From contig CBDHHL010000033.1 of assembly GCA_965263355.1 (NCBI GenBank), forward strand, positions 10,680 through 74,679: a DNA stretch of 64,000 bases. The letters are read 5' to 3'. The translations under genes were made by a program, and so were the position numbers. How positions within the stretch are numbered: the first letter of the stretch is position 1; the number at the start of each line of letters is the position of its first letter. This DNA is from Leptolyngbyaceae cyanobacterium. GTDB taxonomy: Bacteria > Cyanobacteriota > Cyanobacteriia > Phormidesmidales > Phormidesmidaceae. The notes below the pieces were generated by a model. It had not been told where the DNA came from and searched no databases. It worked only from the letters and a program-made list of their open reading frames with translations. Below, in pieces: positions 1-64,000 of this stretch.

Positions 1-1
1 T

Positions 2-316
2 AATAATGAAAAGATCTTAGAAAAGATAAATGAATGCTGCCCAGCTTTTGGCAGGTTAACGCATATTGATAGCAATACATTGCCAAACGGATGGTATGCC
101 AATGGGAAAATGGCAGAAACCAATATTGCCATTGGCACGTTCAACCATCTAGATATCGATCAATGGGTAAAAAATATTCGCGAAACTATCCCACTTATCG
201 ACGCCTTTGAGTGCGACTATGTGCAATTCATCGTAAGTGACGACAATTCAGAAGGCTTTGGGATAATCAATGTTTTATCGACAGAGCAATTCAACCCGTT
301 CAAAGGATACTCCTAA
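2..316 (+). CDS. Hypothetical protein, 5' partial
   Basis: Frame is open from base 2 to TAA at 316. No terminase motifs. Confidence 0.55.
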   Translation, partial: NNEKILEKINECCPAFGRLTHIDSNTLPNGWYANGKMAETNIAIGTFNHLDIDQWVKNIRETIPLIDAFECDYVQFIVSDDNSEGFGIINVLSTEQFNPFKGYS

Positions 317-320
317 CACT

Positions 321-2264
321 ATGCCACCCACCCTTAAACAACTTGTCCGACGTCATTCTGAGCATGAAAAATATGCAGAACAATGGATGCTGCTGTCTGC
401 ATTGGCGGAGGGTGGATGTGCGGTCGATGACAACGTAAAAAAGAAGCTGCTTATCAACCCAGATGACGCAGAGCCCGATGTTTATAACACTCGAATCAGA
501 CTAGCCCCCTACGAGCCTATTATGGGTTCAATCCTGATGAAGCTGGTTAGTCAGATCACTCAGGATCAGGCCAGTTATGAGGGCAGTACTGATCCATTCT
601 GGGAAGATGAGTTTTTCCCTAATGGCGTACTGAGTGATGAGGAATCTGACCCACGTCAATCACTACAGTCGCTGCTGATCAGAGAAATGCTACAGGGCTT
701 GGTTCAGGGCAAGATGATTGCCCAGGTCGATACTGTCAACGCTGAGGGGGAAACTCTGGCAGAGCAACAGGCCAATGGAGGCGATTCAGCCTATGTCGTG
801 CTTAGAAGGCGCGAGGAATTATGGGATTGGGCAAGTGACAACCAGGGTTTAATTTACGCCAAGCTCCATACTTATCGAGAGGAGAGACCGTCTTGGGATG
901 CTAAGCCTGTGCGGCTGCATGAATTCCAGATTTACCAACGCGAGAGTAACGCACAAATCACGACATCGGTCTATACCGTTCGTAATTCTCAGGATGACAA
1001 GGCCGTTGATTACAGTAGTATGTCTAGCTTTGGCTGGAAAGATTTGCTAGCGCTAAGTGAGAGCAATGCAGTCATTGAAGCGAAGGTGGAGGATCAACCG
1101 ATCTTTTCTACCACATCAGGTCTATTCCGGTTCCCTGTCATCTGTCGCTCTATCCCAAAACCATTGGTTATAGCTGATCAGTTATTCGACTTGGTCAAAT
1201 CTCACTACAACCACGTTGCCGGTGGTGAATGGGCATTAGTCCAGACTAATTACGCCATGCCTGTTTTTACTGGCGTAGATTACCCACACGAAGAGGGCAA
1301 CAGCAATCCTGCACGATTTCAAAAAGCAGGCAATGGTTTCTGGTGGGAACTGCCGCCTGGAGTTGACTGCAAATGGTTTGTTCGTCCTGGAAATGATATC
1401 CAACTCAGCCTCGATTATCAAGATAAACAAAAGCAGAAAATGTTGGACTTGGTTCATAAGATCGCTGAAACTGCGGCCAATGCTTATGCAATGCGGATGC
1501 AATCAGGTGAGTCTAAAAAAGAAGGTCGCAGGGATCTAGACATTTTGCTTGAGGTTTATGGGGAAGAACTCAGGGGCTTTGCTAAGTCGATTCTGGATGC
1601 GGCCTCAATCGTCCGCAATGAAGATACTGAGTGGAGTGTGAACGGATTCACCGACTACAACACCACTGGCCTAATGGAGGCATTGCAGGAATACACAGCC
1701 CTGGATCAAGCTGGGATTGATAGCGATACACTGAAGCGTGAGAGCAGGATTGCGATCGCCAACAAAGCAGTAGCCAGTCTCAATCTGTCGCCTACGATTG
1801 TGTCGGAGATCGCTGATGAGATTGGGGAAGATTCGCCATTTACGCTGCAGCCAGAAGGCATGAATGCATTGGTGCAATTGGCTGGGTCTAACTTGATATC
1901 TCCTGGTGACTTGCATCAGATATTCCAGAAAGCTGGCATCATTCCACCTGACATGGACTTAATGGCATTACTTAGGAACCTGGGGTTAGAGCCTGGACTA
2001 CCACAGACAGATAACCCAGTGTTGGCGGGTGAAGTTAATGGAGGAGGGGAGAAGCCTGACGTACTCAAAAGCTGCCTTGATTGGTGGCAATACATGCAGT
2101 CTCACTATCCAGAGCTGGCATACAAATTTCGACTGAGCCCAGCAGACCTATCCTCGGCAGGCTTATCCACCCAAAGTCGCGATTTAATTTATGGCATAGA
2201 AGTTATTGAAGACCCTAGCCTGCGAAGTGGAGAAGTCTTAATAGCTTGGAATGAGAAGTCTTAA
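321..2264 (+). CDS. Phage portal protein
   Basis: About 647 aa from ATG 321, first large gene of the head module. Portal-like motifs (YNTRIRLAPY, QSGESKKEGR) and helical character. Confidence 0.8.
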   Translation: MPPTLKQLVRRHSEHEKYAEQWMLLSALAEGGCAVDDNVKKKLLINPDDAEPDVYNTRIRLAPYEPIMGSILMKLVSQITQDQASYEGSTDPFWEDEFFPNGVLSDEESDPRQSLQSLLIREMLQGLVQGKMIAQVDTVNAEGETLAEQQANGGDSAYVVLRRREELWDWASDNQGLIYAKLHTYREERPSWDAKPVRLHEFQIYQRESNAQITTSVYTVRNSQDDKAVDYSSMSSFGWKDLLALSESNAVIEAKVEDQPIFSTTSGLFRFPVICRSIPKPLVIADQLFDLVKSHYNHVAGGEWALVQTNYAMPVFTGVDYPHEEGNSNPARFQKAGNGFWWELPPGVDCKWFVRPGNDIQLSLDYQDKQKQKMLDLVHKIAETAANAYAMRMQSGESKKEGRRDLDILLEVYGEELRGFAKSILDAASIVRNEDTEWSVNGFTDYNTTGLMEALQEYTALDQAGIDSDTLKRESRIAIANKAVASLNLSPTIVSEIADEIGEDSPFTLQPEGMNALVQLAGSNLISPGDLHQIFQKAGIIPPDMDLMALLRNLGLEPGLPQTDNPVLAGEVNGGGEKPDVLKSCLDWWQYMQSHYPELAYKFRLSPADLSSAGLSTQSRDLIYGIEVIEDPSLRSGEVLIAWNEKS

Positions 2265-2278
2265 TAGCTTGGAATGAG
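2230..2278 (+). repeat. Perfect 23-bp tandem duplication
   Basis: GAGAAGTCTTAATAGCTTGGAAT x2 followed by GAG, at the portal/MuF junction. Confidence 0.95.
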
Positions 2279-3149
2279 TGAAGCCATCACCATAGACAAT
2301 ACCCCATATACCGAGGAAGAGTTAGCGGAACTCCTCGGCATAGACTCACTCGACTCGTTATCCCAATCTGAACTAGATGCGCTACTAGATGAAATAAACG
2401 ACGGGCTTCCAAGGCAATTGTCAGAATTCATAGCAGCTACTGCGATCGCCTCAGCCTTAGCACTGCTAAACACTCGTGGCCCAGGGGTTCGCTACTTCAC
2501 CCCTCGCGAAGACTACTACCGTGGTCGCCGTCCTGTCCCACAACAACGCATCGATCAGTTAGTCTCCAGTCATCGGCGTCAGGCATCACAGCGCACGCTA
2601 CGACATGCCAATGATTTACTGAATAACCGGATCAGCCTGCGTGAGTATCATGAACGGATGGCCAGGGATATTGTGAATGGACACGTTCGCATGATGGAGC
2701 TAGGTGCTGGCGGGCGCAAACGGATGACCCGTGGGCACTGGGCAAGGCTACAAGAGCAACTGTATGGAGATGGCCCAGGGCGGGGAGACCTTAATCGACT
2801 AAGACAGCATGTTGAGCGGATCAGGCTAGGGGAATTATCTGACGCTCAGATACGGGACAGGTCTAGGCGATATGGGGCAAATACAGCCCCTAGTTATCAA
2901 GATGGACGGCATGTATCGATGGTTCAGTCAGAGCGATGGGAAGCGAGAAGATCCCTGGGGAACGTGCCTAGGCATTGCCCTGACTGCCCTGGCTTACAGG
3001 TGCTCGAATGGACCCCTATTGATCAAGTAACACCTATTGGTAATGATTGCCGGTGCCGATCAAATTGCGCCTGTACCCTAGAAGTTAGGCTCAAGCTGGC
3101 TCGTAATGGATTTAGTACAGTAGGATTTAGTCAAGCAATCTTAGGTTGA
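2274..3149 (+). CDS. Minor head / head morphogenesis protein (SPP1 gp7/MuF-like)
   Basis: Follows the portal, Arg-rich, with C-terminal HCPDC...PIGNDCRCRSNCAC motif. Confidence 0.7.
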   Translation: MSEAITIDNTPYTEEELAELLGIDSLDSLSQSELDALLDEINDGLPRQLSEFIAATAIASALALLNTRGPGVRYFTPREDYYRGRRPVPQQRIDQLVSSHRRQASQRTLRHANDLLNNRISLREYHERMARDIVNGHVRMMELGAGGRKRMTRGHWARLQEQLYGDGPGRGDLNRLRQHVERIRLGELSDAQIRDRSRRYGANTAPSYQDGRHVSMVQSERWEARRSLGNVPRHCPDCPGLQVLEWTPIDQVTPIGNDCRCRSNCACTLEVRLKLARNGFSTVGFSQAILG

Positions 3150-3151
3150 TC

Positions 3152-3292
3152 ATGGCGAAAACCAAGGGCGTTTCTATCGGCAAAGATAAAGATGGGGTGT
3201 ATGTTTACACCCATAGGAGCAGGAGCAAAAGTTATCCAAAACAGTCCAGCATTCCTGATTCAGTAATCAAAACAATAGAAAGAACTGGTTAG
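3152..3292 (+). CDS. Small basic protein (46 aa, missed by ORF track)
   Basis: MAKTKGVSIGKDKDGVYVYTHRSRSKSYPKQSSIPDSVIKTIERTG fills the gap between 3149 and 3297. Confidence 0.75.
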   Translation: MAKTKGVSIGKDKDGVYVYTHRSRSKSYPKQSSIPDSVIKTIERTG

Positions 3293-3296
3293 CATC

Positions 3297-3545
3297 ATGC
3301 AAATAAAAAAATATAAAGCCGTCGCATTAGCTGACAGGCGCGAGAATATAACCGTTAAACACACTCTCAGTCAAGGGTTTCAGTATTTTGTACTGTCGTC
3401 AACGGCCCATATGTTTTGCGGAGTTGGGGAAACGCCTGAAGCGGCGATCCAAAAAATCAAAAGCGCTCAGAAGCAGAGCCCTGATCTGGTTTTTGGCAAA
3501 ATAACTACAGAAGAGTTTTTTGATTATTCAGTATTCGAACAATAA
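3297..3545 (+). CDS. Hypothetical protein
   Basis: Tightly packed ORF in the operon. Confidence 0.6.
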   Translation: MQIKKYKAVALADRRENITVKHTLSQGFQYFVLSSTAHMFCGVGETPEAAIQKIKSAQKQSPDLVFGKITTEEFFDYSVFEQ

Positions 3546-3547
3546 TC

Positions 3548-3934
3548 ATGGCCACTCGCGCTGAACTACTGCAAGAATTATTCAACAAATACAGTAGCCG
3601 CACGTCTAAGAATATGACGGCATACAATCGAAGTGGCGGGAACGTTCGGAGGCCAGTCAGGTCGTCAAAGCCCAAAAGCGACCAAGCCGCATACGATCAA
3701 GCTAAATTCAACACCCGTAAAGCCAATCAAGTCTTAAGTCAGAGGCAACCGTTAACCCGCAAAGGTGGCAAGTACGACGGCTTGCCTACGCCTGCTGTAT
3801 TGCAATTTGCACGTTGGGGGGTTCCTTTGTCGTCAATAGCAAACCCAACTTACGAGAAAATCAGAGCGATTCGAGATCGCTACCAATCAAGGAAAGATGT
3901 GTTAGCCAAAAAGCTGGGTAAGTCTAATGAATAA
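3548..3934 (+). CDS. Basic hypothetical protein
   Basis: K/R-rich 128 aa ORF overlapping the next gene. Confidence 0.65.
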   Translation: MATRAELLQELFNKYSSRTSKNMTAYNRSGGNVRRPVRSSKPKSDQAAYDQAKFNTRKANQVLSQRQPLTRKGGKYDGLPTPAVLQFARWGVPLSSIANPTYEKIRAIRDRYQSRKDVLAKKLGKSNE

Positions 3935-4139
3935 ACCAATCTCTTACAACGGCGTCAATATTCCCTCTAAATACGTATCCGGACTGTCCGGGTCCACCCG
4001 TCGCAAGCGGCTAGCTGCGATTGCTAAAGCTCGCAAGTCAGGCGAACCGATGCCTCGGACACTCCCTGGGGACGACAAAACAAAAACTAGGAGAAGCCGA
4101 TTTACTCGCAAATTCAATAAACGCTATGGCAACTCGTAG
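3927..4139 (+). CDS. Basic protein, resembles N-terminal half of DUF5824-like viral proteins
   Basis: IPSKYVSGLS...KTRRSRFTRKFNKRYG. Family match is from memory. Confidence 0.55.
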   Translation: MNKPISYNGVNIPSKYVSGLSGSTRRKRLAAIAKARKSGEPMPRTLPGDDKTKTRRSRFTRKFNKRYGNS

Positions 4140-4389
4140 ACAGAGACTATCGGCACGGCTCCAAAAGGCCATCAAAAATAAAGCAGAGAAGTCCAATGCA
4201 CCTGTATCAGCGCTGCGACAGATCGCGCTAAAAGGGTTAGGGGCTGCGGCTAGCTCTGGTAGACGACCTGGGGTTTCGCCAGAGCAATGGGCGTTAGCCA
4301 GAATTAACAGCGTGATCACTGGCGGAAAGGCAAGAAAGGTTGACTCAAAACAATGGAAGGCTATTCAAGAATTCCGCAAAAACAGATAA
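4126..4389 (+). CDS. Basic protein, DUF5824-like C-terminal half
   Basis: ATG 4126; motif GRRPGVSPEQWALARINS. Family match is from memory. Confidence 0.6.
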   Translation: MATRRQRLSARLQKAIKNKAEKSNAPVSALRQIALKGLGAAASSGRRPGVSPEQWALARINSVITGGKARKVDSKQWKAIQEFRKNR

Positions 4390-4445
4390 GTTGCTTATTC
4401 TACAAGGGATTCGCTATGATGTTGCTGAAATCCTAAAATCGTGAT

Positions 4446-5264
4446 ATGACAGACGGCACTCAAGACCCAAATGCAGAGCAGCAGACTAGTGTAACTCTGG
4501 AGCAGCTACAGCAAGTGCTTGGAGGATTCAAAGACGAGATCTCTAAAATGGTCACAGGTGCTGTCCAGAAGTCACATAAGTCTTTAGAAGGAAAGTTAAA
4601 CGATACTGTCAAGGCTCAGCTAACGTCAGTACTAGACGAGGTTATCCCATCCGAGGGAGACGGACAACAGCAGCAGGCCGCGCAGCCCCCAACAACTGGG
4701 GAAGTCGAACAGCAGCCCCAGTCGGGCGACGATATTACGGCACGTCTACAGGCTATGCTTCAGGCCCAAACGCAGCAGATGGAGCAAAAGCTAAGCGAGA
4801 CCACAAGGCAATACGAAGAGCGCATTGAGGCGATGCAAAAGGCTGTCGAGGAAGAACGGCTTAATACTGCAAAGTCTCAAGCCCGCACCGCAGCATTAGA
4901 CCCCATAAGAGATAGGCTGCACAACCCAGATTTAGCCTGGGCTTATCTTGAAAGCAAAGGAGTCTCTTACGATCCTGAGAAGGGCGGTTATGGTGTCGCG
5001 GGAAAAGACGAATTTCAAAACCCTACATTCACTCCTTTGTCAGAGCAGTTATCTAGTCTAGAGAAAGAAGCGGGCTACTTATTTAAGCCTCGACCTGGCA
5101 CTGGCACTGGGACTCAGCCAGGGACACAGCAACCGGCTTCGTCTGGGGGATCAGGCATTTATGCAGATGGCATGGACGCTCAAGCCAGGATAGATGCGCT
5201 TAAGAAGTCGGCGGACCCATTCGCTGCGATCGCCGAAAATGTGGCCAAAGCGAATGCTCAGTAG
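4446..5264 (+). CDS. Capsid scaffolding protein
   Basis: Q/E-rich coiled coil with YLFKP...GTGT tail, directly upstream of the capsid gene. Confidence 0.75.
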   Translation: MTDGTQDPNAEQQTSVTLEQLQQVLGGFKDEISKMVTGAVQKSHKSLEGKLNDTVKAQLTSVLDEVIPSEGDGQQQQAAQPPTTGEVEQQPQSGDDITARLQAMLQAQTQQMEQKLSETTRQYEERIEAMQKAVEEERLNTAKSQARTAALDPIRDRLHNPDLAWAYLESKGVSYDPEKGGYGVAGKDEFQNPTFTPLSEQLSSLEKEAGYLFKPRPGTGTGTQPGTQQPASSGGSGIYADGMDAQARIDALKKSADPFAAIAENVAKANAQ

Positions 5265-5299
5265 CACAAAACTAAGGCGTTTGTTATATTGTTCTTGAA

Positions 5300-5425
5300 A
5301 TGGCATGGCAAGGGCCGTAAACCTTGGAAAGGCATGGCAGACGCCTTAAGTCTGGGGTTCGGTCCCTGAGAATTTGAATTTAGCTCTAGGGATGCGGAAG
5401 GAAATCAACAATCCTTCTTTTTCCG
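5300..5425 (+). ncRNA. Structured 5' leader of the capsid gene: two tandem H-type pseudoknots plus two hairpins
   Basis: ATGGC-ATGG-CAAGG-GCCGT-AAA-CCTTG and AAGGC-ATGG-CAGAC-GCCTT-AA-GTCTG, then TCCCTGAG/CTCTAGGGA and GAAGGA/TCCTTC hairpins. Confidence 0.7.
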
Positions 5426-6772
5426 ATGGTTACTTTCAACAATGCAGAGCAGTCAACAGTCGTCAAGGCGTTGGCTGATGGTTCACTTTTTCAATTGTAT
5501 CGGTCTTCGGCTTTCGCTACAGCAGCAACTACAACGCTTGGTGGCCGTGACCTAAACACTTATTTCGAAAAGGGTCAGTCGGTTAGCCTGTTGATGGCTA
5601 AAGACTATGGCGAGGCGCAAGATTATGACCCTCGCACAAACACTGACGCGACTACCAACGACACTGATTATCTCCCTGTTACTCTAACGCTAGAGAAACT
5701 TTTCACTTCTGGTTTTCGCGTTTATGGAAGCGATACCCAGGTGGAACGCTACGTTAGGGATTATTCACTTTCTACTGGTGGCGCAGTTCGTAAGTCGTTC
5801 GATAATTATCTGTACAATACCGGGTTCCGTACATGGACATTGGCAGCTAGTGGGGACATCACTCTAGGCGGCCACCCTCCTACAACAGTGGCGTTCACTG
5901 AGACCAGCGGGGGCGTCCTGGCTGAATACGGTGATGCTCTTCACCGTGCTGGTGGCGCTGCACTCAACGAAGTGGATGTGCCTGAGTCTGGCCGTTACGC
6001 AAGATTGTCGCCTCGTGCTGCTGAGTCTTTGATGGGCGCAATCACTCCTGTCACTGGCAGCGCTTTAACTGAAGGCAATATTGCGCTTGGTCAACAACTG
6101 CTACAAGAGCCTAGCTACATGAGCCGTGATTTCATGATGCGGCAGTTCATGACCCGTGGTTCTAATGCGATCACAGGGCAAGACGCTGTTGCGGATTTAG
6201 GCGATGGTGTCGCATTTGAGCCTATCAGCGCTGTTGCTGCTGCGACTGGTGCAGATGAGTTCATCGATGGCAATCAATCCACTGTTACCCAGGCTGGCGC
6301 TGTGCGAGTGACTGTCAACCAGACTGCGGCTCTGGCTGCTGGCGTTGCTGTTGGCGCGATTGGTCGGATTGGCCCCAATGGTTCTACTGCAGCTGACGTA
6401 AATTATGGCGTGATTCTTCGTGTTGATAGCGCTAATAAGTACGTTTGGATGATCCCTTACAACAGCAAGGGCCAAAAAGTTGCTGCCGCTGAAGTGAACA
6501 CAGCCTACAACTTCTCTGTCCCTGCGATTGGCGCGGTGAATGTCGGCTATCACATTGAACATCTGGCGTTTGCTACGCGACTGCTTACTGAACCTACTCC
6601 TGGCTCTGGTGCGATTGTCGAGCGTTCTACCGACCAAGACACAGGTTTGGTGATGCAGGTTTTCAAAGGCTCATATAATGTCCATCAATTCAAGGAAGGC
6701 ATTCGTACTGCCTGTTTATGCGGCGCTACTCCTACCGATTTTCGGAAAGGCGTTTTGTTGCTATCAGCCTAA
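5426..6772 (+). CDS. Major capsid protein (HK97 fold, P22 gp5-like) with internal insertion
   Basis: 448 aa after the scaffold. KGQSVSL, LTLEK, HLAFATRLL and C-terminal LCGA..FRKGVLL patterns. Confidence 0.8.
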   Translation: MVTFNNAEQSTVVKALADGSLFQLYRSSAFATAATTTLGGRDLNTYFEKGQSVSLLMAKDYGEAQDYDPRTNTDATTNDTDYLPVTLTLEKLFTSGFRVYGSDTQVERYVRDYSLSTGGAVRKSFDNYLYNTGFRTWTLAASGDITLGGHPPTTVAFTETSGGVLAEYGDALHRAGGAALNEVDVPESGRYARLSPRAAESLMGAITPVTGSALTEGNIALGQQLLQEPSYMSRDFMMRQFMTRGSNAITGQDAVADLGDGVAFEPISAVAAATGADEFIDGNQSTVTQAGAVRVTVNQTAALAAGVAVGAIGRIGPNGSTAADVNYGVILRVDSANKYVWMIPYNSKGQKVAAAEVNTAYNFSVPAIGAVNVGYHIEHLAFATRLLTEPTPGSGAIVERSTDQDTGLVMQVFKGSYNVHQFKEGIRTACLCGATPTDFRKGVLLLSA

Positions 6773-6784
6773 TTAATCTCTCCT

Positions 6785-7153
6785 ATGGCGATTATTTTGT
6801 TCCGGGGCAATATGCCCACTCTTTTTCATAGCAAAGGGGACGCTAGCGCAGCTCTCGCAGGTGGGCTGTATCGCCGACAGCCTGTGAAGGTGGCGGATGA
6901 ACCCACCACTGAAGTCCAAGCCGACAACGACGAGGTCGCCGAAAGAGCTGCAGCGGAACCTCCTCAGCCTGATTCAATTAATGTCAACTCAGCGCCTCTG
7001 GCTGAGTTGACTAGCATCAAAGGGATTGGTTTGGCAAAAGGAAAAGAGTTGATCGAAAAACGGCCCTATTCGGCAGCTGAGGATCTTGTTGCAGTTACCG
7101 AAGCTGTCGATTGGGTCCAGCTTGAAGAATCTGGCGTTATTTGGTTTGGTTGA
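6785..7153 (+). CDS. Helix-hairpin-helix (ComEA-like) DNA-binding protein
   Basis: INVNSAPLAELTSIKGIGLAKGKELIEKRPY. Confidence 0.8.
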   Translation: MAIILFRGNMPTLFHSKGDASAALAGGLYRRQPVKVADEPTTEVQADNDEVAERAAAEPPQPDSINVNSAPLAELTSIKGIGLAKGKELIEKRPYSAAEDLVAVTEAVDWVQLEESGVIWFG

Positions 7154-7641
7154 TGGCGTTAAACGTTTTCACAATTAACGACAGACGCAAGCTGCAACAC
7201 TATCTCAATCTCCCTATTCAGGAAGTGCAAGAAGGCAGTTACTTATGGAGTGCTCTCAGCTACGTCGAAACTATCGACGAATCAGAGGGCACTACAATCG
7301 CTGCCGATATTCAATCACGACTTGAGACTCTTGACTGTCTAGAGTCTGTTGACGGATCTCAAGGAAACTGGATAGATGCGATTCAATCCAGTTCTAGTTT
7401 TGCTAAGTCGATCAACATTCCTGACCAGTTCAGTGAAACATACGCGGCTCCGTCGGGCAGCGGCTATACCGGGGAGGCAGCATCACTAGAATCCTATAAA
7501 AAATATCTGATCTCTAGCATTCGAAGAGACCTAGCGCTTAGCCAGCAATCAGGCAATAACAGCCTGAATACTGTATGGCCAGGAGGCCGGTCAGAGCCCA
7601 ATCGAGTAGGGCTGTATAACAGAGGGAGGGGACTGATTTAG
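7153..7641 (+). CDS. Probable head-tail adaptor
   Basis: Position after capsid/HhH genes, TGATG coupling, helical 162 aa protein. Confidence 0.45.
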   Translation: MALNVFTINDRRKLQHYLNLPIQEVQEGSYLWSALSYVETIDESEGTTIAADIQSRLETLDCLESVDGSQGNWIDAIQSSSSFAKSINIPDQFSETYAAPSGSGYTGEAASLESYKKYLISSIRRDLALSQQSGNNSLNTVWPGGRSEPNRVGLYNRGRGLI

Positions 7642-7643
7642 AC

Positions 7644-8009
7644 ATGGCAACCATTGTAGAGCAGACCATTGGAACAAGCCTAACTGCTATTGGAGAAGTG
7701 AAGATCCAATCCAATGGCCTTACTGTTGAAGTTGTCAACAAAGGAGGGACCGCTTTCAATGCATTTGAGATTCGGCTGAAAGCAACCGAAGCGTCCACAT
7801 TCCGGCTCGCCTACAACCAGGCAACAGACTGGACCAATCCAGCTAAAGGGAGCCTGATTACTATTGGAAACACGACCAGCCCAACTACTCTAGCAGCAGG
7901 CGAGGGGATTAATTTCACTTTGTTTAGATTGCTGGATTATAAATTTTATTCCATTCAATTTCTCGCCTCTGTTGCGAGCGGCAGCACAGTAGCGGAGGTA
8001 TCGGCATGA
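7644..8009 (+). CDS. Virion structural protein (beta-sandwich)
   Basis: T/S/A-rich and beta-prone; ATGA overlap with the next gene. Confidence 0.5.
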   Translation: MATIVEQTIGTSLTAIGEVKIQSNGLTVEVVNKGGTAFNAFEIRLKATEASTFRLAYNQATDWTNPAKGSLITIGNTTSPTTLAAGEGINFTLFRLLDYKFYSIQFLASVASGSTVAEVSA

Positions 8010-8752
8010 CTTTTGTCCATCAATCAATTGCTCCTAACGCAGAGGTCTTGAACCTTCCCTTAACAACAGCGGGAGGGGCAATAACGATCCCAGCCAATAC
8101 TGTTTATTCCTTTACAGTTTCACTAACCAGCGGCAGCTGCACAATCGTAACGGACACGGACCCACAAACGACTCTAACAATTGCTAGTAACAGTCAAAAC
8201 CCCTACGAGTCACCAAATCTTAACGGGGGGCGGATCAACCACTCAATAACGATAACCCCTAATGCGAGTTGCGATGGTTTTGTTTCAGAAGCCAAGGTGA
8301 TTAGCTCCGCCCCAGCATTATCGTTAGACATCACGCCCCCAACAGCGACTTTGGTTGGGGTTCTCCCTACAGCAACAACGGGGATAGCGGCGACAGTAAT
8401 AGTTGACTTTGATGATGAAACGGCCTTTAATCCAGCATCTGTAACTATCGGCTCACTGTCAGCTGTCGATGGGGCAAATGTGGCGACAATTGCAATTGCA
8501 AACACTACAACTATTGGCAACAACGGAGTTAGAGTTAACTTTGACGTAACAGCCCCTGCAGATGGCAGCTATACCGTCACAGTCCCAGTTAATAGTTATT
8601 CTGATACAGCAGGCAATCAAGGGGCACTAGTGAATCTTGGAACCATGATCGCGTCGCCAGTGAGCGCTATTACGGCATCTCTTGGGGCGGCATTAAACCC
8701 AGTTGAAGCGCTGCCCACATTTCAGGTTGTTGTTAATTTTGTAGAATCCTAA
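8006..8752 (+). CDS. Ig-like domain virion protein
   Basis: DITPPTATL...DGSYTVTVPVNSYSDTAGN bacterial Ig-like motif. Confidence 0.7.
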   Translation: MTFVHQSIAPNAEVLNLPLTTAGGAITIPANTVYSFTVSLTSGSCTIVTDTDPQTTLTIASNSQNPYESPNLNGGRINHSITITPNASCDGFVSEAKVISSAPALSLDITPPTATLVGVLPTATTGIAATVIVDFDDETAFNPASVTIGSLSAVDGANVATIAIANTTTIGNNGVRVNFDVTAPADGSYTVTVPVNSYSDTAGNQGALVNLGTMIASPVSAITASLGAALNPVEALPTFQVVVNFVES

Positions 8753-8759
8753 CCCTGTC

Positions 8760-11201
8760 ATGGCAATAGATCAAAACACAATCACCAATAATTCAATTGT
8801 CGTCACGAATCGCGATGGTGTGGCCCAGACAGTTTCGTTAAATGGCACCGTAGCCATTGCGGGCGGATTCCAAGCAACATTTACGGTAACGCCTGAATCA
8901 GGCGTAGAGGGGTTTTACCATATAGAGGCACCTGATTCAGCGGTTCAAAATGTCGGGGCAACGATTCAAAGCGACGAATCATTTTTAGGAGTGCAGGAGG
9001 TCCAGCTGGCGTATCCGATCAATCTGTCTAACAATCCTCCTGTCTATCCAACAGCTTTATTTTCGGATAGAGTAAATACTGAATTTTCATTTGATTGGAC
9101 CCCTGTAGCTGGCGACACTCCTGCGGTCTACAAGGGAGGGTTTACCTCGATGATTGGGCAGTACGCTGACGACCCCAATCGAGGTGCTACCGAAGAAGTG
9201 GTTACCTTAGACGTTGACAATAATGAGATACGGATTCAGTGCAGAGACAACAGTGATGAGGCGTATGGCAACAAGAGTCAATCCGTCTATCCAGCTGTTT
9301 ATAATCCAGGTAGTTTTAATTTTGTCGTAGGACAAACCTACGCCATTAGCATTAGATTTAGGGGGACATTAACACAGGTTTTTGTAGATGATGCACTTGC
9401 TTTTGAAGCAAACGATACTAGATTAGCCCCTACTACTAATTTTGGCTGGAGAACTTCACCTCCTGCCAGTGTCTCAAATCCAGAAATAAATCAAATACAA
9501 CCCTTAAATGATTTAGCTATAAATCAAGAGGCAATAAATTGGCAGCGTGTTCAACCAAATCCAATTTATTGTGGCGGCACAAAAGGACTTGATAACAGGT
9601 TCTATAATTTTGAAATTATCGACACTGCCGGAACGCATCTAGATGGTACAACGCCTGCAAGATATGTTGTGTTATCTAGTGGGGATCATAAAGTAGCCCT
9701 AGATTCAGACGATATGCGCCTTCGCTGGGTCAATGACCCGTTAGACATTGAAGGCAGTGCTGTAACAAATTGGACAGTATTTTACAGTACTGCGTCTCTA
9801 CAGGTAGAGACGCCTAGAGCTTTTTACTTATCTGCTGAAAATACTTGGCTAATTTATTGCCATGCGTTTCCACGCCCCGTCTCCCCTAGGCAGTCTACAA
9901 CTCTCTTAGAAACCACCGACTTAGTTAATTTCACTTTCATAGGCGATTTATTGCCAGCAGACAGTAATTCTAACTCTGCAGAAAGAATCTATCATACCGG
10001 TTACTGGAATGGTTTTTTACTCAATGACGGAAGTGTAAGGGGAGTGTCTTTAGGCCCTGCAGCTGATGAAGATATTGTGGCCAATACGGATAGGATTGCA
10101 TCAAATGCATATCGAGGTTTTTTGCTATCTGAATCTAATGGGGCAAATTTAAGAGTTCTCAATAGATTAGGGCATGCAAAAACATATACAAATACGCCGA
10201 GACGGTTTTTTACTGCTGCAAATACTTTGTATTTTGAAAGAAACAATCAAATTTTTGCTATCTGCGCTCATCATCAACACCTAGACGCAAGTTTTTCGAA
10301 TGCCTCCACAGCTGTAGTTTCTGCTAGGCCAAGCGTGCAAGGCGTGTCTTCGGATTTAACTGAGTACTCAAGACGAGAGGATGCATTGCTATCTGAAACT
10401 TTGCCTTGGGAACAGGGGATAGCGAGGCCGTTGGGTCTGCACCAGGTAGGCAATACGTTATACGCCTACATCGGGTACACGCTATCTTCTGGTAATCCTG
10501 GCTTGACTGGCAACGACGATCCTTATTGGGTGGGGCTATATCAAGCGGATTTGAGCCCTGCAAACTCAGCTGTATATGCAAGCCCTGCAGGGCTAGCTTT
10601 TGTAGACACTTTTGAACAAAACCCTGGCTTGGTCACCGGATCTAGGACCCCCGATCAAAACAATAACTTAGGGGGATCTTGGTCAGCTCAAATTGGGTCT
10701 TTTTTGCCCGGAACAATAAATATTGTGGATGGTTATGCTAGGCGCGATGGTGTTGCAGCCACGGAAAACGCTGGGCTAATTTATGACTACTCAGCAAGCC
10801 CGAATTCGACGATTGAGATAACTGCAGAGATTTATGATCTAAATGATGTGCTCAATACAACTACTGGCTTTAATTTTCTTTTTGACTGGCAAGGTCAAGA
10901 CGATTTTAAGATGATCCAGTATAACCAAGCTGGAGAATTGCAGTATCGGGAAAGAGTATCAGGCGTCAATACTACCATCGCGACTGAAACGGTTGAGACT
11001 GTTGATCCTGGGAACGGAGTAATAGGAGACACAAGAGCGTATTATCGAGCATTAATCACCCCAACAAATGCATCGTTTTATCGGAACGAAATACGGGTTT
11101 TGCAAGTGACTGAAGATTTTTCAAGCATCACGAAAGCTTGCGGGTTCTTCCTTCGTATGCAAGCACACAAAATAAACTGGTATCAATTGAGAGTTTTATA
11201 A
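8760..11201 (+). CDS. Large virion appendage with Ig-like, ConA-like and beta-propeller glycosidase-like domains
   Basis: N-terminal partial Ig domain; ETP...TTDLVNFT propeller pattern; lectin-like ends. Confidence 0.55.
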   Translation: MAIDQNTITNNSIVVTNRDGVAQTVSLNGTVAIAGGFQATFTVTPESGVEGFYHIEAPDSAVQNVGATIQSDESFLGVQEVQLAYPINLSNNPPVYPTALFSDRVNTEFSFDWTPVAGDTPAVYKGGFTSMIGQYADDPNRGATEEVVTLDVDNNEIRIQCRDNSDEAYGNKSQSVYPAVYNPGSFNFVVGQTYAISIRFRGTLTQVFVDDALAFEANDTRLAPTTNFGWRTSPPASVSNPEINQIQPLNDLAINQEAINWQRVQPNPIYCGGTKGLDNRFYNFEIIDTAGTHLDGTTPARYVVLSSGDHKVALDSDDMRLRWVNDPLDIEGSAVTNWTVFYSTASLQVETPRAFYLSAENTWLIYCHAFPRPVSPRQSTTLLETTDLVNFTFIGDLLPADSNSNSAERIYHTGYWNGFLLNDGSVRGVSLGPAADEDIVANTDRIASNAYRGFLLSESNGANLRVLNRLGHAKTYTNTPRRFFTAANTLYFERNNQIFAICAHHQHLDASFSNASTAVVSARPSVQGVSSDLTEYSRREDALLSETLPWEQGIARPLGLHQVGNTLYAYIGYTLSSGNPGLTGNDDPYWVGLYQADLSPANSAVYASPAGLAFVDTFEQNPGLVTGSRTPDQNNNLGGSWSAQIGSFLPGTINIVDGYARRDGVAATENAGLIYDYSASPNSTIEITAEIYDLNDVLNTTTGFNFLFDWQGQDDFKMIQYNQAGELQYRERVSGVNTTIATETVETVDPGNGVIGDTRAYYRALITPTNASFYRNEIRVLQVTEDFSSITKACGFFLRMQAHKINWYQLRVL

Positions 11202-11203
11202 CC

Positions 11204-11326
11204 ATGCCTATGGCTTCTACTGCTTTCCGGATTGAGGAGGTTTCTGCTTTTCACAGCGTTGAATTTTTAGCGTCTGCTAATGGAGAGACGACTATCGAGT
11301 TGTATGTTGGACGTGTAGATAAATGA
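11204..11326 (+). pseudogene. Remnant resembling the C-terminus of the 7644-8009 protein
   Basis: AFRIEEVSAFHSVEFLASANGETTIEL vs LFRLLDYKFYSIQFLASVASGSTVAEV. Confidence 0.45.
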
Positions 11327-11535
11327 CGAATGGTGGGAGCGAGAGGAGCACAGATATCATTAATTGCGCACCAAAGCTATTAGCTGCTGACGGAAGCCCG
11401 CTGTTATTCGCCTTAGACAATGGCCCTGGAATTGCTGCCATAGCAGGAGAATCGATCAGCTTTTTTGTGGGAGTTGAGCCTGCGGCATCAGCGCTTGATG
11501 CTGAACCCGATCTATTAGCGGAGGATTGTTGTTGA
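11323..11535 (+). CDS. Small hypothetical structural protein
   Basis: Coupled to both neighbours (ATGA, TGATG). Confidence 0.5.
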   Translation: MTNGGSERSTDIINCAPKLLAADGSPLLFALDNGPGIAAIAGESISFFVGVEPAASALDAEPDLLAEDCC

Positions 11536-13613
11536 TGGTCTGCACTGATACCGATAAATTGTTTAACGGATCTATCGTCAGTTGGCGATATGGCAGCAAA
11601 AAAGTTTTCCTGGTCCGCAAAACAGAAGATTCATTACTAAATGCTGGGTTCGAATTAACCCTCACAGCTGGCACTCAAGTCGTAAAATTAACTGAAGGCG
11701 ACGGATTGACCAAGGTTGTCGACAACGCAAACAAACAAGAATGGTCTGCACTAATCAGCCCCACTCATAAGGCCACGCTACTCAATAACTCCACGACCGA
11801 CGTGCTGGTCAGTTGGGAAGCCGCCAGTATCATTGGGGGGGTAAAAATCGCAGGCGATGATGACACCGATTTTACTGGCACCTTCACGATTACAGCTCCC
11901 ACAGCAGCAGTAGAAGCGACGTTGAATATTGACTCTACTGCAGTGTTTGTTAGCGCCGCTATTGGCAACGATAGTTTTGCTGCTGGAACAGTAGGGAATT
12001 ACTATGCCCCTTATGCCACTATTTCAGCGGCGATCGCAGCATCGTCCGACGGGGACACCATTATTGTCCGCAATACGGCTGATGGCACCAACAGCACCTT
12101 TAGGGAAGAGTGCGATCTTGGCGGGAAACGGCTAACAATTCGGGCTGAATCAACTGACAGGCCACTGCCGCGAGTCACAACAGCTGACGTACTGACTAAC
12201 GCCAACTTCAGCGATGCCAGCAGTAATGCATGGACGATCAGCATCAGCCACGAGATCACTGCAATTGAATCGTTCCCAATTGTTATCGAGGACGACGAAC
12301 TACTGACGTACGTGGCTGATGTGGCGACATGTCAAACGACTGCGGGGAGCTATACATACACCGGTCATGACAATGTAAATGCCAACTCAGCAGCAACAAT
12401 TCCACTGTATATCCACGCTTCAGACAGCTCTGATATCCGCACCAACGGGAAAGTCTATGAGTGCGGGGTTAGGCAGTATGCGTTTCACAATGCTGGCGAC
12501 GGGTCCATTATTGACGGCTTTCAGATTGATACTGCTACTGGAGATAATGGCGCTCTGTATTTCACGGCTAGGGGGACAATCGTAAGAAATTGTCTTTTCA
12601 AGTTTGGGAACAGCCATTTTGCGCAAATCGGATCGGGCATATTCGAGAATTGCGCTTTTTACAAAGATCACATCGCTAACGACTCTCGTATCCCGTCCAG
12701 CACTCCCGCTGTCATATTCAAAAGCAGCAATGATGAGCCCGCGTTGAATGCCTATTTAGGCTGCGTTGTAGATTCGCCCAATACACTCAGTACGGGCGCT
12801 ACCTTCTTTTGCCATGCCAGTAATGGGACTGAAGATCTCAAAAAACTATTGGTCAAAGATTGCTATGCACTGAACGGGACAAGAGGAGTTCAAGCTGACG
12901 ACTGCGAAGAGCTGGACATCCAAGATTGCTATTTTGATGGTTACGTCCAGGTTGTGCTTTCTGGGCACGAGTCGATAGAGGTTGATGGGCTCATGGCCAT
13001 CAATGGCGGCACTGACGGATACATCGTCAGGAATAACCTAAACTCAGCTACTGCAAACACGACAGTCCGCAACGCCGTTGTAGGATCGCTGACTAGTGTG
13101 GATACAGCTTTGTTTTGGGGCAGGAACGGAACCACTACAGTTAGAAACCTTACTACGACACAGCTAGACAACGAACCTGTAGTGAAATATCACACCGGCT
13201 CTTTTGCATTTAGCACGCCCGACATCAGGGACAGTATTCTGCAAGGCGACGGGAATATCTACGAAGCGGTCAACACAGGCGATTTCATAACCGCCGACAA
13301 CAATATTTTGTGGGACAGTACAGACAGTACGCCGAGCGTCTTGATCGACAACACCCAATACAACGGGCTAACCAACTGGAACAGCCTGGGTAAAACCCTG
13401 CTCGATGAGAATAGCTATCAGGAGGACCCACAATTCTCAGGCAATATTCTTCAGGGAGATCTAAGCCGATCTGGGGGGACTGGGGTGGGTAGCATCGGAA
13501 GCAATCGATCCATCACCCCTCCCAACTGGACTGCGATGCGAGCACAATGGGATAAGCGGATATTGGCACTTCCACGCGGCCCGGTTGGTGGGAGCAGAAT
13601 TAGGTATTTTTGA
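11535..13613 (+). CDS. Parallel beta-helix (pectin lyase-like) virion protein / putative depolymerase
   Basis: GGAGG SD before ATG 11535; VFVS..GND..AGT...PYATISAAIAASSDGDTIIV start of a beta-helix; DPQF near the C-terminus. Confidence 0.7.
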   Translation: MVCTDTDKLFNGSIVSWRYGSKKVFLVRKTEDSLLNAGFELTLTAGTQVVKLTEGDGLTKVVDNANKQEWSALISPTHKATLLNNSTTDVLVSWEAASIIGGVKIAGDDDTDFTGTFTITAPTAAVEATLNIDSTAVFVSAAIGNDSFAAGTVGNYYAPYATISAAIAASSDGDTIIVRNTADGTNSTFREECDLGGKRLTIRAESTDRPLPRVTTADVLTNANFSDASSNAWTISISHEITAIESFPIVIEDDELLTYVADVATCQTTAGSYTYTGHDNVNANSAATIPLYIHASDSSDIRTNGKVYECGVRQYAFHNAGDGSIIDGFQIDTATGDNGALYFTARGTIVRNCLFKFGNSHFAQIGSGIFENCAFYKDHIANDSRIPSSTPAVIFKSSNDEPALNAYLGCVVDSPNTLSTGATFFCHASNGTEDLKKLLVKDCYALNGTRGVQADDCEELDIQDCYFDGYVQVVLSGHESIEVDGLMAINGGTDGYIVRNNLNSATANTTVRNAVVGSLTSVDTALFWGRNGTTTVRNLTTTQLDNEPVVKYHTGSFAFSTPDIRDSILQGDGNIYEAVNTGDFITADNNILWDSTDSTPSVLIDNTQYNGLTNWNSLGKTLLDENSYQEDPQFSGNILQGDLSRSGGTGVGSIGSNRSITPPNWTAMRAQWDKRILALPRGPVGGSRIRYF

Positions 13614-13617
13614 TGAT

Positions 13618-14418
13618 ATGGAATTAAATCAAGTTATTCAAGGCGATTGCTTAGAAGTGATGGATCAACTTATCGCTGATGCCATTATTGTTGATTCGAT
13701 AATTTGCGATCCACCTTATGGCACGACCGCTTGCAAATGGGATAGTGTGATCCCGTTTGATGAAATGTGGATGAGATTAAAGAAACTAGTTAAGCCTAAT
13801 GGGGCAATAGTTTTATTTGGAAGTGAGCCTTTTAGTAGTGCTCTTAGGATGAGTAATATTAAAGACTATAAATATGATTGGGTGTGGGATAAGACGAGGG
13901 GTAGCAACTTTGCTTCTCTTAAATTTCAACCTTTCAAATGCCATGAATTAATATCTATTTTTTCAAAGAAATCACATATATATAACCCTCAACTAACAAA
14001 GAGTCGTGCATATGTTCGCCCGCCTGGGGAGAAATCTATTGTTTACGGAATGAAGCATGATTCTATAAAAACAGAAAATGCTGGATTTAGGCATCCGTTA
14101 TCTATCCAGGCTTTCAAAAAAGACCAGAACGCACTCCACCCTACCCAAAAGCCCGTTGCTCTCATGGAGTACTTAATCAAAACCTACACGCTACCAGGGG
14201 AAACCGTCCTAGACTTTACTATGGGCAGTGGCAGCACCGGAGTTGCGGCCAAAAAACTAGGTCGTAAGTTTATTGGGATTGAACTAGATACTGATTATTT
14301 TGAGATCGCTAAAAACCGTATTAATGAAGTATGGGCACCGGGGCAAACAGAGCCTAGCGACAAGAAACCTATTGCAGAAAAAGATCAGCTAGATATCTGG
14401 GATGCATTGGCAAGCTAA
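13618..14418 (+). CDS. DNA methyltransferase (N4-C/N6-A, beta class)
   Basis: DPPY, HPTQKP and VLDFTMGSGSTG motifs. Confidence 0.92.
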   Translation: MELNQVIQGDCLEVMDQLIADAIIVDSIICDPPYGTTACKWDSVIPFDEMWMRLKKLVKPNGAIVLFGSEPFSSALRMSNIKDYKYDWVWDKTRGSNFASLKFQPFKCHELISIFSKKSHIYNPQLTKSRAYVRPPGEKSIVYGMKHDSIKTENAGFRHPLSIQAFKKDQNALHPTQKPVALMEYLIKTYTLPGETVLDFTMGSGSTGVAAKKLGRKFIGIELDTDYFEIAKNRINEVWAPGQTEPSDKKPIAEKDQLDIWDALAS

Positions 14419-14580
14419 GCCTCAATCATCAATCAGGGGATTAGTGTCTTGACCACATCGACAATATCTAAATAATCTATCAACCACGTCAAACCAATAA
14501 CGACGAGGGCAGAAAGCGTAACCAAGCTTAAAATTTAACTAGCAGCCAAAATGCGGAAGCAGGATTAGATATTTCTAATA

Positions 14581-15669
14581 ATGATGCATAGAATCCCAGA
14601 GCTACTTAAGCGGAACAGCCTGATAGGGGCTGCTATTGTTGGGCCAGACGGAAAGTTCTGGGATGTAAATGAGACTCTATGCGAATTATTGGGCTATCAA
14701 CAAGAAACGTTGCTGCGCCTAACGTTTCAGCAGATCAGCCATCCTGAAGATCTAACGCCTCAGGTCAACCCATTCCGCAGCGTAATCAATGGAGAACTTA
14801 AATCTTTCACGCTGAAAAAGCGCTACAAGCATGGGCAGACAGCAGGATGGATTTCTTGCACGTTGCACTGTGAAGGATTCCATTCTGAGTCTGGTGAATT
14901 TCTTTATTTCTTTTCCCAAGTCAGCAAACTGGGCGACAAAGAGCTGACAGAGGTTGAAACACAAAGGCTTTCAGAAATAAAATACGCAATCAACAACAAC
15001 GGATTTGCCCTGCATTATCAGCCGATAGTTGACCTGAAAACCGATGAGACCGTTGGTTATGAGGCGTTGTCACGATGGGCAAAAGACAATGAATTAATCT
15101 TCCCAGGGGATTTCTTGCCTTTACTGAGAAAGGCAAACAGTGAACACTTACTGTGCTACTGGGTGATCGAGCGGACCCAGGCAGATTCAATCAAGATTGG
15201 CCAGTGGATCAGCTTTAATATCTCACCATTCACTCTAGCTAGAGCAGATTGGCACGATCAAAAGCTGCCTGCTAGAGGGCATATGGAGATATTGGAGACT
15301 GAGGCTGTTTCTGAGGAGATTCAGAGCCGGATTCAGTCAGCTAGGGGGAAAGGCGTAAAGATCGCCCTGGACGACTTTGGGACCGGATACTGCAGCTACG
15401 ATAGATTGCTGAAAGGCCAAGTTGACCTAGTAAAGCTCGACAGATCTATTATTAGTGGCCTGCCTGCTCGCGAATCCAGAGTAATGGTTGACGCAATTGT
15501 GGCGCTATCGCAAAAACTCAGCATCAAAGTTATCGCTGAAGGCGTGGAAACCCAGCAACAGGCCGACATGTTGAAAGCAATCGGCTGTGACATGGCGCAG
15601 GGCTATTTGTTCGGTCGGCCTGCGCCACTACCCGCGATCACTCGCTCTTCGTCGGGGGCCATTCACTAG
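14581..15669 (+). CDS. PAS-EAL c-di-GMP phosphodiesterase
   Basis: N-terminal PAS (VNETLCELLGY..HPED). EAL motifs YQPIVDL, GYEALSR, SFNIS, ALDDFGTGY, VKLDRS, AEGVET, QGYLF. No GGDEF. Confidence 0.92.
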   Translation: MMHRIPELLKRNSLIGAAIVGPDGKFWDVNETLCELLGYQQETLLRLTFQQISHPEDLTPQVNPFRSVINGELKSFTLKKRYKHGQTAGWISCTLHCEGFHSESGEFLYFFSQVSKLGDKELTEVETQRLSEIKYAINNNGFALHYQPIVDLKTDETVGYEALSRWAKDNELIFPGDFLPLLRKANSEHLLCYWVIERTQADSIKIGQWISFNISPFTLARADWHDQKLPARGHMEILETEAVSEEIQSRIQSARGKGVKIALDDFGTGYCSYDRLLKGQVDLVKLDRSIISGLPARESRVMVDAIVALSQKLSIKVIAEGVETQQQADMLKAIGCDMAQGYLFGRPAPLPAITRSSSGAIH

Positions 15670-16152
15670 GTTAGTGATATCCGCCCCGTCTTTGTGACTG
15701 TATGTTCTTTTGTCCAGCCGATGCAGTCGGTCGATCATCCAATTGATCGCCCTGCTTGTTGGCTCTAGCACTCTCAATAACAACTGAGCAATTTCGACAA
15801 GACCATCAACCCTCTCCATGGTCCTGTGCAGCGTTCTAGCGTCTCCTTCAGTGGCCGCTACAGCCTCAGCCACTTTGCTGCCCCATTCCCTGTATTCGTC
15901 GTAGCCAGCCTTTATCTCTGCTATTGTCGAGTCGCTTTCCGAGACTTTCTTTATTAAAGTCTCCATTCTGGCTTCCAAGTCTCGGAGTCTAGCAGCATTC
16001 CGCTCGTCAGCTTGCCCAGAGAGTCGAAACGCTTCACCTATACTGCTTGTGACCGATTTGTCGATCATTGCCTGGAGATCAGCACGAGTAAGTTTCCGGC
16101 CAGTGCCTGTACCGCTTGTCGGTAACCCTGAACTGTCTGGGATAGTGGCCAT
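15628..16152 (-). CDS. Coiled-coil hypothetical protein
   Basis: ATG 16152; helical; ends RRRASDRG overlapping the EAL 3' end. Confidence 0.55.
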   Translation of the reverse strand: MATIPDSSGLPTSGTGTGRKLTRADLQAMIDKSVTSSIGEAFRLSGQADERNAARLRDLEARMETLIKKVSESDSTIAEIKAGYDEYREWGSKVAEAVAATEGDARTLHRTMERVDGLVEIAQLLLRVLEPTSRAINWMIDRLHRLDKRTYSHKDGADITNLVNGPRRRASDRG

Positions 16153-16213
16153 AGCACTGAGGAGAAAGATTCTTTTATAGGTTAGCCTATAAGAGAGTAT
16201 TCTATTCCTGAAA

Positions 16214-17212
16214 ATGAACTCGCCAAAACTTGAAATAACGGAACCCGGATACCAGCCAGCTTTGATTTCCGTAAAGGATCGCTGGGGAGAATACAATATC
16301 CTGGGAATTGGCAGAAAAGATAATGATTATATGCCAATGGTCGTTTTCCGCGACCCACCACAGGCATTGTCTCGATCCCAAGTCACTGTGACAGGAGTAG
16401 AAGGCGCTGACGGACTAGTGCTGTGGGTTCGAGACGGAGGACCGAAATTTCAGGGAGAAATTAATACTCCGATAAAATGGAGCGTTATCAACGGCCAGCC
16501 AGAGATCGGCGCTGATTCCGCGTGGAAAAAAAGCGCTTATGGGACCTGGATAAACCAGGAGGTACTATCCCCCTACGGCTGGACTGTATTTAGAGTTAGC
16601 GATCTCTTAACGTTTGGCAGAGAACTAAAATATCCAATGCTGGCTGGTTATTCAATTCGCCACACCATTGAAGAAACGGGCGGCACTGGACACAATGCCG
16701 GGACCGTTTCATATTCAGCCGCCGAAGTGTGGCGACAGGAATCAAGGCGGGCCAAAACCGAAGGTACTATGTTGCTAACAGTGCCTAGCAGCAAGAAAAG
16801 CTTGGCTGTGATCCAAGAGATTGACTCCACTGCAGAATTAATCCTAGGAGCGTCGCCAGGGGAATTGCAAGACGCAGAAGGGTCGATTAGCCTGCAGGAC
16901 CAATTTTTGTTTGAGCAAGAAATAAAATTAAATGAAATGGTCTCTGAAGCCATGGTTTATGACCGCTCGTTTGTGGGGAATTTCACCACGATCTCAGGTC
17001 AAGAAATTTCGCTAAACCTAAGGCGGCGCATCATCAATAATGAGCCGCCGGTTTTATTCGCATGGCTCGCATTAAACGTCAATGCCACCGAGGCAAGCGC
17101 GCCGCAAAGTGACTGGAAAGCTGAAGCTGTTAAGTTCGCCAACCAACACCCATGGATCGCGGCATTGGTTGGAATCGCTATAGCAATTATCTTTTTCCTT
17201 CTATCTAAATGA
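16214..17212 (+). CDS. Hypothetical protein with C-terminal membrane anchor
   Basis: 332 aa ending WIAALVGIAIAIIFFLLSK. Confidence 0.65.
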   Translation: MNSPKLEITEPGYQPALISVKDRWGEYNILGIGRKDNDYMPMVVFRDPPQALSRSQVTVTGVEGADGLVLWVRDGGPKFQGEINTPIKWSVINGQPEIGADSAWKKSAYGTWINQEVLSPYGWTVFRVSDLLTFGRELKYPMLAGYSIRHTIEETGGTGHNAGTVSYSAAEVWRQESRRAKTEGTMLLTVPSSKKSLAVIQEIDSTAELILGASPGELQDAEGSISLQDQFLFEQEIKLNEMVSEAMVYDRSFVGNFTTISGQEISLNLRRRIINNEPPVLFAWLALNVNATEASAPQSDWKAEAVKFANQHPWIAALVGIAIAIIFFLLSK

Positions 17213-17223
17213 TGGCAAAAACC

Positions 17224-17427
17224 TCAATCACCATTGTTTTTTAACGCGTCAAACAGGTTACTGACTGCTAACGCAGATAGCTCTATCCTGTTCGTTTCCC
17301 GTCCGTCCGTCGTCTCTATTAGCCTTCCCTGAGAAGTCTCAAGGTCTAGATAAAGTGTGATTATCTGCTCAACTGATTGTGAGTCTACGGACTCACGATA
17401 ACTATGTCGAGATATGATTTCTATCAT
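17224..17427 (-). CDS. Hypothetical protein
   Basis: ATGA-coupled to the upstream ORF. Confidence 0.5.
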   Translation of the reverse strand: MIEIISRHSYRESVDSQSVEQIITLYLDLETSQGRLIETTDGRETNRIELSALAVSNLFDALKNNGD

Positions 17428-17810
17428 TTTGGAAGAATGGGCTCATTGACACAACTGGCATCCCAAGCAGCTTGGGAATAAAATCTAGAGTCCATATCGT
17501 CTCTGTATTCTTCTAGTCGAGGAATCGTTGGTTCTCCTTTCCATGGCATATAAACTGGATCTCTTTCTATGGCATCCAGAAAGTCTAAAATCAGCCCTGG
17601 ATCGAACCTAGCTTTTGTCGCTTCAACTATAAAACTTTGCTGTCTTAAAGCCTTTTCTATCCCTACGGCCATAACCCCATCCCCTAATTCAGAAGCTATT
17701 TCCCTTGCTTTACCAGACATAACAACCGTGGTTCTTACCCCACCTGGCTTTTTATTTTTGCCAGCTATTAGGTTTTTTTCGTTTGCCAATTTAGAAAGAC
17801 TCCCAATCAA
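17424..17810 (-). CDS. Hypothetical protein (possible ribbon-helix-helix)
   Basis: RTTVVMSGKAREIASEL pattern; start uncertain. Confidence 0.45.
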   Translation of the reverse strand: MIGSLSKLANEKNLIAGKNKKPGGVRTTVVMSGKAREIASELGDGVMAVGIEKALRQQSFIVEATKARFDPGLILDFLDAIERDPVYMPWKGEPTIPRLEEYRDDMDSRFYSQAAWDASCVNEPILPK

Positions 17811-18150
17811 TTTCAGGCTCTGGTCTAATTAGGCCGAATAGCTGAATTACAGACTCAGCCGAATCTTTTGTCCTGTAGGCGGTCGGATCTCCGTCGTCTG
17901 AAATCCGCTCGACTGCATTGTCAAGACATAAGAATACATGCTCAACCGAACATGCCAAGGCGTAAGCGGCCTCGCCCTTCAGAACCCAGCCGGTATCATC
18001 CCATTTAACCGAGTCCTTAACGCACTGTGCAGCGCAACGTGCGTCGGTTGGATCTTCAGGCAGCAGCCCACGTACTGCGAACGTGCCAACCTTGATATTG
18101 GTCAACATGGCCCTATCCATTCTTTTTTTCTGCAACTCGACTAAATTCAT
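17791..18150 (-). CDS. Hypothetical protein
   Basis: Likely start MNLVELQ at 18150. Confidence 0.5.
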   Translation of the reverse strand: MNLVELQKKRMDRAMLTNIKVGTFAVRGLLPEDPTDARCAAQCVKDSVKWDDTGWVLKGEAAYALACSVEHVFLCLDNAVERISDDGDPTAYRTKDSAESVIQLFGLIRPEPEIDWESF

Positions 18151-18264
18151 AACCTTTTCCTTAGCTACCTTTCTACTATATGCATAGCAGAGGGAAAGGT
18201 CAAGGGGGTCGATGAATCTCATACCGGTCGTTGATATACTCGGTCTAAAAGGAATTACAGAATA

Positions 18265-18468
18265 ATGCAAGCCTCAATCACCATCTCCATACGCTCAAAA
18301 ACCCTGACTAAAGCTCAACAGCTAAACATTCCGATTGAAGTGCTGCTGAGCGAGGAGCTATCAAGGGTAGCCGACAGGCTCCTTCTGCCTTTGATTCAGG
18401 AATACGGAATGAACTGCGATAGAACCGATTACGTCCCAAGCTGGATAGAGCAATCGGCCCAGCCATAA
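18265..18468 (+). CDS. Small RHH-like protein
   Basis: ASITISIRSKTLTKAQQLNIPIEVLL resembles CcdA/RHH proteins. Confidence 0.45.
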   Translation: MQASITISIRSKTLTKAQQLNIPIEVLLSEELSRVADRLLLPLIQEYGMNCDRTDYVPSWIEQSAQP

Positions 18469-18483
18469 GATGGAGACCGATTT

Positions 18484-18798
18484 TCAGTTACCAGCAGCTG
18501 CATTCACTAACTCACGAATGTCGCGTGTTTTATGCAAAAAATCTTTTCCTGCATCAGTCAGAGAGTAATATTTTCGTCGCGCCCCTTCCCCGCTTTCTGT
18601 AGCCTCGCCCCATTCAGATGTGACAAAACCTCTATTCTCTAAGCGTTTTAATATCGGATATAAAGACCCAACAGGGATTGTGCGTTGGCCATTTGTTGCT
18701 TTATCGATTGAATCAGATATTTCTAACCCATATAGCCGACGATGTTCGATAACAGTCATCAATAGTTCTTGCGTGTTCGTTAGGTCTAGCTGTTTCAT
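18484..18798 (-). CDS. PadR family transcriptional regulator
   Basis: LYGLEI, GSLYPILKRLE, RRKYYSLTDAG. Confidence 0.92.
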   Translation of the reverse strand: MKQLDLTNTQELLMTVIEHRRLYGLEISDSIDKATNGQRTIPVGSLYPILKRLENRGFVTSEWGEATESGEGARRKYYSLTDAGKDFLHKTRDIRELVNAAAGN

Positions 18799-18815
18799 AG
18801 AGTAGCCCTATAATT

Positions 18816-18839
18816 AATACCTTACGATTGTAAGGTATT
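18816..18839. promoter_or_regulatory. Perfect inverted repeat, probable PadR operator
   Basis: AATACCTTAC-GATT-GTAAGGTATT, starting 18 bp upstream of the padR ATG. Confidence 0.65.
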
Positions 18840-19011
18840 TTAGCTAAATCAACTTCGATCCCTTTCAATGGGCTGAAACAATCTACTCACGACGAGAAAG
18901 ATCTAACCATTATGCCGTCTTAGTTGTGCATTATTTCCTAAGCCAGGGCTAAACCCTTGGCGTACAACAATGATGATATCATGCTTTGTGGTGTGTTAAG
19001 CAGGTTTAACG

Positions 19012-20472
19012 TTGACCGCAAACAGTAGTTTCGACCCATCTCAGGCCATTGGGTATTATCGTGTTTCGACGCAACGGCAGGAGCAAGAGGGCCATAGTCC
19101 CGAGCGTTATTTAGAGCGTCTTGAAGCGGTCGGCATTGCTCCTACTGATATTTATTCTGATGCTGAATCCGGCGGCATATTCGAACGCAAGGATTTACAA
19201 AAAGCATTAGCCAGGTTGAAAAATCCTAATAAGAAATACTTTGTAGTCCCGTATCACTCCAGGGGTCATCGAGATATTGGAGTATGGGTAAAAATCAGGG
19301 ATGCACTTTTAGAAAATGACTGCGAATTAATCGAGCTGGACAAAGGGATCAAGCCTATCGACCTGACCAGTGCAGCCGGGAACCTGCAAGCTAACCTGGA
19401 TGCCACATTTGCGCAGCATCAACGAGACCAGGCACGAGAACACAGCGTAAAAGGGCACGCATTCAGGCGTAGTCAAAACAGGATAGTTAATCCGCCATTT
19501 GGCTATAAAAAGGACAGTGACCAGCGGCTAGTAATTAATGATGATATTTTCCCTGGTTCTGACGGGAAAACCTATCGGGAAATTGCTATTGAGATGATTG
19601 ACACTCTAATTGAGCTTGGAGGATATCGGGCCACTATTCGGGCAATGTGCGGTCGTTATGGCGAAAAGCATTCCGATAGATGGGGAGTCGCTAAAAACTT
19701 CCCTGTCAGTACTAAGGGATTTATGAGGTGGGTCCAGTCTCCCGTGATTCGTGGTTATCTGGTTGACTTCCCTGGCAAGCCTAATGAGCTAGTCAGGAAG
19801 GGAGACCATGAAGCGATTATGGACCCTGACCGATGGCGAGCTGTGAAAGTAACTGTCGAAAATATTGCCTCTGCCCCTAATCCGATGAACGATGGGAAGC
19901 CCAGAAGCAGAAAGCCATTAGCTGGCAAAATTAAGTGTGGCTTATGCGGCGGCAGGCATAATAATAGCACTGTCCACAGGCAGGGCAAAACGTATTCATA
20001 TCTGGTTTGCCGTGGAGGAGCAGAATCAACCATTAACAGTCGAGTGAAAAGGCAGTGCCCTTATAAGAATTCAATTAAAACGGATCAATTCTTCAAGGAA
20101 GTGATCTCACAGGTTTGCGCTAGGGCACTCGACATTGCTCAAGAATTTGCTGAGCCGAACACTGAAGTGAACCCAGAAATAATAAAACTCAGAAACCAAA
20201 TACAGCAGCTGCAGGCAATGGCTGATCCAGAACTGAGTGATGTGATTCAGATTAAGCAGCAGCAACTATCAAAGCTAGAGCAAGCCACTGGGCAAGACGT
20301 AGATCCAAACGACGTTGACATTTACGAAACGGTTGCTGCTGATCCTGAATTCTGGGAAGAACTAGCCCCCAGTGAACTAAGGATAATTCTTGACTCACTA
20401 ATCAAGCAGGTTGTTGTTCATGGGAAACAACTTTCGCCACAACAACGGGTAAAGGTTCAATTTTACCGTTAG
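19012..20472 (+). CDS. Large serine recombinase (integrase, XisF-like)
   Basis: GYYRVSTQRQ catalytic Ser; PPFGY recombinase domain; CGLCG..YLVC..C zinc ribbon; coiled coil. Confidence 0.92.
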   Translation: MTANSSFDPSQAIGYYRVSTQRQEQEGHSPERYLERLEAVGIAPTDIYSDAESGGIFERKDLQKALARLKNPNKKYFVVPYHSRGHRDIGVWVKIRDALLENDCELIELDKGIKPIDLTSAAGNLQANLDATFAQHQRDQAREHSVKGHAFRRSQNRIVNPPFGYKKDSDQRLVINDDIFPGSDGKTYREIAIEMIDTLIELGGYRATIRAMCGRYGEKHSDRWGVAKNFPVSTKGFMRWVQSPVIRGYLVDFPGKPNELVRKGDHEAIMDPDRWRAVKVTVENIASAPNPMNDGKPRSRKPLAGKIKCGLCGGRHNNSTVHRQGKTYSYLVCRGGAESTINSRVKRQCPYKNSIKTDQFFKEVISQVCARALDIAQEFAEPNTEVNPEIIKLRNQIQQLQAMADPELSDVIQIKQQQLSKLEQATGQDVDPNDVDIYETVAADPEFWEELAPSELRIILDSLIKQVVVHGKQLSPQQRVKVQFYR

Positions 20473-20529
20473 GGTATTTTTTCTCGTAATACTGTTTGGC
20501 GCGTTGCGTGAAGATCTCTTTAGCACTTG

Positions 20530-20787
20530 TCACCGTCTTCCTCCCAGCTTAAAACAGCGTTCTAAATGCTCCTCAGTCCCCAGCTTTGCAGCTGCCCGCC
20601 ACTGCTCCGTGCGTCGCCGATCTTGCAGGGATATCCAGTAGACGACCATCGTCGTTATCCCAACAGCCAACAGAGCGAATGGCAAGATAATTATCCCGAA
20701 TATTATTTCCGGCCATGACGCCCCATCAGGCTCAGGCTCAGGGCGAGGATATTGTAAATTCATTTTGTTTTGATTCCAGACTGTCAT
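20530..20787 (-). CDS. Small membrane protein
   Basis: Long hydrophobic segment. Confidence 0.55.
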   Translation of the reverse strand: MTVWNQNKMNLQYPRPEPEPDGASWPEIIFGIIILPFALLAVGITTMVVYWISLQDRRRTEQWRAAAKLGTEEHLERCFKLGGRR

Positions 20788-21041
20788 GCTGCCTCCCGCC
20801 GTCGCTGGACAAATTGATTGTTTCGGCCTCGCGCATCTTTAGTGATTGCCCCCCTTTGGCCATACCAAAACATGAGTTGGGCTGTCGATTGAGCCCCTAC
20901 TTTATCAACAGCTAGCTTGATGTGAGAGCGAATAACAATAGTGGTTATTCCTAGTTTGCTCGCAATTTTTTTGTTATGCATGCCCTGAGCCAGCATTGAA
21001 ACAATGCTGTGCTGTCTTGGCGTTAGTTCAAGTGGGTTCAT
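20784..21041 (-). CDS. LuxR-type HTH protein
   Basis: LTPRQHSIVSMLAQGMHNKKIASKLGI. Confidence 0.85.
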   Translation of the reverse strand: MNPLELTPRQHSIVSMLAQGMHNKKIASKLGITTIVIRSHIKLAVDKVGAQSTAQLMFWYGQRGAITKDARGRNNQFVQRRREAA

Positions 21042-22054
21042 GCTGTCAATACCTCCCAAATATCCAGTTGTTTTTTGCTTGTAGTTTTTCGACCGTCTAC
21101 GTAAGCCTCGCCGTCCACAGGTAAGCAAGCTGGAGACAACCAGAGTGTTTCTAGTTCTCGATTGTTGTTCTCCGCTTTAGTGTTCTGTCCTGCATATCCT
21201 TTGCCACATTTCCAGCGCACTTTACGCCAGTCTCCAGGCATTTCATGTTCACCTTCATAGCCGCACAACACGATCCTTAGGCTAGGGTTTTCCCCGTTCT
21301 CCGTGGCCCATTCTCGAACTTTTTCGCTCACTTCAGTTTCTACTGAGTAAAGATCCGCTCTTAAATCCTGACGATAGGGTGGGTCCAACAAAATCGCTGT
21401 AAGCCCTATTTTATGGGTAGGGGATGGGCCTAAAACCCGTTGCCAGTCCCCACAACAAACACGAACACGCCGCAGCCTGTCAGCCAGTGCATGAAGATAC
21501 TCAAACAAGTCTCCCTGTTCGTGGCCACCTAAATGAGGTCTTTTGCGATGGACTCCCCGCCCGTAACGTAAATCGGGTCTTTTGCGATGGACTCCCCGCC
21601 CAGTGTCACCTAAATGAGGTAGCTGCGTTGAAGCTGCCTTATTTAGGTGGCACCAACCCGAACCAATCCAGCAGCACAGCCCCCACACCCACCAGCCAGC
21701 AACCTTGGCGTCATAAAAGTCAGGATCTCTTAGCATCTTTTCCCTGAAGTCAGCACGAGAGATCAGCCAATTATGCCGAGCATGTAGGTCAGCTTCATTG
21801 ACTGGCTGATCGCACCAATGGAAAACGCTATCAGGGTCATGCTGCAATGCACGCCAAAAATTGGCGACATAACAATCTAAGTCGTTGACTGTTTCAGTAT
21901 GTTGCAACGGATCGTACCCTTCCCGTAACAACACAGTGGCCAGACTGCCCGCGAACGGTTCTACATAGTTTGGGACATCCCCAAACGCTTGCCAGATCAA
22001 ATGGGCGGCTCGACTTTTCCCGCCAAACCAAGGGAAAGGTGCTTTAAGCTTCAT
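21038..22054 (-). CDS. DNA adenine methyltransferase (Dam/D12 class)
   Basis: PFPWFGGKS, YVEPFAGS, NDLD and LDPPY motifs. Confidence 0.9.
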   Translation of the reverse strand: MKLKAPFPWFGGKSRAAHLIWQAFGDVPNYVEPFAGSLATVLLREGYDPLQHTETVNDLDCYVANFWRALQHDPDSVFHWCDQPVNEADLHARHNWLISRADFREKMLRDPDFYDAKVAGWWVWGLCCWIGSGWCHLNKAASTQLPHLGDTGRGVHRKRPDLRYGRGVHRKRPHLGGHEQGDLFEYLHALADRLRRVRVCCGDWQRVLGPSPTHKIGLTAILLDPPYRQDLRADLYSVETEVSEKVREWATENGENPSLRIVLCGYEGEHEMPGDWRKVRWKCGKGYAGQNTKAENNNRELETLWLSPACLPVDGEAYVDGRKTTSKKQLDIWEVLTA

Positions 22055-22236
22055 GCCTCACCCTCCACAACCGCTACATAGCCTTGCTTCAGTAAAGCCT
22101 GGAACCTCTGAAAGTCAGTTAACCCAATCGCCCACGCGTGCTTATTTAGCGGCTGCCATGGCTCGGCTGGGTCGTCACGAAAAACTGGATATGCCCTAGC
22201 CCCGTCACATTGTTGCCAAGTTATTTGCTTCATCAC
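22051..22236 (-). CDS. Hypothetical protein
   Basis: ATGA-coupled within the operon. Confidence 0.55.
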   Translation of the reverse strand: MMKQITWQQCDGARAYPVFRDDPAEPWQPLNKHAWAIGLTDFQRFQALLKQGYVAVVEGEA

Positions 22237-22610
22237 GACAAATCCAAGCTCATCTGTACAGTTGTTTCAACATGGGCAGCTCCACACTGCTGCAGCGCCT
22301 GAATTTCAGCCATCACTTGCTTAGGCGTAACAAAGCGCTCGCCTCCGTTCTTTTTGGTGCCTACCCAGTCAGAACAGAACTTTTCAATATCAAAATTCTC
22401 TAGCCCATCCTCACCAACTCGCTCAACCATAAGGGCAAAGCGGATAAAGTGAGCCGTGTTAATCACCCCCTGATCCCACCAGCGGATTAAGTCATACTGG
22501 CTTACTTTGATCGGTGATCGGCTGTATTTCAGCTCGACTTTTTCACTGAGATCTTCATGAGTCAGTTGCCCTGGCACGGTGTCGGGCTCGGTGGTCAATG
22601 TTATCGTCAT
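22233..22610 (-). CDS. Hypothetical protein
   Basis: ATGA-coupled within the operon. Confidence 0.6.
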   Translation of the reverse strand: MTITLTTEPDTVPGQLTHEDLSEKVELKYSRSPIKVSQYDLIRWWDQGVINTAHFIRFALMVERVGEDGLENFDIEKFCSDWVGTKKNGGERFVTPKQVMAEIQALQQCGAAHVETTVQMSLDLS

Positions 22611-23023
22611 GCTATTTTCTCCAACAAATTTAACTGTCCTGTTCTCTCTGCCTTAACCTGTCGCTTCCGAAATCTCGAACTAGTCGAGTTGTCATACTCC
22701 AAATGACACACAGAGCACAACGCCTTTAGATTCCCTCGACTGCAATCCTCAGGCTTATGGTTGAGATGCGCCACAGTAAGCACAAAGCGAGTGGGCTTTT
22801 GAATCTTCATGAGTCCAAACTCTTCCGCATCTTCCCACTCTTCTGTGGGCCAACACTCCTCAAGTACGCCATTCCAGTTAATGCGTTGCATCATGCCCTG
22901 TAATGACTCTCCAGGCTTACGACATGGCCTACCACATTCCTCGCAGCGCCAGTTAGCCTGTTGCTTGACTCCGTGCGCTATTTCCTCCCAGTTGTCGGGG
23001 TATAAGTTTCTGTCCCAAGTCAT
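22607..23023 (-). CDS. HNH endonuclease-like protein
   Basis: CEECG...LTVAHLNH...NLKALCSVCHL. Confidence 0.85.
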   Translation of the reverse strand: MTWDRNLYPDNWEEIAHGVKQQANWRCEECGRPCRKPGESLQGMMQRINWNGVLEECWPTEEWEDAEEFGLMKIQKPTRFVLTVAHLNHKPEDCSRGNLKALCSVCHLEYDNSTSSRFRKRQVKAERTGQLNLLEKIA

Positions 23024-23175
23024 CTAAGCCACCTCACGCTCATAGTTGGCAGAACCCATAAGATCTCGTTCTCAGCCTTCACCAGCTTCGGCCAATGCCA
23101 TCGCCACAGTTTGGGCTCAAAGAACTGATAGCGAGTGCCCGTAATCCAATGTTCGTCAAATGTTTCTCGTCTCAT
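23020..23175 (-). CDS. 51-aa Trp-rich hypothetical protein (missed by ORF track)
   Basis: MRRETFDEHWITG...VRWLR; ATGA overlap with the HNH start; GAGG upstream. Confidence 0.55.
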   Translation of the reverse strand: MRRETFDEHWITGTRYQFFEPKLWRWHWPKLVKAENEILWVLPTMSVRWLR

Positions 23176-23220
23176 GGTTCCTCGTCATTTCACTAACTTC
23201 TTTGAATTTGAATAGATCCT

Positions 23221-23766
23221 TTAGTCTTGAAACACCTCAATAACTTTTCCATCTTCATTCCCTAATAAAAAGCCAACAGTTATTAATTGCACTTTGGGCC
23301 TATAAACTGAGCGACCATTCCTTTTTACTTTTCGCCACCCCCACAGCTCCAATGTCGTGTTACCTGCAGACAACCACAATGCACAAGTCTCTGAATTTTC
23401 TTTGAGCTTATTAATATGTGGATTCCAGTCAGTAGCACACGCCTGTAATGCTCTGATTTTAGTATTCTTGAAACCCTCAAAATAAGAACTTAAATTGCCA
23501 AAAATTTCGCCAGGATTATAATCACACTCAATAGCAATTGCATCAAAAATCCCAAACATATCTTTCTTGCATCCACTGTGATTATTGAAGCTTTCAACAT
23601 CAGCAACTATCAAGCGCTTTCCCTGATGCCGTGCGATTGCTTTGACTGTTCGCATGGTTTTTATCTTCGTGTTCCCCATCTTACTGAACGACTGCAATGG
23701 GGCAACGCAATTAGATTTTAACTCTTTTAATTTAGGGTATTTGTTAATATTTAATGTAGCTGACAT
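23221..23766 (-). CDS. Putative PD-(D/E)XK nuclease
   Basis: KDMFGIFDAIA...ALQAC...ELWGWRK. Confidence 0.55.
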   Translation of the reverse strand: MSATLNINKYPKLKELKSNCVAPLQSFSKMGNTKIKTMRTVKAIARHQGKRLIVADVESFNNHSGCKKDMFGIFDAIAIECDYNPGEIFGNLSSYFEGFKNTKIRALQACATDWNPHINKLKENSETCALWLSAGNTTLELWGWRKVKRNGRSVYRPKVQLITVGFLLGNEDGKVIEVFQD

Positions 23767-24314
23767 TAACTTACCTCCAGCAAATTTAACTGCTGTTTTT
23801 GCGCACTTCGTGAATCAGTTCGTCTATCTTTTTTCTCAAGCACGGCTAAACATTTAACAGGGCACTTAAACAAACGATTAGACTCATTCCTGACTGCTGC
23901 CATCGCATCTAACCCGGCACCTTCTGTTAGTTCGATAACGTGTTTTTGTAAAAGCTCTTCAGTTGTTTTGCTGGCAACTTCACACGCCTTAAATCGTGCT
24001 TCAATCTGTTTAATTCGATTACGTTTATGGCTATCTTGAGCGATTTTTAACTGTTCGGCTAACCAATCTAAGTACGGACCCATCACTATCAAAACCGTGT
24101 CGCCCGTCATTGGCCAGAAACTAAATGGCTCTACTTTGCAACGGGGCATCTGTTGGCTAGTGGTGATGTCTACTAGATCCACATAAGCTTGGTGGTTTTC
24201 TTTATTGATCATGCGATCAACAACGCGATATGGGCGTTCATGACTGGAATCCCCACGGATGCATATCAACTCATCAATGCGCGGAAGGTTGTTTTTGTCT
24301 GTACTAAAAAACAT
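23766..24314 (-). CDS. Hypothetical protein
   Basis: 182 aa, AAGGAG SD upstream. Confidence 0.65.
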   Translation of the reverse strand: MFFSTDKNNLPRIDELICIRGDSSHERPYRVVDRMINKENHQAYVDLVDITTSQQMPRCKVEPFSFWPMTGDTVLIVMGPYLDWLAEQLKIAQDSHKRNRIKQIEARFKACEVASKTTEELLQKHVIELTEGAGLDAMAAVRNESNRLFKCPVKCLAVLEKKDRRTDSRSAQKQQLNLLEVS

Positions 24315-24334
24315 CAGAAGCTCCTTGAGTATTA

Positions 24335-24628
24335 AGTGGCCAGGGTGGCCAGGGGTGGATCACGGGTGGCCAGGGGTGGCCAAAAACTTGAAAGTACTGA
24401 GATTAAAGGGCTGTAGCCAGGGTGGCCAGGGTGGCCAGGTGTCCGGGGTAAAAAAGCAAAGTAGCAGGATTTGATTTTTTTTTTGACTAAAAACGCTCGA
24501 AAATTTCATCTTTGTCTGAAGCTAATCTTTTACCCTGGCCACCCTGGCCACCCTGGCCACCCCCGGCCTGCGGTCGTTCTGGCGATATAGACTTTTCGGC
24601 CACCAGGTGGCCACCCTGGCCACCTGGC
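24335..24628. repeat. Putative replication origin: opposed arrays of GGGTGGCCA 9-mers around an A/T-rich core
   Basis: About 7 copies in 24335-24440 and about 6-7 inverted copies in 24533-24628, at the 3' end of the primase-helicase. Confidence 0.7.
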
Positions 24629-26313
24629 TTTATTTCGGTTCGATGCTCTTTTGTGGGCTCCCACTGAGAAAAAAGTTCTAGGCTGCCTTCTTGGCATGAT
24701 TGCTTTCTGCAGATAAGGTTATTTCGACTTAGCCCTGTTGCAGGATCTTCGTCTTGTTCAAAGACTCCAGAAATTGCTTGAATCCAAGACCATTTAGCTG
24801 GCAATCTTTTTAGTTTGCCGTCGTTGCCCCTTTCTTCAGTCTCACCCGGCTTCGCTCGTCGTCTAGGTGTGTAGTGTTTTGGGATAATGGTTTTCAAGTG
24901 GCTAATAAACTTTGGTTGCCCTTTTGGGGTAAGCGAATGAGCCTTGCAGTAGGCCGTGTACCAATCGTGGATAAGCCCTGGATGGACAATCGGCTCAGCG
25001 GCTTTACTGCCAAAAGGAATAGGAATTAAGCATCTATCAACAAAGCTCGCAACACTGTCACCATGGGTTTTAGATTCGTGCATTGATGTAGCGATACGGT
25101 CTGAGTAATCCCATGGTTTTTTAATGACTTGATTGCGCTCTTTTTTGTCCATCGACAATGCCCACGCTATAATTCCTGCCCTGTTTTCTTCTAATTGATT
25201 TTCTAAATTAGGGATCTCTGAACTTTCCGTTCTGCGTTGAGTTAATAATGGAATTACTCGTCGATCCCAGCCCCCAGCCGAGTTTTCCAGCTGAAGGTAT
25301 TCAACTGAAGCGATCGCAAATCGTACGTCCCACTGGATGCTATAAGCTGCCGACGAGAACAACGCTCGGCCTGACATGGGGCCATTATCAACAAGTTCGT
25401 AAAATGCTTCTAACCCTTTTTGGTACCCTTGAATGTCTGGAATCACGTAAAGGCTTGCGCCTTGTAGATTTTGATGACGTTTGTCAGCGTCAATAAATTC
25501 ACTAAATGAATTACCAGACCTGGCGCTGTCTTCGCCGAAAAGTTTCTGAAGCAATCGAATCATTACTCCTTTACCTGATCCAGATGGCCCAACAATATGA
25601 ATGAACTTCCCCCATGGAGCAGTGGGATCTAAGATCATGCTGATAGCAGCGCGCACTATCAGCACCATGTCTTCACCGTAGCTACTAAGAAGAAAATCCA
25701 TGAAGACCTGAGGGCATTGAGCGTCAGGGTCGTAATCACATGAAATAGCACTAGTTAAATAATGATCTGGTGAATGCTGGGTAGTTGCGCCCGTACGCAT
25801 GTCAACAGTGCAATTCTTAAATGCCCGTAAATGCTTATTGCTTGGGAGTGATTTTGATAGCTTCGTCAAAATACTTCTCGCGTACTTCAACCCGCTGCTA
25901 GCCGCTGAAATAGACCCACAATATCTTTTGTATCGAGCATTCTTAGGCCCTATCCACTTGAATGTCTTGTCTGTAGTTAGAGTGATAGCCTTAAGAACAT
26001 CCTGATCAGGTACAGCCGACCAGTACCCGTGGTCTCTGTTGTACTGATAGAACGCATCATTTAAGACTGTATAACTCCCTTTCCCGAAACAGCATCGATA
26101 CAAATGCATATCCATTGTTATAGACGGCTTTAACTCATGCTCACTTTCGCTAACTTGCTTTTTTTCTTTTTCTTGTCGTTTTAGTCGTTGATATCGCGAG
26201 GCAAATTCTTTGGCCTCGCGATCAATTGGCTTGAATTGAGTAGCGTTAAGCCCAGAAATCTTCTGAAGCTCAGCCATATACATCTGCAATTCAGCCGTAC
26301 TAATTTTTTTCAT
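24487..26313 (-). CDS. D5/P4-family primase-associated SF3 helicase
   Basis: FKNCTVDM..HSPDHYLT (D5_N), GPSGSGKG Walker A, WDRR arginine finger. Confidence 0.88.
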   Translation of the reverse strand: MKKISTAELQMYMAELQKISGLNATQFKPIDREAKEFASRYQRLKRQEKEKKQVSESEHELKPSITMDMHLYRCCFGKGSYTVLNDAFYQYNRDHGYWSAVPDQDVLKAITLTTDKTFKWIGPKNARYKRYCGSISAASSGLKYARSILTKLSKSLPSNKHLRAFKNCTVDMRTGATTQHSPDHYLTSAISCDYDPDAQCPQVFMDFLLSSYGEDMVLIVRAAISMILDPTAPWGKFIHIVGPSGSGKGVMIRLLQKLFGEDSARSGNSFSEFIDADKRHQNLQGASLYVIPDIQGYQKGLEAFYELVDNGPMSGRALFSSAAYSIQWDVRFAIASVEYLQLENSAGGWDRRVIPLLTQRRTESSEIPNLENQLEENRAGIIAWALSMDKKERNQVIKKPWDYSDRIATSMHESKTHGDSVASFVDRCLIPIPFGSKAAEPIVHPGLIHDWYTAYCKAHSLTPKGQPKFISHLKTIIPKHYTPRRRAKPGETEERGNDGKLKRLPAKWSWIQAISGVFEQDEDPATGLSRNNLICRKQSCQEGSLELFSQWEPTKEHRTEIKPGGQGGHLVAEKSISPERPQAGGGQGGQGGQGKRLASDKDEIFERF

Positions 26314-27071
26314 GCAGCAGCATCTCCCATAAGATATGCGTGCTTAGCTGCTACTCGGATACACTCAGCTCGAAGACGGGAAGGATAATTTGCAAATCGC
26401 TTTGACCATTCCCACAAAAACTGATCTGGCCACATAGCTGTATTTAATAAATCCTGATATTCTTCAGCAGTGTGACCCAGCTTGAAATATTCACACAATC
26501 CACCCTTTGGAAACCCTTCTAATTCAGGGACTAATTGAATTTTGCCGTTGCAGTAATGAGCACCTTTAATTAAAGCTGAAGCTACTTTAGGGTTTTTCCA
26601 GCCATCGCTATCAAATAATATGATTAGTTTGTTGTCAGGTTGAAGGGCTTTAGAAGTGTGGGACACCCCCGCCAAGCACCCTGTCGGAGTGCGGCCATGC
26701 AGTGTTCCAGCCCAAGCGTCTTTAGCACCTTCTGTGATGACTAAGCATCCCTTAGGTAACATTGCTTCCGCACGGGCCTTAATGGGAGTCAAATATTTAG
26801 CTGGTTTGCTACCACGCATTGGTGGATTGTCGCACCTGATTTGAGCAAAGGTTCTAGTAAATGGAAATTTCAACCCAGACGAAGATATGTATTGATTGTT
26901 CTCCGCGTCCCAAACCTTGAATCCCTCTTTAAGGGATTGCATCTTAGTAAGAGATTTAACCCCGGCTTGCTCCATTTCCCAAATGTGGTCAGGGCTAAAT
27001 CCTTCTTCTAGTAGATGAGTGTAGTGCTCTGTCACTAGCTCGGTGTCTAGCGTTTGGGCGATTTTAGTCAT
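26310..27071 (-). CDS. Primase domain protein (Toprim, DUF3854-like)
   Basis: KYLTP, ITEGAKDA and ILFDSD motifs; ATGA-coupled to the helicase. Confidence 0.8.
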   Translation of the reverse strand: MTKIAQTLDTELVTEHYTHLLEEGFSPDHIWEMEQAGVKSLTKMQSLKEGFKVWDAENNQYISSSGLKFPFTRTFAQIRCDNPPMRGSKPAKYLTPIKARAEAMLPKGCLVITEGAKDAWAGTLHGRTPTGCLAGVSHTSKALQPDNKLIILFDSDGWKNPKVASALIKGAHYCNGKIQLVPELEGFPKGGLCEYFKLGHTAEEYQDLLNTAMWPDQFLWEWSKRFANYPSRLRAECIRVAAKHAYLMGDAAA

Positions 27072-27101
27072 GTAACTACTCCTTAACGAGTTTCAGGAAA
27101 A

Positions 27102-29048
27102 CTATTCAGCAATAAACAGCCGATGGGATGGCCGAGTCATTGCTACATACAAAAGTTGATTGCGCTCATATACCCTTTGAAACTTCTCTGTCCCAGGTAG
27201 CTGAACCGTATTTACTTTCTTGTTTGTCAAAATATTCGCAGCATCGACAAATACGTTACGGAAAGTAGAGCCCTGACTTTTATGAACTGTAAGGCTATAG
27301 GCATAATCAACGTAGGCAAACTGAGCGCGATTTTCATGCCACTCGCGCCATAATTGCTTCTGGCCATTAACAGCCTTTTGCTTCAATTCTTTTTGAGTAC
27401 GATCAAATTCTTTGCAGCAATCCTCATGTAATACAGGGATTAACTTAGATGCCCCATCCTCAAAACGAATAATATCTAAAAACCAAACCTTCCAGCGTCC
27501 TTCCATCCCAACGGACACCCCATTGACTTCCATCTCAGCAGAAGTACTCAAAATAGTTGTATGACCACCCCCAAATGGGCTAAGAATAGAATAATGGTCT
27601 GTAGCTATTAGTCTGTCCCCTTCAACAAAACGAGGCGCACCTGTGCCACGGATAACAGTTCTAATCATTTTATTTAGCGACGCCACACGCTTGTTGGTAT
27701 AGGCTAGAACCCTGCAATAATTAGGATCTTCTAGATAATTCTCTGAACGAAACAGTTTAATGATTGTTTCGTTCCAACTATCTTGAGTTAGAACGAATAA
27801 CCCCTCAGATCCATCTTCTGTGTATTCAGATTCAAAGAATGGTTCGCCTCTGCGTCCAAGGTTGCTACGGATGTTGTCAGCCATTGCAGCGATTGAACCT
27901 CGATAGCGCATGACCTCTGATAGATGACTGCTGTCATTAATTTCCAAAAAGGCTTTAGACATTGCTTCATTTACTGGCGGCAATTGTGCTGGGTCACCCA
28001 TAAATAAAATGCGGGTGAACATGTTTGCCTCTTCAGCCAAATATCCCCAAAGCTCCTCGTTGACCATTGAGGTTTCATCCACGACAACCAAGTCATAGTC
28101 TTGGATCACAGACTCTTCTGAATATGACTTCTTGAATCGCTGCCTACCTGTCTCATATTCAATAACAGGTTTCAACCCAAGTAATTTGGCACAGGTGATG
28201 CATTCCACGTCTAATCGCCATCGATTCACCATGCCTCTTAGAACATTGGCAGCTTTATTGGTAGGCGCTGTAAATACAATTCGCCCTTTATATCCTTCTG
28301 CTCTTAAATCTCTTAGCCACGCCTGGACTAAGCTGGTTTTCCCGGAGCCCGCATAACCTGTAAGCAGGTACATAATCGACTCACCATAGGCAAACTTTTT
28401 GAGGTTGCTAAGAGCATTTAACTGGCCATCATTGGCATAAATACCAGGCAGCATTTCGTAAGGCTCACTGTCTTTATCAGCAAGTCTTTTAGTCTCTAAA
28501 TAATCATTCGCCAGACTGTCAACCTGTTTAGGCCCAAAAATATCATCAGCTAGATGATCTATTTCATCTAGCCATTCTTGGCTCTCATTGATTTGATCTA
28601 AATATCCTGATTCAATAGCATACGCAATATGACCGCATTCATTCCCATTGCTGTAAGCTTCACAGGTGCAGCTAAGCTCACCTTCTCCAATTAGCTCTAA
28701 CGTATACGGGCCAGTCCCTTTAGATTCATTCCATACTTGGTTGCCATCAATGCGATAACAATTAATCCATCTTTTAGGCAGAATTATCTCAGGATCAGCT
28801 TTGCGTAATTGTCGCCAATATTTCCGGCATATCCTCCATGCATGAAATTCTTGCTTAGGGGTCAGACCTCCGTACTGCTTGATAGCCTGTGCTAAGCTAT
28901 TCCCATACTCTGTGTCAACGCCATTAAATCCAATGCCATCTATAGTGTGAGCGCCATCACAGCTATTAGACAGAAATAAAATTGCAGACTTGATAAGCTT
29001 TGATTGAATATCTTCTTTGGTTTTTGGTTGCGATTCTTTCAGATACAT
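27102..29048 (-). CDS. SF1 RecD/Dda-like helicase with N-terminal SWIM finger
   Basis: CTCEA..CGH; GYAGSGKT, APTNKA, VVDETSM, GDPAQL, TVHKSQGSTF, LLYVAMTR. Confidence 0.92.
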   Translation of the reverse strand: MYLKESQPKTKEDIQSKLIKSAILFLSNSCDGAHTIDGIGFNGVDTEYGNSLAQAIKQYGGLTPKQEFHAWRICRKYWRQLRKADPEIILPKRWINCYRIDGNQVWNESKGTGPYTLELIGEGELSCTCEAYSNGNECGHIAYAIESGYLDQINESQEWLDEIDHLADDIFGPKQVDSLANDYLETKRLADKDSEPYEMLPGIYANDGQLNALSNLKKFAYGESIMYLLTGYAGSGKTSLVQAWLRDLRAEGYKGRIVFTAPTNKAANVLRGMVNRWRLDVECITCAKLLGLKPVIEYETGRQRFKKSYSEESVIQDYDLVVVDETSMVNEELWGYLAEEANMFTRILFMGDPAQLPPVNEAMSKAFLEINDSSHLSEVMRYRGSIAAMADNIRSNLGRRGEPFFESEYTEDGSEGLFVLTQDSWNETIIKLFRSENYLEDPNYCRVLAYTNKRVASLNKMIRTVIRGTGAPRFVEGDRLIATDHYSILSPFGGGHTTILSTSAEMEVNGVSVGMEGRWKVWFLDIIRFEDGASKLIPVLHEDCCKEFDRTQKELKQKAVNGQKQLWREWHENRAQFAYVDYAYSLTVHKSQGSTFRNVFVDAANILTNKKVNTVQLPGTEKFQRVYERNQLLYVAMTRPSHRLFIAE

Positions 29049-29074
29049 GGCTTACTAGGGTTAACTATCGTTTG

Positions 29075-29105
29075 AAGGGGGAGTTGTTGCGGCTCCCCCT
29101 TTTTA
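29075..29105. terminator. Intrinsic terminator-like hairpin
   Basis: AAGGGGGAG/CTCCCCCTT followed by a T-tract on +. Confidence 0.6.
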
Positions 29106-29113
29106 TTGAGGGA

Positions 29114-30133
29114 TTACAATGGGATATCAGCCATAGCAACGGATTTGGTGGCAATCGTCTGGACGCCAGCCCCAACTAGTTGTTTTTGCTCTACAACCTC
29201 ACCCTGAACCTGCTTCGGTTGGGCAGCAGACACTAACTTCTCTGCCTTAGGCTCACGGGAAAAGAACCCGCAATTTACGCGAATCCCGCCGCCGACTTCC
29301 TCCTTGGAGGATATATTGAATGTCAGTGGCTTATTGGCTTCCAGTGTTTTGGTGTAAATTTTGGTGTTCCTGAGAAGCGCCTGTTCCAAGCGCTTCCCTT
29401 TACTCATCACAGGACCAATGCCTTCAAGATGGATTAACCAACTGCGGCCATATTCAGGGTGTGGATCATTCTCTTCGATGTCGTATACCCGATATTCGCC
29501 ACACTCAAGATCATTAAGTGGCGTCCAATTTCCACCAGATGGGGGAGCCTTCAGTAATTCAGATACTTTATCTATCTGACCTTTGGAGAACCAAGATTTT
29601 ACTTTAGCTTTTTGATGGCCGATAGATGTTTCAAGTATGAATGGGACCTCAAAAGACTCATCAACAACATCAAAATATCCATCGAAATTAATCACCAAAG
29701 CTTTGATATCATTGCCATTTTCGTCTTTGGTCTCGCGCTCTTCTACGCCAACCTCGCCAACTGCTTCCCCGCATGTGATTTCAGAACCCTTGATTTGCAA
29801 CATGTAAAAGTCATTGCAAATTCGCATTGTAGGGATGCCATTCTCTCCCTTGAAAATTGCAGGCCCATACACTTGCTCGATGATGCCTTCGCCGTCACAC
29901 TTGACGACTAAGGCATCGTCAGACTGAGCCTCAACACACCCAGGTTTAACAGAGTCTAAAAAATAAATGTACGTTTCAATAGCCTTGAACACTTCTGGCG
30001 CATCATCAGAGCCGATCCCAACTTCAATTAGGTGAACTATCGTTTGCTCTAGCTCCTGACGAGTAACTGTTGAGTACCCCTTGGGGTACTCGTTGTCTTG
30101 AAGAAAAGAAAAGCTGTCAACATCGAATTTCAT
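29114..30133 (-). CDS. Putative ssDNA-binding/recombination protein
   Basis: Acidic, ends DIPL (SSB-like DIPF tail), next to the helicase. Confidence 0.45.
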   Translation of the reverse strand: MKFDVDSFSFLQDNEYPKGYSTVTRQELEQTIVHLIEVGIGSDDAPEVFKAIETYIYFLDSVKPGCVEAQSDDALVVKCDGEGIIEQVYGPAIFKGENGIPTMRICNDFYMLQIKGSEITCGEAVGEVGVEERETKDENGNDIKALVINFDGYFDVVDESFEVPFILETSIGHQKAKVKSWFSKGQIDKVSELLKAPPSGGNWTPLNDLECGEYRVYDIEENDPHPEYGRSWLIHLEGIGPVMSKGKRLEQALLRNTKIYTKTLEANKPLTFNISSKEEVGGGIRVNCGFFSREPKAEKLVSAAQPKQVQGEVVEQKQLVGAGVQTIATKSVAMADIPL

Positions 30134-30216
30134 TGGTTTTAATCCTCATTAATTTTGTGATAATTTCTCCGGGTTTAACGCCACGCCAGAACCGGGCGAA
30201 TTAATCTCATTGCCAG

Positions 30217-30474
30217 TCAGAAACCTTCCACCAACTCAAGCCCAAACTCTTTGTACACCCGAAATACAGCCTTTCGGTAGAGCTCGACATTGCTGCTACC
30301 AACCATCCTGTTCAGCCCGAAACATACAGGCACTCTGTGCGCACTGCGCGCAAACTCTCGGCGCAATACGCCAAGTTCGGGGAGTCGCATAATGTTGCGG
30401 TTGGCTTCATTCAGTCGCTCGTCGAGCGAGCGGTGTTGCAGCTCAATTGGCTGCAGATCATGGATTATTTTCAT
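30217..30474 (-). CDS. Hypothetical protein
   Basis: ATGA-coupled to rusA. Confidence 0.55.
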   Translation of the reverse strand: MKIIHDLQPIELQHRSLDERLNEANRNIMRLPELGVLRREFARSAHRVPVCFGLNRMVGSSNVELYRKAVFRVYKEFGLELVEGF

Positions 30475-30839
30475 GACTCCTCTGACGTACTTAAAACAAC
30501 TACAGCCTTGGGCTCAACTTTCTTTTTCCAGTCCAACGCAATCGTCAGGCTGGGCACCCGTCTCATGTTGTCGTCCACCAGCACTTTTGCCTGAACCAAT
30601 GCGTCCAGAATCGAGCCAGCTACGTTGTCGGCATCGCCTTGGCGGTTGTGCTGACCTGTTAAGCTGATGGTGACTTCGGCCTGTTCTAAAGGCTGCTGCT
30701 TCCACTGCCCAGAGATATCCGCTATCGCCCCACGCTTCCACTCGTTATACCGATGGGGGTGGTAGGTGCCGTTAGCAGTTGTTCTTGCCCTGGCCTTGGG
30801 GACGATTGGGCCAATCAGTTCAAAGGTGTAGACGCTCAC
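30471..30839 (-). CDS. rusA: RusA-family Holliday junction resolvase
   Basis: PKARAR; DADNVAGSILDAL...DD. Confidence 0.88.
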   Translation of the reverse strand: MSVYTFELIGPIVPKARARTTANGTYHPHRYNEWKRGAIADISGQWKQQPLEQAEVTISLTGQHNRQGDADNVAGSILDALVQAKVLVDDNMRRVPSLTIALDWKKKVEPKAVVVLSTSEES

Positions 30840-31039
30840 GGCTTCTCCCAAAAGTGAAGTGGTTTAGCCGAGCCTTTCTGAATCACCCCATCAATCGAGT
30901 GGATTGTCCCCTGGCCCAAATAATTCCAGGTTTTGTAGATGGCGCTCTTGCTTGAGCCGCACGCGTCATAGTTAACCAGCTGGTCATTAATTAGTGCGGT
31001 GCACTTAGACGTTTTTTCGTCACTTAGCTTTATTCTCAT
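30836..31039 (-). CDS. Hypothetical protein
   Basis: Coupled ORF. Confidence 0.5.
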   Translation of the reverse strand: MRIKLSDEKTSKCTALINDQLVNYDACGSSKSAIYKTWNYLGQGTIHSIDGVIQKGSAKPLHFWEKP

Positions 31040-31443
31040 TCTTCTTCAATCCCCAAAAACTCCAAGAGACCAGGCCCGACAACCGCTAACCCATACCCCA
31101 AGGACAAGTCCTCAGAGTCCTTAGGTAGCCAAGCAAGCTGACGCCTATCTGGGAACCGCTTAATCACTTCAGACCTTTCAGCCGCAAAGCGCCATGGAGC
31201 TGGGCATTCTGGCGGTTCTCCAGGTGACCCTAGGCAAAGCCAAAAGCCATCCAAGGAAAATATCTTAAATGCCTCAAAATCCCCTGGCTCATCCAGTTGG
31301 GTAGACAGGATATATCGCCAGTCTGCGAGCGAGTCGCAGCAGTCGATGCATCCGTAGTAGATGTCGCGTAGGGCACTTACCCCACACGTACTTTCTGTAA
31401 ATTTGCGATAAACTGCGTACAAATATTCTGCGGGGTTTATCAT
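31036..31443 (-). CDS. Hypothetical protein
   Basis: Coupled ORF. Confidence 0.6.
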   Translation of the reverse strand: MINPAEYLYAVYRKFTESTCGVSALRDIYYGCIDCCDSLADWRYILSTQLDEPGDFEAFKIFSLDGFWLCLGSPGEPPECPAPWRFAAERSEVIKRFPDRRQLAWLPKDSEDLSLGYGLAVVGPGLLEFLGIEEE

Positions 31444-31470
31444 GACTAGAGTCCACTATCTTGTTAAACG

Positions 31471-31504
31471 ACGGCTGAAGGCTTCAGTGGCTTCAGCCGT
31501 TTTT
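31471..31504. terminator. Terminator-like hairpin after the cro-like gene
   Basis: ACGGCTGAAG/CTTCAGCCGT 10-bp stem. Confidence 0.6.
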
Positions 31505-31683
31505 CATGCTGCTTCCCTTTCTTTGTGCGCCTCTTTCCGAAGGGCGAGCAACAATAGTTGACCGCCAATCCGCCCAAGCGATTCCCTGGAGCGAATCTGT
31601 GCCTTGTGAAGCTTCAGTTTGTCTAAAACGTCACTTGGAATCCAGAGCGCTTCTAATCTTTCCCCTGTAGTTAAAGTAGGCAT
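31504..31683 (-). CDS. 59-aa Arc/RHH-like regulator in a cro-like position (missed by ORF track)
   Basis: MPTLTTGERLEALWIPSDVLDKLKLHKAQIRSRESLGRIGGQLLLLALRKEAHKEREAA, first gene behind a consensus promoter. Confidence 0.7.
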   Translation of the reverse strand: MPTLTTGERLEALWIPSDVLDKLKLHKAQIRSRESLGRIGGQLLLLALRKEAHKEREAA

Positions 31684-31707
31684 TTTCTTTGTGTCGCTAC
31701 TTATCGA

Positions 31708-31736
31708 ATTATATAACCTCAGTTACGAAAACGCAA
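31708..31736 (-). promoter_or_regulatory. Leftward sigma70-type promoter
   Basis: TTGCGT-17 nt-TATAAT. Confidence 0.75.
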
Positions 31737-31846
31737 ACGAGATTTGTTTTTTGATCCTGAATTCGTTAGTTTATGTCACGTCCAAAATTGCTGAAACCTT
31801 TCAATATTGAGGCTTTCAAAAATACAATTAGCGGAGCAAGATAGCG

Positions 31847-32272
31847 ATGGTTTGTATTGTGGATACTAAAGGGAAAACGTATAAAGGGAAGCGGTACTTT
31901 GGACAGTCAATTAATGATTTCAAGCAAAACCCTTCGTTGTGGCCGGGTTCGCTCGTTTCGTACTTTGAATCAATCCCCGTAAAGGAACGGCAGCGAGGGC
32001 TAACTGTATCAATGCTTTTGGACTGGCTCGCTCAAGAAACGGGCATAGAGGAGCTGTCAGAAGGTTCCAGTAAGCACAAAAGCTACGTAACTTTATTGGG
32101 CCGCTATATAAGGTGGAGCTACAACCCAGCGGAAACAGGAGCACAGGATGTACTCCTGTTGTCAGCAATTGCGCACTGCGGAATTATCCGTGATGCTCAG
32201 GGCTTGCCACTGAACGACGTGAAGACGTTAGCGAGGTTGATGAATGGGGATTACGATGACGCAGTACTGTAG
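31847..32272 (+). CDS. Hypothetical protein, candidate immunity repressor
   Basis: Lies between the two matching divergent promoters; no clear HTH. Confidence 0.45.
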   Translation: MVCIVDTKGKTYKGKRYFGQSINDFKQNPSLWPGSLVSYFESIPVKERQRGLTVSMLLDWLAQETGIEELSEGSSKHKSYVTLLGRYIRWSYNPAETGAQDVLLLSAIAHCGIIRDAQGLPLNDVKTLARLMNGDYDDAVL

Positions 32273-32435
32273 CTAGAGCCTCCGCGTCCCACACAGCACA
32301 TAGTCCTTTAGAATTCCGCAGGGTTAAGCAAGTTTGATCGCTTAACTCTGCGGAATTGATTTGATCTGGATTAGATAGATATTCATCTAATCGCCTTCTA
32401 TCGTCCCTATCATCCGTATTTATATAAGTGTTCAC
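32184..32435 (-). CDS. Hypothetical protein convergent with the candidate repressor
   Basis: GTG start, protein-like N-terminal half. Confidence 0.35.
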   Translation of the reverse strand: MNTYINTDDRDDRRRLDEYLSNPDQINSAELSDQTCLTLRNSKGLCAVWDAEALATVLRHRNPHSSTSLTSSRRSVASPEHHG

Positions 32436-32512
32436 AATTGATTCTCAGGGGTTCACAGTTACTAGAATCACATGTTCGACTCAAGCGCATTATGACCAGA
32501 TAACCACAAAAC

Positions 32513-32530
32513 ATGTGATTTACGTCACAT
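32513..32530. promoter_or_regulatory. CRP/SYCRP1 consensus site
   Basis: A-TGTGA-TTTACG-TCACA-T. Confidence 0.7.
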
Positions 32531-32595
32531 TCTCTAGCTGATTTACTCCGACGAAGGATAGACGTGACTCAATACATTTCTTTTCCGTAACTCAC

Positions 32596-32624
32596 TTGCG
32601 TTTTTGAATCTGACCTTATATACT
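32596..32624 (+). promoter_or_regulatory. Rightward sigma70-type promoter
   Basis: TTGCGT-17 nt-TATACT. Confidence 0.75.
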
Positions 32625-32802
32625 TATATAAGAACGCAAGATCAGCTATGGCCAACATCACCGCACCTACTACGGCGCAAGAAATGGCCCGCTAAGCGCC
32701 AGCCACTATTCTTGCGCACCAGGTGTGCGTAGTGTGGCATTGCTGCAACTGCGGCTAGGCGCTGAATTCGATCTCGACTGCTGTGCAGAACTCTAGGAAG
32801 CT

Positions 32803-33135
32803 ATGAAGTACCGTATCCACACCTACAGACAGGTCGCCTCTGCGCTGTGGGAAGTCCCTGAGTACAGGCAGCATCGTTACAGCCATTTACCAGGCCGCAA
32901 CGCTGGGAAGCCAGGGGAGAAGTTTCTGTGCTGGTCCCACTGTGAGGGGAAGGGCGGCATGATCAGGCTCACTCGCTGCAATGCCAAGTCTGCGGGGACG
33001 ACGGTTAAATCACTGCTAAGAGCGTATCCGTCTGAGTGGTACGTGGTTGGTAGTCAGGGCGTGTGGATTGCGTTCCCTGATGCGATTCGGTACGGGGACG
33101 ACTTGCGAGAGTTTAGTTATGTAGGGGTGGCATGA
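32803..33135 (+). CDS. Hypothetical protein
   Basis: First sizeable ORF of the rightward early arm. Confidence 0.6.
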   Translation: MKYRIHTYRQVASALWEVPEYRQHRYSHLPGRNAGKPGEKFLCWSHCEGKGGMIRLTRCNAKSAGTTVKSLLRAYPSEWYVVGSQGVWIAFPDAIRYGDDLREFSYVGVA

Positions 33136-33210
33136 CGCTTTGCCCTGGCCATCGTTGACTTGCCTATGCGGCCAGGGCTTTTCTGTTGTTGTTTTTTTTG
33201 GAGAAAGATT

Positions 33211-33504
33211 GTGGAGTTTGATGTTCAAGCGTTTAAGGACGCAGTACTGCAGCGATGCAGAAAAGAGATGCCTGATACTCCGAGTGACGCGGAGGTTAGG
33301 CTGAGCATGCCTTCTAGCGACGATCCTCGCTTATGGGTAGACATTGTTAGTAACGAGTTCTACGAGAATACTGCTGCGAAGTATCAGAAAGAATTCCCAG
33401 GCGACGAGCCAATGGGTGAGCCTGTTTTTGCTCAATACATCCTAGTGAGTAATGAACTTCTGCAGGAAAAGTGCCCTGAGTTTTATGAGGCATATGGCCA
33501 ATGA
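33211..33504 (+). CDS. Hypothetical protein
   Basis: GGAG SD before GTG 33211. Confidence 0.55.
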   Translation: MEFDVQAFKDAVLQRCRKEMPDTPSDAEVRLSMPSSDDPRLWVDIVSNEFYENTAAKYQKEFPGDEPMGEPVFAQYILVSNELLQEKCPEFYEAYGQ

Positions 33505-34040
33505 ATAATCCAGTGTTCCAGCGAAACTCCCTCGGGTTTTGGTGCTGGAAAACAGCGTTGGTGCAGTCGGATACGTTGTTCCCCAGTAAAGAGGAAGCCA
33601 GAGAGGACTATCGGAGCTGGGCTGCAGTTTATAAAAATGATGAGGATTTGTTTTAACCATGCACACCCTATTGTCCATAGGTCAGCTGTTGTTAATGATC
33701 GCCGTTGCCCTCAGCGGTTGGGTGATCATTTGGAGGTTTGCGAATGCTTAGATCAAGAGGAATCCCGTTATCTGTCAATAACGAGGAGTGGGTGTACGGG
33801 ACGCCCAAGAAATTTATACCAGGGTGGCCTTTGAGCCCTGTTGATACATGGGACTGGTGGAACAACTTTTATTCAAACAGAAAGAAGCATCAGGGCAAGC
33901 GAGCCAGACGACGAAACCGATGGAGGAAACGCAATGTTTGAAGTTTTAATTTTAGTAGCCACTGTCGCCCTCGCCGTACCGTTAATTATTGGGGCATTGT
34001 ACGTGGTGCTTTGGCCAAGATGTGACTTTGATGGGAGGCA

Positions 34041-34289
34041 GTGACGGTGATTGATGCACTAAATCTTTCGAAGATTAACGCCTTACCTCAGCCGCTGACG
34101 GCGCAGATCAGAGGTAACGAATGGCCAATATTCGATATTGAAGTGTCATCGGCGTTGGCCCGGATCGACGTAATGAACCAGCTAGAGTGTATTTCCTTTA
34201 GCGAAATAAGTGTGATTGTTGATGCTGATGGACAGGAACATGATCCTGATACGTTTTGGAGTGACTTTGATGGGAGGGAACGGAGGTGA
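34041..34289 (+). CDS. Hypothetical protein flanked by 17-bp direct repeats
   Basis: GTGA coupling at both ends. Confidence 0.6.
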   Translation: MTVIDALNLSKINALPQPLTAQIRGNEWPIFDIEVSSALARIDVMNQLECISFSEISVIVDADGQEHDPDTFWSDFDGRERR

Positions 34290-34657
34290 AAACAATATCT
34301 GACGAATTAACAGGCATTCAACACGCCCATACGTTAAGTACTGAAGCCGAGTGTGATTTGAACTTAGCCCTGCCTGGTGGCCCCGTCCTTAGTGGCGATA
34401 GCTTAGCTTTTGCCGCCGCAAAATATATCAGACAGTTGATCAAAGAGCGAGTAGATCTGTTCGATAAGCCTCTTGATTGGCTTGAAAAATACGAAGATTA
34501 TCTAAGCACGGATGGCAGCTTAAGCCCTACAGAGTTTGGGGATCTTTTGCAAGAAAAAGAAGCTCTGGAATATATGGAGGAATGGACTCCTGAGGAACAA
34601 AAGCGGCTTGAAGAAATAGACAGAATCCTAAACCCCGACGAGCCGCCGACTTACTAA
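34286..34657 (+). CDS. Hypothetical protein
   Basis: GGAGG SD. Confidence 0.6.
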   Translation: MKTISDELTGIQHAHTLSTEAECDLNLALPGGPVLSGDSLAFAAAKYIRQLIKERVDLFDKPLDWLEKYEDYLSTDGSLSPTEFGDLLQEKEALEYMEEWTPEEQKRLEEIDRILNPDEPPTY

Positions 34658-35103
34658 CCCTTCACCCCAGCACAGTGCAGTCACCACAGACAGCGTGGCC
34701 GTCCGGGCAGTGCGGACCTGGGGCATCCCCTGAAAAGGGAGAATTGACAACGGAGAACATATGAGAAATGAACCAATTACACCCCCAACCAATGGGGTGG
34801 TAGAGCAGCCTGAAACAGGGTATCAGCGAGGCGAGTTGCTTGGGCTCAGTGCTCAGGTATGCAGCGTGGTGCTGCCTAAAATACGGGGGCAGTATGGCAA
34901 AAACTCTTAGCTCTGAGCAGTGGAAGAAGCAGGTGGCCCAGGCTATAGCCCAGAACATAGGGCCAACTGGAAACCAACAGATCCTGGACCTATCAATAGA
35001 CAGATACGCATCGCTGGTCAAACTGCCATCAGAAACACTAGAAGAACGCGGCAGAGTGGTTCGACGGGCGATCGCAGATTATCCACAACTATTCAATTGA
35101 ACT

Positions 35104-35388
35104 ATGAAACAACAACCAAACACACCCAGGGTCATCCAACGACCCTATCGAAATAGCTCAGGTGAAATTGTCAACCTCGACTTTGACCGAACCACTGGAG
35201 AAACCTTTCTCTATGGCCGTTGGTGGGATGAAGCCGCTTTAAGGCAGATCGGCGTTCTTCAGCAATCGATCACCAAGCCCCTGCCTACTCCGAAGCCCCT
35301 CCCATTCGGCGACCCTAACAAATATGAGGGCCGTTGGAGGACAACTCGAACTCGCGGGTCCAAAGAGGGGACGGGGAAGTTTATTTAA
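35104..35388 (+). CDS. Hypothetical protein
   Basis: Packed early ORF. Confidence 0.5.
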   Translation: MKQQPNTPRVIQRPYRNSSGEIVNLDFDRTTGETFLYGRWWDEAALRQIGVLQQSITKPLPTPKPLPFGDPNKYEGRWRTTRTRGSKEGTGKFI

Positions 35389-35535
35389 TGGAACTACTCA
35401 GCTTTTTGTTGGAAGGAAGTAGTAGCGAGGCGGCGTTAAATCGTGCTGCTGTCGATGCGGAGGCAAAGCCAGAAGTGATTTCGTCGGAGTCGCTACTGCT
35501 TGAACTTTTTGGAAAGACTTATTCGCAGGAGAAAG

Positions 35536-35742
35536 ATGACAAGACAACTTAATACTATTAGCTCGGAAGTCGAACTGCCTGAAGCTCTTGACGAGTCAAT
35601 CACGAAATATTTAGAGGCTCACCCTCGATGGAGTAAAGAGAGATTAGACCAAGCCGCATACTCGTTGTTCCTGATGCAGAACGGGGTTAAAGACCCTGCT
35701 GTTAATGCACTGTACTTAGATAGTTTATTCGGAGAGGCATAA
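35536..35742 (+). CDS. DUF2811-like cyanobacterial protein
   Basis: EVELPEALDESITKYLEAHPRWSKERLDQAAYSLFLMQNG. Confidence 0.75.
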   Translation: MTRQLNTISSEVELPEALDESITKYLEAHPRWSKERLDQAAYSLFLMQNGVKDPAVNALYLDSLFGEA

Positions 35743-36449
35743 GATGCTTTATATATCAACAAAGCGCAAAACGATGAATTTTGAAATTGTAGGAGTGTGG
35801 TTTCAAAAAATTCATACAACCCTTGAATCCGCAAAAAGCACGTTCCCGCATGACTGCAAAACTTCAATAGAAAGCTGCGAAGAGAACGACGGCGGCCCAT
35901 ACGGGTCTCTGAACAACGCAACATTCTATTACGTCCAGGTCAAAGCGCCTGAAGATACCGACAAACGCTTTATCGAAGGCATCCGCAGCATCTTGGACGC
36001 AGTTGCAAGCTAGTTTAATTTTAACCCGGTGGTCAGCTGTCAACTCCCCACCGGGCACCCACCACAAAGGAAGGATAAATCGATGATACGACTATTATGC
36101 GTGACCATGCTAGTGCTAACAGCCGCAAACCCAGCTATAGCTGAAACCCGGCAAGGGCTACCAAGTGATGACGTGCTCTGCAGTGCGCGGTCTTGTCCTA
36201 GGGCTGAATTCTGGCCTACAGACGACGATCAAGCACCCGAACCCTGCGAAGAGTGCGCATTGGGGGGAGCAGGTCGATGAGCCCAGGCGACACAGTGACT
36301 ATAGATTCTGATGCTACAAGGCTGACTCGGTGGCAAGCCCCGTACGCAGGCCAGACAGGCACTGTTGTTAGCGTTGGCCTGACAACAGCCAGGGTGAAAT
36401 TCGCCAACGGCTCAATGCTTAATTTTCAGTTTGCGAGTTTGGAGACAGT

Positions 36450-36632
36450 ATGAGACAAAAAATAAAAAGCCTTCTGATTAGCTACGGATACAGCGACGAT
36501 GAGGCCGAAAAGTGGCTTAAGGCCCCACACAGAGAGCTAGAGGGCAGCACTCCCGACAGCCTAATCAGCGCTGGGGCAGGGCAGGTTGTTTTGGAGCTGA
36601 TACTTTCCTGGGAGTCAGGAACCCCAAGCTAG
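36450..36632 (+). CDS. Stand-alone Xre/MbcA/ParS-type antitoxin toxin-binding domain (DUF2384-like)
   Basis: AEKWLKAPHRELEGSTPDSLISAGAGQVVLELI. Confidence 0.75.
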   Translation: MRQKIKSLLISYGYSDDEAEKWLKAPHRELEGSTPDSLISAGAGQVVLELILSWESGTPS

Positions 36633-36657
36633 AATAAAGCCAACCTGATGGATAGAT

Positions 36658-36688
36658 AACGCAGTCTTTCGAGGCTGCGTTTTTTGTT
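36658..36688 (+). terminator. Intrinsic terminator
   Basis: AACGCAGTCT-TTCG-AGGCTGCGTT followed by T-tract. Confidence 0.8.
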
Positions 36689-36691
36689 GGG

Positions 36692-37061
36692 CTATTGATA
36701 TAGTTCGGTGTCAGGGCTTGAGAGTAGAGTGAATCGGCCATCAGTGAATTCGTCGAGGGGGCGTAACCAGCATCGCCCGTTAGGCTCGCATTCTCTGGGG
36801 TTTGTGTTTTCATATGCCACGCACTTAGCGCCCAATGGGGGATTAGCATATATTGCCTGGTCGATACTCGTATACAGGTAATGCAAAGTTTCGGAGCCGT
36901 GTAACCTGTATTGGCGCCATGGCCTGAAAAAGTAACTATGGCCTGTGTCTTCCCCCCCCAGGCTGCACAATCGCAATCACGCGATACTCGTGCCACTTGT
37001 CCGCAGTAGGATCATGCTTGCGGTGTCGATAGATTTGGCCGGGCTTGGGTTCTTTGGTCAT
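36692..37061 (-). pseudogene. DUF1653-like gene frameshifted in a G8 run
   Basis: KPGQIYRH N-terminus and WLRPLDEF C-terminus are in different frames; removing one G (36952-36959) restores 122 aa. Confidence 0.75.
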
Positions 37062-37063
37062 TC

Positions 37064-37270
37064 TTACTCCAATGGATAGCTTTTGTTTTCTTCAAATAGA
37101 AGCCCCTGCATAACAACCTCTGCATCGCTTAGCGGTTCTTTTTGCCCGTACGGGTCTACTGCTGGTGTTCCGCAATGGCTACAAATAGGACCACCTTTCA
37201 CACGCCATGTAGTAAATTCCTTTACACGGCATTCAGGATTTTCACATTTTGTCCATCGGCTCATATTCAA
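37064..37270 (-). CDS. Small zinc-ribbon protein
   Basis: CENPEC...CSHCG. Confidence 0.55.
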   Translation of the reverse strand: MNMSRWTKCENPECRVKEFTTWRVKGGPICSHCGTPAVDPYGQKEPLSDAEVVMQGLLFEENKSYPLE

Positions 37271-37613
37271 TTAACCCCAAACACAACAAAACTCCGCTCA
37301 GCCTATTTGGCCAAACAGAGTGCAATCTTCTATTTCATTTGGTAGAATTGTAGTGACATTTCGCAAGTTTTGGTTGCGTTCTCGTCATTTAGTCATTCGT
37401 AAGTAGCGTTACGTCTGACTTCCAAAATTATAGCAAATTAAACAGCCGCTGGAGCTATGCCCTGGCGGTTTTGCTATGTCTGGGAGATATCCGCTGCAAT
37501 GACCATGCCCGCTGCTTTCGCGATATCAGACGCCTAGGGCTGGCAGCGGGCTTATTGGGGTTTAGGGTTGAGGTTTTGTTGGGTTATAGTCTTGGTAGCG
37601 AGAAACCTTGATT

Positions 37614-38279
37614 ATGACAAAACTATTGCTGATTGATCTTGACGGCACTGCACGCAGAACGATATCAGGCCAGGTGTGCCCCACATACCCCAAGGACCAA
37701 GTTTTAATTGCGAAGACAGCCAACCTTTGCCAAAGACTAAAAGCAGCTCATTGGGTTATCGTCGCTGTTACCAACCAAGGTGGTTGTGAGGACATCAACC
37801 CTGACACTGGCAAGCCATATAAAACCCATCTCCAGGCTGTTGCAGAGTGCAAGTATTTTCTTGATATAGCCCCATGGTGCGACTGGATATATATGTGTCC
37901 GAACGGGAAAATGAGCGATCGCGATGAGGTTTATCGCGTATCCCGTTGTAGTTGGCTGGCCCCATTCCGAAAGTACTCAGTTGTTCACGAGCATAACGAC
38001 GACCATCCGCATTATCAAACTCAAGGCTACCGCAAGCCAAAGCCAGGGATGCTGGAACTTGCTATCAGAGACCAAGAAGGGATGGAGTATGCCGAGGCAA
38101 GATCCCTGGGCATACGTGAACGGGATATGGAGATTGACGTGAAGGCGCTAATGGTTGGTGACATGGAAAGCGACTGGATTGCCGCTTCTGCGCTGAAGCT
38201 GCCTTACTTGCCTGTTAAAGAGTTTCAACTGGAGACAGTAGAGAGCCTGGAACGACTCTTAGATATCTCTAGCAATTAA
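37614..38279 (+). CDS. HAD-family phosphatase (polynucleotide 3'-phosphatase/GmhB-like)
   Basis: DLDGT, VTNQGG, RKPKPGM, MVGDMESD. Confidence 0.88.
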   Translation: MTKLLLIDLDGTARRTISGQVCPTYPKDQVLIAKTANLCQRLKAAHWVIVAVTNQGGCEDINPDTGKPYKTHLQAVAECKYFLDIAPWCDWIYMCPNGKMSDRDEVYRVSRCSWLAPFRKYSVVHEHNDDHPHYQTQGYRKPKPGMLELAIRDQEGMEYAEARSLGIRERDMEIDVKALMVGDMESDWIAASALKLPYLPVKEFQLETVESLERLLDISSN

Positions 38280-38459
38280 CTGACTTGCTAACCAACGCAA
38301 CACGATCTCTAACTCAGTTGAGTTCTCGGTCGATTCAATGCTTAATTCGTGCAGTGTGTGGAGCATGGGTTATTCCCTCGCTTAAATTTATAGTCTTGGC
38401 CTTGGGCCTTTTCTTCCAAAGCCACCGATGGCAGCTTATCCAATTGGATATCAGCTGGG

Positions 38460-38741
38460 TTAATCATCTTCTTCTATCCTCAGCAGGTCTAGTATCGCTA
38501 CCTCTTGTCCAGACCAGATAGAGGCCAGTCGTGCCAATTTCACTTGGTTCGAGAAATGCCCCCTGTCCAGTCGTCCATCTAACGCCAATCTCAAAGTATT
38601 ACGGCCCACTTCGTTAGGACCACCCAAAAGACTTGTGTACACGGAATTAACCGATACGGGCTCCCCCGCTTCATCTTTGGGCCAGTATTTCGAAATATCT
38701 AAGTAAACTTTCACGGCGTCAGGCATAGACAGAACATCCAT
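38460..38741 (-). CDS. Putative HTH repressor
   Basis: Divergent from a consensus promoter with repeated operators; VGRNTLRLAL helix. Confidence 0.55.
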   Translation of the reverse strand: MDVLSMPDAVKVYLDISKYWPKDEAGEPVSVNSVYTSLLGGPNEVGRNTLRLALDGRLDRGHFSNQVKLARLASIWSGQEVAILDLLRIEEDD

Positions 38742-38759
38742 AGATTGTCCTCCAAATAC

Positions 38760-38843
38760 TTGACTTTTTGGAATATTAACGCATTGATTTACTGAAAGTC
38801 AACACTTCAACCTATTGACATGTTGAAAGTCAACGTGCATAAT
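38760..38843 (+). promoter_or_regulatory. Promoter with repeated operator
   Basis: TTGACA-17 nt-CATAAT (38815-38843); TGAAAGTCAAC at 38793 and 38824; inverted partial copy at 38760. Confidence 0.7.
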
Positions 38844-38886
38844 AGTAGCCAAGCAAGCAGACCACCCCTCACACGGAGCTAAACCA

Positions 38887-39273
38887 ATGATCGCTACAGC
38901 CGCTACTTCCATCCGCTCAACTCTTCCTAACAAGGTTGATGCCGAACTTCGTTTGGCGGTTGGATTGATTCTTTCTGCCCACGATCTTTTGGATCAAGGG
39001 CAGAGGGCTGATGCGATGTTTGGTGGTGGTGGCCGCTATGAGGCCGATGCAGTAGAAAACCGCTTTGGCACCAGCCTAAAGATGTTTAACCGTGTTCGTC
39101 ATGCGTTTGAAACTATCGAGCAGTGGAGAGAAAAAGCTCCTAAAAATATTGATTTTGACGCTTTGCTCCATGAGTACGGCGAGTTTGATGTTCTTGAAGA
39201 GCCAAGAATGACAGGTCAAGGCTACCTATACCTGAATGGTTCGCTGACGCCGCCAGTTATTCCTGTCAATTAA
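38887..39273 (+). CDS. Hypothetical protein
   Basis: GGAG SD. Confidence 0.65.
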   Translation: MIATAATSIRSTLPNKVDAELRLAVGLILSAHDLLDQGQRADAMFGGGGRYEADAVENRFGTSLKMFNRVRHAFETIEQWREKAPKNIDFDALLHEYGEFDVLEEPRMTGQGYLYLNGSLTPPVIPVN

Positions 39274-39337
39274 CTCCAGGCTCTGAGCAAGCTTCCAATA
39301 CTGCTCGCGTAATTAAACACCGCCGGAGCCCACGACA

Positions 39338-39550
39338 ATGATCAACCTTCCTCAGCTGCAGAGATCCTTGGACAATACAATCCTTGCCTACCAGCAAGAC
39401 AAGCCGGTCACCACCAAGCGACTACACCTACTGTCTGAAGTTCGCTTGCGGGTGACCCTAGATGGCAATATCCCTGAGCAGTACCAAGACTTGCTGACTG
39501 ACAGGATGATGCAGATTCAAGCATACGCATTCAATCAGCAGCAGCACTAA
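39338..39550 (+). CDS. Hypothetical protein
   Basis: GGAG SD; preceded by a pseudoknot motif. Confidence 0.6.
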   Translation: MINLPQLQRSLDNTILAYQQDKPVTTKRLHLLSEVRLRVTLDGNIPEQYQDLLTDRMMQIQAYAFNQQQH

Positions 39551-39625
39551 ATTCCATAACAAAGCCCTGGGGAGCTACCAACTACACCAGGGCCTTGCAG
39601 CTCAAACTAATAGCAATTCGAACTA

Positions 39626-40093
39626 ATGAAAACTTTAGCACTAGAATTCCGTCAAACTCATCCAAATCAATACCTAATCATTGACGCTGACACTCGCGTT
39701 CATGGCCATATAGGATTTGATGCAACCTCTATGCGCTGGGAATATGCGCCATACGCTCAATCCGTAAAGGCAGTCGGCACCTTGGAGGAATGCAATGCTG
39801 CTGCTGAGGCTGACTACGAGGAGTGGCTAAACCAGTCGGTCGTCACTCATGTCTCCAGTAAATCTATGCCCGCTTATTTGGCTACCAATTCCAGCTGGCG
39901 TACTGCAGGCGATGGCTATGTGACTGAAGTGACTGTGAAGACCCGCGACAACGAAACCTACACCATCAAAACACCTAGCGAATTTGCCAGACAGTTATCC
40001 GTCGGCACTACTGTCCAGTTATTCCCCACACAGACAGGTGTGGCCATCCGCTGGACTCGTAAACCCGTCCGTCGGACAGTCGTTGCAGCGTAG
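39626..40093 (+). CDS. Hypothetical protein
   Basis: 155 aa ORF. Confidence 0.6.
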   Translation: MKTLALEFRQTHPNQYLIIDADTRVHGHIGFDATSMRWEYAPYAQSVKAVGTLEECNAAAEADYEEWLNQSVVTHVSSKSMPAYLATNSSWRTAGDGYVTEVTVKTRDNETYTIKTPSEFARQLSVGTTVQLFPTQTGVAIRWTRKPVRRTVVAA

Positions 40094-40999
40094 GGGGTTA
40101 GCCATGAAATACGTACAGCTGATCGATCATGACAACTCCGATGTTGTCTGGTTGATCTGGGCCAAGGGCCATGTAAGCGCATTTGACAAAGCTCGTCGAA
40201 GGGGGGTGCCTCAATCGTTCTCCTTGGCAATGAACTTTGACCCTGAGTATCGTCCGCTGTTCAACGGCTAAGTTTCACCCATCCATAGCCGATCACCCCA
40301 CTTCGGTGGTCGGCCTGTAAACACTAAGGAATTAATCAAATGGCATTAAGCAAAAAGCAGGCTGCAGAGGTGGCCGCACGGACTAGCCTGCCTGAATGGC
40401 AAGTCCAGCAGATAGCAAAGTTCGCGAACGTCAAGCCCACAGTCAAGCAGGAGCAGAAGAAGAATGGTTAATTTAACTCAGTTTTCAGTACGCCTCACTA
40501 CCTTATGTATCCTGTGGTGTGTCGTTAAGTTTGCCCAGTACTTACTTAAGTGCTGTGACCGCATCCAAGACGCCGACTCTACTGGCTGGGCCGAAATCCG
40601 GCTGCAGTGCGATATCCGGCAAATGGTTGAGGATGCTGCCAGGAAAGCTTGGGACCAGGAACGCGGTTGGGCTTGATAGAGTACTGATAAAACGTCAAAT
40701 AAGAGGAAATATGAAGGACGAGGAAAAAGAATATCTATACAATGGCCGATATATTTCGCTTGAAAAGCCAAAATCGCTTAATGAAGCGCTCAATATCTTG
40801 CCTGCAGGAACCCTACTGAGTGGGGCCGTGGCAGTAAAGATCCTTTTCAATGTCACATGGCTATCCATGGCATTGTTTTTCTTGGCGATAATCCCAGCTA
40901 CCTTAGGAGCACTGACCCTTGGTCTAGCTGTTGTCGTTGAAGTAGCAAGCTACCTCAAAAAACGCAGCCAATAGCTCATAAGATTGGGTAAGCTTCGGT

Positions 41000-41029
41000 G
41001 ACGGGGACTCTGCGGGGTCCTCGTTTTTT
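41000..41029 (+). terminator. Intrinsic terminator
   Basis: GACGGGGACTC/GGGTCCTCGTT followed by T-tract. Confidence 0.7.
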
Positions 41030-41094
41030 ATTGTGGGGCCTTACCTTCTGGTTGGCGGTTGCAGGGGCTTGGGACCCTGGATAGGGTGAGGGGA

Positions 41095-41538
41095 TCACCT
41101 GCTCCCGTCTTTCCGAGAATATATCTCACGCATTGCACTAGATCTGGCAGAAATAATCCAAAACTTATCCACTTCGTATTTATGCGGTATTATCCCGGTC
41201 CAAAATGAATTAAAAACAGAAAACGCCTGTCCGACTGGGTATCGTACCCACACTAAATCGCATTCGTGAAGCCTGCCAGTATCTTCGGTCGAAAGGCTTT
41301 CTGGTATTGTCAGCCTTAGTTTAATAGGGCTTGCCTGTGATTCTTGCTTGATATCACAGACATAAGAATTCCCCCACGGGACATCATTGGGCGTAATTAT
41401 TTTTATCTTGAAGCTTCTGGCGCTCAAAATATATCTGCTGTTTTTCTGACTTATATAAAAAGCATCAGAGGAGTCAAACGGTGCCTCAAAGTGCCTCACT
41501 AAAAACTGTATATGCATCTCAGTATTACTCATCTCCAT
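41095..41538 (-). CDS. Hypothetical protein (AT-rich moron)
   Basis: 147 aa ORF. Confidence 0.5.
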   Translation of the reverse strand: MEMSNTEMHIQFLVRHFEAPFDSSDAFYISQKNSRYILSARSFKIKIITPNDVPWGNSYVCDIKQESQASPIKLRLTIPESLSTEDTGRLHECDLVWVRYPVGQAFSVFNSFWTGIIPHKYEVDKFWIISARSSAMREIYSRKDGSR

Positions 41539-41585
41539 AAATTAAATCACCGATGCCTCTAGCGGATAGATTGAGCCAATATTGA

Positions 41586-41843
41586 CTAATCTTGAAGCCC
41601 TTTCTCTATGGCTGCGATCGCCTGAACTATCTCGACGTCATCGCCAGCTTTTTCCTTTATCACTTTCAGTGCTTCAGCCATAGCCTTGCGCTTAGACTGC
41701 GACTGCCTTTTGGCAACCGCTTCCCTGACTATAGCTTCCGCCAAATTAGAAAGGCTTCGAAAATCTTCGTCGGCCCAGGCTTCTAGCTCTGACTTTAATT
41801 CTTCGTCTGCAATGAAAGATATTCGCGACTTCTGGGTGGGCAC
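41586..41843 (-). CDS. Ribbon-helix-helix regulator
   Basis: RISFIADEELKSELEAWADEDFRSLSNLAEAIV. Confidence 0.85.
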   Translation of the reverse strand: MPTQKSRISFIADEELKSELEAWADEDFRSLSNLAEAIVREAVAKRQSQSKRKAMAEALKVIKEKAGDDVEIVQAIAAIEKGLQD

Positions 41844-41948
41844 TGACTCAATTGATAACGTCTAGCCAATATTAGCTTAGTGCTTCACTTATGCAATAAA
41901 TCTGCTAACAGTGTTGCACTTATGAGCACTTGTGCTAAAGTATTGACT

Positions 41949-42009
41949 ATGTTCAGGACATGTCCGAAACGTTCAGGACATGTTCAGCGGATGTTCACCC
42001 AGTGTTCAT
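41949..42009 (+). repeat. Helically phased GTTCA direct repeats
   Basis: GTTCA at 41951, 41971, 41982, 41993 and 42004, with degenerate GTCCG at 41962. Confidence 0.8.
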
Positions 42010-42052
42010 CGAAATCGCTAAAACACTGATTCTCTCGTTGACCTTTCTCTAA

Positions 42053-42283
42053 ATGTCCATTGACACTCTCTTGAATGTGACGCAAGCCCATGAACTCGCC
42101 ACCGAATTGGTGGGCGCTGAAATTTCAAGGACAGCGTTTTACAACTGGCGTGTTTTTTTGAATATTAGGAAGCGGTTTTACACGGTTGATGAGGTTGAGG
42201 CGATCGCGTTATTCGGTTCGTACACTCGCAAGGGCTTGTCCAAAAGAGAAGCCCTTGCTGCATGTAAACAACAAAGTTCTTAG
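42053..42283 (+). CDS. MerR/Xis-like winged HTH protein
   Basis: EISRTAFYNWR...RFYTVDEV. Confidence 0.7.
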   Translation: MSIDTLLNVTQAHELATELVGAEISRTAFYNWRVFLNIRKRFYTVDEVEAIALFGSYTRKGLSKREALAACKQQSS

Positions 42284-42285
42284 CT

Positions 42286-42663
42286 ATGGATAATTCAGTT
42301 TTTGACAATGCTCAGTATGCTGACGAGACTCAGCAATCAGAGACCAGTACAGCATTAGTCGCCCAAGGCGTTGCTAATGCACAGCTTCAAAATATTTCGA
42401 CCACATTGCAGGACGCAGCAGCACAGAATGATTTGATTGCTGAGACGCTCGCTCCTCAGGTGCAAGATTTTTTCGCGCACGACTTGGAACGAAAGTTGCT
42501 AGGCAAATTGGACTTAAGCGGAGCGATTCAGCGCCCAAAGCTGGAGATCGTGAACATGGAGGAAGTAAAGGCGATGCTGCCGTCTGCTCCGAGTATCACG
42601 GTGCCAACCTTGCCCCAAAGCCTCTCCCCATCGGCGGCATTGTTGCCTGTGGTGGATTATTAG
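42286..42663 (+). CDS. Hypothetical helical protein
   Basis: Operonic. Confidence 0.65.
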   Translation: MDNSVFDNAQYADETQQSETSTALVAQGVANAQLQNISTTLQDAAAQNDLIAETLAPQVQDFFAHDLERKLLGKLDLSGAIQRPKLEIVNMEEVKAMLPSAPSITVPTLPQSLSPSAALLPVVDY

Positions 42664-42689
42664 GGCTTAGCTGTATCGCTGGTGGTTTC

Positions 42690-43067
42690 ATGGCGTTAGC
42701 TGGGTTTGGCAGTCTTCAGTCTCAGTGGTCTGCCGACAGAAGCCACCAGCGTTGGCTAGCTGAGCGAGAGCGAAAAACAGAGCGAGCTATTAAAGGCATT
42801 GATGCTCAAGGCTCAATCGCTCAAACCTATGCCGATAACAATCAAGCGCAGTACAATGCCTTGGTCATTGAGGGGTATGTGTGCAGCGACTTAACTCCTC
42901 CGAGGTTTGATATTCAAGGGCAGTCAATGGTAGATGACTACGTCAAGGTTTTTGACCAAAATCGGCTAATCATTGGCACGCTGCATCCGCTCAATATTCA
43001 CCCTAACGGGTACTTCCAGTTCCATCCTGTTTGTAGTAACGAAAATGACAGCATCCAGACCAATTAA
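42690..43067 (+). CDS. Probable membrane-anchored protein (true start may be upstream)
   Basis: The frame is open upstream and encodes a hydrophobic helix. Confidence 0.6.
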   Translation: MALAGFGSLQSQWSADRSHQRWLAERERKTERAIKGIDAQGSIAQTYADNNQAQYNALVIEGYVCSDLTPPRFDIQGQSMVDDYVKVFDQNRLIIGTLHPLNIHPNGYFQFHPVCSNENDSIQTN

Positions 43068-43845
43068 AGATGACAACATTTGGGTAGCCGTTGGGGCAGC
43101 TCCTTTTAGAGCCGCTACTCGTAGCTACCGCTATTTATCTAGCGTGCCAGGTTTTGGCCTGGTAGCGCATGTGGCGACTACCTACTGTGCTCTTTTGTCT
43201 ATTGAAAGTGTCATGGTAGCTGTGCCTGTCAATCACCCTCAGCGCTCTGAATTCACGACCAAGGCTGAATACAAAGAAGTTGTTGAAGCCGTTAGGCGGA
43301 CACGACGGTTTGTCCCTAAGTTTGCAGTGAATGATGGAGCCGATATTAGGCGGTTACTGCCCATCGCTAATCTTCATAATCTGCTGGTTAACGAAGTCAC
43401 AAAAGACTGGGAGTGGATGCCTGATTTCATAAGAGAAAGGGCAAAATCTGAGTTCTGGACAGTTTGGAGTAACCCCGCTTTATTTGTTCTTGCGGCTAGT
43501 ACTGCCATTATGATCCAGCGGTTTGAGGCTGTTTTCATAAGAAAGAAATCAGCGGAGATCACCAAAGCTCAGTTCGAAAAAGCTAATTCCATGAAGAAGG
43601 TTGAGGCTGACCCTAGAGCGATCGCTCTAGCAGCTATCCGAGCAGAGGAGCATAACCGGCAAGGGATGGGTGAAGTAGGCGTTGGTTATGCTGGTATTTG
43701 CTTGCTGTACATCGTTGAATTCGGCGCTTTTTTGGGCTCTTTCTCAGGTGCGGGCAGCTTTATCGTTAATACGATTTATGCGTTGCTAACTGTGTTTGGG
43801 TTTGAGTTGTTTGATCGCTTCACCGGGGACGAGGTTGAGGAATAA
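43045..43845 (+). CDS. Multi-pass membrane protein
   Basis: About 4 hydrophobic segments. Confidence 0.7.
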   Translation: MTASRPIKDDNIWVAVGAAPFRAATRSYRYLSSVPGFGLVAHVATTYCALLSIESVMVAVPVNHPQRSEFTTKAEYKEVVEAVRRTRRFVPKFAVNDGADIRRLLPIANLHNLLVNEVTKDWEWMPDFIRERAKSEFWTVWSNPALFVLAASTAIMIQRFEAVFIRKKSAEITKAQFEKANSMKKVEADPRAIALAAIRAEEHNRQGMGEVGVGYAGICLLYIVEFGAFLGSFSGAGSFIVNTIYALLTVFGFELFDRFTGDEVEE

Positions 43846-43867
43846 ATGATTGTCTAGAAAGCTAGCT

Positions 43868-45268
43868 ATGTCGTATCGAAACAGATTCATCATTCAGGCC
43901 AAAAGCCTCAGGAATAAAGCGTCTCAGACAAGGCAGTTGGCCCAACTGGGAAAAGCAAGCGGATTGACAACCATAGCTGTGGGTGCGGCTGGGTTGCTAG
44001 GGTCTGCTGCAGCTGCTGTTCCTTTGGCTGTAGGCGCTGTCACTTATGCCGCCTGCATGGTGTGCGAATCGTCTAGGACAAAGCGCTTCATGCCGTTGCC
44101 CTGGAATAACTGGGATGCTTTGAGATCTGCTAATAGTCATGCTGGCATTTCAACGGGATATCCAGAGCTAGGGGTTCAAGCTCACCATTATCTAAGCCAA
44201 GAAGATAAGGCTCGATTTTACCTGACAAATTATCAGGGCCATATGTTGACAGCATTGGCTGAACAGGTAGGGCCTCAAGAGTTCAACCACATCACTATCA
44301 ACATGGTTGACACCTTGATTGGCGTAGCTGGGAGATGGCTGAATTACCCAGAGTTGATGTCTGAGGCAGCTGGAACGGACTTGTTAGAGATTGCTGCCTC
44401 AGCGATTCCCGACGCAGCACCCGCTATCCCCAAACGTCGTCCAAAGAAAATGCCCAAGTCAGTCAGGACAATCCCTGCCAAGGTAGAGCCTGTATCCACA
44501 CCTAATGCTGATCAATTTGAAGAAGACCCATGGCTAGAACCACTAGAACCAGTCGCTGCAACGAAAGCATCCAGCAGGCGCGCTTCAGCTCAAGAATTGA
44601 TCATTGCTAGGCCGTACGTTTCTAGAGCTTTTTATGGCGCTCAACGATCTGGAAAAACATGGCTAGCTGCTGTTTGCTCTGCGGAGTTAGCAGCATCCGA
44701 TCTTAAAACAAAGACTTTTTATATAAATCTTTGTCATGCCGAGGCAGATTCATTGGATATATGGAGCCATGCCAAAAAGGTAATTGCTGACTTGTCTGTC
44801 TGTGATGCATATACGGCTGAAGACGCTATTGAAGATTCACTAGAGCTAATCGACGAGGCTATGAAAAGCCCTCACAGCTTATTGATTGTGGATGAGTTTA
44901 TTTATACAGCATCTACAACTAATCAATACGCTGAACAGATGAAGCCATTGGTCACTAAGCTGGCCGACAAAATCACTACACTGTCTAGTGCCGGGACTAA
45001 ACGAAAGCAGGCGATATACACCATCGCCCCTAACATTGTCGCTAGCCGGTTGTCTAATGATGGGAAGGCTGTTAAGTCGCTTGAACCCACGTTAGTTGGC
45101 ATTGCGCCTGGATACAGTATTGACGTGGATGGCCATGCTGTGATCTGGAGTGACGAAGTGTTCACGCAGGTCTACGACAATTACAAAGGGGTTCAACACC
45201 CTGGTGATAAAGATTATCTTTCAGAGCGCATTGCTTGGGTGAACAATAAGTGGAGGCCAGTGTCGTAA
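43868..45268 (+). CDS. Membrane-anchored P-loop ATPase (FtsK/HerA/TraB-like)
   Basis: N-terminal hydrophobic hairpin, Pro-rich linker, GAQRSGKT Walker A, LLIVDE Walker B. Confidence 0.7.
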   Translation: MSYRNRFIIQAKSLRNKASQTRQLAQLGKASGLTTIAVGAAGLLGSAAAAVPLAVGAVTYAACMVCESSRTKRFMPLPWNNWDALRSANSHAGISTGYPELGVQAHHYLSQEDKARFYLTNYQGHMLTALAEQVGPQEFNHITINMVDTLIGVAGRWLNYPELMSEAAGTDLLEIAASAIPDAAPAIPKRRPKKMPKSVRTIPAKVEPVSTPNADQFEEDPWLEPLEPVAATKASSRRASAQELIIARPYVSRAFYGAQRSGKTWLAAVCSAELAASDLKTKTFYINLCHAEADSLDIWSHAKKVIADLSVCDAYTAEDAIEDSLELIDEAMKSPHSLLIVDEFIYTASTTNQYAEQMKPLVTKLADKITTLSSAGTKRKQAIYTIAPNIVASRLSNDGKAVKSLEPTLVGIAPGYSIDVDGHAVIWSDEVFTQVYDNYKGVQHPGDKDYLSERIAWVNNKWRPVS

Positions 45269-45342
45269 TGGCGGTCAAGGCAATAAGCCCATGGGGATGG
45301 ATAAGCGAGATCAGGTTGAGTTAATGAAGCGTATGCGAGGCG

Positions 45343-45561
45343 ATGATTCAAATGGATATTCTGTTATTTGGTTTAATAGCCATGGCTATCATGGCAATAG
45401 AAAATATCTTCACTTCTGACGCTAGCAGAAAGCAAAATAAAAAAATTGCTTTCTTGCAAGAAGAAATTGACGAACTAAATAAACAAGTGAACATCCTCAA
45501 AAATCAAACCAAACGATTGGAAACTTTAGAGGAGATTGTAATTGATCGTGAAACGCTATAG
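45343..45561 (+). CDS. Small membrane/coiled-coil protein
   Basis: N-terminal TM followed by heptads. Confidence 0.5.
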   Translation: MIQMDILLFGLIAMAIMAIENIFTSDASRKQNKKIAFLQEEIDELNKQVNILKNQTKRLETLEEIVIDRETL

Positions 45562-45564
45562 AAA

Positions 45565-45834
45565 ATGATCGAAATCGCAGACGCAACAGATAATGAGGTC
45601 TATTATCCCTGTGGTTATTTTGAGTCTTTAGAAGAAGCAAATGCTGCCATAGACTCTTATTTTCAAAAGCACGGCATACCACCGAATTTTGAGGTCACAG
45701 ACGGATTCGTGATCAAGCTTGAACTAAGGGAATTGCCCATTGGTTTGACGACTTCAAGAAGCGTAGTTTCTCGACGCATTTGGACGGAAGAGTACGATTC
45801 AGAAAAAGATATCTATTACTGGGCTGAGCAATGA
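45565..45834 (+). CDS. Hypothetical protein
   Basis: Packed ORF. Confidence 0.55.
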   Translation: MIEIADATDNEVYYPCGYFESLEEANAAIDSYFQKHGIPPNFEVTDGFVIKLELRELPIGLTTSRSVVSRRIWTEEYDSEKDIYYWAEQ

Positions 45835-46214
45835 TTCTATTCTGGCCATCGGTGCCACTAAGAAAACGTGCCAGGCTCCCCAGTAAGCCTGGGCTCTATG
45901 CCGTACGTTGGCTTTTTATTACTTGGTACGTTGGCAAGTCGGTGAATCTGAGGAACCGCTGGGAGAATCACCACCGATACCCCCAGGTAAAACGACTACC
46001 CTGGTGTAGGATTGCGTACTGCACTATGCACAAAGATGCAATCCATGGCGCAGAAAGGAGACTGATCCGGCTCAACAAACGGCCATGGACTTGGAATGAT
46101 ACGCGAGTGCCTAGCAAGCTGGAACTATGGCGAGGTGATGCGATTCGGGCAATACTGTCTTGGGTTTGTCTTATGGGATTGGGTTTGTTGGCTGTTGAGT
46201 TACTGGGAGGATAG
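45831..46214 (+). CDS. GIY-YIG nuclease-like protein with C-terminal TM
   Basis: PGLYAV..WYVGKSVNLRNRW..HHR..E; hydrophobic tail. Confidence 0.8.
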   Translation: MILFWPSVPLRKRARLPSKPGLYAVRWLFITWYVGKSVNLRNRWENHHRYPQVKRLPWCRIAYCTMHKDAIHGAERRLIRLNKRPWTWNDTRVPSKLELWRGDAIRAILSWVCLMGLGLLAVELLGG

Positions 46215-46484
46215 AATAGTCTCGTCACTAATTTTGGAGCATCCCACAGAGTCTTTGACCGACTGGGCGACTTCTTCCTCTGGTGGCAGTAGAGATATAG
46301 TACTAACTTAGCCAGCGCCAATGCTGGCTTTTTTGTTAGAATGGCCTTGTTATCTCCGAAACAAATACTCCTGTGTTCTCCCCGTCCCGACCGACGGGGT
46401 TCTTTTTTGCGCGTATGGACGTATTGACACTATCGCCTGAGCAAATTGTTATCCTTGAGGTGAACCTTCAGAGTTTTAGGCACC

Positions 46485-46685
46485 ATGGAAAATACCTCTT
46501 TTTTCACAGACCACCTAGCCACCTGGCTGGGCAATGATATTGTCCTACTAGCCTTAGGCTTGCTGTACAGCTACACCCAAACGACACGACCAGGCCGCGT
46601 GGTTTCTGACCTCGTCGAAGAGATCAAGGAAAACTCCCAGTCCACTGAAGCGAACATGCTAAAAGAGCTGATCAAAAACTCATGA
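46485..46685 (+). CDS. Small membrane protein (holin-like?)
   Basis: One TM segment. Confidence 0.35.
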   Translation: MENTSFFTDHLATWLGNDIVLLALGLLYSYTQTTRPGRVVSDLVEEIKENSQSTEANMLKELIKNS

Positions 46686-46996
46686 AGATCGACAACCTTA
46701 TCAAGCAGGTCGGATTCGGCCTACTAACTGAGGCCGTCAAACAGCCCACAGTGCAGGACGTCGATATTGACACTGCTAAAGGGCTAAACCAATGGGCTAA
46801 GGATACGCTTAGGGTGGGTGAAGATAATCTACCATTCCCGTTCATCCATAGCGGGAACAAATCACTAGGGGGCAACTGGGATATCCCCGCTGACAGTTGG
46901 GGCATTGTTTTTCCGCTGCAGCGTCAGTTCTGGTTGCATCATGGGGGCAACTCCTACAGGGTTATTAATGGCCGGACTCAGCCCATGGGCTTTTAG
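46682..46996 (+). CDS. Hypothetical protein
   Basis: ATGA-coupled; followed by a terminator hairpin near 47054-47084. Confidence 0.55.
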   Translation: MKIDNLIKQVGFGLLTEAVKQPTVQDVDIDTAKGLNQWAKDTLRVGEDNLPFPFIHSGNKSLGGNWDIPADSWGIVFPLQRQFWLHHGGNSYRVINGRTQPMGF

Positions 46997-47204
46997 GATA
47001 AGATCGAGCAGTAATTTACACGAATTTAGTTTGTGTGAATGGGAACTTCTTTCAACCCTCGGCTACGGCTGGGGGTTTTATTTTGGCAACGATGCGAACC
47101 AAAGACCGTCACTCATTCAGGTGGCGGTTTTATTGGAAGAGCCCTCTTCCAACCGCAAGTTAAACTGTGCTAGGGTGGGTCTAACCTCTAGAAGATAAAG
47201 ACCA

Positions 47205-47408
47205 ATGCCAAGAAAAAAAATAGGCGTCGCCCAGTGGGGGTGTTCGCTGCCAGAAGAAGCCAGAGAAAGTCTCAAGGAAGTACTCAGAAACCTTGACTGC
47301 CTATACAATGGGCAGCCAAGTCTAGGAGTTTTCTTGACGAAAATATGGAGAGGGGAACTAGTCATATCAAAAAAAATTGAGATTCCCCTTGACGGCAATA
47401 ACCTCTAA
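47205..47408 (+). CDS. Small putative DNA-binding protein
   Basis: RHH-like pattern; palindrome CAATAACCT-CTAA-AGGTTATTG at its 3' end. Confidence 0.45.
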   Translation: MPRKKIGVAQWGCSLPEEARESLKEVLRNLDCLYNGQPSLGVFLTKIWRGELVISKKIEIPLDGNNL

Positions 47409-47660
47409 AGGTTATTGTTAAAACAGTTAAGGCAAAGGAGCCGAAGAAAGATGGAAATGTTCACTTTAGAAGACCAAATCAGCTATCAGCTTAATGAAAT
47501 TCTTGAGGCCGCATCAGAAAATAGTGTTTTGCCTCAATTTATTGAATGGGAAGGTAATGGTCGCAAATATAAAATGCCAAACGGCAGCTTCTCTTTGTTG
47601 GTAACAACAGAAAACGAGGTGGAAGGAATTGCTTCGCATTTTTGGACTAAAGCGACTAAC

Positions 47661-48563
47661 CTAGATGCTTAATCTCATGTTCCCAGCCTCGTCCCAAACG
47701 CCAGAGTAACTATGATTTCCCTGGTGGTCGCGGGAACTCTGCTCACAAATATTCCACAACCATAAATCAGCGCCATGATGTTCGCATTTGGCGCTGATTT
47801 CTCTATATATCTGTATTTGCGCTTTTCTGATAATAGGCAGGTCCACTGTAGACAATGCCGACGTCTCAAGCGCGACCTTAAGCCCAGCTCTTTGCAGTTC
47901 TCGCCAGAATGGGGGGAGATAATTTAGCCGCATTAGCGAAACTGACCCCATGGCTGATATCTTCATCCACTGCACAGGGCCAACCTGCTTAGGAATTTCA
48001 GACTTTGTTCGATACAGGCTAATATAATCAGCCCCGATAAATCCTGATACGATGCCCTGTAGGTCTTCCAGTCGAGTTAGGATACTATCGCGATCGCTTT
48101 GCTGACGCATTCTATGCGATGAAATCCAAAGTTCTAATTCAGGATATTCCGCATGGATGGATTTATAAAATTGAACTATTTCTGTCCAAAGATCGGTGTC
48201 ACCACATAGGGTTAGCTCGCCTGCCAAGGTTATTTTTTTTATTCCTCGGCTGACACAGTGATTAACGATTGGTCTGGCTAGGTTGTTGACATGACCTTTT
48301 AAGGCTAAAGAATCTCGGCCTTTTAGCTCAGGATAACGGCAGATGACTGGGTGGATGTGAATAGCTAAGCCCGTAGCCTGATCAAGTTGTTTGTCAAGCT
48401 CACTGAAGTCTGGGTTAGCGCCAAAAGTACCTACACTGTCTTCTGACACAGTAAGGCCATAGATCTTTCTGAAATTAGCCGCGATCACAGGCTTGATGCC
48501 ATTTTTTCTGATCACATTTTGAGTGGTCAGTTTGTTAGGCGGGAATTGAGAATAAAGTTTCAT
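47661..48563 (-). CDS. Degenerate GH10-like TIM-barrel glycoside hydrolase
   Basis: DFSELDK..IHIHPV..GE..LKVALET..WN..GVWD spacing recalls GH10. Confidence 0.45.
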   Translation of the reverse strand: MKLYSQFPPNKLTTQNVIRKNGIKPVIAANFRKIYGLTVSEDSVGTFGANPDFSELDKQLDQATGLAIHIHPVICRYPELKGRDSLALKGHVNNLARPIVNHCVSRGIKKITLAGELTLCGDTDLWTEIVQFYKSIHAEYPELELWISSHRMRQQSDRDSILTRLEDLQGIVSGFIGADYISLYRTKSEIPKQVGPVQWMKISAMGSVSLMRLNYLPPFWRELQRAGLKVALETSALSTVDLPIIRKAQIQIYREISAKCEHHGADLWLWNICEQSSRDHQGNHSYSGVWDEAGNMRLSI

Positions 48564-48566
48564 AAT

Positions 48567-49559
48567 TTAGGGCGGCAGTGGTGAGCAAAGATTCCCGTTA
48601 AATCCTTCGTCGTCATCGCATTGACTATTAAAGAATTCATCCGGACAATTCGGGCAACAAGACACTAACAGCCAATCTGATTGTGTTTCCGACCAAATAT
48701 AGTCACAGGGAGACGTAACGCCTCCCACAACCTCATAAGTGGTAACGCGATCTCCCCTAATAAAAGAGTTCGGATCAGATGACGGAACGCCCTGGAAAAA
48801 ATTCTTTGAACCGGAAGCCCGCCAAGTAGTATTGGCCAAGTCATACGTCCACAAGCGATCAACCACAGTATCGTGATGCCCTTCCCCATCAACAGTGCCT
48901 GGGGGAGCTGGCGTAGTCGGCGGGCCAGCAACGTAATTAATGGGTGCGCCGCCACCACCACTAATAGTCCGCCACACATCAGCAGCCTGGTCGTAAATAG
49001 ATAAAGAATTATCAGTCGTGTTGTAGTGCAGCTGCCCGTTTACTGTCCCTGACGTGATCGGGCCATTGGGCTCAAACGCGACAACTACGCCGCCAGATGC
49101 TAACTTTACAAACTGGCCTAACTTTTGTATCCAAACATAAGCATTGGCTTCGTTATAGTTGCCTTGAATGCCAGTTTGCTCTAACCATAGATCTCCGTTG
49201 GCCCCAAAATCACTGCCCTGAGTAGGCGGCCTGAGAGGATATCTGACTTGCGGTTGAGTTTGACTGACAGGCTGGTTAATCGTTTCTGTGCTGCTTCCTA
49301 ATAGCTCTAACTGCCCCCCGGTCGATAACTGCCGAGACTGCCCGATCGCTGGTTGCCGTGAAAGTTTCTGAACAGTGGACCTAGGGACTGTGAGAGAACC
49401 GCCTGATTCTGTTCTAAGTGTGATGCCCTCGGCACTACTGCCCGACACCGTGCCAGTAATAGTTGCAGCGCCGATTCTCGCCTCAACCATTTGTGCTTGA
49501 AGGCGTTGAGTCGTGCGTTGCTTATTCCGGCTGGCTAGTCTTTGGGTTAGGGCAGTCAC
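48567..49559 (-). CDS. Tail fibre/baseplate-associated protein
   Basis: Repeated G.DG(D/E)..(W/H).DT....L..Y...W modules. Confidence 0.6.
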   Translation of the reverse strand: MTALTQRLASRNKQRTTQRLQAQMVEARIGAATITGTVSGSSAEGITLRTESGGSLTVPRSTVQKLSRQPAIGQSRQLSTGGQLELLGSSTETINQPVSQTQPQVRYPLRPPTQGSDFGANGDLWLEQTGIQGNYNEANAYVWIQKLGQFVKLASGGVVVAFEPNGPITSGTVNGQLHYNTTDNSLSIYDQAADVWRTISGGGGAPINYVAGPPTTPAPPGTVDGEGHHDTVVDRLWTYDLANTTWRASGSKNFFQGVPSSDPNSFIRGDRVTTYEVVGGVTSPCDYIWSETQSDWLLVSCCPNCPDEFFNSQCDDDEGFNGNLCSPLPP

Positions 49560-49924
49560 AGCTGAGTGAGGGTTGAAGCTAAAGTAAAGGATTGACCAGT
49601 CGTTACAGATACACTTGATGGCAGAGCTAGCGGACCCCAGATAACCGTGCCTGTTCGGTCAACTCCACGGGCATGAGTAGCAGTTCCGTTCGCCAATCCT
49701 GTCCCGGTCACTGGGCTATTGGTCAAACCCGTAGCCCCAGCTGTAATGCTGCCGACAGCATAGGGATTTGTTAGGTCCAGGTCAAACTGAATTAGTGTTG
49801 TTGCAAAGCCAACCCCGTCGCCATATTCCCATCTAGGGGGCTGACTGGAACCATTGGCTAAATCGTTTGACGCGGCTATAACTTGCGCTTCTTTTGCTGA
49901 ATCAGAAAGTGGAATTGAAACCAT
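49556..49924 (-). CDS. Tail structural protein
   Basis: GTATHARG...SVSVTTGQSF, typical tail beta-sandwich. Confidence 0.6.
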   Translation of the reverse strand: MVSIPLSDSAKEAQVIAASNDLANGSSQPPRWEYGDGVGFATTLIQFDLDLTNPYAVGSITAGATGLTNSPVTGTGLANGTATHARGVDRTGTVIWGPLALPSSVSVTTGQSFTLASTLTQL

Positions 49925-49934
49925 TTTTGCCTCC

Positions 49935-52900
49935 TTACAACACAGTTTTTAGTGTATTCCAAGCATTAGTTAACGTGACCACGTTAACTGTACTATCGCC
50001 AAAAGCGACGATTTCATACGTCCTTTGATTTGCCTGGAAACTTAACGAACCACCATTATTGAAGCCCCCTAGCCATAGCTCAACGGTTGGAACGCCAGTA
50101 GATGTATTTGATTGAGCCCCAACAACAGAACCATCTTTATACAAGGTTGTTGTTGTTGCAGCGGTCCTTTGTACGGCATGAACTCCAATGGTCGTAGTAC
50201 CAGATATATTTTGCAGTGGAATATTATTGTCATTGTTAATTGTAAAGGTGCCCGCTGCGCTGTCGTCTGCCTTGACGAATACCGCATCTTGCAGACTTCC
50301 GCTACGTCCGCCAATATCAACCGTTACGCCAGAGTCATTGAGGCCAGAAGCAGTCCCCCAGAAAATTGTGGCTGAATTTTGAGCCCAATTGTTGGCAGGA
50401 CTAGACGGAATAAAACCAGTTCCCAGGTAAGCATCTCCTACCGACCCATCCCCTAGTGTGTAGCCAGTTCCCGCAGTAAATGTTCCTGTGCCAACGACAT
50501 TGGCGACAGTGGTTGCAGTTTTCAGATCAATCAATGCATCTGCAGCATCTTGACCAGCTAGGATTAACAATCTATCTAGTCCTGAATAAGTACTGTCTGA
50601 CTTCAACGTGACAAAGAATTGATTTATAGCCGCTTCCTGCGCTGTCGTATATGTCCCGTTTAATGCAGCCAAATAATTATCTGCATCAGGATCATTCTCT
50701 ATAAACGTCAAATCAACATCTAACGCAGGAAGTTCAACATCAAGCGTTAATGCTGTCGGCGTTGATGCGGTTAAATCAACATCTAAAGCAGGCAATTCAA
50801 CGTCTAGGGTTAATACTGTTGGTGTTGATATTGTTAAGTCAGCATCTAAAGCAGGGAGTTCAATGTCTAGGGTCAATGATGTTGCAACGACCGCCGCTGT
50901 CACATCAACATCTAGCGCAGGGAGTTCAATGTCGAGAGTTAGTAGCGTTATTGTCGTGATTGGACTAGTCACTACATCCGGAGTAACCCCAACCTCACCA
51001 ATCAACCCAAAGTTACATCCAAATAAAGTCTCAGTTAAATCTGACGAGATACTAAAACCGTTCAGAAAATAAGCTTCGGTGGTCCCATCAACAGTCACAT
51101 CGACCCGCGATACCGGGTCAAACGCAGTGAATAATTCTGTCGGGATTGCTCCAATAAATGAACGGCCCAGGCTCAATCCGTGTTGCCATTTTGCCGCCCA
51201 TTCTGCTAGATCATTGCACTGGCGATCGCTCACAATCACATCAGCATTAACCCGGATTGTTCCCTCTTTCCATTTGTGGGCATTCCCTGAGATTGGCTGG
51301 ACCGTAACTGAACCCGTAAATTCTTGGTGCTCTTCTGTGTAAATGCTTTCCTGATATTCAATATCCGGTGGCCGAGTTGAGCCGTCACTGGCCTGCAAGG
51401 TGAAGGTCAGGTCAGGATCTGGATTGTTCACCAGGGTCTCAGGATTGGCCCCCGTATAATTTTTGAAGATTACGCCCCTAGGCTGCTGAGTAACCTGCTC
51501 AACACGCCATGCCTCAATCGCAGGATCTCCGCTAACGTCAAGTACTCTAGTCCAGGTAGTCGTTTGAATTGAATAATCACGCTCTAAAAAGCGATTTAAT
51601 TCATAGTTGGTAGGTGTTTTTTCGCCCCATTCCCAGAGGCACCATGGCCGACGTTCTGTGATAGTTCTCGAGCTAACTACGCCTAAAATATTGTCGTAAG
51701 TGTAGGTCGTGGTCGTTCGACTGTTGTCAAGTAGTGTCAGCGCCGAGCTATTTTCTTCCTCACTAAACGCATCGCCACCGCTAAGCCCCCGTGCTTTACG
51801 AATCAGCTCAACTGTTTCAGTCAGTCGTTTAGTAATTCCGTTATATCGATGAGTAATCGAGCTATCTTCAGAATCTTGCAGGCCATTATTCGTATTATCG
51901 GCATCTGTCAGTAAAGTTGGCACAACGCCAGAGTTATCCGTAGTGAGAACTCTAGGCTGTATCTGTAATTCAGCTTGGCGTTCTACATATGTGATAACTG
52001 TTTCCGGCGCGCCTCCCGAAGGGGTTATTGTTTTAGTCTCAGTGCTGGTCAGAGATGTGTAGCCAGGCCCAGGAACAGTGCGATCGATTACGCTAGGATT
52101 TTCAATCTCTTGAGCGAGGTCTGAACCGCCCGTTACTGTTAATTCTCCCGGTGGACGTTCGTCAAGATTGACGGGTTCCCATCCGTTCTCGCCAACTGCG
52201 TCTCCTCCAATGCCGATAGTTAGACTAAAATCAGGAGCTGTTTTGAGTGTAAAGTCGGCTGGAGTAAGCCTTAACTCTTCATTGGAATCAAGCCAAGCGA
52301 CATATTTTTGAGCCGCTGCTATTTCCCCAATCTCACGTACTGGTGACCGGGTAGATTTTTTCTGGACAGCTGTATTGACTGAATAACCGCCCGCGATAGT
52401 ATCTGACGATGTTGTTAGTCCTATCTGAGTCGCGATATTACGAATTAACGTTGTGGGCGTTGTGGTTGTTCCCTGAGTGATTCCTGAGTAATTATTTTCT
52501 GGAGTAAACAGATCTAGTGATTTTCCGAGATCCCCTAAGTCAATCGTAATCTGGGCCTGGGATTCATTGATGGGTATGTCTGTTTTAGGCGCTGCTTCCC
52601 TTAAGATGTAAAACGGTGGCCAAAATCTTTCATAACTTGCCCCTGTCCACATGCTCAGTGTGATCCGGTTCCCCATAGCCAGTACTTCAGCGCCCGACGG
52701 ATTAGAAGCAGTGTCACGGTTGCCAAGACTAACTGTTGTGCTTAATTCTGGGCTTAATACAACACTGCATTCCCATGCCAACCAACCATTTAAACTATTT
52801 CCCGATCTCAGTTCGGAAAAGTCAATATCGACACTAATTAACGCATCAGAAATATCGTAGGGGCCGCTAATCAAAGCTCGATTAGCGTCTAAAATCTCTA

Positions 52901-52949
52901 GGCTTGCTGTCCAGTCTTTATCCTGAGCATCAATAGTAAAAGAGGTCAT
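49935..52949 (-). CDS. Tail hub/tip protein with repeat linker and C-terminal ConA-like lectin domain
   Basis: 1004 aa after the Dit-like gene; LTLD(I/V)ELPALD repeats; DPDADNYLAA...LYKDG..ELWLGG. Confidence 0.7.
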   Translation of the reverse strand: MTSFTIDAQDKDWTASLEILDANRALISGPYDISDALISVDIDFSELRSGNSLNGWLAWECSVVLSPELSTTVSLGNRDTASNPSGAEVLAMGNRITLSMWTGASYERFWPPFYILREAAPKTDIPINESQAQITIDLGDLGKSLDLFTPENNYSGITQGTTTTPTTLIRNIATQIGLTTSSDTIAGGYSVNTAVQKKSTRSPVREIGEIAAAQKYVAWLDSNEELRLTPADFTLKTAPDFSLTIGIGGDAVGENGWEPVNLDERPPGELTVTGGSDLAQEIENPSVIDRTVPGPGYTSLTSTETKTITPSGGAPETVITYVERQAELQIQPRVLTTDNSGVVPTLLTDADNTNNGLQDSEDSSITHRYNGITKRLTETVELIRKARGLSGGDAFSEEENSSALTLLDNSRTTTTYTYDNILGVVSSRTITERRPWCLWEWGEKTPTNYELNRFLERDYSIQTTTWTRVLDVSGDPAIEAWRVEQVTQQPRGVIFKNYTGANPETLVNNPDPDLTFTLQASDGSTRPPDIEYQESIYTEEHQEFTGSVTVQPISGNAHKWKEGTIRVNADVIVSDRQCNDLAEWAAKWQHGLSLGRSFIGAIPTELFTAFDPVSRVDVTVDGTTEAYFLNGFSISSDLTETLFGCNFGLIGEVGVTPDVVTSPITTITLLTLDIELPALDVDVTAAVVATSLTLDIELPALDADLTISTPTVLTLDVELPALDVDLTASTPTALTLDVELPALDVDLTFIENDPDADNYLAALNGTYTTAQEAAINQFFVTLKSDSTYSGLDRLLILAGQDAADALIDLKTATTVANVVGTGTFTAGTGYTLGDGSVGDAYLGTGFIPSSPANNWAQNSATIFWGTASGLNDSGVTVDIGGRSGSLQDAVFVKADDSAAGTFTINNDNNIPLQNISGTTTIGVHAVQRTAATTTTLYKDGSVVGAQSNTSTGVPTVELWLGGFNNGGSLSFQANQRTYEIVAFGDSTVNVVTLTNAWNTLKTVL

Positions 52950-53437
52950 GCAGCGATAACCCCCGATTCGGTAAATTGAAACTGAACACTATCAATCCCA
53001 TCAGATTGCTCAGTATATTCAAATCCCCTCTCATTCGTTGGCTCGGCTTGCCATTGCGGATAGTAGCAAATCGTATTAGCGTCAGCTGCTGTTGTGCTAT
53101 TGGGCGCAATCGCTCTAGTGTTTGTCGTCCCATTCTCAGACCAATAATTTGTATAGTCATATATGACCCATGGCCCAGGAGCGCCCCAGTAAGCAGCCTC
53201 CATCCGAGTCAATGTTTCTTGCTGCTCAAGAGTTAAACTCCCAACAAAATTCCAAATAGCAAATCTGGTCTGTGCCCCTGTCCTAGCAGCTCCCCCTCGT
53301 TTGCCACGAACGATCCCTTTATAACGACCATCAACCCGTGGATACTTGCCAGGATAACGACCAAATGTTGTGATACTCAAGCTGTAGCCAGCATGGTTTA
53401 GGACAATCCCCCGTCCTGTAGTCGTTGGTGCGGCCAT
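52946..53437 (-). CDS. Distal tail-like protein
   Basis: Immediately after the tape measure; ends QFQFTE. Confidence 0.6.
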   Translation of the reverse strand: MAAPTTTGRGIVLNHAGYSLSITTFGRYPGKYPRVDGRYKGIVRGKRGGAARTGAQTRFAIWNFVGSLTLEQQETLTRMEAAYWGAPGPWVIYDYTNYWSENGTTNTRAIAPNSTTAADANTICYYPQWQAEPTNERGFEYTEQSDGIDSVQFQFTESGVIAA

Positions 53438-56400
53438 TAGATAACTCCCTCCGCAATCTGTTGTTGCCGAGTTAGATCGGCTGTAATTTGTGCAGCATCC
53501 GCTACCGGATCAGGAGTTGAAACGGTTAGGCTTTCTATGCCTGCTGGGCTATTCTCAATGGCTTCTTTTATCTCTGTTAGGCCATTGGTCAGCCTTTCTA
53601 TTTGACTGTCTGCGATTGCAATTTCTTGTTGTGAATCCAATAGAGAGCTGACTCCACCCAAGCCAACTTGGTCAAGGATGCCTGCCGCAAACGGATTATT
53701 CGCATTATTCTCTGCGAATCTAAAAGCCTCCTCGACGCTGAATCCATCACCACTACGGCCAAATCTTTGGGCTTGGTCGATAGCGCCCTGTAGCTGACGG
53801 AATTGATCGGTATCTAATGCGCCAGTTCTCCTCGCAGTTCGAGCATTTTCTTCTAATTGATCAAGACTCCCCAGCGCATCGTCAGATGAGATGTCAGACA
53901 ATCCAGCTAATGCCGACACAATGCTAGAAGTCGCCCGCTCTCGTCGTTCTGTCTCACTGGCAATATCTTTTTCTATCTGTAACTGCTCGTCAGCTAGATT
54001 TTTCTGTTGCTCCTTAGAGGACGCAATCGCTTGCTCTCTCCTCTCCTGAGTCGCCCTCTGGTTGGCTAGCTCTTGATCAGCGTCTAGTTGTTCAAACTGA
54101 ATAGATAAGATATCTTTTTTGACTTGCGCCTGATTTTGCAGTGCCTGGGTTTCTTGCTCTCGTAGACTCACTATCTGCTGTAATGCCTGAATCTCATCGG
54201 CACTAGCGCCTGCTGCCCTGGCACGCTCAACCGCTATCCTGGCCTCAGCTTCCGCAATCTCTCCTAGTCTGAGCTGCCGATCTGCGTCTAGCTGGGTTAG
54301 CTGCTGCTGAATCTGTAGCTGTTGACGGCGGGCGTTGAATTCTGCTTGTATCGACCGCCGCTGGTTAAGAAGCAGACGATCTCTTATTTCCTCAACGGCC
54401 ACAACGTCTTCAGCCGCTTCAGCTTCAGCTAATTTTCCTTCGAGCGTTTGACGGGAAAGTGACAGGCGAGATTGCTCTAAAGAAACCTGAGCACCTATCA
54501 GGTTGGCCTGGTCTTGGAGCGCAGTTGACGCGATTCCAGACTGAATAGAAACCTGCTGTGCCTGCAGGTCGTTTAGCCGTTGCTGTGCATCCAGTTGTTC
54601 TAACGCGGCTTTTTTGGCTGCCTCTGCCTTTTTCTCGGCTGCCTCTCTAGCCGCATCTTGTGCATCAATTTCGCTTTCAATGCTTTCCAGCGTCAGGTCT
54701 GCTATCTCCTCCCTGGCTGCCCTAATCTGATCCGTAGCGTCTTTTTCAGAGATGACCTGCCGACTAGCGAAGTCTTCAATTTTCGCTATTTCATCCTCAC
54801 GCAGTTGGATTCTCTCCCGAATTGCATCAGATTCGATCTCACTGACCTGTGCGTCTGCCTGCTCCTCAGAAATATTGCCAGCCGCTTGATTCTGCCGTAC
54901 AGCAGCAATGCGGTTTTGTTGGGCAATGTCAATATTGGCCAAAGCTTCTTTTTGGGCTTCTTCAAATTCCTTGGCGGCTTCTTCGTTGGCTTTAGCCCGT
55001 TCCCGCGCTGCCGCCTTGGCAGACCGCGTAGAATCGGCGGCTATCTGTTCATTGCTGCTTCTCGCGGCTCTTACAAATTTATCCAGCTCATCTTGCTGTG
55101 GGACCGCGTTAGATATATCAATTTCGGGGGCGGCTACAGCTTCCTGGCCCCCAAAAAAGCTATCAAACGCCGTCTTTGCAGTCCCAATGACTGGGCCAAA
55201 TCTGCCAACATTTTCAACCGCATTCCGCAGCCCTGGGACGGAGCCAGATACTCGCTCGACGCCATCAGCGATTGAGCCAAGCCCATCAACAACATTACTG
55301 GCTACAGATACTATCGCCTGCAGTGCATCAGCCAAGACTCCCAGCCCTGAGGCAACTGCTTCAGTGTCAACAATCAACGAGTAGGTTGATCCTAGCAATA
55401 TCAAGGCATCGGCTACAGCTATGCCAATTTCTACTAAATTCCCCAGCGCTTCCCCTGCTGTTTCAATGCCGCCCGCGAACTCCTCAACATTGCTAGGATC
55501 TGACAAAGCTGCAGTTACTCGGTCTAATACTGATGCAACTGCTTCAGCGCTGCTCCCAATAAAACTAGTTAGTGCCTCCCCTAGCCTTTCAGCTAGCTCT
55601 GGATTCCCTGCCAATGATTCACGCAGTCTATTGCCAGCTTCTGTTAATGGATCTAAAGCACTTGCATCTATATTGCTGAATATAGATGCAAATGTTTCAC
55701 TAAATGCAGTTTCTAACGGCTCTAAAGACGCTCCTAGCTGCTGTTGGAATTCCAGCACAGAATTTTGCAAGGAGGCTATCGCCTGCTGTGCCCCTGGGGC
55801 TGTTCCTTCAATCTGTTGCAATCCACGGGTAAATCCTTCCGCAAAAGTCGCAGCGTCTAAGCCTTCAGAGACCAAATCGAGTAATTCGCTAGTAGTTCCA
55901 TTGCTTAGTATTCCTAGTTCCTGCAGCCCGTTCGCAGTGGCGGACAGTGCTACAGGCAGCTGCTCTCCAAGCTGGCCCCGCAATTCCTCAAGACTAACCT
56001 GCCCCTTTGAAAAAATTTGGGTCAGTGCATTAAACGCCAGTCCTGATTCTGCTGATGATTTCCCAAAAATCCCCAGTACTCTTGACGTTTCCGAGAACAA
56101 CTCATTAACAGCTTCCTGAGGAAGCCCAAATTCCTTGGCTGCTGCTGTGATCCCTGCGTAATTGTCCTGCAGTGCTGAAAACGATTGTCCAGTGGATTCA
56201 GACGTTTGTCTTAAGAACTCTATAGATTCTGCTGCAGCTTCATTGGAGCCCAACAAAATTGTGAGTGCATTTTCAGTATTTCGGAGTTCTCTATTGGCTG
56301 AAATGCTGGCCGCGACAAATTCAGTGACTTTCCCTGTTAATGCGCCAAATGCATCAACCAATCGGTTGACCAACGCAAATGCAGCGCCAGCCGCAAGTCC

Positions 56401-57222
56401 AGATAAAGTAGAGCTAAAAGTTTTGGTCTCGTTCTCAGCTTTTTTTGCCGCGTCGGCAGTGCTGCCTAGTTCCCGCTGCAGCCTGTCTAACGTCGCAGCC
56501 GCGTCATCCCCGCTAAGACCCTCCAATGTTCTATCTAGCTGGTTTAGCTGAGCCCTCGCATCTCCTGTATTGGCCTCTACTTTGATGCTGCGGGCTTCTA
56601 ACTCATTGATCTTTGCTTCAAATTTAGCTGCTTCAGAATCAACATTGTCAATCGTCGCTTGCACTTTGACGCGACGTGATTCAAGTTTTTCGATCCGAGC
56701 GTTAACATCTATCAGCTCGCGCTGGGCTTCCTCCGATTCAACATCCAACTCAAGCCGCACTGCATCACGAGTTAACGCCTTAAGCCGTTCGTCAACAGCT
56801 TGCACTTCAGCCGCTGCAGCCCGCGCATTAACGTCGACCTGAATCCTTTTGTCTCGGAGCCCTTGGAGTTGTGAGTCAAGCCTAGCTAAGTCAGCGTCCC
56901 CACGGGCAACTTTGAGTTCAACGTCGATCCGTTGCCTCTGCAGACCCTCAATAGCCTGCTCCAACGTCAGTAGCTCATCTTTTGCTGACTGAACAGAACG
57001 AGATAACTGCTGAGTATTTGCGCTGAAATTAAACTCGGGGATTTGGATATTCGAAAAAGCATCCTGAACAGTTCTAGCCGCTCTAGCTGCTGGGCCTGCA
57101 TCAGGAATCTTTAGGTCAATATCACCAAGCCCAGCAAAGCGCTGCTCAAGCTGAGAGATAGCGCGATCTGCTGATGCGCGATCAATCCCAACCTGAAAAA
57201 TAACTCTACCAGCGTCAACCAT
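53437..57222 (-). CDS. Tape measure protein
   Basis: 1261 aa helical; ALTQIFSKGQVSLEELRGQLGEQLP tape-measure motif. Confidence 0.93.
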   Translation of the reverse strand: MVDAGRVIFQVGIDRASADRAISQLEQRFAGLGDIDLKIPDAGPAARAARTVQDAFSNIQIPEFNFSANTQQLSRSVQSAKDELLTLEQAIEGLQRQRIDVELKVARGDADLARLDSQLQGLRDKRIQVDVNARAAAAEVQAVDERLKALTRDAVRLELDVESEEAQRELIDVNARIEKLESRRVKVQATIDNVDSEAAKFEAKINELEARSIKVEANTGDARAQLNQLDRTLEGLSGDDAAATLDRLQRELGSTADAAKKAENETKTFSSTLSGLAAGAAFALVNRLVDAFGALTGKVTEFVAASISANRELRNTENALTILLGSNEAAAESIEFLRQTSESTGQSFSALQDNYAGITAAAKEFGLPQEAVNELFSETSRVLGIFGKSSAESGLAFNALTQIFSKGQVSLEELRGQLGEQLPVALSATANGLQELGILSNGTTSELLDLVSEGLDAATFAEGFTRGLQQIEGTAPGAQQAIASLQNSVLEFQQQLGASLEPLETAFSETFASIFSNIDASALDPLTEAGNRLRESLAGNPELAERLGEALTSFIGSSAEAVASVLDRVTAALSDPSNVEEFAGGIETAGEALGNLVEIGIAVADALILLGSTYSLIVDTEAVASGLGVLADALQAIVSVASNVVDGLGSIADGVERVSGSVPGLRNAVENVGRFGPVIGTAKTAFDSFFGGQEAVAAPEIDISNAVPQQDELDKFVRAARSSNEQIAADSTRSAKAAARERAKANEEAAKEFEEAQKEALANIDIAQQNRIAAVRQNQAAGNISEEQADAQVSEIESDAIRERIQLREDEIAKIEDFASRQVISEKDATDQIRAAREEIADLTLESIESEIDAQDAAREAAEKKAEAAKKAALEQLDAQQRLNDLQAQQVSIQSGIASTALQDQANLIGAQVSLEQSRLSLSRQTLEGKLAEAEAAEDVVAVEEIRDRLLLNQRRSIQAEFNARRQQLQIQQQLTQLDADRQLRLGEIAEAEARIAVERARAAGASADEIQALQQIVSLREQETQALQNQAQVKKDILSIQFEQLDADQELANQRATQERREQAIASSKEQQKNLADEQLQIEKDIASETERRERATSSIVSALAGLSDISSDDALGSLDQLEENARTARRTGALDTDQFRQLQGAIDQAQRFGRSGDGFSVEEAFRFAENNANNPFAAGILDQVGLGGVSSLLDSQQEIAIADSQIERLTNGLTEIKEAIENSPAGIESLTVSTPDPVADAAQITADLTRQQQIAEGVI

Positions 57223-57955
57223 TACTCAATTGCAGCTAATTTCATTTTGTCTAAATCAGTCATCTCATCCACCCAGGCAGGGATGATGGAGCCGTTATGC
57301 AGCTCAACATACTTTTTCGCTAGCTCAGGGCTAAAGTATTTATTTGCCTCTCGTTTTCTCTGGATAAGCTCATACTCGTTAAACCAGGTAGTTTCTGGTT
57401 TTTTAACTCCATGAAGTTTCGCTGTCACTACTCCTAAGTTCGCTAATGGCCTTGATTGATATTCCAAGGTTTTCAGTCGCTCTTCTTCATGAGCAGCTAA
57501 AGCATCTGCAACTATGTGGACTGGGCAACGTCCAAAGTTTTCTTGGCTGAATAGTTTGACCCCTGGGTAGTAGAGCTGGAGCTTCCAGAATATATCTCCC
57601 CAGTTGGGGTCTTTTTTTTGGCTGATTCCTCCTCTGATGCAACAATCTCTGGCTTGCCTTGAGCCCCGTAAAAAAACAAGTTAAACAACTTGGTTGTCAG
57701 GCCAACAGTAAGCTGAGCTGACACATCAGCTTCGCTAACCGATTCGTCAATAAGCCCCCTGAGCTTTAGCGAAAACATAACGTATCGCTTGGCTGCATCG
57801 ACCGAAGAGATTGCGTGATCTTTCTTTAGTTCAGCCCACAGAACCGCTTCATCTACTAGTTGAGAGGGATATATCGGCACATCAAATGATGTCGCGTCAT
57901 CAATCTCAATCTTGACGTACGTTGGTTTTAGCTTCCAGGGAATCGGCTTGGACAT
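57222..57955 (-). CDS. Tail assembly chaperone pair (gpG 57512-57955; gpGT via -1 frameshift)
   Basis: A-AAA-AAG at 57617-57611; the -1 frame is open (DPNWGDIFW...) to the stop at 57222. Confidence 0.85.
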
Positions 57956-58160
57956 AAGGCAAAAAAATATCAGTGTGGATCTGGTCTGTTTCTTGAGGAA
58001 TCTCAACCATCCCATGGATGGTTTGCTCTAAGCGATTCCATAGCTCTTGAGTAGTCCCTGGCATGGATTTGAGCCTCAGCCAAACAGCATTAGCCCAAAT
58101 CCCGTCAGGGCGAACCTCACCAAGCACAAACACGTCACGGTTACTAAAAATCTTCATCAA
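57906..58160 (-). CDS. Hypothetical tail-module protein
   Basis: Coupled to the tail tube gene. Confidence 0.5.
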   Translation of the reverse strand: MMKIFSNRDVFVLGEVRPDGIWANAVWLRLKSMPGTTQELWNRLEQTIHGMVEIPQETDQIHTDIFLPYVQADSLEAKTNVRQD

Positions 58161-58867
58161 GTTTGAGGCTCGATTCGATTAACAGCGCCAGAGATAGTGA
58201 ATGTCGTGTCTGCCCCAACATTGGACCCATCCTGAGCATTGGAGGTTAGCCCCGTCAGGATTGCGATCGCCCAGTCGATAGGGCCTGTAGTAAACACGCT
58301 GCCATCGGGCGATGGCAATTCTCGCTCAACATACAACTTCTGGTTGTTGTCTTTGGCGTATTTAGCAGTCGCGACAAACGCGTCATAGTAGTTGTAACCG
58401 CCATTGACAGTTAATGTCCCTGAGCCCTCCCCGATACTCACGTCAGAAGAGCTGTGATCAAATGAGCTAAACGCTGTAGTCGCGACAGTCTCAGCCAAAT
58501 CAGCTGACTGCCTGATTCTGCCTACAACTGGAAATACAGCTGTAGACCCTGTCGGAATAGTCTCATTAGCTGTTAGTTCAAGGCTAGTCCCTGCTGCGTT
58601 GTACAGAGTACGGACTTGAGCTAAAACAGAGGTTCCGGCAGGAGCAACAAACTCAAGCCATTGCCCAACCTGGACAACGCTGCTGATGGCGCCTGTCAAC
58701 GTAGCTGTAACTGACTCAGCGGTTCCCTCGGTCGTTACATCCGTTGAGCCTGATGTAGTGAACGTCCCAGCTACGGGTCTAGCTGTGCTTCCCGTTGGGA
58801 TAAGTGCACATCGAGGAATAACATTTTTCGCTTGTGGCGGAGTGAACGGTTGTCCAGCAGCAGGCAT
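58157..58867 (-). CDS. Major tail tube protein
   Basis: GGAG SD; position before chaperone/TMP; ends FTISGAV. Confidence 0.75.
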   Translation of the reverse strand: MPAAGQPFTPPQAKNVIPRCALIPTGSTARPVAGTFTTSGSTDVTTEGTAESVTATLTGAISSVVQVGQWLEFVAPAGTSVLAQVRTLYNAAGTSLELTANETIPTGSTAVFPVVGRIRQSADLAETVATTAFSSFDHSSSDVSIGEGSGTLTVNGGYNYYDAFVATAKYAKDNNQKLYVERELPSPDGSVFTTGPIDWAIAILTGLTSNAQDGSNVGADTTFTISGAVNRIEPQT

Positions 58868-58879
58868 GATTAATTTCTC

Positions 58880-59134
58880 CTATTTATGATCAAAACTAGA
58901 AAACTTTGGAGTTTGAGTCTGAGTAGGCTGGGTTTGCGCTATTGAAGCTTGATTCAAAGGCAGGCAAGCGGTAGCTCCCTCAGGGATATCTTTCAGAGCA
59001 ATAATTCTGAGTAAGTTCGATGCTGGCAAAAGCTCAATGCTAGCTGTCGCGATAAGTTGCCCTGTAGTTGGGTCTAAAAAACCTAAAACCAAGGTTGGAT
59101 CTGTAATTTCTTTGTTTTGCGGCTGTGATGGCAT
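58880..59134 (-). CDS. Hypothetical protein
   Basis: Operonic. Confidence 0.55.
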   Translation of the reverse strand: MPSQPQNKEITDPTLVLGFLDPTTGQLIATASIELLPASNLLRIIALKDIPEGATACLPLNQASIAQTQPTQTQTPKFSSFDHK

Positions 59135-59136
59135 AT

Positions 59137-59580
59137 CTAAGACCTCGCGTTTTGAATGATTTCGAAACTTTGTTGCTCAACCGACTGAACCCCAGCGTTC
59201 CTAACGATCCGAGGCCCTACTACGTCAATTAAGCTTGTTAATTCCTGTAGCAAAAGAGACCGCGCAGTTTTTACCGTGCTAGATAGGTCAAACTGCTTCA
59301 GCGTGATCCGTGTAGTGTGAGTTAGGAGATAGTCGCCAGGGGTAATTAACGGCTGAATATTGCTGTCAATCTCTGGCTCAATTACACATTCAAGCCCAGT
59401 ATGTTTAACAGGCTTTTGCTCCCAAGCTTTTCCGCCAACAGTTTTTACACTGCCATCATCGACAGTGAGCGCCTGGACCGTAACCTCTTTCCCACCCCGA
59501 ACCATATACGTTTTGGTCCCTAACTCGCTGGCCAGCGCTGTTGCTATTCGGCTGCGGAGTTCTTGTAGAGTAATACTCAC
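59137..59580 (-). CDS. Tail terminator-like protein
   Basis: Position and size. Confidence 0.5.
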   Translation of the reverse strand: MSITLQELRSRIATALASELGTKTYMVRGGKEVTVQALTVDDGSVKTVGGKAWEQKPVKHTGLECVIEPEIDSNIQPLITPGDYLLTHTTRITLKQFDLSSTVKTARSLLLQELTSLIDVVGPRIVRNAGVQSVEQQSFEIIQNARS

Positions 59581-59978
59581 GCATACCTCCTGACGCTATC
59601 GCCAAATAACTCAGTGGGGTCTGTAATTTTATGTGCTTCTGCTACTGGGTTTCGGGCGGGGAAGCTGTTCCCGGCAGTGGTTGTATAGCCAAAAAAGATT
59701 TGTGGGGCATAGTCCACACTGTCCCCTCCCCAGCTAAATTCCGCTAAGAATGGATTAATGAATCGATATTCTTGAGAGTCGCGGAATGCCCCCAGATCAA
59801 CGATATTTCTAGTTGTCCCAGCGCGTTCTCCCGACCGTCGGAGTGTTTCTCCTGGCCATCCATAGCGAGGGGATTCGATAGCAGTCGTATACGCCTGATC
59901 AAGTTCGCGGGCTGTGTCCTTCAGTCCGCTAATCAGTGCATTGTAAATAGCTGGTTGATTGATTAGTACAGTAGCCAT
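59577..59978 (-). CDS. HK97 gp10-like tail completion protein
   Basis: RNIVDLGAFRDS..YAPQIFFG..FPARNP. Confidence 0.75.
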   Translation of the reverse strand: MATVLINQPAIYNALISGLKDTARELDQAYTTAIESPRYGWPGETLRRSGERAGTTRNIVDLGAFRDSQEYRFINPFLAEFSWGGDSVDYAPQIFFGYTTTAGNSFPARNPVAEAHKITDPTELFGDSVRRYA

Positions 59979-60016
59979 GAACACAGCATGGCTAACAATT
60001 TGCGAGATGGGTTAAA

Positions 60017-60385
60017 ATGCCTGATATCCTGGCAGGCGCACTAACAATGTTTGAACAGCAGACAAAAGAGTGGTGGGACAGCATCCCCCCAGATAAAAAA
60101 ATATTGATCTCAGGCTTTCCTGACGAACTCGAAGGCTTCAAAGAAGCAGCTGCGAAAAAACTAGGGGTACCATCTGATGCTTTGGTTGTGGTCAACTGGT
60201 ATGACTTCCCAGATGATTCTGAAGAGAGTTCATCCAGGCAAACTGGATTTAGCATTAATGCCTATCATGCTTCTGCCCTTCTGAACTTAGCAAAGGATGG
60301 GAAGTTCAATGATTTTGAGGAAAAAATAAATCAGCTGGGCGAATACGCTCTTGACTCCTTTGTCACGCATGCGACAGACAGCTAG
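60017..60385 (+). CDS. Hypothetical protein
   Basis: Divergent from the tail operon. Confidence 0.55.
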   Translation: MPDILAGALTMFEQQTKEWWDSIPPDKKILISGFPDELEGFKEAAAKKLGVPSDALVVVNWYDFPDDSEESSSRQTGFSINAYHASALLNLAKDGKFNDFEEKINQLGEYALDSFVTHATDS

Positions 60386-60387
60386 TA

Positions 60388-60734
60388 TGACGATTCCCTT
60401 GAAACACGAGATTAAGGCGACTGGCATTGAGTCCCAAACGTGGCATCGCTGGAAAAAGGTGAAAGATTTGGTCGGAGGGGACACCAACGCCAAGGCCATG
60501 AGTACCTTGGTTAACTTGGTTTATCTGCTGTATTTCTCTAGCCGCTGGGAAGATGTCCAGCGGAAAGCAGCCACACTGATAACAGCACAGTGGGCCAACA
60601 GAAACCAAGAAATTGTCCCAATGCATCCGTCAGAAGTGAAACGCGTTTCTATGGATGCGAACAAGACGTTAGTCTATACTCTCGGGCAAGGGGAACCCTA
60701 TGTGCTGAGCAATGAAGCATGGGAAAGGGGCTGA
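60388..60734 (+). CDS. Hypothetical protein
   Basis: ATG 60388 follows the previous stop. Confidence 0.5.
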
Positions 60735-60759
60735 AGTCACGACTAAATAGGATAAAACC

Positions 60760-61161
60760 ATGACCTGGATTGCCAAAAACACAGGCGCAACCGCCGTCGA
60801 TATCACATTCCGATTAGCCAGGGCGATCTCTGACGATGGAGAAGGTGGCGCACCGTCTGGCTCTAGTTCGTTGGTCATCCCAGTGCGTTTAGTGCCAATC
60901 ACTGGCACGAATGACGCTAATAGCATCATTCAGAACCAATTCCCTGGAGCAAATACCTATGACTATCTGTTCTGGGGCTGGATAAACGATAGACGGAATT
61001 ATAAATTTCCCAAAGAACTTAGGCAGCAGCAACGGCCTATCGGGGAATGCACACTCCCTGACCTAGGCAGTGGTCGAATTGAGTGCAGCATTGGCCTATA
61101 CAACCCAACCGCAGCTCAGAAGATCGGGGAAAAGTTCACAGCAATCTGGACAAGGGCTTAA
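60760..61161 (+). CDS. Hypothetical protein, possible head-closure protein
   Basis: Beta-rich 133 aa; function is a guess. Confidence 0.4.
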   Translation: MTWIAKNTGATAVDITFRLARAISDDGEGGAPSGSSSLVIPVRLVPITGTNDANSIIQNQFPGANTYDYLFWGWINDRRNYKFPKELRQQQRPIGECTLPDLGSGRIECSIGLYNPTAAQKIGEKFTAIWTRA

Positions 61162-61250
61162 TACTCATCAAGCACTCCTCTGCGCAATAAATTCCCCAAG
61201 CCTCCCAAAATTGACAAACTCCCACGGATAAATCGCGTGGGATTCCCCGG

Positions 61251-62375
61251 TCAAGCAGCGATAGCAGGCTGAGCCCGTCTTACATCGCCTTCCGGTGTAG
61301 CGGTCATTGCCCCGACCGCTTTAATGTTTTTGCTGGCGTTATCGTCCCGGTCGTGAATGATCAGGCACTTTGGACACTGCCATTCACGCACCTTGAGATC
61401 CAGTCTGTCGAGGACATGACCGCACTCTGAGCAGGTTTTAGAGCTGGGATGCCACTGGCCAATGTAGACCACTTGCTTACCCTTCTTAGCCGCAACACAT
61501 TCCAGAATGCCGAGAAATTCAGCAAAGGCTAAATCGCTAACCTTGCGTCCCCATAGCCGTTGCATCCCTTTGAGGTTCAACGTCTCAAAATAGAGAATAT
61601 GGAACTCATCAGTTAAGCTGTGGGCCAACTTCCAAAACCAATCTCTACGACGGTTAGCAATGGCCTCATGCTTGTGAGCAAGGTTTAACCGTGCCCGTTC
61701 CCGATTGGCCGATCCCTTTTTCTTTCGGGATAACTGGCGGGATGCCTTTTTGATCTCCTTAATAGACTGCTTAAAGAACAATGGCGACTGAATCTTGAAG
61801 CCTTCAGAGCAGGTGAGAAAGTCTTTCAGGCCAAAGTCAAAACCAGCGGTTTTACCCGTCTCGGCAGTGACCCGAACGTCTACAGAATCAACGACAACGG
61901 CAATAAATAACTCACCTAACGGTGTCCGCTTAATGGTGAGCGTCTTTACCTTGCCATCAATCTCTCTACTATTCCAGAACTGATAGACCTTATTCCCTAT
62001 CTTCAGACGATTGCCGCCAAGGAACTTATAGCCAGCTTGCTTAAGTGTGAATGATTTATACTTTTTAACCTTCTTGAATGACGGTGGCTTAACCCCCTTG
62101 TCATGGTGCTTAAAGAACAACTGATATGCCCGCTCAATCCGTTGACAGATATCCTGCACAGCTTGAGACCCCACCAACTGCCAAAACGGGTTACGCTTTC
62201 TCAGCTTGGCGATATGCTTCTGAAGCTTGGCACAGTTCAAGTGCTTGCCAAACATGCGGTAATACCGCTTATGCAAAGCAATGCAGTGGTTATAGATAAC
62301 GCCAGCAGCATTGATAGACCGCTTTAGATACCTATTCCGCTTGTGACTGTATAACTTAAACTTTAGTGTTCTCAT
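61251..62375 (-). CDS. tnpB: TnpB RNA-guided nuclease
   Basis: GFDFGL, FETLNLKGM, CSECG/CPKC and DRDDNA; RuvC triad intact. Confidence 0.95.
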   Translation of the reverse strand: MRTLKFKLYSHKRNRYLKRSINAAGVIYNHCIALHKRYYRMFGKHLNCAKLQKHIAKLRKRNPFWQLVGSQAVQDICQRIERAYQLFFKHHDKGVKPPSFKKVKKYKSFTLKQAGYKFLGGNRLKIGNKVYQFWNSREIDGKVKTLTIKRTPLGELFIAVVVDSVDVRVTAETGKTAGFDFGLKDFLTCSEGFKIQSPLFFKQSIKEIKKASRQLSRKKKGSANRERARLNLAHKHEAIANRRRDWFWKLAHSLTDEFHILYFETLNLKGMQRLWGRKVSDLAFAEFLGILECVAAKKGKQVVYIGQWHPSSKTCSECGHVLDRLDLKVREWQCPKCLIIHDRDDNASKNIKAVGAMTATPEGDVRRAQPAIAA

Positions 62376-62416
62376 ATGTCTATGGTAACATGATATAGAC
62401 ATATGGCAATAGACAA

Positions 62417-62815
62417 ATGGCGCAAAAATATCGACATGATAATACGTCGGTTTCACTCATCAACTATCACTTTGTTTGGATAGTGAGACGACGCAAAAAG
62501 ATATTGAAGGGGGATCTAGATAATCGCCTGAAAGAGCTGATACATCAGGCAGCTACAGAAATTGACTGCCAGGTGATAGCACTAGAAACCGATTTAGATC
62601 ACGTTCATCTATTTGTGAATGCTCACCCACGGTTAGCGCCCTACCAAATCATGCATAAGGTTAAGGGGTTAAGCTCCAACGTTCTGAGAAAGGAGCAATC
62701 CTGGTTAAAACAAAAACTCCCGTCACTATGGACAAGGAGCTATTTTGTGAGCACTGCGGGCAATGTCTCAGGGGATACGATTAAGCGCTATGTTGAGGAA
62801 CAGAAAACTAAATGA
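62417..62815 (+). CDS. tnpA: Y1 HUH transposase
   Basis: YHFVW, DHVHL, LWTRSYF, YVEEQ. Confidence 0.96.
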   Translation: MAQKYRHDNTSVSLINYHFVWIVRRRKKILKGDLDNRLKELIHQAATEIDCQVIALETDLDHVHLFVNAHPRLAPYQIMHKVKGLSSNVLRKEQSWLKQKLPSLWTRSYFVSTAGNVSGDTIKRYVEEQKTK

Positions 62816-63023
62816 TTGTTCGTTTCAGGGGCGTTGAGCCCCGTCAACTCACCACCTTATATCCCACGGTTGAAACCAGTGGGCTTGACGGAGTTTCTCG
62901 TAATTCATAATTGCATTGTAGCAATTAATTGCAGAAGCGCAATTATCAGCCAACAGTAAACCTAGGCCGAGATATGGCACGACGTTGTGCTATATTCATA
63001 GGTAGCATTCCTATTGATTATTA

Positions 63024-63070
63024 AAAGCACCGAGCACATGGGCCGCTAACCCGCTCGGTGCTTTTATTTT
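63024..63070. terminator. Bidirectional terminator-like hairpin
   Basis: AAAAGCACCGAGC/GCTCGGTGCTTTT. Confidence 0.75.
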
Positions 63071-63073
63071 AGC

Positions 63074-63574
63074 CTATTTACTGATGGGCGTTAGATGCTC
63101 ACTGAGTAGGTCATTAACCAACTGGCTCAGGCTAATACCCTTGTCGGTTGCCGCTGCTTTAGCCTGAGCTTTCAGATCGGAATCCAGGGTGAGAAGGGTT
63201 TTCTCTCTTGGATTATCTCCAATGGGCTTACGGCCAGCGTTTCGGGGGTTTCGCATTGGCGCGTTTTCGGGATTGTAGTAACTGACAGGGATAGACTCCA
63301 TTTCGTCATCCATGGCTTTGCCAGACCATGCGTAGTAGATCTCTCCGAGCCTGTACACTTCTGCGTTTTCGTCGCCTACGTTTAACCGCAGAATGTCAGC
63401 AAATTTATATGGACTTCCTAGAGATTCGGCTACAACAACCTCCAGGGGACTAAAGGTGAACTCCTCGTCTATTTTGGCGTTCTCCCAGATTGAGCGATGG
63501 AAGTCGCCAACATTGGAGACGAGCACCGTAGTAAATCCGGGGGGTAAACCGCTTTTCATGGCTCGGCTGCTCAA
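63074..63574 (-). CDS. Hypothetical protein with C-terminal RHH domain
   Basis: NAGRKP..KTLLTLDSDLKAQAKAAATDKGISLSQLVNDLL. Confidence 0.7.
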   Translation of the reverse strand: MSSRAMKSGLPPGFTTVLVSNVGDFHRSIWENAKIDEEFTFSPLEVVVAESLGSPYKFADILRLNVGDENAEVYRLGEIYYAWSGKAMDDEMESIPVSYYNPENAPMRNPRNAGRKPIGDNPREKTLLTLDSDLKAQAKAAATDKGISLSQLVNDLLSEHLTPISK

Positions 63575-64000
63575 CTACATTACTAATATAGTATATATAG
63601 AATTAATTGCCTATATACTTAATTGAAGTTTACGCAAAGGTTTTGTGAAATGACCACCATCCGCCTCCCCGACTCCCCAGGCCCACGACGCAACAGTAAA
63701 CCTAGGCCACGGTATGGCACGGTGAAGCCTCCCCCATGGTCGATGCCTGGTTATCTGTTCGTAGAGAAGCCTGAGGGTGGGTGCTGGTGGGTTAGGGAAG
63801 ACATTTGTGAGAAACAAAAACCGCCAAGCTTTTAGGCTCGACGGTTTTGGGCAGCGGGTCAACTTAATGATTTATGCATTTCCGCGTATTTAAGCCAATT
63901 AAACGAATTAAAGTAATCTCTCTCGCAGTAATAGTACTCAAAATGATTGCCTTTAATCATTTTTACCTGCACATCAATGTTGCTCAGATCGGTCGCTAGC

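Follow-up and report, generated by a model that had tools for sequence, protein, structure and literature searches.

Putative tandem RNA pseudoknots in a cyanophage coat-gene leader and a similar knot before many virion genes of related phages

Four described systems come closest to the element reported below. The gene 32 mRNA of phages T4 and T2 carries a pseudoknot operator, in T4 67 nt upstream of the start codon, a single, repressive site that binds the gene's own product (PMC3014915). Transcripts of the T4 genes e, soc, 49, and I-TevI differ in length, and only the longer ones include a strand that overlaps the late promoter and hides the ribosome site directly (PMC3014915). The Com protein of phage Mu binds a hairpin-loop motif at one gene, mom, and activates its translation (PMC6483171). 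The core of ToxI alone does not bind its toxin ToxN, single-stranded overhangs being needed (PMC8860590).

Our analysis covers a 64-kb stretch of a cyanobacterial contig of about 72 kb (the whole stretch is called the window below). Upstream of a coat gene it contains a real structured leader, in which a preliminary description had proposed two adjacent pseudoknots. A similar knot, found at a fixed distance before many virion genes of related phages, suggests an undescribed RNA signal that turns on the production of virus parts.

The coat-gene leader and its tandem units

The leader lies between two head genes on the forward strand. The upstream gene (4446..5264) encodes a scaffolding protein (phrog_206, E 1.7e-08) and is a possible source of read-through RNA into the leader. 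The downstream gene (5426..6772) was correctly taken to encode the coat protein: its 448-residue product was modeled with a pLDDT of 82.7 and matches the P22 procapsid (E 3.4e-13), so that it is a major capsid protein with a P22/Sf6-like predicted fold. It is followed by a gene for a small helix-hairpin-helix protein (6785..7153, forward strand; HHH_3 E 3.3e-05, below the cut-off; ComEA-like fold, with a weak E of 0.085). In BLASTP comparisons only the coat and helix-hairpin-helix proteins have matches in all five relatives compared, the portal being matched in three and the scaffold in one. The helix-hairpin-helix protein is a candidate reader of the knot; it may be simply a packaging factor. 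A serine recombinase and homologs in cyanobacterial records point to a temperate cyanophage. An IS200/IS605 element with tnpA and a TnpB-like gene lies at 61251-62815, and two adjoining small ORFs, both matching DUF5824, lie between the head genes and the scaffold gene (3927-4389).

The two units occupy 5300..5326 and 5329..5354 of the forward strand. All four proposed helices pair exactly: 5300-04/5314-18 and 5309-13/5322-26 (stems 1 and 2 of unit 1), and 5329-33/5343-47 and 5338-42/5350-54 (stems 1 and 2 of unit 2). The units have their 5′ core in common and differ at four stem positions, each a two-sided change, so the earlier statement that their differences keep the pairing also stands. 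When eight random substitutions were placed over the 20 stem sites, all ten pairs survived in 105 of 300,000 trials. Two adjacent compact pseudoknots, with shared sequence not required, occurred three times in 200 shuffles of the window; single compact pseudoknots are at chance level (nine in the window vs a mean of 9.5 in shuffles). The pairings in the window are real and beyond chance. The 5-bp length given to stem 1 is the doubtful part: the pairs are present, but a 5-bp stem spanned by a loop of 2-3 nt is sterically doubtful in pseudoknot geometry, and a fourth pair is present in only 16 of 25 units. For these reasons, stem 1 more likely has 3-4 bp, with a loop 3 of 4-5 nt, around cores at 5302-04/5314-16 (unit 1, the more divergent) and 5331-33/5343-45 (unit 2, nearest the family consensus described below).

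A nested hairpin over 5311-5365, predicted at -25.7 kcal/mol, competes with both knots, which two crude parameter sets jointly estimate at about -11 to -24 kcal/mol; it is thus predicted to be at least as stable as both knots together. Conservation of the tandem was compared among strains, homologs at 57-90% coat identity being represented by their proteins. Among the variants listed for the strain contigs, which come from one study and two samples and have 13 variants beyond those listed, the 161-nt leader holds one site vs 39 entries (38 sites) in 790 nt of coding flank (Fisher p about 0.009 for the listed variants). The one leader variant, at position 5328, is compatible with the knots and the nested hairpin alike.

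Upstream of the units, the extended -10-like site noted earlier is indeed present (TG-n-TATATT, 5282..5290, forward strand), whereas a sigma-70 scan that requires a -35 element finds no promoter there. Transcription from this site would start near 5297 and place unit 1 at about +4 to +6 of the transcript. The preliminary description missed a further strand (5273..5287, forward strand) that overlaps the -10 site and pairs with 5334-5348 as an unbroken 15-bp helix of 12 Watson-Crick and three G-U pairs. The partner comprises loop 1, the 5′ strand of stem 2, and the 3′ strand of stem 1 of unit 2. This length of helix was reached in none of 2000 shuffles and in one of 3989 genome windows; by duplex energy alone the helix ranks only in the top 5% (433/7977). 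To judge from the position of its strands, it would form solely in read-through RNA begun upstream of the internal promoter, and would destroy unit 2.

Predicted folds place a hairpin downstream of the units at 5363..5395 (forward strand), in which CCCU (5364-67) pairs with AGGG (5388-91) and is followed by AUGC, 34 nt before the start. It resembles stem 2 and tail of the family, to which it aligns at a nonsignificant E of 1.7 in 301 nt (covariance model R2), and is a possible relic of a third unit. Pair probabilities also give an alternative long helix, 5374-5402/5410-5440 (5374..5439, forward strand; duplex -20.9 kcal/mol, p 0.01 vs shuffles), that covers the start codon region, excludes the hairpin at 5363-5392, and is predicted to be preferred over it by about 4 kcal/mol. 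A start-proximal hairpin (5396..5418, forward strand), seen in the sequence and in pair probabilities and left unscored as a terminator, holds the GAAGGA that had been placed just before the ATG. The motif lies at 5397-5402 and ends 23 nt upstream of the AUG, too far for a Shine-Dalgarno sequence, so that assignment was wrong. A terminator reading of 5396-5423 was not supported by a terminator scan. Holding the window knots changes the predicted cost of opening the start region from 8.2 to 5.6 kcal/mol, or from 11.3 to 9.2 kcal/mol with another folding window, a modest coupling to start-codon access of 2-2.6 kcal/mol. A relative at 67% identity (P0006, P0117) has a called 13-residue N-terminal extension which, by back-translation only, is compatible with 5392-5418, hinting that it keeps the 3′ part of the leader.

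A pseudoknot family in related cyanophages

The coat protein of the window found no loci in IMG/VR (one locus with an alignment query) and none in GenBank phages or 172 genomes of a further order. Patterns of the window type gave only chance matches in IMG/VR: none for the exact unit 1 pattern, 34 for the tandem pattern (none with two Watson-Crick stems 2), at least 120 for the single-unit pattern (two of those listed pair completely, the first lying within a coding frame and the second in the hairpin of a tRNA-like region), and four, none paired, for a tighter pattern. Relatives were therefore sought by protein. In coat leaders found by protein homology alone, a compact pseudoknot similar to the window units is present as a single copy in six of seven distinct leaders, those of coat proteins 33-36% identical to that of the window. 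The seventh (L003) comes from the nearest relative whose leader could be read (46% coat identity) and lacks such a knot; in this leader (3560-3758) there is a TATATT site, and an AGGA ahead of the start is buried in long stems. Conservation in homologous leaders, on which the preliminary description had staked its proposal, extends in these seven leaders to the knot but not to the tandem, only single units being found, and fails in the nearest relative. Two further loci stand outside this comparison, one as a spurious match (L005) and one without a leader (L004).

Searches with patterns and with a covariance model built from the coat-leader knots bring the family to 36 units in seven phages, with up to 12 per genome. 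Plasmid pLBA has 12 copies, G771 six, G768 five, and G553 four (a fifth matches at E 0.017); two IMG/VR contigs together have seven, and G001 and G415 have one each. Stem 2 is fully paired in 6 of 11 matches to one family pattern and 7 of 17 matches to another, and alignment A5 retains seven distinct matches from two contigs of this phage group, duplicates and 14 matches on unrelated contigs having been left out. The units almost always precede virion genes: coat, scaffold, and portal (assigned by homology to the window), tail-tube-like and tape-measure-like genes (tail tube, tape measure, and small terminase being assigned by position and resemblance only), other late genes, and a group of paralogues whose N-terminus is basic. 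Outside these phages, 251 cyanobacterial genomes yielded one match to the family pattern vs two control matches. A family match in G436 (L187 1500-1527, E 7e-08) lies 23 nt before a 177-residue gene and may be due to chance, the pattern control having given two matches; the gene is presumably of the Panacea antitoxin type. A weaker match (L210 1500-1527, E 0.0013), with three of four stem 2 pairs, precedes a tape-measure-like ORF on an unrelated IMG/VR contig.

Plasmid pLBA (NZ_AP014639.1; L168, L208, and L209), recorded from the laboratory strains Leptolyngbya boryana IAM M-101 and dg5 and counted here in IAM M-101, has genes for terminase, portal, scaffold, and coat as well as tail-like genes, most of which are annotated as hypothetical, and looks like a whole phage; G695 has the same coat leader. 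Both pLBA and G553 (L168 1585-4034, L208, L209, L193, and L195) contain several paralogues, each with a short basic N-terminal segment that may resemble a Rho N-terminal domain, and several of these genes lie behind a pseudoknot. The window encodes a PAS-EAL protein (14581-15669; EAL E 1.2e-56) and pLBA an annotated diguanylate cyclase; both phages may alter host c-di-GMP. In a Drouetiella phage (L001 406-1965) the portal gene is on the strand opposite scaffold and coat. In G768 (L171, L173, and L174) the same coat locus opens two contigs, and one copy is split in two frames, possibly an assembly artifact.

The consensus unit, of about 24 nt, opens with GG followed by one variable base; next come a 3-nt loop whose last base is G, the first strand of a stem 2 of four pairs, and one junction base; its 3′ half consists of a base and CC, a 4-8 nt loop ending in A-G-N, the partner strand of stem 2, and a tail A-N-G-Y. 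In the 36 units, many of them selected partly by pairing, 143 of 144 stem 2 pairs are Watson-Crick, with two to three pair types per position, within single genomes too. Among the 13 units chosen by protein homology or contig rather than by pairing, three of the four stem 2 pairs vary on both sides, and the covariation of stem 2 is 0.379 vs 0.158 when shuffled and at most 0.11 when slid. Stem 1 (GG/CC) is invariant, and its third pair is unpaired in 10 of these 13, usually with A opposite G; because stem 1 never varies it has no covariation support and is consistent with pairing rather than proof of it.

The end of the knot lies 23-29 nt from the start codon in 30 of the 36 units, start codons having been picked by script, and a Shine-Dalgarno-like word is found in four of the 36. 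In 17 of 26 units tested, the 3′ strand of stem 2 and the tail pair instead, beyond the level of shuffles, with bases at or just before the start, and differences in the tail are matched by changes in the start-region partner. The 12 copies in pLBA have only a weak version of this start-hiding stem, which leaves knot, tail, and spacing as the constant features. An upstream ORF was considered and rejected, the AUG in the tail varying to ACG or AAG and the frame not being kept. Sequence comparison shows that structure and spacing are conserved and that the 3′ strand often has an exclusive alternative helix over the start region.

Are the window units members of this family? They stand in the coat gene leader of the same phage clade, and both carry the family core: a GG/CC stem 1, a loop 1 ending in G, four Watson-Crick stem 2 pairs, and the loop 3 A. 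Unit 2 has the highest family-core score in the 64 kb (by our own score, which allows a 4-nt loop 1), and in 3 of 40 shuffles the best site scores at least as high; unit 1 is outside the top eight. The family covariance models, which cover only stem 2 and tail and cannot score a pseudoknot, find no match to either unit (R1 at E up to 10; R2), so the kinship rests on position, core letters, and our own score. For want of a model match, and because the window units have a 4-nt rather than a 3-nt loop 1, a Watson-Crick rather than an unpaired junction, no A-N-G-Y tail (a tail of this type follows 5391), and ends 71 and 99 nt from the start, unlike the 23-29 nt of the family, we do not file them as members. 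The window has no other copy, and G001 is likewise single-copy. The window units are probably divergent relatives of the family, although they may resemble it by convergence.

A proposed on-switch and its rivals

We hold, with confidence evenly poised, that the window units are real RNA pseudoknots, a cis-acting ON element for translation of the coat gene, and that they are a duplicated, divergent version of the late-gene knot. The earlier proposal of a cis-acting RNA controlling capsid output is supported in that related coat leaders keep a similar knot with a covarying stem 2; its autorepression operator is not, the comparison pointing to an ON element of many virion genes. A folded knot, bound by a phage protein or docked on the 30S subunit, would keep the start region open and promote initiation, and an unfolded knot would let the mRNA collapse into the start-hiding helix. 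In all six related coat leaders, opening the start region is predicted to be cheaper when the knot strands are held (e.g., 4.8 instead of 13.3 kcal/mol). In the window, the 5′ end of the transcript would gate folding: read-through RNA from the scaffold gene carries the strand that could zip up unit 2. RNA that starts at the internal promoter does not include this strand; unit 2 could fold in it, and coat would be made mainly from late-promoter RNA. Given their Watson-Crick junction pairs, the window knots may need less assistance in folding than the single units found in the relatives. Where transcription starts, how the RNA folds, which way the effect runs, and what would read the knot are inferred.

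With low but not negligible probability, the knot itself, unaided or with the help of a single small phage protein, places the cyanobacterial 30S subunit at a constant 23-29 nt from starts that lack a Shine-Dalgarno sequence. Were such a structure-based initiation signal true, the phage would switch on its whole set of virion genes at translation through one RNA fold, and the tandem in the window would be a reinforced form of the signal serving the protein made in greatest amount. The late genes of phages are usually coordinated by transcription; one fold standing before as many as 12 virion genes, and keeping a fixed distance to starts mostly without Shine-Dalgarno sequences, would be a translation-level regulon. 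To our knowledge, initiation without Shine-Dalgarno sequences in cyanobacteria is an open question, on which the knot bears, and a portable 24-nt ON element would serve cyanobacterial expression.

One unlikely alternative is a 5′-end stabiliser, in which knots at the first bases of late transcripts block entry of RNase J or RNase E and lengthen mRNA half-life. Of 23 family units, 17 are preceded at 6-15 nt by a motif, GGG-(A/C)A-N3-T (background 1.6%), which is partly an inverted repeat of the 5′ half of the unit. The motif may serve as a -10 element, as an RNA strand pairing with the 5′ half of the knot, or as both; anti-knot pairing across the family is significant in only 4 of 26. If the motif is a promoter, the knot would fall at about +1 to +10, and in the window the units follow an extended -10, where tandem copies could add protection. 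Six of the 23 units lack the motif, however, some units stand directly behind an upstream gene, and neither the 23-29 nt spacing nor the start-hiding helix would be explained; the pure nuclease block suggested earlier likewise leaves the fixed spacing to the start codon unaccounted for.

Of similarly low probability is a repressor operator like that of T4 gene 32, at which excess scaffold, coat, or another phage protein would bind the knots and block initiation. The distances are alike, 67 nt in T4 (PMC3014915) vs 71 nt in the window, and tandem sites could allow cooperative binding. Against this, the knot is predicted to open rather than close the start region in six of six related coat leaders, and the element stands before many different genes rather than one autoregulated gene.

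The third alternative, which we also consider improbable, dispenses with the pseudoknot: nested hairpins would form in the window, and the family would be a late-promoter or initially transcribed DNA element with a simple stem 2 hairpin. The invariance of stem 1, the -25.7 kcal/mol of the nested hairpin, and the partial inverted repeat formed by the upstream motif and the 5′ half of the unit all fit it. It does not readily accommodate the four two-sided changes between the window units, one of them in stem 1, or the compensated stem 2 changes within single genomes and the use of G-U pairs, or a loop 3 that varies from 4 to 8 nt yet keeps an invariant A.

Less probable again is a small-ligand riboswitch, responding for example to a cyclic dinucleotide and tying virion production to the state of the host. 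The exclusive helices could serve as an expression platform, the family junction bases are unpaired and conserved (A in 34 of 36 units and C in 34 of 36), and the window encodes the PAS-EAL protein and pLBA the annotated cyclase. EAL and cyclase genes are not common to the compared phages, however; in the window the junction is replaced by Watson-Crick pairs, and outside these phages the cyanobacterial genomes hold no more matches than the control. The leader, which the preliminary description did not recognize as a named riboswitch class, finds no family in Rfam: a search of Rfam with window 4500-6500 at E up to 10 gave one chance match outside the leader, and a search with six related loci at E up to 5 gave one chance match outside the leaders, with no riboswitch or ToxI match. 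A resemblance to the fluoride riboswitch and the HDV ribozyme was dropped, as their further helices are absent here and Rfam gave no match. The suggested tandem ligand aptamer fares poorly, with no tandem match among 34 having two Watson-Crick stems 2, single units in the relatives, and junction bases that differ between window and relatives.

Least credible by far is a ToxI-like decoy that would inhibit a type III toxin of the infected host. The two are similar in size and build, with stem 1 having two central G-C pairs, adenines in the loops, a family pyrimidine junction with G, and a tandem arrangement behind a promoter. Against it, the window units are only 2 nt apart whereas ToxN binding needs single-stranded overhangs (PMC8860590), a scan of 103 window proteins found no ToxN, and the position of the units follows that of start codons. 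A ToxN search of five host genomes gave no match even for its controls and so says nothing either way.

Comparison with described systems

No description of the element was found in the literature; PMC10690425, with over 10,000 candidate phage RNAs and supplements searched in part, might list it, and the accessible part of a bioRxiv preprint (10.64898/2026.09.22.753630) does not mention capsid or cyanobacteria. A multi-copy pseudoknot marking virion genes in a cyanophage clade is thus apparently undescribed.

ToxI of the ToxIN system shares with the units an H-type core of about 25 nt, central G-C pairs in stem 1, loop adenines, a 4-pair stem 2, and repeats after a promoter. It differs in that here the gene downstream encodes coat rather than a toxin, overhangs are lacking, the units stand in cis ahead of start codons, and the window junction is a Watson-Crick pair (C-G or G-C) instead of a U:U:G triplet. 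With T4 gene 32 the window has in common a phage mRNA leader in which an H-type pseudoknot precedes the start by about 70 nt, and a (here predicted) action on translation. Unlike that operator, this element is found ahead of numerous virion genes; its stems are shorter, and its predicted effect is to open the start region.

In Mu (PMC6483171), and as is proposed here, a start codon is held in a stem and translation is switched on via a neighboring RNA site; the difference is that here the site is a pseudoknot, repeated ahead of as many as 12 genes. Of 76 small ORFs in the window, none was flagged as a Com-like zinc-finger protein. The mom initiation region (PMC6483171) contains the same seven letters as the start-hiding strand of the family, probably by coincidence. 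As in T4 genes e, soc, 49, and I-TevI, a promoter-overlapping strand present only in longer transcripts would alter the fold of the leader, but the strand in the window would hide unit 2, so that any effect on the start would be relayed. By analogy, the element would work most like Com activation of mom in phage Mu, combined with the promoter-gated helices of the T4 late genes.
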